DNA of 64,000 nucleotides from Azolla caroliniana (lineage: Eukaryota; Plantae; Polypodiophyta). The notes under the pieces are model-generated. The model saw nothing but the letters and a program-made list of their open reading frames with translations, searched no databases and was not told the origin of the DNA. Made by a program: the position numbers and the translations under genes. Positions 1-64,000 of this stretch are shown one piece after another; position 1 is the stretch's first letter, and every line of letters begins with the position of its first letter. The stretch lies in assembly GCA_043228905.1 (NCBI GenBank), contig JBHGNT010000006.1, positions 3,100,001 to 3,164,000 on the forward strand, given 5' to 3'.

Positions 1-1291
1 ATTGTCATAGTGTGCCTTCTCATATTCTTGCCAAACCCGAGGAGAGGTGAGCTGTGCATTAGGTTGCCTCTCATTAAACATTTTCCGTGTTCTTTTACTT
101 TCTTGTTCTAGGAACAACGGGTACACATCTGCTTCAAATTTAGCCAAATATGATTCTTCTTCTTCCTCACAAGGCATTGACAAGTTGATCTTGCTTGTTT
201 ACGTGTATAAATCCCTTTACTTCTCCTTACAGCCATCCTCTTATATCACAAACTTCCTCATCATACCAGGAACGAAAAGCCATAGCCCTTGCTGCTGCAT
301 TGTTACAGAGATCAACACTATCACTAGAGAACAGACATCTATAAGAAGATATCTACATGTAACTATTGTGCAACTATAGAGCATATCTCTACACAAAGCA
401 ACAGAACAGATCTCCATTGCTATCGCCACAGGTGTGCATCCCTACAGAATCTGTTGTTACTAACTTGAAAGAAGGGCCAACATTGCTCTGCAAAAATACC
501 TGTCATATCAGATGAGGCTGCATATCCACACCACAGGGTTGGTCTGTTTCAAGGCACTTTTCACACAGATGTGGGTGAGACACAGATTTTTTGGTTTTTA
601 AAATTTATTCAAGTAGGTTTGCCTTGTGTTCATGGACCTGGAATGTTATCCTTCCATAGTTACATGGAATGATATAAATTGATGCATTAAGATCGACTCT
701 TAAATGCATCCAACAGATGCCTAAATCCCAATTCACAGAAATTATAGAAGCTATAAATACAGACCTAAAGTGTAATTCTTAACTGGAACCTCACCATCAA
801 ACGCAATAAATCTCAAATATTAATAAATTTCTCCTGCATTCAAATGAGCACCTCCCTTTCACTTACTGATATAAAGTTAAATTTGCGCTTAGATGTAAGG
901 TTAGGCCTAAGATGAACAACCAGAAAGATGATGGATCATAGCAGAATTGTGGAGGTGGTACCCAATCGTCCAATAGGCCAGATGAGTCTCAAACTTCCCA
1001 TGTAACAAGACCTCTAGCCTCGGTGAGCTGAGCCTTCTCTCAAGATGTAAAAAGAATAATGATGTCAATTCGTATATTTATGTAAAGGGAATACAGGCTT
1101 AGGCTAAGAAAACCCCTAACCTTGAAGAAATGAATCTTCAAAATTCATCATAATTATACACATGTAACCAGAAACCCCAGAACACATCATCGTTGAGAAT
1201 TCCATCTTTAATTTGAATGACAAACATTTTATCATTGAATATCAAATGAGCAAAAAGATGCTTTTCATGAGTAACAAAAAACTGAACATAC

Positions 1292-7302
<6,011 letters not shown>

Positions 7303-7303
<1 letters not shown>

Positions 7304-7311
7304 CAGAGCAT
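7303..7311 (-). promoter_or_regulatory. Minimal uORF (ATG CTC TGA) whose stop overlaps the first gyrA ATG
   Basis: Minus strand reads GACGA-ATG-CTC-TGA-TG; the A of TGA (7303) is the A of the gyrA ATG. A telo-box AAACCCTAA lies at 7384-7392. Confidence 0.5.
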
Positions 7312-7671
7312 TCGTCTCTTTCGCTCGCTCTCTCTCTCTCTCTCTCTGTCTCTGCGTGTCTGCAAAACAGCGCAGGTTTTTCGTTAGGGTTTATCTGCTC
7401 CTCCTCCTCCGTCGTCGTCGTCGTCGTCGTCTTCTTCTTCTTCTAGGCAGGCTTTCCTTATTTCCCCAAATACCCCTGTCATAACTTTCCATTATTTCCT
7501 AACCATACCCTTCCTTCAACACGATCTCCTCTTGTCCACGCTTTCCCAATCGATTTGCCACTTCCTCCAAACTTCTCCCCCGCTAGGCGTTGCTCGCTAT
7601 CTAACCAAACTAACTCACTCTGTGTGCCTCGGACAATCGAACACATTGCTTGCAACGTTTGCCGCCTCCGT

Positions 7672-7862
7672 TTCACACTCTAGCCCGCATATTACCCGTG
7701 GTAAATACCAACCTCCTCCATGATAATGCATGGTCTCCGATTCATGTTGAGTTTCCATGCCGCCTTCATTTCACACTCTAGTCCGCGTGTTACCCGTGGT
7801 AAATACCAACCTCCTCCATGACATAATGTGTGGTCTCCGATTCATGTTGACTTTCCATGCGC
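7672..7862. repeat. Tandem duplication, ~98-bp unit x2
   Basis: ttcacactctag...ttacccgtggtaaataccaacctcctccatga...tggtctccgattcatgttga.tttccatgc occurs at ~7672 and ~7770. Confidence 0.85.
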
Positions 7863-8199
7863 TTTCCTTTTAAGAGGTTCACTCTAGGACGATGATTCTT
7901 TGTGGCCTTGTTGAACCAAAACCTCCAGTGAACAATATACGTGCCCAAGATACTCCTACTTTCATTTCTTCGATAGTTTTAGCAATACAATATTTCATGA
8001 TAAATTTTATGGTAGTTACAATGTATCACATGATGGGTGCAAGTCCCAAAACCTATGACATTTTGTACACTCATGACAGTTTCATCAAACTCAAACTCAA
8101 GTTGCCAACAAGGTCAAGAGATGTTAAGCTTAGCCCTATGTTCGTATTGGCATTGACTTTTGTGTAATTCTTGGTCCCCATGGGTGTGACTGACTTCAA

Positions 8200-8300
8200 A
8201 GCTCGCCCCTTTTGTTCATGTAAGTAGCCCACGAGGATGCACTTGCTATTTGTGTGTATCCAGTACGCCCATGCATGTAAAGGTTAATCGTCAATGATGG
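8200..8300 (-). mobile_element. Degenerate Ty1/copia pol fragment
   Basis: Minus strand encodes SKCILVGYLHEQKG, matching the copia KCxFxGYxxxxKGY motif that follows the integrase core. Confidence 0.5.
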
Positions 8301-8693
8301 TTGCATTATATCTATATTTGCTAGGTGTTGTGATTTGCACAAATCTTCGTGCACCTAAGTGCATGACATTTAGGAGCTCACTACTTAAATTGCGATCCTT
8401 TTGAAATGAATATCAATGTTGCTTCCCAAATTAGAATGCTTTGCTCACCCATTTCCTTTGAAGTTTGCATCGACCATTAGAAGGTATGACACCAATTCAA
8501 CATCATTGGATTATTTTTGTGCATTGTTGATTCTTTGTTATGTATAATTTGTGACAACGTCATGATCAATGGACATTGTATTTGTGTCCACATGTAAACT
8601 TTGAGGCCTAGAGTCCATATGGCTACATCATACATGAGGACCATGATGACCATGGTGTCAAATAATCGTTATTTAGTATGGGGTTATTGGAAA

Positions 8694-9404
8694 TAGGGAT
8701 CGGCAACGGCTTAGCTCAAGCCTAAACTGTTTAGCTAGAACGGTTTAAAACGGCTTAGCGGCTCCGCTCGGTTTAGTCTTGAGCCTACCTAAACGGATTG
8801 AGCTCCGCTCGGCTTGCCTTGAGCCTTGCCAAACCGGTTAAGCCATTTATGTGATTTAAGAATTAGGGTTTAGAAAGTTAGAAAGTTAGAAATTAGACAA
8901 TTAGAAGTTAGAAGTTAGAACTTTAAAGTTGACAAAGAGACTAACAGGAAGCCATAGGCAACATATTGTTGAGTGACAAGAGAGGGAGGGACAAAGAGGG
9001 AGAGAGAGCTTGCATAGTGGACGACTAGGGGACCTCCGTGCTGTTCAGTGTTATATACATTCTTTGGAGAAGGATTGGATCACTGAGAGTGATAGGTCGC
9101 CATAGCCTCGGGCCTCGTGGTTCAGATGGTGGGAGGCGGGGGATTCATGGATGTCACCAATCATAGTAATATGCAAAGAGGGAGTCGTTGAGGTGGAACT
9201 TGGAGTTGAGTTTGACTCATCGGTGGTAAGGCCGAGGGGGTGGGAGTTATGAGGAGGAGAAGAAGAGTAGGAGGAAGTGGTTCCCAAACTGGTTTGTTTT
9301 GGTTTGGTTGAGGTTTGAGAACCCCAAAACGGTTTAGGCTTAACCGGTTTGGCTTGGATAAGGCCAAACAGGTTAAGCCTAAACCGAACCGTTGCCGATT
9401 CCTA
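8694..9404. mobile_element. Non-autonomous hAT (Ac/Ds-like) DNA transposon, 711 bp
   Basis: TIRs TAGGGATCGGCAACGG / CCGTTGCCGATTCCTA (15/16). 8-bp TSD ATTGGAAA (8686-8693) / CTTGGAAA (9405-9412). Many subterminal AAACGG/CGGTT motifs. No transposase ORF. Confidence 0.85.
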
Positions 9405-11028
9405 CTTGGAAATGTGCTTGGTTGCATTGTGGTTCTCAAGTGAAATGATCCACGGTGAGTTGAGTCATAAAAAAGAATTCGTTTGTGCTTGTAAATGTGA
9501 TTCCAATATTGTGAGTCAACATGGACGCGTTGAATATCATCACTAGCCCTTTCTAGCAACAACAAATTTTGAAGGCATCGAGATGAGGTCGTAGACCTAC
9601 ACAATATTCAAGAACAAAGGTTTTGTCATTAGGGTAACAAAGAACGTGGATTGGTGTACATTGATTGAAGTATTACACGAAGTTGACTTCACCTTCCTTT
9701 GCTTCCAACACAAAAGTGCTTGTTATTTTTGTCAAGGAAGAATATTCAACACCATACATAAGGTTAGTTGAGTTCTTCTTGTTTCAATAATCAACTACAA
9801 AAGTTTTTCCTCGATGTTTGCTAAGTTTCTACCCATCTTTTGGAGACTTAACATCACTTTGATGCTATTCGTTGTTGATTGTGTGGTAGAGAGGTGTGGA
9901 CACTAGTGCATTAGAGAGAGAAACAAAAAAAATGAAAAAACCCCAAAAGGGCAAGAAAAAAAACATTAAAAATAGAATAAGAAACTCTACAATACAACAA
10001 AAAACTTTAGAGAGAGAGAAAGGAGAGAGAAGTTATATTTAGAGAGGAAAACATGGCTAAGGGAAAAAATGAGCAAAGCGAGTTTCTCATTAGTGAATCA
10101 TAGCACACAAATATGTGTTGGAAAGCTCTAAATATGAGTAATGTAATGATCTCACTCATGCATAAATGTTCGTTTGAGTAGAAAACATTAGTTGTAACAA
10201 GGCCTTCACTTGGGTAGTAGTAGAAAGACGGCACAATGGGTGCACTTGACAAATTATTGGAACAATGGTCACAAGGTTGATGTTACAAGGTAGAGATGTG
10301 ATGTTATGGACAATAAAAGAAGTGGTGGTTAGAGCATGTCACATGTAGAAACAATGTGGGTAGATATCGATGGGGCTAATGGGATGGATGATAGTCAATG
10401 TGAACATGAAAATTGTGTGGAAATTGTTATGCTAGTTTATTATATGATGTGAATGGAGAAGAAATAATGTAGTTAATGTAGTATGGTGAAGATGATGTCA
10501 TTGAAGTACACGTTGGCTCTGAGAATGTTTTGAAATGATTGAATGAGGTGATTATACTAGGGAATTTTTTACTAATAACGTGCATAACATATCTAGATAT
10601 TATGGAAGGCAAATAAAGTTGCGTATGAAGAATCAATTATTACATGTCAATAGCTACTTTGATGGAGAGATGTAATTATTTTCTTACCGTATGGCTAGAA
10701 AACATAATTAATGTAATTTATCAATCTCGATCATGGATGCAAAATGAAGAGTTGTCCAGTTCAACTCCATAAGTTGAAGCAAAAGGTTATAAAATTGAGG
10801 AAGAATATGGTTTTGTAGTTAGGCACAACCCTTCACATTTTGCCCAAATCATGTTACACTCGCATCAAGAAGTAAGTCTATACTTATTGCATCAAGAAGT
10901 AAGTACACTTTTACATATCTTTTAAATAAATTTGCATGCTTCCAATGTGAGGCTCACGTCTTTAGATTTGAAACCATAACCTCATGATTATATAGATTGA
11001 GCTTTACAAGATGTATCCGTTTTACTAT

Positions 11029-11800
11029 TTATAAGTGGGTGTTATAAAAGAAAATGAGGAAATGAATGTGACAGATTTTATTCGCCCTTAAGCATGTACT
11101 CAATAACCCTTTCCAAGGATGAGTACCCCATAGAGTAGCACCAATATCACAAAGTATCGAAAAGGTATTGCTCGAGGAATTAATATTTAAGTTCTCTATT
11201 ATTGCATAGGTTCTCCAATGTATAATATAGCCTCTTTTTTTTACTTTTGAACCATGTATAACACATTCATTCCATATATTATTCGAGGGAACTTCAAGGC
11301 CAAGCCACTTTAAACTTTCAACAATTTCAAGTGTCTTATTATTATAAATAGTACATGTTATACCCTTATCTTGGTTCTTCATAAGCATAATCTTTGTCTT
11401 AAGGTTATTAGCACTTCCAATGCCCTCATAAGCTTTTGTGCATTTTCTAAAGTGTTTTAAAAAAGTACTACTCATATGCATATAACAAAAGCATGACAAC
11501 AACTTCCTCAATGGAACTCAATGTCTATCTTCTTATAAACTTGGCAATCAGTTGTTTCAATCCATTAACCAAAGAATTTTGTCAAATTGAGCATCCTTAC
11601 ATTAACTAATAGTGATATTTAAAAACTTTGAAAATGATTGTCTATACACAAACATCATATAACCTTCTCACATATTCAAGAAATTATAGCTCTTTCACAA
11701 GTCTTCTAAAGATGCAAGCACATCAAATTCTTTCTTCAATCTTTGTAGTAACAATATAAACCCTTACATCTTTAGTGACTTTGCTCATCAAGAGTGACAA
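11029..11800 (-). mobile_element. Degenerate LINE reverse-transcriptase fragment
   Basis: ORF 11029-11511 contains KTKIMLM...YNNKTLEIVESLKWLG, resembling the LINE RT 'KTKvM...leiV..FKYLG' motifs. Upstream extent is approximate. Confidence 0.65.
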
Positions 11801-14334
11801 AATGCTCAATGGAGCTATGGTGCTATGCCTAATTATTAATGGCATTCTTTACATTTTCACCTTTTTGTAAAGGTTGTGATCCACCCTATACTCCAATAAT
11901 GGCATGTTGACATATGTACATGATTACATATAACTTTTCAAGGCACATGATACATCTATGATTTCCCATCCATTTAAGCATTTCACGCTTATATATATAA
12001 AAGATATTCCATCTATCAAGAGGTCAATTCCTTAAGCCCTTAACATATATCTTCAATCTTAAAGGGAAGCATTGTAAAAGAGACCCACAACACATCTTTT
12101 CACCATTTGATTGCTTTTATTAAGCTTTTGCAATGCATAGACAAGTCCATGAAAGTTGATAGAGAGCAGTCCATGAAAGTGGGAAAAGCTAGAAATCAAA
12201 GATGAGCTATTAATTCTTATTACATGTATTGTCAAGTGTTAACAATACTCTAAAAGACTTGGAACGAAAAGTTATTAAAAGCAAAACACCACCACCATAA
12301 AATTGATTCAACATAAATTCATTTGTTAAACATCCAAATTCTCATGAAACCATAGATGCACTCAAATTACAATTCACAGTAAATATATACTCGCAATATT
12401 CTCAAATTTGTTCCATACATCAGACAATTATATGGCCCATTACTCACATTTATACTTCGTTGTGGACAAATGAAAACAAATGCAGGTCCGTCACTACCAA
12501 ATTACCTTTTCAAAACATCATATTCTCAAAAACATCACCATGCCCAAGTTTATACTATGCTATGATGATTGCCATTGGATTACAGGTGTTCTTAAAGTCG
12601 AATTCAACTAATCTAAATGTTTACAAAGTTAGATACTTGCATATCTTAATATTACAATGCTATTGACATTGATAGTAGGGACAAAAAGGACATGAAATTC
12701 TTTCATGAATACCTTTTTTGTCATTGAATTTTTATATTAATAAATAAGATTACGTTCCCCATATCTTTAAATGTGAAAATTATTGCATTTACATGCCACC
12801 AATGAATGCCATGGGCAATTTATTTGCCAGATGACATCGATGATGTTTGTTCTAAGGTTTAATGTCAAAATAACAGACAGCAAGGAGAGATTGGTGAAAA
12901 TAACGTCTTTTCAAAATCATCCATTAACTTTCTCAGAGTTAGAAGTATCTCAGCTGCACTAAAGACAGGTAAAAATTGAGAATATTTACCCAACTTGCTC
13001 AAAGTTAGCATTTACCTCAGTTGTGCTTGAGCTATGTCCTTTCCACTATATAAAACTCTGTACATTGAATTCCTCGACCTAGCTCACTCTTCTAAAAAAA
13101 CTTTTTACATGAGAAGCTGCCATATCCTTTGTGACTATCAAAACTTATATATCAAAGGGCAGCATACTAGTCACAAGCATAATATTAAGACTTATGCACA
13201 CTAAGATGCGATAAGAGGATGTATATAGAAGACACGCACATTTAGATAAAGAATACTAATTAGAGTTTTTACCCTTTCACTTGTGCTCCTTGCAGAAACA
13301 GCACAAAGCTCATTTGAACTTCATCTCAGCTCTATTTCCATCCACTATGTGAAACCTTATTTCAATCCCTCCCCCTTCCACAACACCTGAACATGAGAAC
13401 GTGCCACCTCCTCCATGACTGTAAAACTATATAATAAAATGGGCACCATTAATTTTGCACCATAACAAGTAGCCTTGATGAATCCCTTAACTGTGAACTA
13501 TGAGTCTAGCCGGCATTCGCTATTTGTAGACAAGTTAAATAGAAAAGCTTCATGAGTAAAATGCAACAATTGAGCTTTCCAATATTGTTTGTAGTTGTAT
13601 GCGAGGATACAAAAACACTATTGAAGAGACAATGCCATATCTGACATAACCATATATGCGACCACAAAAAAGGGAAACACAGAAACCTGACAGTCCTCTA
13701 TACACCGGTAAGCAAAAAGGTTTCTGAAAGACTCAGCAAATACTTTTCAGCACCCCATTCTGAATTAAAACAAATAACTAACCTTTTGAAGAATCCCGTT
13801 GTTTCATATTAGTTTCTTATAGGAAAGATAAGTCCAAGACGTCTGGGAGGGACTGCATCAGGTATGCGTGGATCTGTGCATGTGCACTTCGCTATAATAT
13901 ATGTAGTTATGTATTTAACATGGCACATACTAACCTGATAAGTGCCTTTACAGCAACAATCCTCTACTCTTAGTTCTACCCAAATGTCACAATAGTTCTT
14001 GGTCAATAGAGCTCATATTCAAATATGAACTTGTTGTTTGGTCCTGTGTATCAACATGGCTATCATTTTCGAAGCAAGAAGACCAAATAGCATTCACATA
14101 TATCAACAATGGAATGATGTTACCAAAAACGCCAAACAAAAGTATGTTGTGGGTGAAGGGCGTGTCCAACCTGAAGATATCACAATACTTCAAAGACAGA
14201 ACTGATGACTATTACACTAGCCTATAGATCTTCACGAATTCGGTTACCTTATCTTGAACCGATGCAGTCATATTTAAGGCAACAAGGCTACATGGAATCT
14301 CCATGAATAAGGATATTTCTTGATTTGAATTCTC

Positions 14335-17074
14335 TTAAGATAAATGGTCTGGTGAACGTGATGGTCTTTTGCTCCGATGACGACTAGGAGACCTAGAACT
14401 AGAACGATTTCTCCCATAGTCCCGTTCCCTTTTCCTCTCTCTGTCACGATCCCTATCTCTTCCTCCATCACGTTCTCTATACCTATCCCTTCCATGATAA
14501 GCATGGTCTCTTTCCCTGGACCTCTGACTGTATGCATCCTTCTCCCTTGAATGATTCTCTCTTGGCATGTCCCTTCCATTGTCCTTCGAATTCTCCATCT
14601 CTCTCTCTCTTCGGCTCTTTTCTTTTTCCTTTGGAGACTCTATCTCTCTCTCTTTTCGGCTCTTTTCTCCAGCCTTCTTCTCTTTGGCAAGCCTTTCCTC
14701 TTCCTTCGCTTTTTCTTTCTTTTCCTAGAACAAGTGAATATGCAAGCAACATTTAACAATGATTTTTTTAAGCAATTATAGCACATACACGTCAATGAAA
14801 TGCAATAATACCTTATATTCAACAAGGTACTCCCGAACCTTGCTATATCCCAGATGTTGCTTCCCAGTGACATGTGATTGTGTTCTCTCTGCAGCATCAT
14901 TTGCTACCAAAAATGAGCCACAAACCTCACAAAGAGCCATCTTCTTCTCTTGTGCTGGCGTAAGAGTCAGTTGTTGAAGTAGAGCATTTTTTTCCGCAGT
15001 TAATAATTCAACCTTAATAAACAAATTCCATTCAACATCAGTGTAAGGAATGTAAAAATATCTTTTGTACATTTTATTAACCTACTCACTAACCTTCTTC
15101 ATTAGGGCTTGGGCTTCATCCACCTTCCCTTCTTCTCCCAGGCTTTCAATTTGTTCAAGGAGCTTCTTCATCTTCTCTTCTATAGTAGCAAGCTGTTCAG
15201 ACTTCTCTGAAGATATTGGTGGAGCATCCTGATCATGGGCAATCCTTTCCCGCCCTCTTCTCAGTTTTCTGTCAAGGTCTTGCACCTATAATGCCATTTT
15301 GTTAGAATGCAGCCTTCTATACTATCAGTGTTCAGATCGCAAGCATGATAGTATAAAGGAATTAAGTAAACGGATTTTGCAAAAGAACTCACAAAAAATG
15401 CCACAAAAGTCATTAATGCAAAATGCTAATAACGCAACAAACGGTAGAAGCCTATCAATTGTCGTGATGATACCTTTTTCAATGTATAGCTTATCGTTCA
15501 TTAATTTCACTAGAATTATCAACATTCCTTAGCAATTCTATACTATATGAGAACCTGACAGATGATCAAAGAGAGCTAAATGATAGCTATGCACACACTG
15601 ACATAGAAATATTTACATACAAACATTTATAGACAAGCTTATGTGTGTATAAATGCATTGAATGTGTTTGTGTTGGATATATGTTGTCTGATAGTTGAAA
15701 GAGATAAAAAATTATGCAAGTTTCATTTGCATTTGAAACAGGACAGAGGGAAGAGAAAAATTTGGGTTCTTTTACTTGCAATATTTCGAATTGTATTTTT
15801 CAAACATATGGATGACACTCATATATTATGTTTCAAGGCTTACATTGAAAATACTAAAATCAAAATGTGATTTACATTTACTCCCAGCCTACATGTATGT
15901 AATGCATATAAAATGCCAGATTACTATGAACTATACGTAAAGTGGGGACTGAGATATGAGTAAGTGTGAGTGATACGTAACAATTGACAATCACTATTCT
16001 TTGACCTCAATGATTACCATTCGAGGTGCCACTGCTTTGCGTAACACGTGTACGGCATACATTAAGCACACGTTAAGAACAAAACCATGCCATTTCCGTT
16101 TCAAGCTGAGGCACATGCAGATATTTGACAATTGACAATCTTGGAATCAGTAGCAATTACAATACTTTGAATGATTGGTATGTGTAATAAATGCAATAAT
16201 GCTAAAGACACATACCAGTTTATCACAAAAGTGGTGAAATTAATATTCTTCGAACCATTAGCAACCATGACACTTTAAAATGCCATTCATGTGTGTTAAA
16301 ATCGCAAAACATAAAAGTGCATACCAGTCTATCGCAAAATTGTGCAAGCTCAGCTTCAAGCCGAGGCACATAGGAATCATGTCTGCTCGACTTCTCAAAA
16401 CTGCAAAATTTAACAAACCTGTTTTCAGATTTTAAGCCATATACTGCAAAACAGGTATAACGTGGAAGAATCCCTGATCAATAACCATAAAAATACAACA
16501 ACATCAACCATGAAACTAAAACAGCTATAACAATAAAACCATGATAAAAAGATTGAGCCAAGTAACAACAAAAATACAAAAATTGAACCATAAAAGTAGC
16601 TGTAAAGATTCAGAAAATTTCCTTCACCTTTCTCTAAGCTTCGCATCATGAATCTTGGGACAAGGACCTGAAATAAAAAACACCGAAAGAATACAGTTTT
16701 AGTGCATATAAATCCCTTAAGACAGCTAAATGATCAAAAGAATCGTAGATCTACATTCAAATCAGAGTTCCCTTTTTAAGGGATTTCGACCTACCTAAGT
16801 TGCTCTTGGTGTTGACAAATAGATCATGAGGGCAAAACCGCACGAGATAGCAGCCACAAACATCTCTATCATCCCATCGTACCTCTCTATATCCTTTCTT
16901 TTCTTCGTCTGTGAGGTTCCGGGCTGAAAATAAATGACGACGAAAAGGCGGAGTGAGGCGAAAATGAACACAGAATCACATAAAGAAAGAAGAGAAAGAG
17001 AGAGGGGGGGGGGGGGGGGGGGGAAGACCTGTTCCCATCAATTCATCGAGGAGAGCTCTCTGTGCATCCACCAT
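14335..17074 (-). CDS. LUC7: LUC7-like U1 snRNP-associated splicing factor (~357 aa)
   Basis: Exons 17029-17074, 16795-16923, 16628-16667, 16325-16400, 15094-15285, 14812-15012, 14335-14724 join in frame. Motifs: MVDAQRALLDELMG, ZnF1 C..YLVRFCPHDLFVNTKSNLGPCPKIH, ZnF2 CEVCGSFL...HVTGKQHLGY, RE/RS-rich tail. Confidence 0.95.
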
Positions 17075-17296
17075 CGCGTCCAAACAACGGAAGCTTGAAT
17101 ATGGAAGGAGAAGAAGAAGAAGAAGAAGAAGAAGAAGAAGAAGAAGAAATTCTGAGAAAAGCACGGAGTGCAAAGAACAGAGGAAGGAGGGGCAGGCAGG
17201 AAGAAGAAGGGCAGAAGAGAGATACCCCACCCCAACATGACCTTTTTGGACCCTTTCACACACAAACACACACACACACACACACACACAACACCC

Positions 17297-17325
<29 letters not shown>

Positions 17326-17328
<3 letters not shown>

Positions 17329-17588
17329 TGTGTGTCTGAATCTGGCGAATCTGGTGGTGTTGACAGAGAAGAGTTCATCACACACACACACACACACACA
17401 CATCTGGCTTGTGTGTAGTAATTCTCGACAGAGTTTGTGTGTGCCTGAATCTGGTGTCATCTGGTGGTGTTGACACAGAAGAGTTCATCACACACACACA
17501 CATCGGGCTTGTCTGTAGTCATTCTCGAGAGAGTATGTGTGTGTTTGAATTTGGTGAAATTTGGTGGTGTTGACACGGAAGAGTTCAT

Positions 17589-17621
<33 letters not shown>

Positions 17622-17640
17622 CTAGCTTGACTGTAGTCAT
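17326..17640. repeat. Tandem ~100-bp repeat x3 with embedded (CA)n, upstream of LUC7
   Basis: Unit tgtgtgtgtctgaatctggcgaatctggtggtgttgacagagaagagttcatc(ac)n atctggcttg recurs at ~17326, ~17436 and ~17535. Confidence 0.9.
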
Positions 17641-18209
17641 TCCTCCTAACTCCTCCCAACTCCCTCCTCCATCATGTATGATCACATGTCGTTGTGTCGT
17701 CCACGAAACACTCACTCGGGGGTATCGGTATGCCCTCCGTTTGACAACCTCATCGCATCTCCTTAGGTTGCTCCCGCTCCCATGCCTCGTATGTATACCT
17801 CGTCGTGTGCGACTTCAAATGAGATAGGGAAATTCGCCTAGGTGTGCGGGTTGGGTCATCATATACCTTGTTGGTGATCTGTTTCGCCAACATCCCCCCT
17901 CCCTAACCATGCCCATGTTGGTATTTCATGCCTAGCTACTTGATGATAGTAACGTAGAACATATGTAACTTGAGCTATTTTGTTTGCCTCCAAGCAGGTA
18001 TGTTGTGTTTGATGTTGGCTGTCGAGATTTTGGATTATGCAAAATGAAGTGGATCAAGAGACATTGTATGTGACGAGGGTTGAGGTGATAAAGATGAGCT
18101 TGTTCACCTACATGTACTTTAAAGGCCATCTAGACAATTGTAGGCGTTGAACAAGTTAATTTTCGGCAAAGGCCATGTGATTTTGACGAAATCTTCTTTC
18201 AAGTCGCAA

Positions 18210-18830
18210 AGGTGGCAATGTTTTGTATGTCTATTGCTATTGCAAAGAAGGAGAACATGGAGCTTGAACAAATGGTTGTCACTACCACATTTCTTCACAT
18301 CGAACTCAAGGTGGCACTCAAGAGCAACCTGTTGGATTCACTAAACTATGTAAGGCAGAGAGGGTTTGACAATGAAAGAATACCTTACATGAACTGAAAA
18401 ATGATCCCCAACAATGGTACCAAAAGTTTGACCCGTTTACAAAGTTTAGGTACCGACTTGCAATTCTTTGCAACAACAACAATTCTCGCACTACGATTTC
18501 TCTGCAACAACAACAATTCTTGCATTACAAAAATATGTGTTCAAACACAAAAACCTAATATTGATCATCTTGTATGTGGATGACATGTTGACAACAAAAA
18601 AGTCCATGCAAGACACCTTGGGTGACCAACATGGGACCGACTTGCAAAAGCCCTACCCTCCACGATGACAATCAAAGCTTGATGGTGTGGAATCTAGTCA
18701 TTCAAACAAAGAACAAGCACATCTAGTGCAACATCACTTCATTCAAGATTGTATTGAAAAGAGCTATATCAATTTGGCAAAGTGATATAAGACAATTTTG
18801 TTGACACAATGGCTCGCTATGCAAATCAAG
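18210..18830 (+). mobile_element. Degenerate Ty1/copia RT-RNaseH relic
   Basis: Frameshifted fragments MELEQMVVTTTFLH (cf. ELEQMDVKTAFL), IILYVDDML (RT YVDD) and KHI..HHFIQDCIE (RNase H). Confidence 0.8.
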
Positions 18831-19694
18831 GATAACACATCACAAACATTGAATTGTGTACTTCTCGATGACATAGGGTTGCCAATCAAGTATCATGCTT
18901 GTAGAATGATGTCGAATTGCACATCACAGGTTGATGTTGGATCAAGTATTACAAGACAACACAAATCACAAATGGGCAGTCACGCATTGTTGGTTGGTGT
19001 TAGATCGAGCTTTGTGGGTTGAAGGGATTGAGGATTGAGCATTTGAGGATCGTGGTTGAAGTATCACAATACACGCTCATAATGTGGAAAATGTGGTTCC
19101 TACATCACTTAAAAGCATATGCCTACATTGGGTCAGTATAGATGCTGCCTCCACATGCAATCTCTAGAATGTAGATGTAAACAAATGACTTGTCCTTATA
19201 TGAAGATGTAAACAAATGACTTGTCTTTTGCAAATTTTCATCTAAAATACACAAAGAATAGATAGAATCATTGGGCAAGCCTTGTGATTCAATTTTTAGG
19301 AGATGTCCACTTGTAATATTAGAATCCCAATTGAAACTCTTTTGGATGCATCGATCAAAACATGAGCGATTGAGACAATTTATGCTTTTTTAAGAGCCAT
19401 CATAGTGACTTCGACAATTTATGATTCAATAAAATGGACAATCTAGAATACAAGGAAACCAAATATTTGAATGAATGATGTTAAACACATCCCGCCTCCT
19501 TCAATACATTCAAATTGTTTGAATGAACAAACTTGAAGGTTACGAAAACCAAAGATCGGATGTCTATATGTGACAATTCACAAAGCATATACAGATTATC
19601 GGCCATCTAGAATCCCTATGATTGTCATTCAAATCTAAGATCAATATGATCAAACAACACAAACGTGCATTAAATAGATGTACAAACCTTTTAC

Positions 19695-22370
19695 TTATTG
19701 GGACCTCGGGTGATGAAGAGATTCGACCTTGTGACCACCCAATTGTTTAGAAACATAGTGTGCATCCAAGAACCTAGATGCAAATACCCACAATTTGTAT
19801 ACATCCTCAAATGTGGATAAGAAGCTCAATGCAGCAGTCACCACCTCAACCCTTGCTTGCACTTTCTCTATTTCCAATCCTTTTAGCACTTTCTTCTCAT
19901 CTACAGAAGCCTTAAGCATCATTTCCTTATCGGGCAATTGTATGTTCCTAAGAAAACCAATGCTGAGGGATATGTTGTTCTTATCCGCTAACATTTGCAC
20001 GAGTTCAGGATGCACCAATCTACCTTGTGAATCATATATATTGAAAGCAACTGAAGCTCCTCGATTATACTTGACACGAGGGCCATATATGTGGATGAGT
20101 GATTGCGACTTCTCCGATGAGTGTGAGCGAGCATGCCGAAGTTGAAGTAGAGAGTCGATCAACCAGTTGATAAGACACCTAAGCCTCAATGTAGCTTTGT
20201 TTAAACCTAGCATATCAGCATGATCAAGACTTTTGCATACCACTTTGTGATGTTCCCATTCATATGTCTCATCGTCGTCATCGTCATTGTCATCGTCATC
20301 ATCGTCATCATCCTCCTCTATTCTTGTTGCTTCATACTCATCCCCACTTTGTGAATCAAGATGCAATTGGCCCATATGTTGGGCCGCATCAAAATGTCTT
20401 GTTTTCTTGGGATTCTCTCGGAATGGTGAGAGACTTCTCCCTACGCGCCGATCATTCTCTTCAATCTCATTGCATATATCACTCTGGCTTTTCAAAAAGA
20501 AATCTATTTCTTCAGTTTTCTGAATTTCCTCAAGTAGCTTTTGACTGTTTTCATTAATCTTATGTTCAGAACTGAGGACTTCCAATTCAGTATCAGCTCT
20601 TTCCTTCTCGTTACATGTCCTTATCGTGTCCAAATCTTGTTCATGCATATTGCTCAAGAACCGACCCTTTTCTTGAATGTTATTATTCACTTTGAAAGAC
20701 TCATCGTCTGGATTCTTCATTAGCATCTCCGACGATGATTCGGAAGAGAAATGAATTGTACCTGATGTTGCATTGGCACTATCAACATCATTCAAAGCTT
20801 CTCTTTGTGTAGATTCTTGCTTCATTGTTTCATTTTCAAGGCAGTTATCTTCAAAGAGAGGATTCCTTAGGGCACCTGACTCGGGTAGATTCATTTGTCC
20901 AAGAATAGGTACACACAAAGGCTCACTTTTAAAAGGACTACTAAATTGATCACAAGAAGACATCAATGTGTGGCAAGCATACTCCATAGGACTTGAACTG
21001 ATGTTGTCCACACGCAAGTTTTCTGCCCCTTCCTCACTAAAGACAGGGCTTTGTACTACTTCTCCATTCGAATCACAAGCAAAACTATCATCATCATCAT
21101 ATCCTTCTCCATCATCATCACCTTGTTGTTTTCCTTCTTTCTTCTCTTGAGTTTGAACTGATTTGTTTTCAAATGAACAAAGGTGATCAAACCCAAGCAC
21201 TGGACCAGAAAATGAAGCCACCATAGGTGCAAGATTAGGGTTCTTTGGAAACTCAAAGTCTATGCTTGCATTTCTACTGTCTTCTTCATCCACCGACCCA
21301 TCACCATCACCTATGGTATCATTATCCCTATAAGAGCTTCCGCTTGAGGAAACGTCAAAAGGAGGAGGGATAATTTTAACAATGCCCGGAGCAACATGTC
21401 CCAATTGACCTCGAATACTTGATATCGCAGTGTTTTTAACAAAAAAACATCCAAATCCAGATGGGTCAGCCCCAAAAACCTTATAAAACGATGCAATTAT
21501 GAAATCTGGCTTAAAGAGTGACAAACCCAAAGAATCCATATCCTTTGGTCCTAAAGCAGAAGCATCCAAAAGCACATGCCATTTATTCTGCTGAGCTAGA
21601 GACATCCATTGATACGAGAATTTGGATCCAGACACTCTGGATTGGACTGGAAACACAAAGAGGCCATTCATAGACCCTTTCCTCCGCCTTTTTCTCTTCG
21701 CAATCAAAAGCTTTCTAAGTTGTGTTGATGCAACCCTAAGAGATGGCCATTTGAAAGAGAGATCATATACCTTTGCACCTTTCTCCTTTGCACGTTGCAC
21801 AAGCCATCCTACCGATTCACTTTCATAATCATACATTGTGATAAGCCTCTGATAACTTGCAAACGGATATGCATCAGCCAGAAGCCCGAACGATGCCCCT
21901 CTACTCGCCGTAAACACCATGTTGTACTCAGTTTCTTCAATGTTAAGATATTTCATTATGCGGCTTCGAACACTATACTCAAGAGTTCCGTCCTTTGGAG
22001 CTCCGAGTAGCATTTGTGAGTAGAGGTTTACTTGCATTGTGGCAAGGCTAAATGAGGAAGCTTCCCATTCTTCCATTTGTTGACGATATGTGAAGAGTCC
22101 GAATCCACAATAATCAAAGCAAACTCGGCCACTTTCAAGAAGATGAGAATATTCCCGAGATCTTAATGATTCCATTGACAATGTCTGGGAAGTGTATTGA
22201 GGGTACATTTTTTCGAATTGAGAGAAAGCTGTTTCTAGATTCGGGAGACTTTGATGAGTTGTGTAGTACATCTGTCCCCGATGCATCTTTCTTGTAACTT
22301 CAATCAGCTCTTGACGCGTTTCTTCTCTAGTGGGAAATGGTATGGATCCGTGCTCATTGTTTTCTTCCAT
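19695..22370 (-). CDS. PLP-dependent transferase superfamily protein, molybdenum cofactor sulfurase-like (891 aa, intronless CDS)
   Basis: Motifs VCFDYCGFGLF, VFTASRG, LFVFPVQSRVSG, WHVLLDASALGPKDMDSLGLSLFKPDFIIASFYKVFGADPSGFGC (PLP Lys). C-terminal LDHADMLGL...YGPRVKYNRGASVAFN...LSFLSTFEDVYKLWVF. Long acidic insert; no MOSC domain. Confidence 0.9.
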   Translation of the reverse strand: MEENNEHGSIPFPTREETRQELIEVTRKMHRGQMYYTTHQSLPNLETAFSQFEKMYPQYTSQTLSMESLRSREYSHLLESGRVCFDYCGFGLFTYRQQMEEWEASSFSLATMQVNLYSQMLLGAPKDGTLEYSVRSRIMKYLNIEETEYNMVFTASRGASFGLLADAYPFASYQRLITMYDYESESVGWLVQRAKEKGAKVYDLSFKWPSLRVASTQLRKLLIAKRKRRRKGSMNGLFVFPVQSRVSGSKFSYQWMSLAQQNKWHVLLDASALGPKDMDSLGLSLFKPDFIIASFYKVFGADPSGFGCFFVKNTAISSIRGQLGHVAPGIVKIIPPPFDVSSSGSSYRDNDTIGDGDGSVDEEDSRNASIDFEFPKNPNLAPMVASFSGPVLGFDHLCSFENKSVQTQEKKEGKQQGDDDGEGYDDDDSFACDSNGEVVQSPVFSEEGAENLRVDNISSSPMEYACHTLMSSCDQFSSPFKSEPLCVPILGQMNLPESGALRNPLFEDNCLENETMKQESTQREALNDVDSANATSGTIHFSSESSSEMLMKNPDDESFKVNNNIQEKGRFLSNMHEQDLDTIRTCNEKERADTELEVLSSEHKINENSQKLLEEIQKTEEIDFFLKSQSDICNEIEENDRRVGRSLSPFRENPKKTRHFDAAQHMGQLHLDSQSGDEYEATRIEEDDDDDDDDNDDDDDETYEWEHHKVVCKSLDHADMLGLNKATLRLRCLINWLIDSLLQLRHARSHSSEKSQSLIHIYGPRVKYNRGASVAFNIYDSQGRLVHPELVQMLADKNNISLSIGFLRNIQLPDKEMMLKASVDEKKVLKGLEIEKVQARVEVVTAALSFLSTFEDVYKLWVFASRFLDAHYVSKQLGGHKVESLHHPRSQ

Positions 22371-23643
22371 GGTCTAATAAGATTGTATCCTCTTCTCAAG
22401 AAATGGTTAAGGGCATTATGTCTGCTTTGCATTCATACACTAAATGGTCTTCTTACACCCCCACAATATACCCTGCTAAGAGGTATATTCTTCTTATACT
22501 ACACAGCCACAGCCACTGCCACAACTAGATGGAAATTTGGGGATAGAAACATAGATGAGCTTTTTGAGACATCCATAGTACACCAGATAAGTGATAATCC
22601 GCTTCTTATGATGAAAAATGGTTACTTCATCACACACACAGACATGGTCATAACCATATCTATAATCCAGATAGATATATCAATTTGTATACAATTTATC
22701 TTCTTATAGTCATACTATGCTTGATGTATCTTCTTTACGGATCCACAATTCACAAGATAATGATACATTCATTTTTTGTTGAAAATTGGTTAGTTTGAAA
22801 TAGATATGGGCATATTCCATGGCCATAACCAAATGCAATAATTGGATAGAAAAATAGATTATATTTGCAAAGAATATATATCCATAAATCAAAATCAAAG
22901 TGGGTAATTCTTTCTCAACTGAAAGAGGGTAATTCTCAGCAAACATGGCGCATCATAGCCATAGCCATATCTAGATGGAAGTTTTCATAGCAAAAACAGA
23001 TGATATCTACCAAAGCAACAAATCAGTGCTTATACATATAAACTGTACCTATCTATATATGGGGGGTTTGGATGAAGGATATGGGTTTCACAGAGGAATC
23101 TAAATACCCACTATTCCAAATTATGAAGAACAAAACTTACAGAAGAGAAGCAAATGAAGTTTACTGCATTTTACCGTGCATACACAACGAGAAGCAAACG
23201 AGGGAGCTGCAGCATTGATTGCATTTCCCCACCAAAACCCCCAAAAAAGTGTGGAGTAAAACAAAGAAAGAAAGGGTGGTGATGTGCAGAGATGAAGTAT
23301 AGGATATGGCCAGATAAATTAGTTTGGTAAATCTAATATGGATAGATAGATAGATAGATAGATGGGTGGGGAACCATAAACTATCAAATTTGGTTACTTA
23401 CATCTTCTCACATTCAATGTCTTTGATGAACAATCCCATGTCCCTCTCTGCCTTTTTCAAAGTGCTCTGTCTCTTTCTCTCCCCCTCCCCTGGCCTAGTG
23501 GGACCATAGCTAACTTTAGAAGATGATAATATGATGTACATATAATATATGTATCTATTTGAAGATCATAGCTAACCTTCTAGGATGGTTATAAACTATA
23601 TCTATCGACCCGACCCATCTATGTATTTGTTTGTCTAGCTTTG

Positions 23644-23688
<45 letters not shown>

Positions 23689-24769
23689 TCTATCGACCTG
23701 TGTAGGGCTCTCCATCGGTCTCCCTTTTTCACTAGGACTCCGTAAATCTATAGTTGCCAAGTCGATCCAAAAGTGATTCGTATGAATAACATATTCTAAA
23801 CTCTAAACCCACTAGCACTACCCAAATTTTGGCTCATTTGTGGATGCAATGAAACCTGGAACCCCCAAATTGTACATTGTACGCTTCACCCAAACGGGAC
23901 ACACCCACTAGCACCAAAAGTTTGGTCCATTAAAGGATGCACTAGAACTTGGAACCCCAATTTGGACATTGTAAGCTTGATCCATACAGGATGCATAAAA
24001 ATGATGTAAAGTGAATTCCAAACGTATTCCACCTCAAATCTATTTGTGTGCCATGTGTCTGTGTATGCATGCATTCAATGTAGTTATTGTAACCTTTTCG
24101 AGTGATCAATGAATTGATCCTCTGTACATCTTTTGCAAGTGCAAACCTCGTGTATGCATATGTAAATGGCTCATGCATTGCAACCGTCCCCACTTTATCC
24201 ATTACCTATTCATATGGCTAGCCCACACTTGAACATACTTTCACATGGTTCTATATATATAACGTGCCATTCATGTGGTTCTATATTTATAACTACTTCA
24301 TCAGTGTGAGATGAATTTGAAGGCTTTTCGCGCAACACAACTATGTCACAAACACATTTTAAAGATCTTAATCACAACATTATTAGTAAAAAAACAATAG
24401 GTCGTAATCTTCCCATAAACAGACTCATCATAGAGAGTCTCATTCAAAAATACTTGAAACCATCTCTATGCATGCGTACATCTTTGGCCGAGGCCCGTTG
24501 TAGCTTCCAACTCGAGGAAAAACATATTTTAGATGATTTTTGCAATAATTGAAGGATTTTGTGTAATCTACACCTTGAAGTTCTACGCTTATCCTAATAA
24601 TATTTATTGGGATTGATGTTTTTATTCACATGGAAACACAACAAATACACATGTGGTCACACTTCTCCTTTTTTGGGTGCATAAGTCTTGTAAATGTTCT
24701 TTCATGAAAATGTGTGTTCTTGCCCATGACTCCCATACAATTTTTCTTGAAATAAGATTCTAGTTGGAG

Positions 24770-24771
<2 letters not shown>

Positions 24772-24829
<58 letters not shown>
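24772..24829. repeat. (CT)n microsatellite
   Basis: Near-perfect CT dinucleotide run of ~55 bp. Similar (GA)n runs at ~17297, ~45125, ~45215 and ~48200. Confidence 0.9.
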
Positions 24830-24831
<2 letters not shown>

Positions 24832-25300
24832 TATCTATCTATTTCTTAAAAGAAACAACAAACAACTATGATGATCATTACATTCACTTCTACCTTGTTC
24901 CCTCACCTCAATATTTATCTCTACCGGATTCAAAATTCTCTCCTATGAAAAAAGTGTATAAACGGTTTTCATTCTTTGGTGATACACAAAAATCTAGTTA
25001 AGATGACTTGCAACATTCTTAAAAGTTTTGAAAATTAATGGATTCCTTTTTGAGTAGTCAAGTATATTGTTAGCAGGAAATTCTTTTGAGTGAAAACAAC
25101 CATCTTCAAGTGTATACTAACAATATGGATGGGTGACCCACGGATTTCTACAACATATCATAGAACTCTTGAACACAAATATATCTTTAAATTGGTACAT
25201 ATCACTAAATGGTGGTTAGTGTTGTATCAATTGCTCGTGAAAGTCATTAGAACTTAAGCATGGATTTTGGATGTCTATCAAGTAAAAGTCTTCTTCAAAT

Positions 25301-25335
<35 letters not shown>

Positions 25336-28308
25336 CAATTTTTTCCCATTGTGCAACAAGGTAATCTCTTCAACATGATATGTACCTTCCCTATTGTGAT
25401 GCAAATAAAAGTTTATTGCACTAATGTTTGTAAAGGTACATCTTAAACAGAGTTCTATTTTTTGCATTTGGCATAATATTTTTATCTAGGTTAAAACGGA
25501 ACATTTTGCTAGAAGTCTATTAATTCATTTATAGCTTCTAAGCATAAAGAAAGTAGCATACATTAAAAACGTGATCCATTAATCAATGGCCGCAATAAAA
25601 ACATGATCCATTAATTGACCAACTTGTAGAATCAATTAAAAGAAACTATCTTATTACAGAATTTGCAATTTAAAAGACTAGATTGTGTCTTCACAAAAGC
25701 TTGTTCCTTTTCAATACAAATATGAATTCCATGCTTTTAAATTAAAGAATATTAATGTGCAATGTTCAAGAATACAACGTCATGTTTTATGAGTACTTTT
25801 TTATTACAGTCCACACAAATGTTGATTATTATACATGAAAGTGTAAAGGATTGACAACATATTGGTTAAAAAAATCCTCTATATTGTGAAATGCTCTCAT
25901 ATAATAATTGATAAGACTATTCATGTATAACAAATGTCACGAGGAATATCAATGTCAAAGCTTCGCAAAGTTTATTTATGTTAATACAAATGAATCCGAA
26001 AGGGTTTATTATTTTGCTATACTATTTTTTCCAACATTATTTTCTAGAGCTACAATGTGAAACCATGTGATTTGTTCTATTAAGGAATATCAATACATGT
26101 TATACTCATGATTGTAGGGATTCATGTGCAACACATTATGTTGCAAAACGACTTGATTGGCCATTGTGTATTGCATTATTTTATCTTATTAATGGAATAT
26201 GGATAAATGTTCGAATCCTTGTTGAAAGAAGTTATGGATTGCAAATTATAACACACGACAATTATAACACAAATTATAACTTACTAGTGATTACAAAGCA
26301 ACAATGTCAAGAAATATGGTTAGACGTTCTAATCGCTATAGGTGTTTGTGAAAGAATTAATGTACACATGTCTACTTTTCTTCCTCGCCCAAAAAGTTAA
26401 ATGGTTAATTATATCTTAATATTGTTTTTATGTATGCAAGGTAAATGTCATTGAAAATTGGCTGCATCCTCTCTCTGAGTAGTTGGAACTTCACCCTAAT
26501 TCTTTTACCGTGTCAATATTTTTCATTACAAGCTCATAGTTATTAATGACAAGCTCTTGAAAATCATGCATGTTAAGAATACTAAGTCTTGTCCTAGATT
26601 CTCAAAAGTCTAGAAATCTAGGAACTCTCTTGGTATTAATAAAGTTGTGACAATATTATATTCTCATAATTTATTGTATTGATTGCACTTTTTCAATGGA
26701 AATCACCGAGACCAAATAATGGATCTATGGTAAACACATTATTAAGAGAAATTCAAATGAGAAATATGAGTTAAACAATATCAATGTGTCCATCATTCCT
26801 GTTATATTTTTGCAATTCACACAATCAAAAGTACACTGGTAGAAATATACAAAATGAAATTCGTATAACCATTTTTTATTCTCCTTTAGTTCAATGTAAG
26901 CTTTAGTTTTGAAAGACTAATAAACTGTTTGTATTCAGTGAGCTTACAATCTAGTTCTAATTTGGAATTTTTTTGCAATACCCAGTGCCTAAGCAGGCAT
27001 GTTGGGCACCTTGATACCGCACCTCATAATGTATCTTATATCTCAATTTCAGTCTTTAAAATATCAAAATAATACACTTCTACCTGAAAGTCCTTCCACA
27101 ACATCACATAACCTTCTCAAGTTCTAGTTGTAATGTATTGTACTTTTAATATATAGAAAGAGAGGGAATCTTATCAATATGCTTTCTGGGGAACAAGTGA
27201 TCACAATTGCAGCAATCTCCAAGCAGGATGTACACGCATCTACTATTGAAGACAACAGAAGTTTATGAGCTTTGATTAATTTGCAAGACATGCTCTACCC
27301 TATGAGAGAATTTGGTAGTAATTACAAAAAGGAACGCTTCAGAGTGTAATTTTGACCAAAGAAAAAACGATAACTCTACTTTGAAGCACTTCAGAGTCTA
27401 GTACACCTGCAGGTAACTACAATGAATGGCAGTACACATGGCAAGGTATGTGTTTCTTTGTATAATACAACAATGCATCACTTCTGTAAACAGTTGGACA
27501 TTTCTTCGGTATTGCTCAAAAAACATTTCAATGTTTGCTTCAGTAAACAATTTGTAGATCATCAAAAATATGTACTTCCAGAGTCCTACAAAGACCACCA
27601 AACAACAAACATGTGAATCAATAACCAAAAAATCCACCTTTCAGGTAGTGCTTACATTTATATAGTTTACTGAATGAATTTTCCTTACTATTAAGCTATA
27701 GATACATATCAAGTTACGTAAACCCAATAGCTCATTTGAAACCACAGATTTCGCGTATAATACTCTCCCACCTCAGTGCACACATTGTCCAATTTTAGAG
27801 CTGTTACAGATAACCCACTTCTGCCCTCGAGAACACTGAGAAACAACTAATTCCACCAGTTCCAAAGATGAATTCACCAAAGCTGCAAGCTGCTTTGACC
27901 TAGAATTCAATTAAAACCATTGCCTCTTCTAACCCTTTCTCCCTTTTGTCCAGTTACTCATTTGTATTCTACATACTCATACTCGCATATAATCAATCAC
28001 TCATTTTTCTTTTTGAATATGTTTGATTTCTGAAGTGCACAGCTCAAACATAGTCACCACGAATAAACGGCCTACAGCTTTTAGGATTTTAAGAAGATAC
28101 ACTCAAGATTCCAGGCCTCATATTTTCATGTTCAAATATACAGTTTCTGAGCAGCTATATAGATTAAGATAACAGTAAAAACGTGAGCGTGGTACATAAA
28201 TTTATGAAATTGATTTGCTGCCAAAGAGAGGACTGACAATTAAAAGTTATTCATTACCTCTACTGATGTGCATATACTTTTCATATGCCCTCAACAGAAC
28301 AGGCACCT

Positions 28309-31300
28309 TCAAAGCACATGAAACTGGGAATATAAATTATCCCTCATCTTATAATAATCCTCACAAAGAGGACCTTCGAACACAATTTGCTGACTCTGCA
28401 GGAAAAGTGTATTCGTATAAATCTCAAGTTATTTACAGTAAACCTCAGCCTGTAGAGTTATTACCTTTTGCAGAGTGTCCCCTCCAACTTTTCTTACAGA
28501 GAAGTTTCCATCACACCTAAGTGCACCACCTGTGAATTCTGCCTGCAAGACAAGAAAAAATACTAATTACTTTTTGAGAGAGAGCTAAATAACCAAAGAA
28601 GCAAAATGGATTGCAAGAATGATTATGAAAACAAAAACTAGGAAATACGAGTTATTTTATTAAGCTTCATAGCTGATGATAGAAATCAGGAAGGTTAAAT
28701 TAACCTGGACTCCTTTTGAAGCTAAAAGTTGCTTAAAATCTGCAAGCTTAAGGTCCCCCACAAAGACTGCCTTGTGTGGAGGGGGAAGACCTGAATGAGG
28801 CAACAAAGGGAGAATGTCTTCTTCTTTGGACCCAACCTCTCCATCAACCCACGCAAGCTCATAATCACCCAGCTGTTTTCCAATAATTTAGAAATGAAAT
28901 ATTCAAGTTCAAAATGAAAAACGATTCACCAAATGCCAGATAATTGAACAGAAATTAAGCTTTCATACCTTTCTGAATAGAACATTGCTCATCAACCGTT
29001 CTGTTAACCTCACCTGATATACAAACAACCATTTAGAAGATACCACTGGAATCTATAAACCAAAACAACTTGAACGATGCACTGTCACCTTGTATGCAGA
29101 CAAATCAGATGTAACATCAACTGTTTCACCTAATTTTGGAGCAAATACATGGGAAACATGCTTCAAACTATGTTGTTTTAAATGGTCTGTTGCCTCTGCT
29201 GAACCATGAACTAAAACCTAAAATACACAGAAAACACCATGTTAATGTTCATGGCATAAATGATTTTGTAAATTTGAATGATAGCATTTATATGACCATC
29301 CCAAAAATATGACTGAATTGAACAATGGAAAACGCCAGATGTTGTAAATTTGAATGATGGAATTTATATGACCATCCCAAAAATATAACTGAATTGAACA
29401 ATGGAAAATGTCACAAGTTTTTGCAAGAAGGAATACATGCCACGCATGCACGTCAATTCCCACAATCCAATCTGTGATTGCCCCATTTTCTCTTGGGCAA
29501 TTGTTTAGTCACTGGTCTACTGTCAGTGGCCAATAGATGACCATGGAGTGTTGTTTGCCTTCTCTTCTACATCTAGAAGAATGCAAAAAATTGATTCAAA
29601 GCTTCAGATGAGAGGAACTCGTACCAGCCTTGGAAAACACAATATTTTCTCCGCATCTGAATCTTGGCATCTACTCTTGCTGTAACTTAGTATTATGGTC
29701 TCTAGACTCTGTCGAGAGGGTCTATGTCTCTCAAAAGTACTATAAAATTGGGTCCCTCAAGGAAAACGTATTGTATCTGGCCTCTCATACCTACTAGGCT
29801 GCCCATTAATAGATAATAGATAAATAGAGTCTATTGGAGTGTGCTCTCTAGACTAGGTACCTACAAATGTTAAATGATGGTCTCTATACAAGGCCAACTT
29901 TGTCACCAGCACATGTTGATCTGTAACCAGACCAGATTTTGCCTAAACACGGAAAAATTATAAGAAAACCCACAGCTAGACTCAAATTGAAAATAGTAAG
30001 GATTAATGACAACAGAGAGTTTTTTGCTTTTCAAAAAAAATCTCTCACTTGAAGCAAAGCTTCAAGCAGACTTACAAGTTTTAAAGGGACCACATGTGCC
30101 AATATTGTCTTCATAGAACGGCCATCAGACCGTCCTTCAAAATCCATGTACTGCAAAGAGCATCGGACTTGAACCTACATAAAATGACAGATGATCAACC
30201 AACATTAAGTATCGTTGGTTAATATGAGAATGATTAGAAAGAATTAATCGCTTACAAGAACATCATCAGTCAAGACTTTGGAAGGTTTATCATTTAACAG
30301 CATCTCTTCTGTTTCAGCCTCAGTTTTTATGTCCCCATCTTTGCTCCCTGAAATCTGTATGAAATGTATAAATCACTTACTACTTCAGAGACAACAATAT
30401 CACTTGTTATTATCACCAGTAATTCATTTATGGGCTTTTCAGAGTTTACACACATGTGCAAGGGAGATGTCCATGGAATCATCCTCTTGCATTATGAAGT
30501 CATCAGGATTGATAACCTCCCCATACTCATCCCAATCATGGGCGTTATCATGGAAAGGAAACATTGGTGCCACACTTGATGGAGAAGATTTAAACCCATC
30601 CATAAACACATGGCGATGGTGTGCAAGGCCAAGCTGTGCCGAAGACATAACTATGTTCAAAAACATTCACAACTGTCAGTTCTCCCTATCAGAAAACAAA
30701 ACCATGTATTTACAGAATGATGACACATGCAGACATAACTGCAAAAGAACACTACTGATAACCTACAAAAGGCTATATTTGGTTTACAATGGCTAGCACA
30801 AATGTAAAACAAAATGGATTTCTGATTTCCTGATGTTAGAAGTTACAATTGAGTGAAAAAATTAATTAGGCATTGATGCAACTGCAAGTGATATTATACA
30901 ACTAATATATAAGAAGGGCATATTTTTCCATTAAAAGTGAGTACTTATTACTCATCTGTCAAAGAAAATGTCCAGGAGAGATTTAGGGCGTATGCATGTG
31001 GAAGCCAGCATTACGTTGAAGATTCTTTGAACCTGAAACAGATGGATTTGTGCTTGCTTCAGACATATTTGTATCTGCTGAGGTTCCAGGGGGTCCAGAT
31101 GCCTTCATTTCCTCTTCTTGTGCCTTCAAAGCATTTTGAGCTGCTTCTTTGCTTAGGCGGATTTGTTCTTCATATGCCTTTAATTCATCACCCGTAAGAG
31201 CAACCTTTCTGCTCAGACTTACTTTTACAACTTTTGGAGCAGGTTCAGATTGAAGCAGGCGAGCTAATGTTCCAAACTATGATAAACAAAAAAATCCCAA

Positions 31301-34300
31301 AGGATTCCTTCAGTGTCAGCAAGCTAAAGGATATATTTCATAAACGGTATATCCACCCAAATAACAAAACATTACAATCAACGAAAATATCAAAGAATAT
31401 ATGTACACAAACCTTTACCCCAAAAAGAAGTCTACTTTTAACATATAATCATGTAGCCTTACTTTATATATCAATGTAATACAATAACCAGTAGAAAATG
31501 CACATTACATTCAACGTAATACAATATTCAGTAGAAAATGCACATTACATTCAGCCATACCTGTCCTCGTTCAGTGAACAGAACCAAATTTTTGGAATCC
31601 GTCGCCCACTCCACAAAAAGCTCCCTTGCGAAGCCGGATTCCAAGCTTGCCATGGATGCAAAAACCACCTAAGAATATTCAGAACAATCATAATCACACC
31701 CTCCCTTTCCACAAGAAAACTAGTATTGAAATAAAGTGCTTTAGTAAAACCTACACAATGATAGTTCCTTTGAAGATGCACAATCTAACATAACACACTA
31801 TCAAACTTTACCTTCGGACCAGGAGGCAGTGCTTCAAATTTTTTCTTAGTTGAGCACAACTGGAAACACCTATAAACCCGAAGTCAAACTAGATGTTAAA
31901 TTCAACAGCATTACACAAAGGTCTAGAAAGCACTTGCCCTCTTTTCGCAATAGAACTATAATGTGGAGGGTAAACAAGTAATGCTGAATGAAATCCCTAC
32001 TTCAACTGAAAAGCATTTTCCCGACTTTGTTCAAATGATTTTGCTATTGCGTCACTCATCCATTCCAACAGACTTTTTGCAAATTCTATAGTACTGACAG
32101 ATGTATATGTTAAGAACACGAGCGGATAGTCAAATCCTTGAGAGGTCCAGTACTGCATAAACATGAGCAGTAAAGAAAACTTACTTTCAGATAAGAATAT
32201 GAAATTAACAAAAATATATCAAACGAACTACACACCTGATCTAAATGCAATATTAGCTCAAGGGCACGTCCTGCAGTATCTATTGGAAGTAATACATTAC
32301 CACCTGCTCTGAGTATTTTCATTATCGCATCTAGAAACAAAACAAACAAAAGAAAAACATTTTCTCAGTTATGCAGCTTTTCCCTATTGAAAGTAAAAGA
32401 AAACAAAAAGCTTGAGTCATTTGAATATAAATTGCAAGTGAAACACCCGGAAATGAAAGAAATTTTCAGCTCAATAGTTGCAAGAAATTTTCTAAAATGA
32501 CAAAGACAAGAATTGAAGAAATGTGCACTATACTCAAATAACTCAAAGCAACATTAACTTGCATATGAATTCAAATATCATCAGGAAAATTTCTAGCTCA
32601 ACAGTTGCAAGATTGGCAATCTGATCATTCAATGATTGACCAAAAATATAATAACATCAAGCTGAGAGTTTATAGTGAAATGTTATACAATTTCCAGACA
32701 CCAAGGGAAATATAAATGGGCAAATCATTTTGAAAACCAAAACCACAAGGAAACGCTGAGATTTTTTTTTACCTGACCTCTACTACTCACACACCATAGC
32801 CTTGACAAAAGCTAGGTCATCCATCATCCCTTGTCAAAATCTATCAAATCCTACCTTGTCATCCTCACAATGAGTATCAAGAAGAGAAAGGTAACATCTT
32901 CAGCTTGGGTCATCCACTTGGATTACAATTAGCCTGTGGGAAAGGCAATGAAGATATCTAACCTTCTGGGATAGCAGACGATAGAATGGTTAGCACACAA
33001 CATTCACAACAGCATTAATCTTGAAAGCTAGGTGCTCTATTTATTTCCAACTACCCAGATGAAACTATGGTTATTTCATACACTGGTCAAGCTTCTATAC
33101 ATTTTGAATATACAACAAGGATCAAGCTTGATGATAGACTGCAGTATATAGCATAAAAGACTCAAAACATGGACAATGATGAAAATAAGCATGGAAGGCA
33201 AGGAGACCTACATACTACGGATGGCTGGCAACTCTGTGAGTGAACACTAATGACGGTGATATGGATTACTATTAACATAAATCACGATCCAAGATGAGCT
33301 GTAGCTCTATGATCAACAGTATTTGTGACTCAAATCTTGTTCAAATGTGTTCCTTTTCTCCATTGAAAGTCGTATGATCCATAAGATATGCAAGTTGTAA
33401 TAAAGACTCACTTTTCAGTTCTCATAGAAAATGGAAGCTTGTATGTTCATGGAACATAGTGCTCACAAACCAAATCATCCAATTTGTAATTCCTTCGTAT
33501 AGATTCACTACCATGTTTCTAATGCAACATAGAAGCTTCTTCTTACTCAATTGGCTGATGACATCAACCAATGAGCACATATATGAAAGAAGAGATGTGT
33601 GTGTCACCAGGGATGAAGATGCCTTTCAAGTGTTCATAGATAGCATTTTTCATATCAAAGAGAAATGGCTTCCTACTCTGATTACATAAAGCAGGCTACC
33701 ACTGGGATGCAGACACAAAGGTGCTTAATGATTACTCTGCAGCTAACCTTTCTTTCCTAAGCAAAAAGAACAAATAAGAAAATTACCCACAAATTCTTGA
33801 TCTCGTTGGCGCCTCACAGGTTGGTTATTCAGAGCATTATAAGCATCTGTTATGAGTACAGCTGGCCGTATAAATGACTCCAATACCGTTCCATTCAAAT
33901 GCCTGCAACATTTAAACCATTATAATGCTGTCAATTCTGAATTGCATGCCATGAATATTTACCTTTCTTTTCGATGGTTAAAATCAACTGCATAAATGAT
34001 ATCTTCAGTGTCCTTTGTAATTTTCCATATTGTACCCCCAAGCAGGTGCCCTGCTGCATATGGTGTAATGGTAATTCCCTCGCCTTTTCCTGATCATGTA
34101 ACCCAAGTTTAACATAAATTTCTATGATCGTGAGATTGTGAATAAATATTCTAATATATTCTTGAAACAATAACTCATGAAAAACTAGCAGAAATTTGGA
34201 GAATCAATCTACCAGTTCTAAACCACTTCAAGCATCAGTTTCACTTCTAAAACCATATGCATCTCTGGATTACAAAGAAAATGGCAAAATAAATGGGAAT

Positions 34301-37300
34301 GAAATGCTGCATTAGCATCTGTATAAAGCCAAAATTACCTATGAAACTGAAGCTATAACCATCAGCTGATACATTATATAACTGTCCGATAGAAGCTAAA
34401 GAGAGATAATAAGAATGCAGGATATTATTGCAGCAATAATCCACATAGAAGCAAAGTTCAAATAAATAGATTTTATCTTCAAATAGAATAAAAGTCAAGC
34501 GTGGACTGCATAGACTATCACATTCTTAAATGCACATTTTCATTAGTAATACTATTATATTACTGGTGCAAAAAACATCAAGCCTGTGGGTGTGTTGGGG
34601 CGTGAGAAGAAATCTCTGAAACAAATTGTCTACAATGCAAAAAGTTTTTCGCCAACAATACAACAACAATCTAGACAGATATTTGTGTTTGTGAGTGAAT
34701 GCACATCCATCTATATCAACATCTGTGTATGGAAATGATGACCATCCCACACTAATATCAATACAATCAAGCTACTTTAGATTTATATCCTACATTCTGG
34801 TTTCTTGTGGGGTAACCTAGGCATTCTTGTGTTACCACTATCCGAAAGAGACTATTCTTTGAATCAATGCTAATTGCTCGTAAGTGTGATAAATATGAAC
34901 TTGCAATTACTTTATTATAGTTCCTCACATTGAGGTTTGCACTGATAAAATGTTTGCAATACTGTCAGATAAAGAGGATATAAGCATGCAAGTATCTTTT
35001 TACATGTAAAGGAGTTTTACATATATAAATGCATGCATAACTATAAAAAATGAAATAGAGTTAATGATTAAAATCTAAAATACACAAAGAAGTTATCCAG
35101 ATTAAAAATGCATGCCTGACAATGGAAGATGTTGAGAATATGTCATGGCCACACAATTCTGAAAAGCAACATCTATGTCATCCATGTTGAAAAGGTCAAA
35201 ATTTGACACAGCCTGTAAAGCCCAAGTTAGAACTCAATCCAACTGTTTAACGTGTAGTTCCAAAAATCAGCAATTGCTACACATTCTTGCCTTCCTTGTG
35301 AGAAAATGATCATACATATACATGAGCCCCATTTTGTTGACTGGTCGAGTGCAATAAATAGGAGCTGTAAGTCCAAGTTTTTTCACTGCATACGGCAAAG
35401 CCCCAAGATGGAGTGTATCCGGATGAGAAAGCAGCACAGCATCAACTGTAGAGGCTACTCTGAAGAAGCGGTGCAAAAAAGACAAATTATAGATATTCTA
35501 TTGTAGTCCTGATAAGTTCTCTTGAAAGTTTTCACATAATACATTGGTTTCAGATGCGAAACACTGAAAGCAAGGAACAAGGTGTTATCCTCTATCCACC
35601 TTAGAATACATGCAGCATTGAAAATGATTTTACATTGAAACTTTAAACCCCTGATCAACACATGAAACCCACTTGAAAAAGCCCACACAGATCAATTAAG
35701 AAATGATTCACACACAAAATGCAACTACATTCCTGCTCTAGGCCAGAGATTCACATGATATGTTGATAGCCTTGTTCTAAGGTTGCTCAGTTCTTCAACC
35801 TCTTACATTCAGAATTGAAAAGAAACATAATGATGAACTGAAGAACATTCAACAAACCCTAAAGATGGCTATGCACATTGAACATCCTAATTGTTTTGGG
35901 GAAGTACTTGTTAAAATTCATGCATCTTTAACTATAATCTGTGAAAAACAACCATGCACATTGTAAATATTCTTTACAAAAGAAATTTACACGTAAGTAT
36001 TTTCCAGCTGATAAAATATTCCTAACAACGTGGTTATGGTTCTTTACTCATTTTCGTGGTTAGGATCCAAAAACAGAATAAGCCGTGTTCTTGTAATCCA
36101 ATCAAGTCATGCATCATTCTATATTCTGAGCTTCTATGAATTTCCGAATAGGAGTAGGACTTTATATTGACTGTGCCTGTCATGTGACCTAATTCTATGT
36201 ACAAATTACAAAACCCACCCCCTGCTGCTAAGTCCATTTTTGACACTCTCCCCTTTGTTCACGTACAACAATATCATATCAACAATGGTTCGGCTATATG
36301 TGCCATTCGTAAAGATGTAGTCAGGCTTGACAAGCCTATGAAGCAACTCCCTTATCCACACCTCTACCCTAGCATGTGCATCCTCCCATGGCTCACTAAA
36401 GGCAAATTCAACATGTCAAATGCTGTGTAATTGGGTTCATCTCATGTTGCGGTAAAAGCCCTATTCCAACTAATTCGTAATAAGGGTGGCAGCCTGAGCT
36501 GTTTCTTATTTTGTGCCACCTATGCTGTTATAAAGGTGACGGACTATGCTCAATCTACTATGTAACGAGGGCGGCAACCAAACAAGCTATAAACTCACTT
36601 CTTTGTGCCTTGCCTCTCCCAGGGATCATCCCTGCCCTTGAAACCATGTGCATAATTAAACAAGCTATCAACTCACTTATTGTGTGCCTTGCCTCTACTA
36701 TGTAATAAGGGTTGCAACCAAACATGCTATCAACTCACTCATTTTGTGCCATACCTCTCCCAGGGATCATCCCAGGCCTTGAATCTTTACCATAACCTTC
36801 TGTCTTTTTCTCTAAGTTGGCAAAACCCAAGCAAAGCAACTATGGAATTAATTCCAAGAAAGTATCAGAATCTATAGCTAAACCATCATAGAGAACAATG
36901 ATGTATCTTCCCTCTTCTACAGGTATATAAGCCAGCAGAGAGAACCTTTTAATTTATTATGTACTTTGAAACCAGCACTAATCTGAGAATTTTTGTCTTC
37001 TGCCTGTAAACTAAAGCATAAAGTCGTACTGATTGGACCATAGGCTAATTCCAACAGGCACCAGAAAAAGAATCAAGCAAGATTTATCTTCACCTTTAAC
37101 TATAACGACCCAAATTTCTGATGTAGACACTTTGTCATGAGAAAAGAAGAGAATTAAGATCCTACCACACCCCTCTTATCATAACACAGACGTATCTTGC
37201 CAACAGTTCATCCTGATGCATAAGAATGGAGCTCCCAAATAGGGCATGCATCCAATACCCTCTCTCTCTTTCTAAATATGCAATGATGCTATTAACAAAA

Positions 37301-38640
37301 TAGTAACCGTAGATTGCATCCTCAATACTATGACATTTAATCTTTTACATCATGCCATGTGCTCATTCCTAGCCTCGTGGCTAAGCTTCTCACTATTTAG
37401 CATGCCTTAAGCCTCTAATTTTGTGCTCCCTTTATCCTGTCTTGTCCATCTTTATATTTCACTGAGAAACCGTAATTAGAGATTCATACTGATTAGCTAG
37501 GTTACATTGAGAATCTGTTTCACCGGTACTACTGTCCTTCAGGTTTGGAGAGTAGAGATTTCACTTGGCTCAGCTTGTCGGTATTAACAATAAAAGCTAT
37601 AGGTTTCTTACTGAAAGTGAAGAGTTATTTGATGCCTAAGGTTCCAGATACATTCTTCAGCAAATAGAACAAAACTGTAGATAGAGGTATATCTTTCCCT
37701 GAGAAACCCTCGTACCAGAGCTCTAATGACCTGGAAGGTATATCATTCATTAGGAAACACTAATTTTCGTGTTAATATTGGCATCCTATGGATCTTGTTA
37801 AAGCTTAAATAAATATGCAAACAATATCAAAAGATGCAAACAATCCCTAAAGTTCATTCACTGTTCTCAAAGAATCGATGTTGATCATGAATCGGAAAGT
37901 ATAAATTTCACTGCAATACTTAAATTTTCTGGTACATTCACAAGAACCAGAAAAAGAGTATGCAAATAATGATATCACTTTCACTGAATGACCCAAATTT
38001 CAGAGCTATACAGACTAGAATATATATTGTTCACTGAAAGACCATAATTTTGGTGTTACTAATGAGTGAAGGACACGTATTTTCAGTGGCAAACCCTAGT
38101 TTCAGGGCCAACACTGGTTGGCATGTCACTTTGTAAAGTTTGAACGCAAGGATGCAAATAATATGAAAAAACACATATGAACCCAAACATTTTAAGTACA
38201 TTCTCCAGAAATAAAAGTCCATTGTGAATCAAATATATATTTTTCATTGAAAACCCCAACTTCAGTGCTATCACTGATACGGAAGATTTGGTTTTCACAG
38301 AGAATCTCTCATTTTAGAGTTGTAATGAGCTAGAACTTAGCTCCCACTGAGGATCCCTATATTCCCTGCTAACACTGACCTGGAAAGCATATCATTTACT
38401 GAGAGACCCTGGCTTCAGTGTTCATACTTGCATGGAAAAGGCGTATATTTCTCTGAGAAACTTTAATTCAGAGTTAAATATGTATACTGACCTGGCGAGG
38501 GGTTGCAAAGCATCAACGTTGAGACGATCATCCCAGCCACAATCCAAAAGGAAGCGAAATCCATCGACATCGAGAAGGTAGCAGAGATGGCTCTCAGAGT
38601 ACACTCCGCTCAGAGGTGTGAGCTGTACGCTTGTTCCCAT
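28309..38640 (-). CDS. CPSF100: Cleavage and polyadenylation specificity factor subunit 2 (CPSF100), ~738 aa, 18 exons
   Basis: Exons 38492-38640, 35291-35459, 35116-35212, 33963-34089, 33787-33902, 32236-32330, 32001-32152, 31812-31869, 31561-31668, 31033-31276, 30454-30650, 30256-30354, 30076-30174, 29089-29217, 28969-29013, 28705-28872, 28465-28542, 28309-28395 total 2217 nt. Motifs: [53 protein letters not shown]. Confidence 0.95.
29266..29408. repeat. Intronic tandem duplication, 76-bp unit x2
   Basis: ttgtaaatttgaatgat...atttatatgaccatcccaaaaatat.actgaattgaacaatggaaaa at 29266 and 29342. Confidence 0.85.
31477..31552. repeat. Intronic tandem duplication, ~41-bp unit x2
   Basis: taatacaata..cagtagaaaatgcacattacattca repeated directly. 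Confidence 0.8.
36555..36785. repeat. Degenerate tandem repeats in CPSF100 intron 1
   Basis: aaacaagctat.aactcact...tgtgccttgcctct occurs three times; ctctcccagggatcatccc occurs twice. Confidence 0.7.
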
Positions 38641-39979
38641 AGCTTCTTTTTGTCTTTTCTTCTTCGCTTGTTTCTTTGCTACCTTCCTTCCTTCTCTCGT
38701 CTACTTCCTGCTTTCTGATTTTCCTCTTCTTCTTCTTCTTCTTCTTCTTTTTCTTCTGCAGAGAAGCTCGAAAGGAAGTTTGAAAGAAACAAAAATATGT
38801 GTGTCTCTCTGTTTTGAGTTTTAGAGAATTTACAAACGGATACCCCTCCCTGACTTTCTTCACAAATTACCATCCATACCCCTGCTCCTCACATCACCTA
38901 AATTTTAACCAATGAATACTTTATATGAGTTGTGTAGAATGAATGGGATGGGGCTACCGGAAAAAGCCCCCCATGTGCACCACTTCCACATGTATCTTGT
39001 TATTGTCCGCGTGCTTTTTGATGCCAGACTTTCTGTGAAAACTCATTACCAATAGAGAGCAATGCAACAAAAACCATCTCCCTCACACAACATTCTTTGT
39101 CGCTGTGTACATGCACACTTTCAAACATAGACTTTGCTAGGTGCAGTGCAAGAAGAGAATATATATGCCATCTGTGTGAAGGCCCCACCTCCCTTTCTGT
39201 TCTTGTAGAATGTATAATTGATGCTATGTTTCATAAGGTTGAGCCCCCATGGTGAAGAAAAAGAAGAAGATATAGTGTGTGTTGAAGGTAAGGATAAAAG
39301 GGACTCTGAAATAAGGTTGACATTTTCCTTCACTTCCCCATATGCCCTTAACATCTTTGTTATCTCACCCCCTTGCATGTCCTCCCAACAAATTACATTT
39401 GTTTCTAGTTGTGGTCACATGCATCGGTCCCCATTTAATATTTAGCGATCGAGCAACGTGGTGGGCAGGCCAAGTGGTAGAGTGCATCCTCGTGTTGTCA
39501 TCATCGGCATGTGTCAAATCAACATTGCCTTGCCTTCCCTCTTGAATGGCTTACCCAAGATTGTTCTCTTAATTGATGTTACTATTACATAAATTGATTA
39601 CTCAAATCCCCCTCCAAGTCTTGTCATTGTACCTATGCAAAACCACTACAGCTATGAAGCCATGCTAAAAGTTTGTGTTGAAAAATGTCATAGATGTAAG
39701 CTCCTAAGCTAAAAAAAATACAATAAAACATATGGCTTCAAGCATGATGTGACTACCTTGATGGACTATTTTCAAGTTTCTAACATTCATGGGATTTTTA
39801 CCTAATGCCTTTTAATTCCTCAAATCACTCACTTCCCTTTACTGTGGTGAAGAGATTTGATGGCACTTGTTCACGTTAAGAACCCCTTCTTTAATGTCAA
39901 TTCCATGATGTATACAATAGGATTTCATGAAGGTTATCCAATACAAAAAGAAACTCTTAATATGAATTTGTTTTGAAAC

Positions 39980-40500
39980 AAGTTATTGTGTCCTTGCATT
40001 GGGCATGTTGGTTATGTCTTGGAATCATTGTATTTCAATTGTCTTTGCTTCCAACAAAAAGGGTGTCTAGTACAATCGTGCATGTTATATAGGGGTATAT
40101 ATGCACACATATGCATGAAATCAACATCAACAGGATTTTTGCACACCACCAACCCTATATTGATAAAAAAAAACACAATGAGATATAGAAAACAGCCAAG
40201 CCTTTGCATAATGTTGAAGCAACTTACCTTTGCTATGTTGGGCATATGTTGAGAGTGTTACTTGACCCAAGCTTCAACAAAAGAAGCTAACATAGGCTAC
40301 TTCAACATGCATGTGTATATCCTAATGAGAGACCATATAATATTTCTTTGGCTATCTCCTCTTGCACCTATCCTAAAATGCATATATCTTGAGAATCAAT
40401 ATTTCAACTTGGAATATCATGGAGCACTTTGTGATGGCCTCTCATTTTACGAAATTTTCCATATATAATGATGGGCCATTTTGTTTTTCCAAATACTGGG
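39980..40500 (+). mobile_element. Probable LINE ORF2 3' relic
   Basis: Broken, hydrophobic ORF fragments with loose similarity to LINE ORF2 C-terminal Cys/His region. Weak call. Confidence 0.35.
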
Positions 40501-42043
40501 TTGTTTTAGTTGGATTTTGTGGATAAAAATTCAAAGATGAGATGGTTGAATTGTATATAAACACCATAAAGTTTATAGCTCATGATTTCCAATAGTTTTC
40601 AATACAAACACCTCAAAAACGCACATTCAAATTCAAACATTAGGATAAACATGATAAAGTTGTTTTTTGAAATAAGAAACATGAATCACCTACGTATTGA
40701 TGAAGCACAAAAATTATGATGTCATGACGTTTCTGACATATTGTGGCTAAACCTAGTATTATAAACTCATTGTAAGGGTGCATATTGTTATCTTTTTTTG
40801 GCTCTCATCTCTTTAACAAATCAGAAAATTTGGGAGTAACATTGTCCGCATGAACAAACTCACTATATAGCCATTACCCAAGTTTTTGTGTACAAGTAAC
40901 ATGTACAGTAACAATTGTGTACAGTTTTTTGAGCACATCCAACCTCATTTGCTCGGATAATCTATCCATATTCGAAATTGTTATCCCGATATTCAATTAA
41001 ATTTTCCCATATCAAACTAGTTAAAAATCTAATCAACTTACCCTAAACTCGGATCATTCGGTCATTCCTCCAATTAAGTACTTCCCTTGCAAATGGAGAA
41101 CCATGAAATACAATATTATTCTTACCACCTAAAAAATCACTAAAAACTGATATACAGACCACATGGTTGTTGATAACAGGCTACGAAAAAGACCCACCCA
41201 GATATCAGAACATACATTACTCACATCAAATTTCTGCGGAAATAATAATTTTCTCGATTAGTAGACCTGCAAAAAAGGTCATGTTCTTCATAATTAGACA
41301 CATTACACTTGGTTAATGTTCTTTGAAAGGAGACCTATCACATGGCACACTGGTTTCACAAAAGCCATAAAAGAACATAGCCCCATAAGGCTTGTAAAAT
41401 GAGCACCATAAAAAATCAAGTACAATTGTAAAACTAAGTCTGCAGTATAGGCTGTCAAAATAAACGACTCTCCCGGGATTGTATTCCCAGAAGAATCACA
41501 AAGCTTCTGTGACTGAATTTTGAGTACCAGTAAAAATGTAAAATAGCTTCTGCCTGGAACATATCTCGAGAGGAGCTCTATTCCTTAGAAAGAAAATCAC
41601 AAAACTTCTATGGCTGTCAGCACTCACGTCTCAAAATATATATACACACACATGTCACACCACAATCCTATGTGAATATTGATGCCACTGTCCATGATGA
41701 CGAGAGATGATGGATAATGAGGATGAGGATGACAACGATAAGAACATGGTCAATGACAAGGATCAGGATCAGGATGATGGCACGAGGATACGGATGATGA
41801 CATGAGGATGCTGACATCGATGAGGAAATTTGATGATGATGATTTACGAACGTTCAAGTACACAATGGGTGGCTGCAAGTCACGTGTAATTGATCCCCTC
41901 TGCAAAAGGACTCTTCTCTAACGAAGGGGCTTTTTGCATAGGGTGACGGTTAACATCATGGCTGGAATTAGTACATATGACCTCCACTCTATATATGCAA
42001 AATTCAAACTAGAGACTGATTTGCTTCTAATCAAGAGGCTTTT

Positions 42044-44944
42044 TCACTTTATCTGACGACGGTATGCTCGCGGACGAGGAAATTTACTTAGAGTAAGCTC
42101 CTTTCTTCTCTTCCGAGCTTGAGCTGAAGCAAGAACTGCCGCATACGACTTTCGGCCCATATACATGTGGAGAGGGAAAGACCCCTTTATTGCCATATCT
42201 CCATTACAAGCATAAGGATATGCATATAGAGGTGGAACCATATAGCATTCTGTGTTAGGCATATGTATTGATGAATCCCTTGCTTGAATTGGCAACTCAC
42301 CCACATCCTTTTTATGTGGATCTACACTAGGAGCCATTTGAGAATCATCTTGTGGGCTTTGATCAGGAAGGGAATCTCCACCTTCACCATTCACTATACA
42401 CCTTTCCACGCATGTTCCTTCCATAGAATCCCCTGTAAATAGCATGCTTGTTTGCACTTTCAAAGCTGGCAAACTAAGTGGCTGTGAATCAATCCTTGTT
42501 GCAAGCTCTAAATTTCCAGGAGTACTTTCTCCTAGCTGCAATATACAACATTATTAAGGTACCTTTGAGATATTTCTTCATAGCAGCAAAATAGTACAGG
42601 AAAAATCAGTATCCTTCATAATCTTTTCCAGTTGGGTGAAACAGATTCATCAAAAACAAGCAATGCCTAGTTTATAAACGAGCTTTATTTCCTAGTACAA
42701 ACTGAACAATCCAACTTCAAGTATAATAAAGAACTTGATGTCATCTATGATACATTTGCCCGAAAATTACTTATAATAATGTACCTGCTGTTTAAGCTGA
42801 TAATTCAGTTCCTTTAGGGCATATAGATCTTGCATAAGTTTCTCTCTTTTCTGCAATATTAGGACATACCATTCAAAATAACCAAATAAAGACTAATATG
42901 AGAGCAGACAATAGAAAGGCTTTTATTAACCAACCTGCTTCATGCTTTCATTTTCTGCCACAAGATTAGATGCTTTCTTTGTTAATTCCTCACATAAAAT
43001 CTGCAAACAGTGTTAACGATCAAAATCACAAGGAAAGATGATAGCAGCTATGCTTATTTAACTGTATATAAACAAATACACAAAGATATACCTGTTTCCT
43101 TCGGATAGTTTGTCTTGCAGATTCTCTATTTGCATGAATTCGACGCAACCTCCGTGCATCTTTTTCATTCTGAAAACAAAAAAGACACCAGATGCACCAA
43201 CTAAGTCATTTTGAGGTCTAAAAATACCCACTACATATAATTTCAAGACCTGACAAGATATTAGACACTGAATCACCATGTGAAGGCCTTGCTGACATCC
43301 AACTGAAATTGTAATTATGAGTAAAATGACTGTATGCAAGGTAATGGTAAAGCTTATGCTTTACAACTTTAGAGTCTGTTACTATATTCATTTGTATAAA
43401 GCATTCATACTTTGACATGGAGATGATTACAATAACAGTTAGCACTTTGCTCCTTGAAAAAGCTTCATAAACAAAAGCATTATATACAAAAATACAAACA
43501 AAGCAATGATAAGAAACTAAAAGGCCTACCTCGGTCAACAGACTCTTAGGCTTGTTTACAACCCCAAAGCCAGCCTCCTGACTAACTTCAGATACATTTG
43601 AAGCCACACTCACCAAGCATTTCACAGCTGCCTCTGTTAATCCATAGTCCTGATTACGTACATCCTTGATGTCCATATCTAGTTCATATAATGGCTCAGT
43701 TTTTACTGGTGACCATATCGACAAAGTATTGGGTTTGTAAGCTTTCAATTTACGTCGGGCAGACATTTTACTAGGCCTCCCAGCTAAGCTCTTGCAATGA
43801 ATTTCTTCAATCTACACCAAGATTCACATATAAAATTGTTATATCAATCACTTTATCAAGATATGGCAGTTAATTCCATTCCTTCACTTCAAAAAGACAT
43901 CTTATATGAGTGTCCATGAATGTTGGAACAAATGCACAAAATACAAATGGTAGAAATCACATCAAGCACTAAAAATTACATACCATATGAATCAGTCATG
44001 AATGATGTAAATGCGTCCACTTAACAGAGTGAATCAATTCACGGAAGTTATATGAGTTAGTCAAAAATATTGTAAAAGTCTATTGTAACAAGAATGAACA
44101 TATACGTGTGTGCGCATACACATGTATAAATACACACATACATGCCTAAATGCACAGATGAAAAGTGTACCTTAGTTTTTGGTTGGAGCACTGAAGAACT
44201 ATGCATAGGTGGTGCTAATGAAGTTAGCACCCTCTGGAAGGCAGACTTAGCTTTGGGGCCACCATCACAAAGAGGTAACCGTGTACAAGAAACCTGCAAC
44301 GAGGGTAGCGGAGAGCTAGGGCTTTCTGCTCTTGAATCCAGAAATGAGTGCTCTTGGGCGTCCATTACACTGTCATTGTCTTCCCTATCTGAAATCGAAC
44401 CCGACCCTGAACCTGGATCTTTACACAGAGACCTTGCAATTTTAGTGACATATGTAGGAGCAGCGCTTTGGAGCAACTTCGAAATATCACCATCACTACT
44501 ACCATCGGAAACCTTCACATTGCTGATGTCAGCCCTAATGCTTCCGGGACCAGCCCACCTATGGCCACCAATGTAAGCATTCTTGCTGCTGGCGTCAGCC
44601 CTAGTCGACCTCCTCCGTTTGCCTGACCACTGTAGAGAAATGCCCGGCATTGCTTCTTGGCAGCGAAGTTGGGCGAGGCGCGAGAACTCTGCGAGTGCTT
44701 CCGCAGCATCGAGCTCTATCTTCACAAGCCTATTGAGACGTAGCATATTGTCATCATCCGAGTATGCGGCGGCGGAGGTGTACTCTTCATCTTCTTCATC
44801 TTCCACTTCGGCCTGTTTTACAGGGTTAGATGAACCTCTAATAAGCCCTTTCGGGAGCATCACGGCTGCGTCCTCTATAAACGCATTACGGAGAGCAAAA
44901 TCTTGGGGGAACCTTGTTGAAGAAGGCAAGGGCAAGACTGACAT
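42044..44944 (-). CDS. Group J bZIP transcription factor (bZIP62-like), ~585 aa
   Basis: Exons 44171-44944, 43530-43811, 43092-43169, 42935-43000, 42785-42850, 42044-42535. Basic region RRLRRIHANRESARQTIRRKQ has Ile at the usual R/K position. N-terminal ELDAAEALA and C-terminal AQARKRRKELT motifs as I recall from AtbZIP62. Confidence 0.88.
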
Positions 44945-45120
44945 AGCTCTCTCTCTCTCTCTCTCTCTTCTCTCTTCTCTCTTCTCCCTTCTCTACGCTG
45001 TATGTAGGAGAGCTTATCTGTGGAGGTTGTGCTGGGAATGGCGAGCTCTCAGAGGAGACCCATCAGAGGTATGAAGCGGATCTCAGGTCAGGAAGAAAGC
45101 GAGGGCAGAGAACACAGGGC

Positions 45121-45164
<44 letters not shown>

Positions 45165-45212
45165 ACAGACGAAGAGAGGGAACAGAGAGAGGATTGAGAA
45201 ATTAGGGCAATC

Positions 45213-45251
<39 letters not shown>

Positions 45252-45373
45252 CAGTTTCTGTGCGCTCTCTCTCTCTCTCTCTTCCCGCCTGTGACGAAGG
45301 AAGGGGGGTGGCCCATCACCGTTCGATCGGATGCATCCAACGGCGCTGCTTTGCTCGCTCCCCGTCCCCTCAA

Positions 45374-45464
45374 ACGTGTCCTACCCACCTCACCTCCACG
45401 TGGCGTCCCCGCTACGCATAACACTTGTCAGGCCACGTAGGACGCCACGGAGGACTCCACGTCA
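45374..45464. promoter_or_regulatory. Cluster of ACGT elements (G-box/ABRE/hex) upstream of the bZIP gene
   Basis: ACGTGTC 45374-45380, CCACGTGGC 45396-45404, GCCACGTA 45432-45439 and CCACGTCA 45457-45464 in a GC-rich promoter patch. Confidence 0.6.
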
Positions 45465-47724
45465 GCCGGCACTCCGCCCAAAGGCTCCCCCCCCCCCCCC
45501 CCCCCCCCGACCAAATAAATTAAGACGAAGAAGAAGAAGAAGAAGCTTTTCAACAAAAGAGACAAAGACATAGAGAGAGAGAGAGAGAGAGAGAAGTAAA
45601 AGGAAGGAAGGGGGCTTTTTTTTGTCAGCCTTTTTTGTGTTTCGGGGGTGTCTTTCGTGTCCAAAATATGTATGCTTCGAGAACGTGAAGGCGAGCTAAA
45701 TTGATCCATTCGCCCGTTGTAGCCCGTCCCGTGTCTTGGTTCGGCTGGTAATCGCATTCACATCCGTGGCTTCAATCCTTGGCTCAATTATTCTCCCACC
45801 CCCCTGGGTACCTGTGGGTCCTGCTTAAACCCTCGAGAATTCCCAAACGGACCTATGTATCTAAAATCCATTTTTCCCATCTAATAACAGCTACAATTTT
45901 TGTTGGCAACCTTTTGTTGTGCCAATATTGAATTGTTTCTTCATTGATTCCACAGATTTACCACCTTCCTATTGCATGAAAATAATATGAATCTTATGAG
46001 AAATACCCCCCAAATTCATGAGATTTTCACAAACATAAACATATATTTCTCCCACATGTTTTGCCTTATATGAACATATCCAAGCATAAACATATATTTC
46101 TCTCACAAGTTATGGAATTAGATCGATGTTGTTTTGTGAATCGAGACACATTTATCTGGAGTACTCTAACATAACTAATGTCATGAATATAGCCAATGAC
46201 CTAGAAACTCGATACCAACTATATTATTGATCTCAGAGCTTTTTTATAAAGGTTTACATAATCTATTCCTATCTCTACATTTGGGTTTGTGGTTTTGCCC
46301 AAATTTGTATAAAGTAAAATATCGTTGAGGACATGTTGTCTACATCTTATAGGTGTGGACCGTGGCAATATCACCAAAGTATGCAAGCTTGTGATGTTTA
46401 ACAATATACTAAAATGCAAAGCAAATGGCATCCACTCTCTAGTAGATTAAAAAAATTAATTCAAAGCTCCTAAACTTATCCTTCATCATTTCTAGCCATA
46501 GTGTGAATCGAGTGAAGCACCAACGACCAAGAAATTGATTGTGTAGATTATCATGTCTCTAGGACAACCGTGTTTCATCTATAACTTGAAAATGGGAATT
46601 ATTGACAATAATTGACCCTCACCCTCAACATGCCTACCCCAAGGACAAAGAGTTTAAGAACATATTAAGAAGCAACTAATAAGCCAAATCAATAAATAGA
46701 ACAAAAATGGTTGAATATTATATTGATGCTTTCATAATAGATAACTAACCATGTATGTAAGTTAGTCCCCGGTTTATCAAAGATGTTGATTTAATGCTTT
46801 TGAGAAAATGAGAAGGAAGTATTTAAGGAGGTCTCCATTTTATCACCATACATAACTCAACAATTGTGGTGAAACACTAAGCCTAGCATGTGTCTTATAT
46901 TATGTGAATCTAAGTAAGAGCACAAGTGAAACCGAATCTAAGATAGAGTCAAATGTATGAAGTTGTCTAGGATAACATGAAATATAAATAAATGTTTCAC
47001 CCAATTTACTTAACAATGCATGAATAATTGATTGATTAAAACCTATACAGGTTTAAATTATAAGCAAACATATGTGATTTCTAGCATTGATCAACGATAA
47101 TATTAGAGAAAGTAGAGTCTTAGCTTGAATAGTGAACATTACACAATGCCTCACAATAAAATAAGGAGGCTATTTAGCAAATCTTTGAATAGTGAACATT
47201 GCTATCAATGGGATTGATATTGATGCAAGTTCATAGGTTATTCATATTGCCCATAACATGAAATCTCTTGGTGAATCTTTTGTATGAAAATCTCTTAGTA
47301 GATCTTTTGTATGGATCAAATGAGCAATTTGAATAATAATTGGTACATCATCTATGGAAGACTTCCTTGAAAAGTCTTTATAGAATGCATGCTATACATT
47401 GCTATCAATGGGATTGATATTGATGCAAGTTCATAGGTTTATTGATCATTTTCCTAAACAAAATGTTGAATACCATGCAATGATGTTTTACAAAACTTGC
47501 CAGGAAAGTTTACAACATATGTTGAATACCAATCACATACACTTGTTTCCACCATGAGTCCGGCTTCATTATCTTATATTCCCGAGGGAAGTTGATACTC
47601 TTTACATATGCCAATTGGCAACCAATTACAGTACAGATTTTAATTGATTTACTTGTCCTGGAGGATTTTTCTGATTCTAAAAATATTGAGTCTAAAGCTG
47701 ATTTTCCCTCATACTGTGGGTTGC

Positions 47725-48194
47725 TTAGAGGAAGGACCTCATCCGGGCCCTAACAAGAGATTGCCCACCATCAACAAAAATCACAGTTCCTGTCATAAAA
47801 GAAGACATGTCTCCACCTAGGTATAGAATCATCGATGTCAGGTCTCTCGTTTTATCTCCCCATCTTCTCAATGGAACGATTCGTTCCCCTTCCTTCCTTA
47901 TAAGATTATTATCAAGGGGTTTCAAAAGTGTGTCGGAGTCAACCAGACCTCTCGCAATTGCATTAACTCGAATCTTATACTTCCCCAACTCCATTGCCAT
48001 GGCCTGATCCATCAGACATGATTCAGATGATAGCTCTGCTCTATGTGTATGTGCAAGAAAGATATATTAACGCCTTTTAGAGGACAAAATGGCCTATAAG
48101 ACTGTTAAATGTAACTACATAGAAAGTAAATGAAAAAGTGACTAAAGAATCTCATTATCTGACTAATAATTCTCAAGTCAGATAGATTGTATGG

Positions 48195-48244
<50 letters not shown>

Positions 48245-50530
48245 CTTGGGCTTTATGGACATTGCATAAATTTGGTACCAACAGGATTCTTATCAAACTC
48301 TTTTCGATGTTTACATAAATGCTTGCTACATTTCACATGATGTTGAGAATACATATCCCCCCTTAAAGAGATTTCGGGCTTTGTGGACATTACAGAAATT
48401 TAGTACCAACAGGATTATGGTCAAACTATTTTCAATATTTACATGCATGTTTCGTATGTTTCACATAACATCAAGGACATATATGCCCTCTTATTTGAAT
48501 GTTCTGGACTTTGAGAGAAACAATGACATGCTGTTCATTTCATTGTATTCGTTTTATTTCTTGGATTCTCATGAGAAATCAAAATGTATCACCAAAAAAA
48601 AAGGGTGTGTTTGAATATCAAAATTGCCAGCCCAGTTGGAAACAGAGTAGAGTTTTCAAGCCTCAGAAAAGCTGAATTTTGTTTTCTACATATACACACA
48701 TGCACACAATCATACGTACATATGCATACATACACTTGTAAACATGAGTTAGAAAGAGAGACAGCGAGAACTTTACTCTGGTAAGATAGTTGACCGCAGC
48801 GATCGAAGCACCAGAAACAGCTGTACCCGGAAAAAGTCCTCTTTCTGTGCCTAATATTGATGTGACAAATATGATAGATCCTCCAATGCCAGCTTCTCTC
48901 ATTCTCTTTCCTATTGCAATACTGAACAGGCATGCAGACCTGAAGTTGACACTGATGGCTGTTTCCAGCTGTTGCACATTTGTCTCTAAAAAAGGTCTCG
49001 ATGCACCTGGAAAAATACCAAATATCTTGGCTTCCAATAGTCACAAAAAATTCATGCTGATGGTTACATGCTAGACTCACTCTTGCATGCCCTTGTACAA
49101 ATTAATACACAGATAAATCGCATAATCATAGCTTGGTGATAATGTATTTCTAAAATACAAGCTTCATAAAATGTCCCCCTCTTGCTCTGATGTATTAGGC
49201 ATATGGTAGACAACTAACTTTATATCTATTTCTGTAATATCAAAAGAACACAATCTTGAAAGTGTAAATGCACCTGGGAAATGCAATGCCCGGGCTTCAA
49301 GTAGGGGGCTTCAAGTAGGATCACAAAATTTCGAATACATTTCTGTAATAAATAACAAAAAATATATAAGCTTGCAACGATCTGTTGCAATATCTATTTT
49401 GCGAAATACAAAAGTAAGGAGTAGAGTCTCAACCTAAGACTACTATGGAAGTAAGACAACATCAGCATGCTGGCTGACGTTGATAGCAAGCTAAGTCTTC
49501 CACCTTTGATACATCTAAAGAAAACTATGAATCAAGTACCCCGTCACATAGAATAGACATGCTAACTAATAACAATCTGCCATAGTTTTCAACCTTGCTC
49601 TTCGTATTCCTATATCTCTCTATTGTCTTGGTCTTTGAAGTTAAATCTTGATTTTCTTTAGTGTTTAAAATCTAATACTAAAATTAATTGATACATAACG
49701 AGGCTATTCAATTCCATTTAGATTCCAATCAAAATGTATTCATGTCATATTATCTACGAATTCCAAGCAGATGATGTTCATATGAAAGTGGTCTACCAGT
49801 GTGCAAAAAGTCTTAAATTTCTGACCGTTCTCACCCATGTAAAGATACAATTGAAGCATATTTTGACATGTATACATGCACTTTGCATAGCTAATTTAAA
49901 CTTCCCTGTGAACTCTAACTTCATATGTTTTTCGGAAAACGAAATTTCACCACTGATTTTGTTTCTTAACTTCACTATTATGAATGGATGGGAGGTGAAA
50001 ACACCCTAATTTAGCTATATATTTATATGCATATTTGTATAGAGAGAGAAAGAGAGACCTGTGAATGAAGAGAATGCCAAGAGAAGATCAAATCCTCCAA
50101 AGACATGCCAAGCTTTCTCTACAACATCCTCCACGAGACTTTGGATAGAACGTACAGATGTGAGAAAATCCAGATGTAAGACATGGATATCATCTTCTTC
50201 ACACGGGATCTGTTGAGATGCAGTATGAAGGGATGAAGAATCACCGACAAGAACCACTCTGACACGCATAAGAAAGGAAAATATCTGAAATCATTTCGTT
50301 GAGCAAGAAGAGAATGATTGCATAAACGATATATTTTACCTGCAACCATGAGCTATCAAAGATCGAGCAACGTTTAAACCAAGTCTTTCCTCTGATTCTT
50401 CCTTCTCTTTATCTTCTTCTATTCCCGTAGAGGGAATGGCAAGGAGAGCTCTCTTCCCTCGTACATCTACCAAGGTCGCCATTAGACCTTCAGATTCTTC
50501 GTCCTCCTCTTCTGCAGCTGAATTTAGCAT
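47725..50530 (-). CDS. Atypical short-chain dehydrogenase/reductase, probably peroxisomal (SDRc/At3g01980-like)
   Basis: Exons 50340-50530 (start may instead be 50482), 50059-50258, 48777-49006, 47725-48003. Motifs: GGSIIFVTSILGTERGLFPG, AMELGKYKIRVNAIARGL, FMTGTVIFVDGGQSLVRARMRSFL*. Confidence 0.85.
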
Positions 50531-50744
50531 CGAAGGCCTTTTTGGTTCGCAATAGATATGTTGGGGGAAATTGAGAGGGGCAAAAATAGCATCGTGGGCA
50601 GAGCGTGCTTAGTGGGAGGGAGGGGCCAAGGCATGGTTTGGGCGGGCGGGCGGGCTGTCCATTTGATCAAAGCTAAAGGACGGTTATATTTGGTCGGCGG
50701 CAAATCGTCCTTGCAAGAGAGATTCCCCAAAGGAAGAAGGTAAA

Positions 50745-50765
50745 TTTAGGGTTTAGGGTTTAGGG
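50745..50765. repeat. Three tandem TTTAGGG units (telo-box/interstitial telomeric motif) upstream of the SDR gene
   Basis: tttagggtttagggtttaggg. Confidence 0.75.
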
Positions 50766-50875
50766 TCATAGCATTCCTTTCATACAGTGTCATAGCAACT
50801 CATCATACATTACTTCATCGCATGCCCAATGCAACATATAATCTATATATCTCATATGTGGGCTTCTATAATTCC

Positions 50876-50906
<31 letters not shown>

Positions 50907-51111
50907 GGTGCACGCACATGAGAGAGAGAGAGAGAGAGTAGGTCACATATCATCATATTCAACATTTGAATTGGTGTATATGGTGGGATTGAGTTTGTAG
51001 TCATAGCACTAGTATTTATATCCCGAGAAGGGTTCTATACTTTGTTGCAAGTTACTAGTCATGGTGGTGTTTTTTCTTTCATAATGGAAGCCATTATTTA
51101 CGAAAGAAGGT

Positions 51112-51602
51112 TGTTATGCCCCTGCCCCTAGATTATGGGGGTCTCAAAACCACATGAAAACACGGTTTGGAGACCAATTAGGACATGAATCATAGTTATA
51201 TTTCATTATGGATACAAAAGCTTACTACCATCCCAAATTGGGACAAGCCATGATCCACCACTCGAAGTTGGGACAAGTTAGGACGACTCCCCAAAACCAC
51301 TAAAGGAGTGAGAGAAAGCAAAATGGAACACAATCCTTAGAACCAAGATAAGAATGAGAGAATAGGAGGGAGTGAGAGTGAATCACAAAATCAAGGAATG
51401 GTTACAAATGAGTAATCCTCCTTATATATGCCAGAAATTGTTGTTGGGACTGGTCGTTAGGGTGGTTAACCGTTGCGAGGTCCCCATTGAGATTGGGTTG
51501 TGTTGACCCAAGTGGCACCTTCCTTGGGACTGGGACTACCCCTGTGGTGAGTCCCAACTCAGATTGGGATTGTGTTCCCATTGGGACAACTTAGGCACAA
51601 CA
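51112..51602 (-). mobile_element. Solo LTR (~490 bp)
   Basis: TG...CA ends with inverted termini TGTTATGCC / GGCACAACA (8/9). A TATA-like tract at ~51420 suggests reverse orientation. TSD degenerate (gaaggt/caaggc). Confidence 0.6.
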
Positions 51603-51973
51603 CAAGGCACTTTAACATGGTAAGGTAACTACACCTCAATTATAGCAATGATCCACGTTTATACAACTTCTATTGCCAAAACCATTGACCAACCTTAAAA
51701 CAGTAAATGGTTACCCTCATTTAATCCTATGCAGCTCATAATTGGGTTCTTACATAAAAATTAAACTTTAGGCACCATCCTATTTACCTATAATTAACAT
51801 CACTATAAATGTTTACATGTCAATCATTTGACAATGAATACACAACACTCTCCACACATAGAAGAGAAATAGCTTCTCACACATGCAAGTTCTAATGGAC
51901 TACATTCACCTATAATCACAAGGACATGTGGAGCTCTATGAAGCATAAACAGAATCCTTCCACAAAAAGATAT

Positions 51974-53547
51974 TGTGAAATGCACATAAGAGATCAAAAC
52001 CAGTCTACTTAGCTTCTTACTTCTTAATCAATTTATAGTTGATACAACGGAACCCATTTGGGTTGGCTTGGCTAAAAAGGGTGTGCTAAAAGGGTGGGTC
52101 AACTTGGGTACGTGCATCCTAAAAAGGGTGAGCTAAAAGGGTGGCACAAAGGAACACATGCACACCACACACACCACATTTCCCCCTTGCGAGAAATAAG
52201 AGATTGAGGGGCATGAACAAGAACATGACAGGTACATGAACAAGAATAAGAACAATGGCTTGTCGAATGAGGGGGAGCATCTGATGGCAAGTTTCAAATG
52301 GAAATCCATGGATGATTCTAGTGCGAGATGAGGGTTACACCCATAGAGTGCTTGAAAAGGGTTTATTTATGCAACCATCTCGTGTTTGAGGGTCTTGTTG
52401 AGGCGTTCGGTGAAGATGGCGTGGGGATGTAAACATCTACCGACACATAGTTGAGTTGCAATGACATTGAGGACATCCCCGTGGAACTGTTGGCCTTGAT
52501 AGTTGGACGAGGCTAGTGACGGAAAACGAGCTAGCAATCGGTGAATAGAGATCAATCACTCTTGTGGACTGAGGGCCATCTGGACTTTGCTGAGGTGGGG
52601 GACAGGAGGGCTATCGTATCAGAGGGGGATCGAGGAAAGATCATATGGCGGCAAAGATCAATCGCTCCTGTGGACTAAGGGCCACCTGGACTTTGCTAAG
52701 GTGGGGGACATGAGGGCTATCGTGTCGGAGGGGGATCGAGGAAAGATCATATGGCGGCAAAGATTAATCGCTCTTATGAACTGAGGGCCACTTGGACTTG
52801 GCTGAGGTGGGGGACAAGAAGGTTATCGTGTCAAAGGGGGATCAGGGAAAAGATCATTTGGCAAAGAAAGATCAATCACTCAGTTGGTCGGTCTAACTAC
52901 CACCTGGACTTGGCTGAGGTGGGGGTCTGGAGGGCTATCGTGTAGGAGGGGGATCAAAGAAACTCATGGGACAAGAAGTTAGTGGGCAACCTAAGGTGAG
53001 GGGGAAGAGTTGGTGGGGCAAGACATAAAAGTGGTGTGAGAAAGTGAGAGTGTCTAAGGTGAAAGTGTAGTGGGCTTACGTGCTAGAGAGGTATAGATGG
53101 CGATCGCAAAAAAAGACTTGGATGGAGGAAGCGATGGATATCGGGAGGCCTAACTAGTGAACTAAGGCGGTGCTAATAGAAAAGATACTACTACAAGAGA
53201 CTAACAAGAGTGTCGGTGATGGTAGTGAGGGCGATGTTACCTACGAAGCGGAAGAGGCAGATGCTTGGATGTGGGGGACTAATACCCCGCTTCTCCACCA
53301 ATATGTGAAATGCACATAAGAGATCAAAACCAATCTACTTAGCTTCTTACTTCTTAATCAATTTATAGTTGATACAACAGAACCCATTTGGGTTGGCTTG
53401 GCTAAAAAGGGTGTGCTAAAAGGGTGGGTCATTTTGGGCACACGCATCCTAAAAAGGGTGTGCTAAAAGGGCAGGGACAACTTGGGTACGTGCATCCTAA
53501 AAAGGGTGAGCTAAAAGGATGGCACAAAGGAACACATGCACACCACA
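51974..53547 (-). mobile_element. Non-autonomous Ty3/gypsy-derived LTR retroelement (TRIM-like), 1574 bp
   Basis: LTRs 51974-52178 and 53304-53547 (TG...CA, highly similar). TSD ATAT/ATAT. PBS 53282-53300 matches the plant tRNA-Ala 3' end. PPT AGGGGGAAA 52179-52187. Integrase remnant QGQQF...ERLNKTLK in ORF 52367-52555. Confidence 0.9.
52549..52960. repeat. ~106-bp tandem array (about 4 copies) inside the LTR element
   Basis: gccac.tggact..gctgaggtgggg...agggctatcgt...aggggga tc..ggaaagatca recurs at ~52574, 52681, 52787 and ~52900. Confidence 0.85.
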
Positions 53548-54296
53548 ATATCATCAATATGTAAATCCACACAAAATATAGCCTAGTGAGTCATTCTATA
53601 CAAATTATGGCCTACACACACATATAAAATCTACCATAGGAAAGTTAAAATCCAAACCCTTAAACACTGAATAAAAAGAGAGTTTATGTTTCTTGTGCCC
53701 TTTCCTTTAGATTGATCAATGGCACGCACACAAAACATCATATACAGATATCCATGTACCATCTAGAATAGTATAGGTAAGACTAAGCCACAACATGATA
53801 AATAAAGTTTATGTTTCTTGGGTCACTCGGTTTGAGATTGAGTATTCATATAGTTTAATTAAGCAATCAAAATTTTAGTACACAGAAAGAGAGCACAAGT
53901 TTACAATAAAATAAATACTGGTGCAACAAGCCAATTTTTTAGCACTAAAATAAAATTTGATACCATACCCCCAAATGAAGGTATCAGTTATAAAATTGAA
54001 TCACAACAAATTCCACAAAAAACAACACAAACATAGGTGTAACCAGTCTAGATTTTAGAACAAAAGGCCAAAGTTGATTAACATACCACAAAACACAGAG
54101 CCTGAAGTAGAATGGCATAACATCATACCAAATGAAGCCAGAGCGTCACAAAAGTATCAAGTTAAAATCTAAACGTTTGTTTAAGCTGAGTCAGTTGCTC
54201 ACAGTTCTCAATAAACCACCCGGAAACAAACTTATGATAACATTATACCTATTATAAAAACAACCCATATCAACTTCAGTTATTAGCGTGATTGAA

Positions 54297-55688
54297 TCAA
54301 TCCTCTTCAGATTCAGCACTCTGAAGCCAATCAACAAAAGGTTTTGCAAACTTTTTCACATCACTGCTGTCAGAAACACCATTGTACCAAGTCACTGTGT
54401 CATCTTCTTCCAAAATATCAAGATCATAAAGCATCTTCAACACTGCAGAAATCTCCTTCTGCAGTTGAAGAGATCCTGAAGAACAATATGCTTCCACAGC
54501 TCCAAGCAACAGACGTTGGGAATGCTCACCCCTAACCATCGCCTGAGCCAAGAACAGTTTCTTCTTATTGATTTCTTTAGGCAATCCCTTGGATGTTCCC
54601 TGAAACAAAGCTTCAAAATAAGCATTCATAACTTCCTGCTCAGAAGAGTGAGGATGAACAGAATACAGCCTTTTCACCAGCTGTTTCTCGTCAAATTCAT
54701 CATCTATACACTTTCTAAATTCTTTTACAAGAGATTTGTATATATCCTGAGAATTAACAAGAAGAGAATCTGTTGTCTCTTTTCCTGAAGCAGCTACTTC
54801 CTTAGATGTTTTCTTTACTGCTCCATTCGATCTATGTTCATCATTACCAGAACTATTTACACAGGTTTTCTTCACCGTTGCTTTGGGCTTTTGTTCACCA
54901 TTATCAGCATTAATCAACATAACAAGCTCACTCGTAGCAGCAGTCAGCTGTTCTTTGATCCGCTGCTGTGCAGCTAAAGCAGAAGTGTCTGTTTGCCATT
55001 GCACAACATCCTCATCCTCATCCTCATCTTCTTCACTCTCATCCCTTTGGCTTGATGCAGGAGAATGACCTTCAACATCACCATCAGGAACTTTCTTCTT
55101 CGCAGTCACATTACTGTTTCCTTCATGAATCTTCTTTACCTTCAGCTCTTTCTTGCTTTTCTTCATTTCTTCATCCAAAGCCTCACCTGCTTTCAACCGT
55201 TCTTTCTCAGCTTTCCTCATCCCTTTCTTGTCTTTCTTCTTCTGTTCCGGAGGATTCTTCAATATGAAATTTGTAAGCTTATCTCTCATATCCACATCAG
55301 ATACAAACCCACAAGCAGCACATTTAAGAGATATAAGCTGACTCTTCGATATCAAAATTTCAGTCTCAGGATTTCCACATCCATAACACTGAACATATTT
55401 CTTAATAAAATTTTCTAATAGTGCAGCAAGTTTGCCAGTCTCATGTGCTCCATTAACAATCGCAGTGCCAGTTTTTTCATCAAACTTGGATTGGGCACCA
55501 AGTTCACATCCAAAGTACTTAGTAGTATATGCAGGAGGTCTACCCAAAGCCTTGGCAACATCAACCATGTTTGACAAGTTGGTCTTGATACCATTTCCCC
55601 TACCTTCAACCTTAGTGATAAGCTTCGGCATTTTATATCTATAAAAGGCGTCATCTTGATTGCTCACACCAATGTTCTGAAGAGCCAT
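54297..55688 (-). CDS. eIF5: Eukaryotic translation initiation factor 5 (463 aa, CDS intronless)
   Basis: MALQNIG...[24 protein letters not shown]2C2 zinc finger CYGC/CAAC, QWQTDTS, W2/HEAT C-terminus with [16 protein letters not shown]. True ATG at 55688 in strong context AAAACAATGG; the ORF-track start at 55850 is a TTG. Confidence 0.97.
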
Positions 55689-55728
55689 TGTTTTATTTTC
55701 CGAGAATATTTCAATATATATGTATATA

Positions 55729-55902
55729 TTATGGAAAGGGTCCCTTATCAAGCAAATGAAGAATGCCCTGTCCTCCACACCAACGGTGAAATGTACTCCA
55801 GCTGTAATGATAAGAAACTGGATATGTAGAAGGAGATACCTCACCCTCAAGATTTAGGGTCAGGGTCGACCGCATACAGAATTTATAAGGCTCTCTGCGC
55901 AT
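55729..55902 (-). CDS. Upstream ORF in eIF5 leader, 57 aa (candidate conserved-peptide uORF)
   Basis: ATG 55902 to TAA 55729: [57 protein letters not shown]. Second in-frame ATG at 55875. Ends 40 nt before the eIF5 ATG and lies downstream of the leader-intron acceptor (~55935). Confidence 0.8.
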
Positions 55903-57465
55903 CACAATGAATCACTCCAAGGTTGACGTAAGCTCTGCAATGTTAACGGATCCAGCAAACAAAGTTAATGCATTTATATAACATGCAACTCCCGCAATGA
56001 CAATAAAAAAATGCAAAATAACCCTGCTAACCGATATTAATCATATTTCTCCAAATGCCCTCCGGTTATTACATTCTTCAAAAATTGTATAAACCAATTG
56101 GGGATTATGGTCATTTCATCCACTTAAACCCACTCAGGCAGTATAGCCTAGGGAATTTGGGAATGTAACAGGCACTTATAGGGGAATTCAGCGAAATAAT
56201 AAAAAACTGAGATTCATTAAGGTATATAAGGAAAACTCTGTGGCAATCACGTACCTCTCAAAGAAAACTGAATAAATAGCACCAATCAAATCATCCCACT
56301 AACTATGTTCGATTTCATAAAGCTCAAGATTTGTTCCAGAAAAGAAGTAGTCATAATTCAATGAAAATGAAAAACTAATAATGTAGGAGCATGGATTGTA
56401 TCAGATAAAAAATTTCAACGAGAATAGGACAGGAGGCAATTGTTAATCGGTTATGATGATGAAATATAAAGACCTACCTAGTAACCAATATATTCAGCCA
56501 CTATACAAGCATAGAATCAATTTTAAAACTTGTTTCTCAAGAAAAACTAGCAAATTCCAGATACTTGACTAACATACACTCCGAGAATATCCAAAAATAC
56601 TAACATTACTAACCTTTTGAACTTTTTACGTAAGTTATTGAATATTTCGTATAAGAAATTCGAACAAATTCAGTTGAGCATTATTCAAATATATTACGCA
56701 TCGCCTTTGACTTTTACTACAAGTAAAATTAGACACAGTCGATAAGCCTAAGGGCTACAAAAAATTATCAAAATTATAAACTTTTTTCTATCAAAAGAAC
56801 TCACACAAAGCGATCTAAGTAGGAAAACTGCAGCATACAAAAAGCACTATCTTTCCTATCAATATTGGATTCAGATTAGGACGGTCACAATATAAGACTA
56901 GTATCCTGATGAATTTCAAGGACCAAAACCACACTCTTTCCTCGGTGTGAATTGAGAAACTAAAGACAATGATACACAAAAGTTGACCATGTCTAACAAG
57001 ATAAATCCGGAATCCTGCATTGATGTCATTAGAGAAATGCACGGATGGCAGATGAGAAAGAACGAATAAATTGGTTATATGGAATTAATGTTTCAAACTC
57101 AATCAAAATTGTGAGATATGTTGGAGACATGTAAATAAGGAGATTAAGGAATTTGCTTTCGTATGATGCAAGAATTTCAGGATACCACAGATCATATTAG
57201 AAAGGCCTCCGGAGTTAGAATCGGGAACGCAGAGAATCAATGAACTCTACCGAAGGCCTCCAAAATAATGGAATAAAGAAAGAATGGCAATCAATATACT
57301 GGACCGAGAACGCAGAAGAAAACACAGAGAATCAATGAGCTGTACTACAAAGAAACAGTCTGATTATGAAACTTCAATGGTTGACAGATACAAGCCATGA
57401 TGATCAGGAAAGCTGAAGCAAAAACCGAATATCAAACATAGAGAGAGGGGGGGGAAGGAGATTAC

Positions 57466-57665
57466 CTGATGAAAAGAAAAAAAAACCTCGATCGAGGCCG
57501 CAGTCAGAATACAATGGTGCCGGAGAATGGAAAGTACAGAGAATCGATGGATTGGCACAGGATGGATATACAGGACACACAGATGAAGAAGCGAGAGACC
57601 TGCTTCAGAAACCCTAATGAACGCTGCCCTGAAAATGTATGCATATATGATATATCTATAAATCA
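57466..57665 (-). promoter_or_regulatory. eIF5 non-coding first exon and core promoter
   Basis: Donor CAG|GTAATC at 57465 opens a ~1.5-kb 5'-UTR intron to ~55935. Telo-box aaaccctaa at ~57609; TATA-like tract at ~57643-57661. Confidence 0.6.
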
Positions 57666-60600
57666 ACCGACGTCCGGTTTCACACTAGCCGGACAAAACC
57701 CGAACGAGCTCCTTCCTCCTCCCCGTGTGAAATGAGGTTCGTTCTTCTTTGCGATTTCTCTCGTGTGGATTTCCAAGTGTCGGAAAAAAGGCCATATGTT
57801 GTCTTCCGTTTTGTTCGTACTCGATCTCTTGCAGTTTCTCTCATACTTCCAGGTCTCGAAAAAAAAGGCCATATGTTGTCTTCCGTTTGTTCATAATCAA
57901 TCTCTCCTGTTACTTTTGTCGTTGTGGTATGTGCAAAAGCTCTCATCTGTATATCGAGACATTATCATCTAAGAGAAAGAGAGAGAGAGAGAGGGAGGGA
58001 GGGAGACGCTAGTCATATTTGACCTCCAAATACGATAATAGAATCTATATATCTATCTATATTTCTCTCCTTTCTCATAAAAGTAGTGAGGATCGTATTA
58101 AAACAAGCTGACAAATTACAATACGCGAAGCCATTGTTGTCCTCGTAGTGTTGAGGACCTTATGCCAAGGCCGAACCTCTAAGATGCTACAAGACTATAG
58201 CTAGGATAGCACTATCTCCTTTGATGACAAGGTACCAAAACAACTTTCTTTTCAACTTGTTACGATACTCCGTGATGAGGATCGAAACAAGAAACTCATC
58301 TCATACTTTGAGTGTACCATAGATCCCAAGACACGATTCCCATGTAGAAATACCTAAAACCATCGTGGTAGTTAAGTATCTTGTTGTTGTATATATAGCA
58401 AATATAAGATTTCATATGAACATGTTACCCTCACAATATTGTCATTATTTGTTAATTATTGTCTTCTATTGTTGTTTAAGATGCCTACAAGACATTTCTA
58501 CGTGCATGTTTTGTCTTGTACCAAATTTGGCCTCCATTTAACGAAATTATATTGTTAATCTCATAAATTAATCTCTCTCTATATATATGTATGTATGTAC
58601 TATGTACGTATACATACATACATACATACATTTGCACCGTTTCAACCACATTTTAGATCGAAGTAGCCAATTCGCTTTATTCAAAGGCATCTATTCTACC
58701 TAAAAGGTCCCAAATGTTTGCAACTTTAGGGACAATCCTTCATCTTTATTTGTGTACAAGTTGCATCCATGACAAAAGAGCATATATGCTCATCCCAACT
58801 TTTATCTTTTATACGTTTTTGGTAGAAACAACCAAAAAGCAAATCCTATTTTTTGATAAGCTTACGAACCATTCATTGTTGGTTTTGATTATGGCTTATA
58901 ACATACTAGTCCTACATTCAAGTCTCACCTATCTTCTTATAGTATTGAACCCGTGACCTTTTTTGTTTAAACCAACTAACCTTTCATGGCACATACATTG
59001 ATGTGGTGCTAATATTTTAGGAACAATTATTTTCATTTTTTAACTATTGTATCAATTAACGTAGCACTAAATTTTAAAGCACGTCATTGAGAATTTATAT
59101 TACTAGAAAATGCGTAGACTCCAAGAATGGTGCAACATCAATCAACACAACCACAAGTCTCGATGGAATTCTCTCACCATCATTCTCCTTGTTGGGGTTG
59201 CACCCTATGCTAAGCATGTCTTATCGAGTAATATGTCAAAGTTAAAATAACTATGATTGCTCTAATTTACTAGTCAGAGAGTATGAAATATGTATGGAGG
59301 TTTCATGCAATAATTGTTTCTCTTCAATAGACAACCTCACGAATTGAGTTAGAAGTTTCTTTGTACTTTCTAATTGTTTACATACAAACAAAGTCCAAGG
59401 ATATTCACTGAATTGATCCATGAATGTTTCTATGAGGATAATCATGCAACATGGCAGTTGGTGTGATTAAGCACCCTTGATCCATATATTCTCGTTGATT
59501 TGTTTTTCTTTTGCTTATCATTAATTTGATTTGTAATATTTGGTACTACAACTTTAAATGGTTTTTTCCCCTTATCTCGTTGCCACGCCATTGAATATTA
59601 CCTTATATTATACCTTGATCGGATAATAGATCTGATGAAGAGAAATGTGGCTCATCAACGATGTCTCAAGCAACCGTAAGAAAAGGGATAGCTAGTCCAT
59701 TATATATAGCTCAACTACTAAGGCTTGTAGACCACCACGTATTTGTTAGATATCATCAACGATCACCCCCACATTGCCAATTTATGTCCATATGCATGCT
59801 AAGAGTGTAAATTTCGTGATAACACCCCAAATGAGGAGTAGTTATTGTGCAACTTAGCCATATGGGTTGATGTATTTATGAATTAGAATTAGAAATGATG
59901 TATTTATGAAAGAGGGAAGTATGGTAATGTGATTGACTAGAATAATATTCTCTATTGGTAGGTTAAGTTGAAGTTGTGTTTGAATTATATGCCATTGACT
60001 TTATGATAAATGTTATTTAGAACTAGCTTGTATATGGGGAATTGGGCCATATTAAATAAGCCAATTGAGTGAAAAGGAATATCCCCACTACTATCAATTG
60101 ATGTGCACATTTTAATGTGCCAACAAAGCCAAACACATAATATCAATATCAATATCCATCCTCATTCGCTTTAACTTGGTTGTTGTGAGTTTGTGACTCT
60201 TATTTGTATGAACTAAATGTATAGTCAACTAGTCCCGACTCCCAATATCCAATATAAACTCTAAGGTATGAGCACATGGGAGGAAAACTACCATTGTAAG
60301 CTACTCTCATATGTAATAGAAAATTTGCGTTGACACATACATCATGTGAGTGTAACTCTATTTGCCCATTTAGTCGATTCTCAACATTTCTAACAATGTT
60401 CCCATGTGTCATATGTCTTCATGGGTTTGTTCCAATTCCCAATATAATGTGTTTCTTGACTATCCTACCCTTCATCCATTAAAATTAGTTATAGAATTGG
60501 TCCACAAGGTTATGCATGTAACAAATGATCAAGGTGAAAAGTTATGATAACAAATCGTCATATTGAAAATCAGAGCCAACTTGATGGAGGTATGGAAGTA

Positions 60601-60915
60601 TGATTTGAATAAATAATAGCCTTTTGTTTGAATTTGCATAATTGTTGATGTAGTTACTAAGTTTCTCTTCCCATGTGTGCGAGGAATTCCAAGGGCAACA
60701 AAGTTGATGGTCAATCCTATGTAAATGCCACTCAATAAGAAGATTTTGGATAGATACTAAATGTAAATTTATTACAAGGAATATAACCAACTTATTGTAA
60801 ATGAAGCGTTTTCACTATAAAATATACCTTTCAATTTGCTCATTCCATTCATACATTAAATACATATTTATATATCAATAATCAAAGCTTTATTTTATTT
60901 TTTCCATAAAAAATA

Positions 60916-61228
60916 GGGAAAAGTACCAGGATACCCCTGGAAGTTCGTCTATTTACCAGAATGCCCTTGGAAGTTCCAAATTTACCAAACTACCCCTATG
61001 TCCAAAAAAATACACTTTATAAAGTAATTATACACTCAAATGTTTGGTAAATAGGGCTAGTTCGGGTCCATTTCTTCCATCTTTGGTAAATAGGGCTTGT
61101 AGATTTGAGTGTATAATTACTTTATAAAGTGTAATTTTTTGGACATAGGGGTAGTTTGGTAAATTTGGAACTTCTAGGGGCATTCTGGTAAATAGACGAA
61201 CATCCAGGGGTATCTTGGTACTTTTCCC
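60916..61228. mobile_element. Mutator-like MITE, 313 bp, long TIRs
   Basis: ~125-bp inverted arms GGGAAAAGTACCAGGATACCCCTGGA... / ...TCCAGGGGTATCTTGGTACTTTTCCC. Perfect 9-bp TSD TAAAAAATA (60907-60915, 61229-61237). Confidence 0.93.
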
Positions 61229-61498
61229 TAAAAAATATCCTCCATTGGTATTAACATAAAGTGGCCAAAGGCAATATACAAAAAAGTCTAGTATTACAAA
61301 GAAAAATGCAACATAATTAACTAGAAAACTATTGAACACTCGTGCAATTCTAACAATCTCAACACTAGGCTCAAGATTTTGGCCTAATGAAGACCACCCC
61401 ATATAAAACAAATAACTTCACCTACAGAAAACAACACCTCCTCCGCCGTAGTCCTGCTCAATGCAAATATTGCATTCAGCGTAGTTGTGAAGATCCAT

Positions 61499-61984
61499 CA
61501 CTAGGCGCGGATCGTGAGGCGGAACCGCCGGGGTTCTAGACCGGAAGGACTTGAAGTTGGTGCAAGCTTTAGCAAGAAAGTACGTAAGCTAGATTGCACA
61601 AGGTCTTTCTAATGAAAATTTCTTAAGCTTTTCTTGTTTCTCACTCACTCTTCTCTTCTTCTTTCATCTCATTCTCTCATTCTCTTTTACTCTTGTTCAC
61701 CTCTAATCGTACTCACCTTAGTTTCACTTGCATCATTGCTTTATTTCTTTTATTACTCTTCCCATATCATCTCAATAGTTGTGCGAGTTCGCTCGCACTC
61801 CTTGTCACGACGCTACGGTCATAACAATAACCCTAACCGCCTCTTTCACGTCGGGTTCACCACTTTATTATGTCGTAAAAATCCGTCACTAGGCGCGGAC
61901 CGTGAGGTGGAACTGTCGGGGTTCTGGACCGGGAGGACTTGAAGTTGGCGCAAGCTTTAGCGAGAAAGTACGTAAGCTAGATTG
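61499..61984. repeat. ~97-bp GC-rich direct repeat pair (61499-61597 and 61888-61984)
   Basis: actaggcgcgga.cgtgagg.ggaac.g.cggggttct.gaccgg.aggacttgaagttgg.gcaagctttagc.agaaagtacgtaagctagattg occurs twice. Confidence 0.85.
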
Positions 61985-62351
61985 AAAGAGAGAGAGAGAA
62001 CTTGAGATAGAATAGAACGCTTGACTTTAGATTGAGAGAGATTAAGATTGAACTCTTGATTTTAGATTTTAAGAAACAAGTTACACGATCAATTCAATAA
62101 CAAATTCTCTTCTTCTTAATTTCATAACCAAAAAAAGCCTAACCCTTCTTCTTTTTCATCCCTTCTTTTATAGATGCTCTCATGCATATGATGCATGTGA
62201 GGGTACAAGACATGCATAAAATGCATGTTTGCCATTTGGCGCTCATGTATTACATGTAGTGCATGATAACCATGTCACTCATTTTAGCTCTCATGTATGA
62301 GAATTTCCATGTAAAAGTACAATGATAGAAATATAAATTTAACTAAATGTC

Positions 62352-62415
62352 ATGGCTTAGTTGTAAGCCTATTCACCCTTAACTAGGAGGTGCAAGGTTC
62401 AAATCCTCACTTGCC
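62352..62415 (+). other. tRNA-like Pol III A/B-box relic (SINE head or tRNA pseudogene)
   Basis: A-box-like TGGCTTAGTTG and B-box GGTTCAAATCC at tRNA-like spacing. No convincing acceptor stem. Confidence 0.4.
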
Positions 62416-64000
62416 CTCCTTGTGTATATATATGTGATATATATTTATTTATTAATTTGGTCGCCGGTTTGCCGGATGCCGGTCGCCGATACCACCGGCT
62501 CTGTCGGATGCCGATTCCGTCGGATCGCCGGTTATTGTCCAGTTAGTTCAAGTTACCTTGAACTCTCTATGCTCAACACATAGACACAAGAGATAATAGC
62601 TTTTGCTCTACTTTATATATTATGAGAGCCGTATTTGTCGTGCCTATATGGGATATCTCACAGTTTTCTCTTTTCCTTTCACAAACTTTATACCCTCATA
62701 TCTTGACATCTAGTTGTCTGTTTCACGTGTAATAAAGTGCATTCGAAAGCTCTTGAAGATCTCTATCATTTTGTACGTAGATACTTCACTATTATTGCTT
62801 TATGTGATTCATACTTGATTTTGTACGTTTTATGTGATTTTCTCACCATTGCCGAAAATCTTCACGACAGCGCTGCTTCCAAAAGTATCTTTTCAGGGCC
62901 ACCATGGTAGATATGCCCAAAAAATATTGTTTCTACACCTACATATTGTTCATCACCATAAGAAAATAGAGGTAAAAAGCCCCATAGACCAATATGACCA
63001 ACTGCTTCCACTACAATTCCTGATAGGAGAGGATTTCTTGTTATCTCACGTGTACTTGTCTCAACCAGCTTACTCTCCCAACCTACACATTTCAACAAAT
63101 TTCTTTGGTGACTGAGCAACAACAACTAGAATTCTATTTGATGCCTTAACATGTAAATCAACTGTTCCATTTACGGCCATGGCATGTTCCAATAGCAACA
63201 ACATACGTTCATCTAGGGATGATCTGTCAGTCTCTTTGTAACATTTCAAAAAGGAAAATCATTGCTTCATAGATCTTTGATTCGAATATAAGATCTTGCT
63301 CTCCCAGTGTTGGTTGAATAACCAACCTAGATTGTTGTTTCTCAATGAAGTTCAGCAACGAAGTTCCTGTACAACTAAAAACGAACTAAATCTAGACTAT
63401 TTCCTCCTCCCTCATGATCTACTTCGGCCCCCACACCGTCATCACTCATCCTCTCATCATACTATTATGCTTCAATCCCTATCGCCACACCATGAACACC
63501 CATCATAATGAGAAAACCTAAAATCAAAGCTTTGTTTAGCATAAGAGGTAAATTTTTTGAACATGCACACGTTATGCATGGGTGTGTTAGCTTTGGTCAC
63601 AATGAGTTTGGTTCTTGAACCATATTCATTCATGTGATTGTGCTCTTGAACTACAATCAATCACGAACTCACCTCGTGTCCTAATTCTCACTCACGAGCT
63701 CCCTACAAGAATGTGCTTTTCTCTAAAGCTCATTTTGGTCATGAGATTTGGTTGTGACTAACAAATAGGGAAGTCCTAAATGTGAAGGGTAGTGTTTTGA
63801 TTTTTCGGCTCTACGAAATAATCAAGGCAACTATATTCTCATAAGGTACCTCAAAGTTCTTCAACATTGTCATTTTACTTAGCATACTTGGTGAGTTAAC
63901 CATCCTCGTGGTTAACTGAAAATAAAAAGAAATTAGAGAGAGCAATTTGTGATTAGTGATCAAAATATTATCAACAAAAGTAATAATATTCATGGCACAC

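Follow-up and report, generated by a model that had tools for sequence, protein, structure and literature searches.

A selected peptide uORF in the eIF5 leaders of the fern Azolla caroliniana and its relation to the plant eIF5 uORF HG7

The eIF5 gene in the analysed stretch of Azolla caroliniana DNA (64,000 nucleotides, hereafter the window) has in its leader an upstream open reading frame (uORF) whose peptide is under purifying selection. Homologues of this frame precede all three intact eIF5 genes of the genome. Taken together, the analyses make it probable that this is an inhibitory peptide uORF that draws scanning ribosomes off before they reach the eIF5 start, and through it eIF5 likely restrains its own production. 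The control of eIF5 by an inhibitory uORF is an established circuit, and the job of the fern uORF is probably the same as the known one. The strictness of every start-codon choice is set by eIF5 and eIF1.

The positions of the uORF and of the surrounding features are listed in Table 1. A preliminary description made from the letters of the window had proposed a frame of 57 residues shortly before a strong eIF5 start, and the length, the distance, the end of the peptide and the letters of the main start were all confirmed on the minus strand. The product of the downstream gene has the Pfam domains PF01873 and PF02020, both over the cut-off. The spacer between the uORF and the eIF5 ATG measures 44 and about 26 nt in the other two intact genes (paralogues L002 and L003) and includes 1- and 2-nt indels in related runs. 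The length of the uORF alone is not beyond chance, as 45 ORFs of at least 30 amino acids were counted in the same 6 kb; the uORF is considered more than chance because its peptide is conserved. Its best-kept stretch consists of the block G20-W41 and the DKGP end, the latter located one or two codons ahead of the stop, and it overlaps the C-terminal segment singled out in the preliminary description but is wider. Repeats were observed on both sides of the gene. A direct repeat of about 30 nt is present in the eIF5 promoter region (57785-57817 and 57861-57892), and the region 52000-53500, downstream of eIF5, includes G-rich repeats; its tandem units are about 110 nt long, and a longer direct repeat is found close to either end, an arrangement that resembles a mobile-element remnant.

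Table 1. Features of the eIF5 leader and gene in the window
Feature	Position	Strand	Remarks
eIF5 CDS	54297..55688	minus	463 aa, intron-less, start AAAACA-ATG-G
Spacer between uORF and eIF5 ATG	55689..55728	minus	40 nt
uORF, 57 codons + TAA	55729..55902	minus	homologues in paralogues
DKGP motif	55738..55749	minus	invariant in the three paralogues and L006
Block G20-W41	55780..55845	minus	best conserved part; opens with GEVSPST
Second uAUG, TTCTGT-ATG-C, in frame, Cys-Met	55872..55881	minus	-3 U, +4 C
First uAUG, ATTGTG-ATG-C	55899..55908	minus	-3 G, +4 C
Leader intron, 1531 nt, GT..AG	55935..57465	minus	from transcript contigs
Leader exon 1, without ATG	57466..57608	minus	5' limit taken from the longest contig rather than from a mapped start site
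AAACCCTA	57609..57616	plus	at the 5' end of transcript contigs

Contigs from sequencing runs of related organisms were used to define the leader. Those of run X1 skip 55935-57465 with a GT..AG joint on the minus strand, the joint recurs in those of X2 and X4, where exon 1 has a variant end, and contigs of X3, X4, X12 and X14 diverge from the genome at the same acceptor. The leader splice fits all six runs, which are presumed to be RNA or are of unspecified kind, none being on record as RNA, and the GT..AG joint is that of a spliced mRNA. In five of the six, a single contig piece includes the uORF, the spacer and the start of the CDS; the uORF is retained in the spliced contigs rather than removed with the intron. 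Within the spliced leader of 389 nt the only ATGs are the two of the uORF frame, compared with 5.9 expected from its base content, and the earlier expectation that it would hold no further ATG was borne out. The word AAACCCTA, which we take to be a telo-box, is also found in L002 and L003, close to their predicted first exons. Just past the acceptor, at 55927-55929 (minus strand), there is a near-cognate ACG in frame, followed by a TGA after five codons, and at the matching place of L002 (L002:1469-1471) there is a near-cognate CTG in another frame. An older start may have left these triplets behind.

The eIF5 proteins were placed in a quick tree with SH-aLRT support only and a midpoint root. 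Its 58 rows include 27 named and 18 unnamed sequences out of 120 listed proteins, the three genes of the genome and 10 of 80 metagenome loci. The window protein groups with sequences of Adiantum and Ceratopteris (SH-aLRT 99). A single clade (95) within this fern group unites the three paralogues, which agrees with the suggestion, made before the origin of the DNA was considered, that the host is a non-seed plant. In the fern clade, one unnamed eIF5 (cluster P0004) is called from an upstream AUG in frame, which makes its N-terminus seven residues longer; the eight members of the cluster are of equal length.

A search of the genome with the uORF peptide returned four matches, itself included. 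Two of the others lie in front of eIF5 genes, L002 (80% identity, E 1e-25) and L003 (51%, E 0.007). No eIF5 follows the fourth (L004:1501-1632, E 0.95), which was treated as a chance match; it appears to fall inside an intron of a gene that, judging from a motif, presumably belongs to the HINT family. In addition to the three intact eIF5 genes, with uORFs of 57, 55 and 68 codons, the genome includes two broken copies (L090 and L091, in G000:C14 and C1) that lack the 5' end and have a common unrelated upstream stretch; L090 is similar to L002. The comparison of the window uORF with that of L002 gave dN 0.099, dS 0.91 and dN/dS 0.11 (NG86), a ratio equal to that of the eIF5 CDS in the same pair, and 44 of 55 residues are identical when 34.7 would be expected under random changes (P 3e-5, simulation). 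Within G20-W41 the 22 residues are all identical, with seven silent and no replacement changes. Between the window and L003 the ratio is 0.20 (NG86; simulation P 2e-4), a rough value as dS, 1.5-2.7, approaches saturation. No long blastn match was obtained for the leader introns of the paralogues. In four related runs, four of the six variable sites of the uORF are silent and there is no indel or stop, a small count from runs that are not independent. These results indicate that the uORF peptide is under purifying selection; the ratios lie well away from the value near 1 that would have spoken against the frame proposed in the preliminary description. Its conservation is of the kind generally asked of plant conserved-peptide uORFs (CPuORFs), as observed between paralogues and close relatives, not across orders. 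The peptide has conserved motifs of its own, YSW..RW.GG and DKGP.

Selection of this kind could also be due to a peptide that works in trans, as a micropeptide whose effect on eIF5 translation is incidental. The dN/dS, which along most of the uORF is as low as in the eIF5 CDS, would fit this explanation, which we nevertheless hold to be highly improbable, since the genome has no free-standing copy, the significant matches being solely in eIF5 leaders, and since the known plant CPuORFs described in PMC9305500 act in cis. Furthermore, the peptide has no family, atlas or protein-database relative, a comparison limited by the fact that small ORFs are seldom called. It belongs to no Pfam family and had no candidate in the protein search; its three matches in the 50% library were all repeats or unrelated long proteins, the alignment-based search among longer proteins found no relative, and the atlas gave no usable match.

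The selection on the peptide is also pertinent to the idea that the stretch is kept as RNA, or as an alternative first coding exon or a non-AUG extension of eIF5. The eIF5 frame is indeed open for 55 codons upstream of the AUG in the window copy. However, it is closed in both paralogues and is shifted by a 1-nt deletion in all four relatives, 19 of the 31 changes with respect to L002 fall at third positions of the uORF, and none of the contigs of the six related-organism runs splices the uORF onto the eIF5 CDS. With these observations this explanation is largely refuted, and the chance that we would still grant it is minimal.

The starts of the uORF and of the eIF1 genes were then compared with what is known of the stringency loop. 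Autoregulation of human eIF5 has been shown, as has the stringency feedback in human cells, and eIF5 uORFs are near-universal (PMC3326321); in the literature searched, which left subscription papers mostly outside, we found no plant test of this feedback. The first uAUG of the fern uORF has the context ATTGTG-ATG-C in the window and ATTGTC-ATG-T in both paralogues, so that ATTGT(G/C) is kept with a G at -3 in the three genes, and this G is unchanged in four of four related runs. At the second uAUG, -3 is U and +4 is C in each of the three paralogues, and L003 has a third uAUG of the same kind. Both contexts had been called suboptimal before. The letters were right for both, and the verdict stands for the second; by the criteria of Loughran et al., the first is intermediate rather than poor due to its -3 G. 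The three eIF1 genes start at ACGTAC-ATG-T, AAGTTC-ATG-T and TCTCTC-ATG-T, and in every one of them -3 is a pyrimidine and +4 is U. Because weak starts are kept in all three, the loop seems intact on its eIF1 side.

The mechanism that we propose is modelled on human and Arabidopsis work. Ribosomes starting at either uAUG would read 48-57 codons and terminate 40 nt short of the eIF5 AUG, with few restarts, and eIF5 would mostly be made by those that pass both uAUGs in scanning. The first uAUG, with its -3 G, would impose a fairly steady level of repression, and the second, with -3 U and +4 C, would be the sensor, more used at high eIF5 and less at high eIF1. As the first uAUG has a purine at -3, the response to stringency should be blunted. 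The selected peptide would likely act in cis and slow the ribosome, making repression stronger and perhaps signal-dependent. In PMC3326321 the feedback is argued to have no strict need of peptide conservation; therefore, selection on the peptide needs a further function.

Such a function could be dominant, in which case the uORF would be mainly a peptide-driven attenuator or stress switch: the first AUG, being the stronger, would load the uORF steadily, the peptide would stall or be released on a signal, and stringency feedback would be minor. The -3 G kept in the three paralogues and the four related runs, together with the strong selection on the peptide and the invariant DKGP adjoining the stop, speaks for it. 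The position of DKGP hints at a termination stall, and may only reflect shorter divergence; the C-termini are also shared among grass HG7 peptides, and a conserved end among young paralogues is consequently not special. Against it, the second AUG has kept its poor context and the eIF1 genes their weak starts, and the Arabidopsis counterpart CPuORF19 itself, reported in PMC9305500 to respond to mannitol, shows no stop-codon PARE peak there. We regard a mainly peptide-driven switch as unlikely, though worth keeping in mind. In the same source, removal of the CPuORF19 AUG increases reporter output; the findings on CPuORF19 need not transfer to a different peptide. The inhibitory uORF with a likely stringency response, mainly by way of the second AUG, remains the preferred reading.

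The plant eIF5 uORF is known as homology group 7 (HG7 or HG7a), represented in Arabidopsis by CPuORF19 of At1g36730 (PMC2075485, PMC3426882, PMC9305500, PMC7106846); the assignment had been given correctly in the preliminary description, which considered the fern frame its equivalent. To obtain HG7 sequences, metagenome contigs were scanned with the eIF5 N-terminus and 80 of 296 relatives were kept. A canonical HG7 frame was found in 71 of the 80 loci, one of them (L049) with a peptide identical to the published CPuORF19. Another eight had too little upstream sequence (77-212 nt), and the remaining one (L006), a close relative of L003, has a fern-type frame. The nine canonical loci included in the tree are found among mosses, gymnosperms and angiosperms, and the comparison set is without a canonical fern sequence. 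The 42 unique HG7 peptides have a common N-terminal core that ends in a basic patch. A similar in-frame stretch was also noted 10-12 codons upstream of the HG7 AUG, KVE-G-x-x-x-E-A-S-F in many seed plants (L079, L033, L036, L073, L083 and others) and KVAAxSF in mosses, with stops there in some canonical loci; a non-AUG extension and a conserved word of RNA are both conceivable. In a Malus eIF5 model (P0098) the HG7 N-terminal core is fused to eIF5, either as an annotation artefact or as an alternative N-terminus.

A profile of the 42 peptides scored 0.1 bits on the window peptide, as high as or lower than 258 of 1000 shuffles, -0.3 on L002 and 3.0 bits on L003 (21 of 1000 shuffles), the last from the tripeptide CMH only. 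The hhalign probability for the window peptide against HG7 was 0.8%. There was no HG7 match in other frames or at the DNA level, and a canonical HG7 was not found elsewhere in the genome, where the best hit had E 0.33 and two stops. The block GEVSPxTYP, invariant among the fern paralogues, weakly resembles the HG7 core GEY[CS]PT. A profile of the 12-residue core G-L-L-G-E-Y-[CS]-P-[TS]-x-R-K, chosen after the match had been seen, gave 18.9 for the window (shuffle P 0.0045; none of 332 natural decoys as high), 19.8 for L002 (P 0.003) and 8.1 for L003 (P 0.19), while true members, left out one at a time, scored 25-50. Three derivations from HG7 were tested and gained no support: a frame switch, in which the shifted frame looked moss-core-like by eye, had a core profile score of -1.1 bits and was absent in L002; an upstream extension through a KVEG-like sequence brought no gain in score; and a truncated HG7 aligned from the Cys-Met onward had P 0.27-0.42. 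Judged by its sequence, the fern uORF would thus lie outside the homology group, which is defined by peptide similarity. The claim of equivalence holds for the position and does not hold for the peptide, missed by the HG7 profile, or for the near-invariant UUUU-AUG-U start (general context UUUY-AUG-U), which is absent.

The HG7 peptide and the poor first start are kept from mosses to flowering plants, and this pattern is broken in the window fern. By descent the fern uORF is most likely a heavily rewritten HG7, with a confidence somewhat better than even; otherwise, the element was replaced at the same place. Canonical HG7 is listed by ESUCA for one order of ferns, so that either some ferns or some fern paralogues have not undergone the change. 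The portion of the plant list of PMC3326321 that was consulted names angiosperms, conifers, Selaginella and Physcomitrella, and no fern is in that portion. We found no description of a fern-type eIF5 uORF peptide in the literature searched, from which subscription papers were again mostly absent. A bolder scenario, which we consider quite doubtful, is that the fern lineage dropped the HG7 peptide and the poor first start and, in every eIF5 gene, took on another selected peptide that ends in DKGP-stop and has a stronger first AUG, turning a start-stringency sensor into a stop-codon stalling or signal-sensing switch. If true, it would be a rare instance in which the replacement of a regulatory peptide by another can be traced. 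A conserved peptide as part of the stringency loop is found in one case only, that of the plant eIF5 uORF, and the role of this peptide was left open in PMC3426882. The fern frame is a natural experiment in which the peptide and the near-invariant first start have changed, and which retains selection, a weak second AUG and weak starts in eIF1. A comparison between HG7 and the fern frame could separate the effect of context from that of the peptide. Searches for CPuORFs based on similarity would miss such lineage-specific versions.

With respect to known systems, the fern uORF is like HG7 in being located in the same gene and at the same place, past the leader intron and shortly before the eIF5 AUG, in having a length within the HG7 range (57-87 aa) and a peptide under purifying selection, and in its internal Cys-Met AUG in poor context, the form taken by the second uAUG in most HG7 leaders. 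It differs in that the peptide has no MSE/MF start, LLGEY or basic RKK patch, in the distance from the first AUG to the Cys-Met AUG (9 or 20 codons as opposed to 29-36 in HG7), in the core-like block, which follows the Cys-Met in the fern frame and precedes it in HG7, and in the first AUG, which has G at -3 in the fern and U at both -3 and +4 in 42 of 42 HG7 peptides. As these two traces of HG7, the Cys-Met AUG and the core-like block, are in the opposite order, at most one of them marks true descent without rearrangement. The first uAUG also sets the fern apart from the system of Loughran et al., as it has a purine (G) at -3 in the three paralogues, whereas in eIF5 mRNAs uAUG1 has U at -3 in 98.8% and never a purine (PMC3326321). 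Conserved residues one or two codons from a fixed stop are reminiscent of the class I/IIb plant CPuORFs that stall near the stop (PMC9305500), a likeness in position. The other features resemble those of the Loughran-type loop. Each of the three fern uORFs exceeds 50 codons, and an inhibitory uORF of this type in plants has at least 50; there are two uAUGs, without G at +4, and the main AUG is strong. The combination of a conserved uAUG in poor context, a strong main AUG and eIF1 genes with weak starts is present in this fern.
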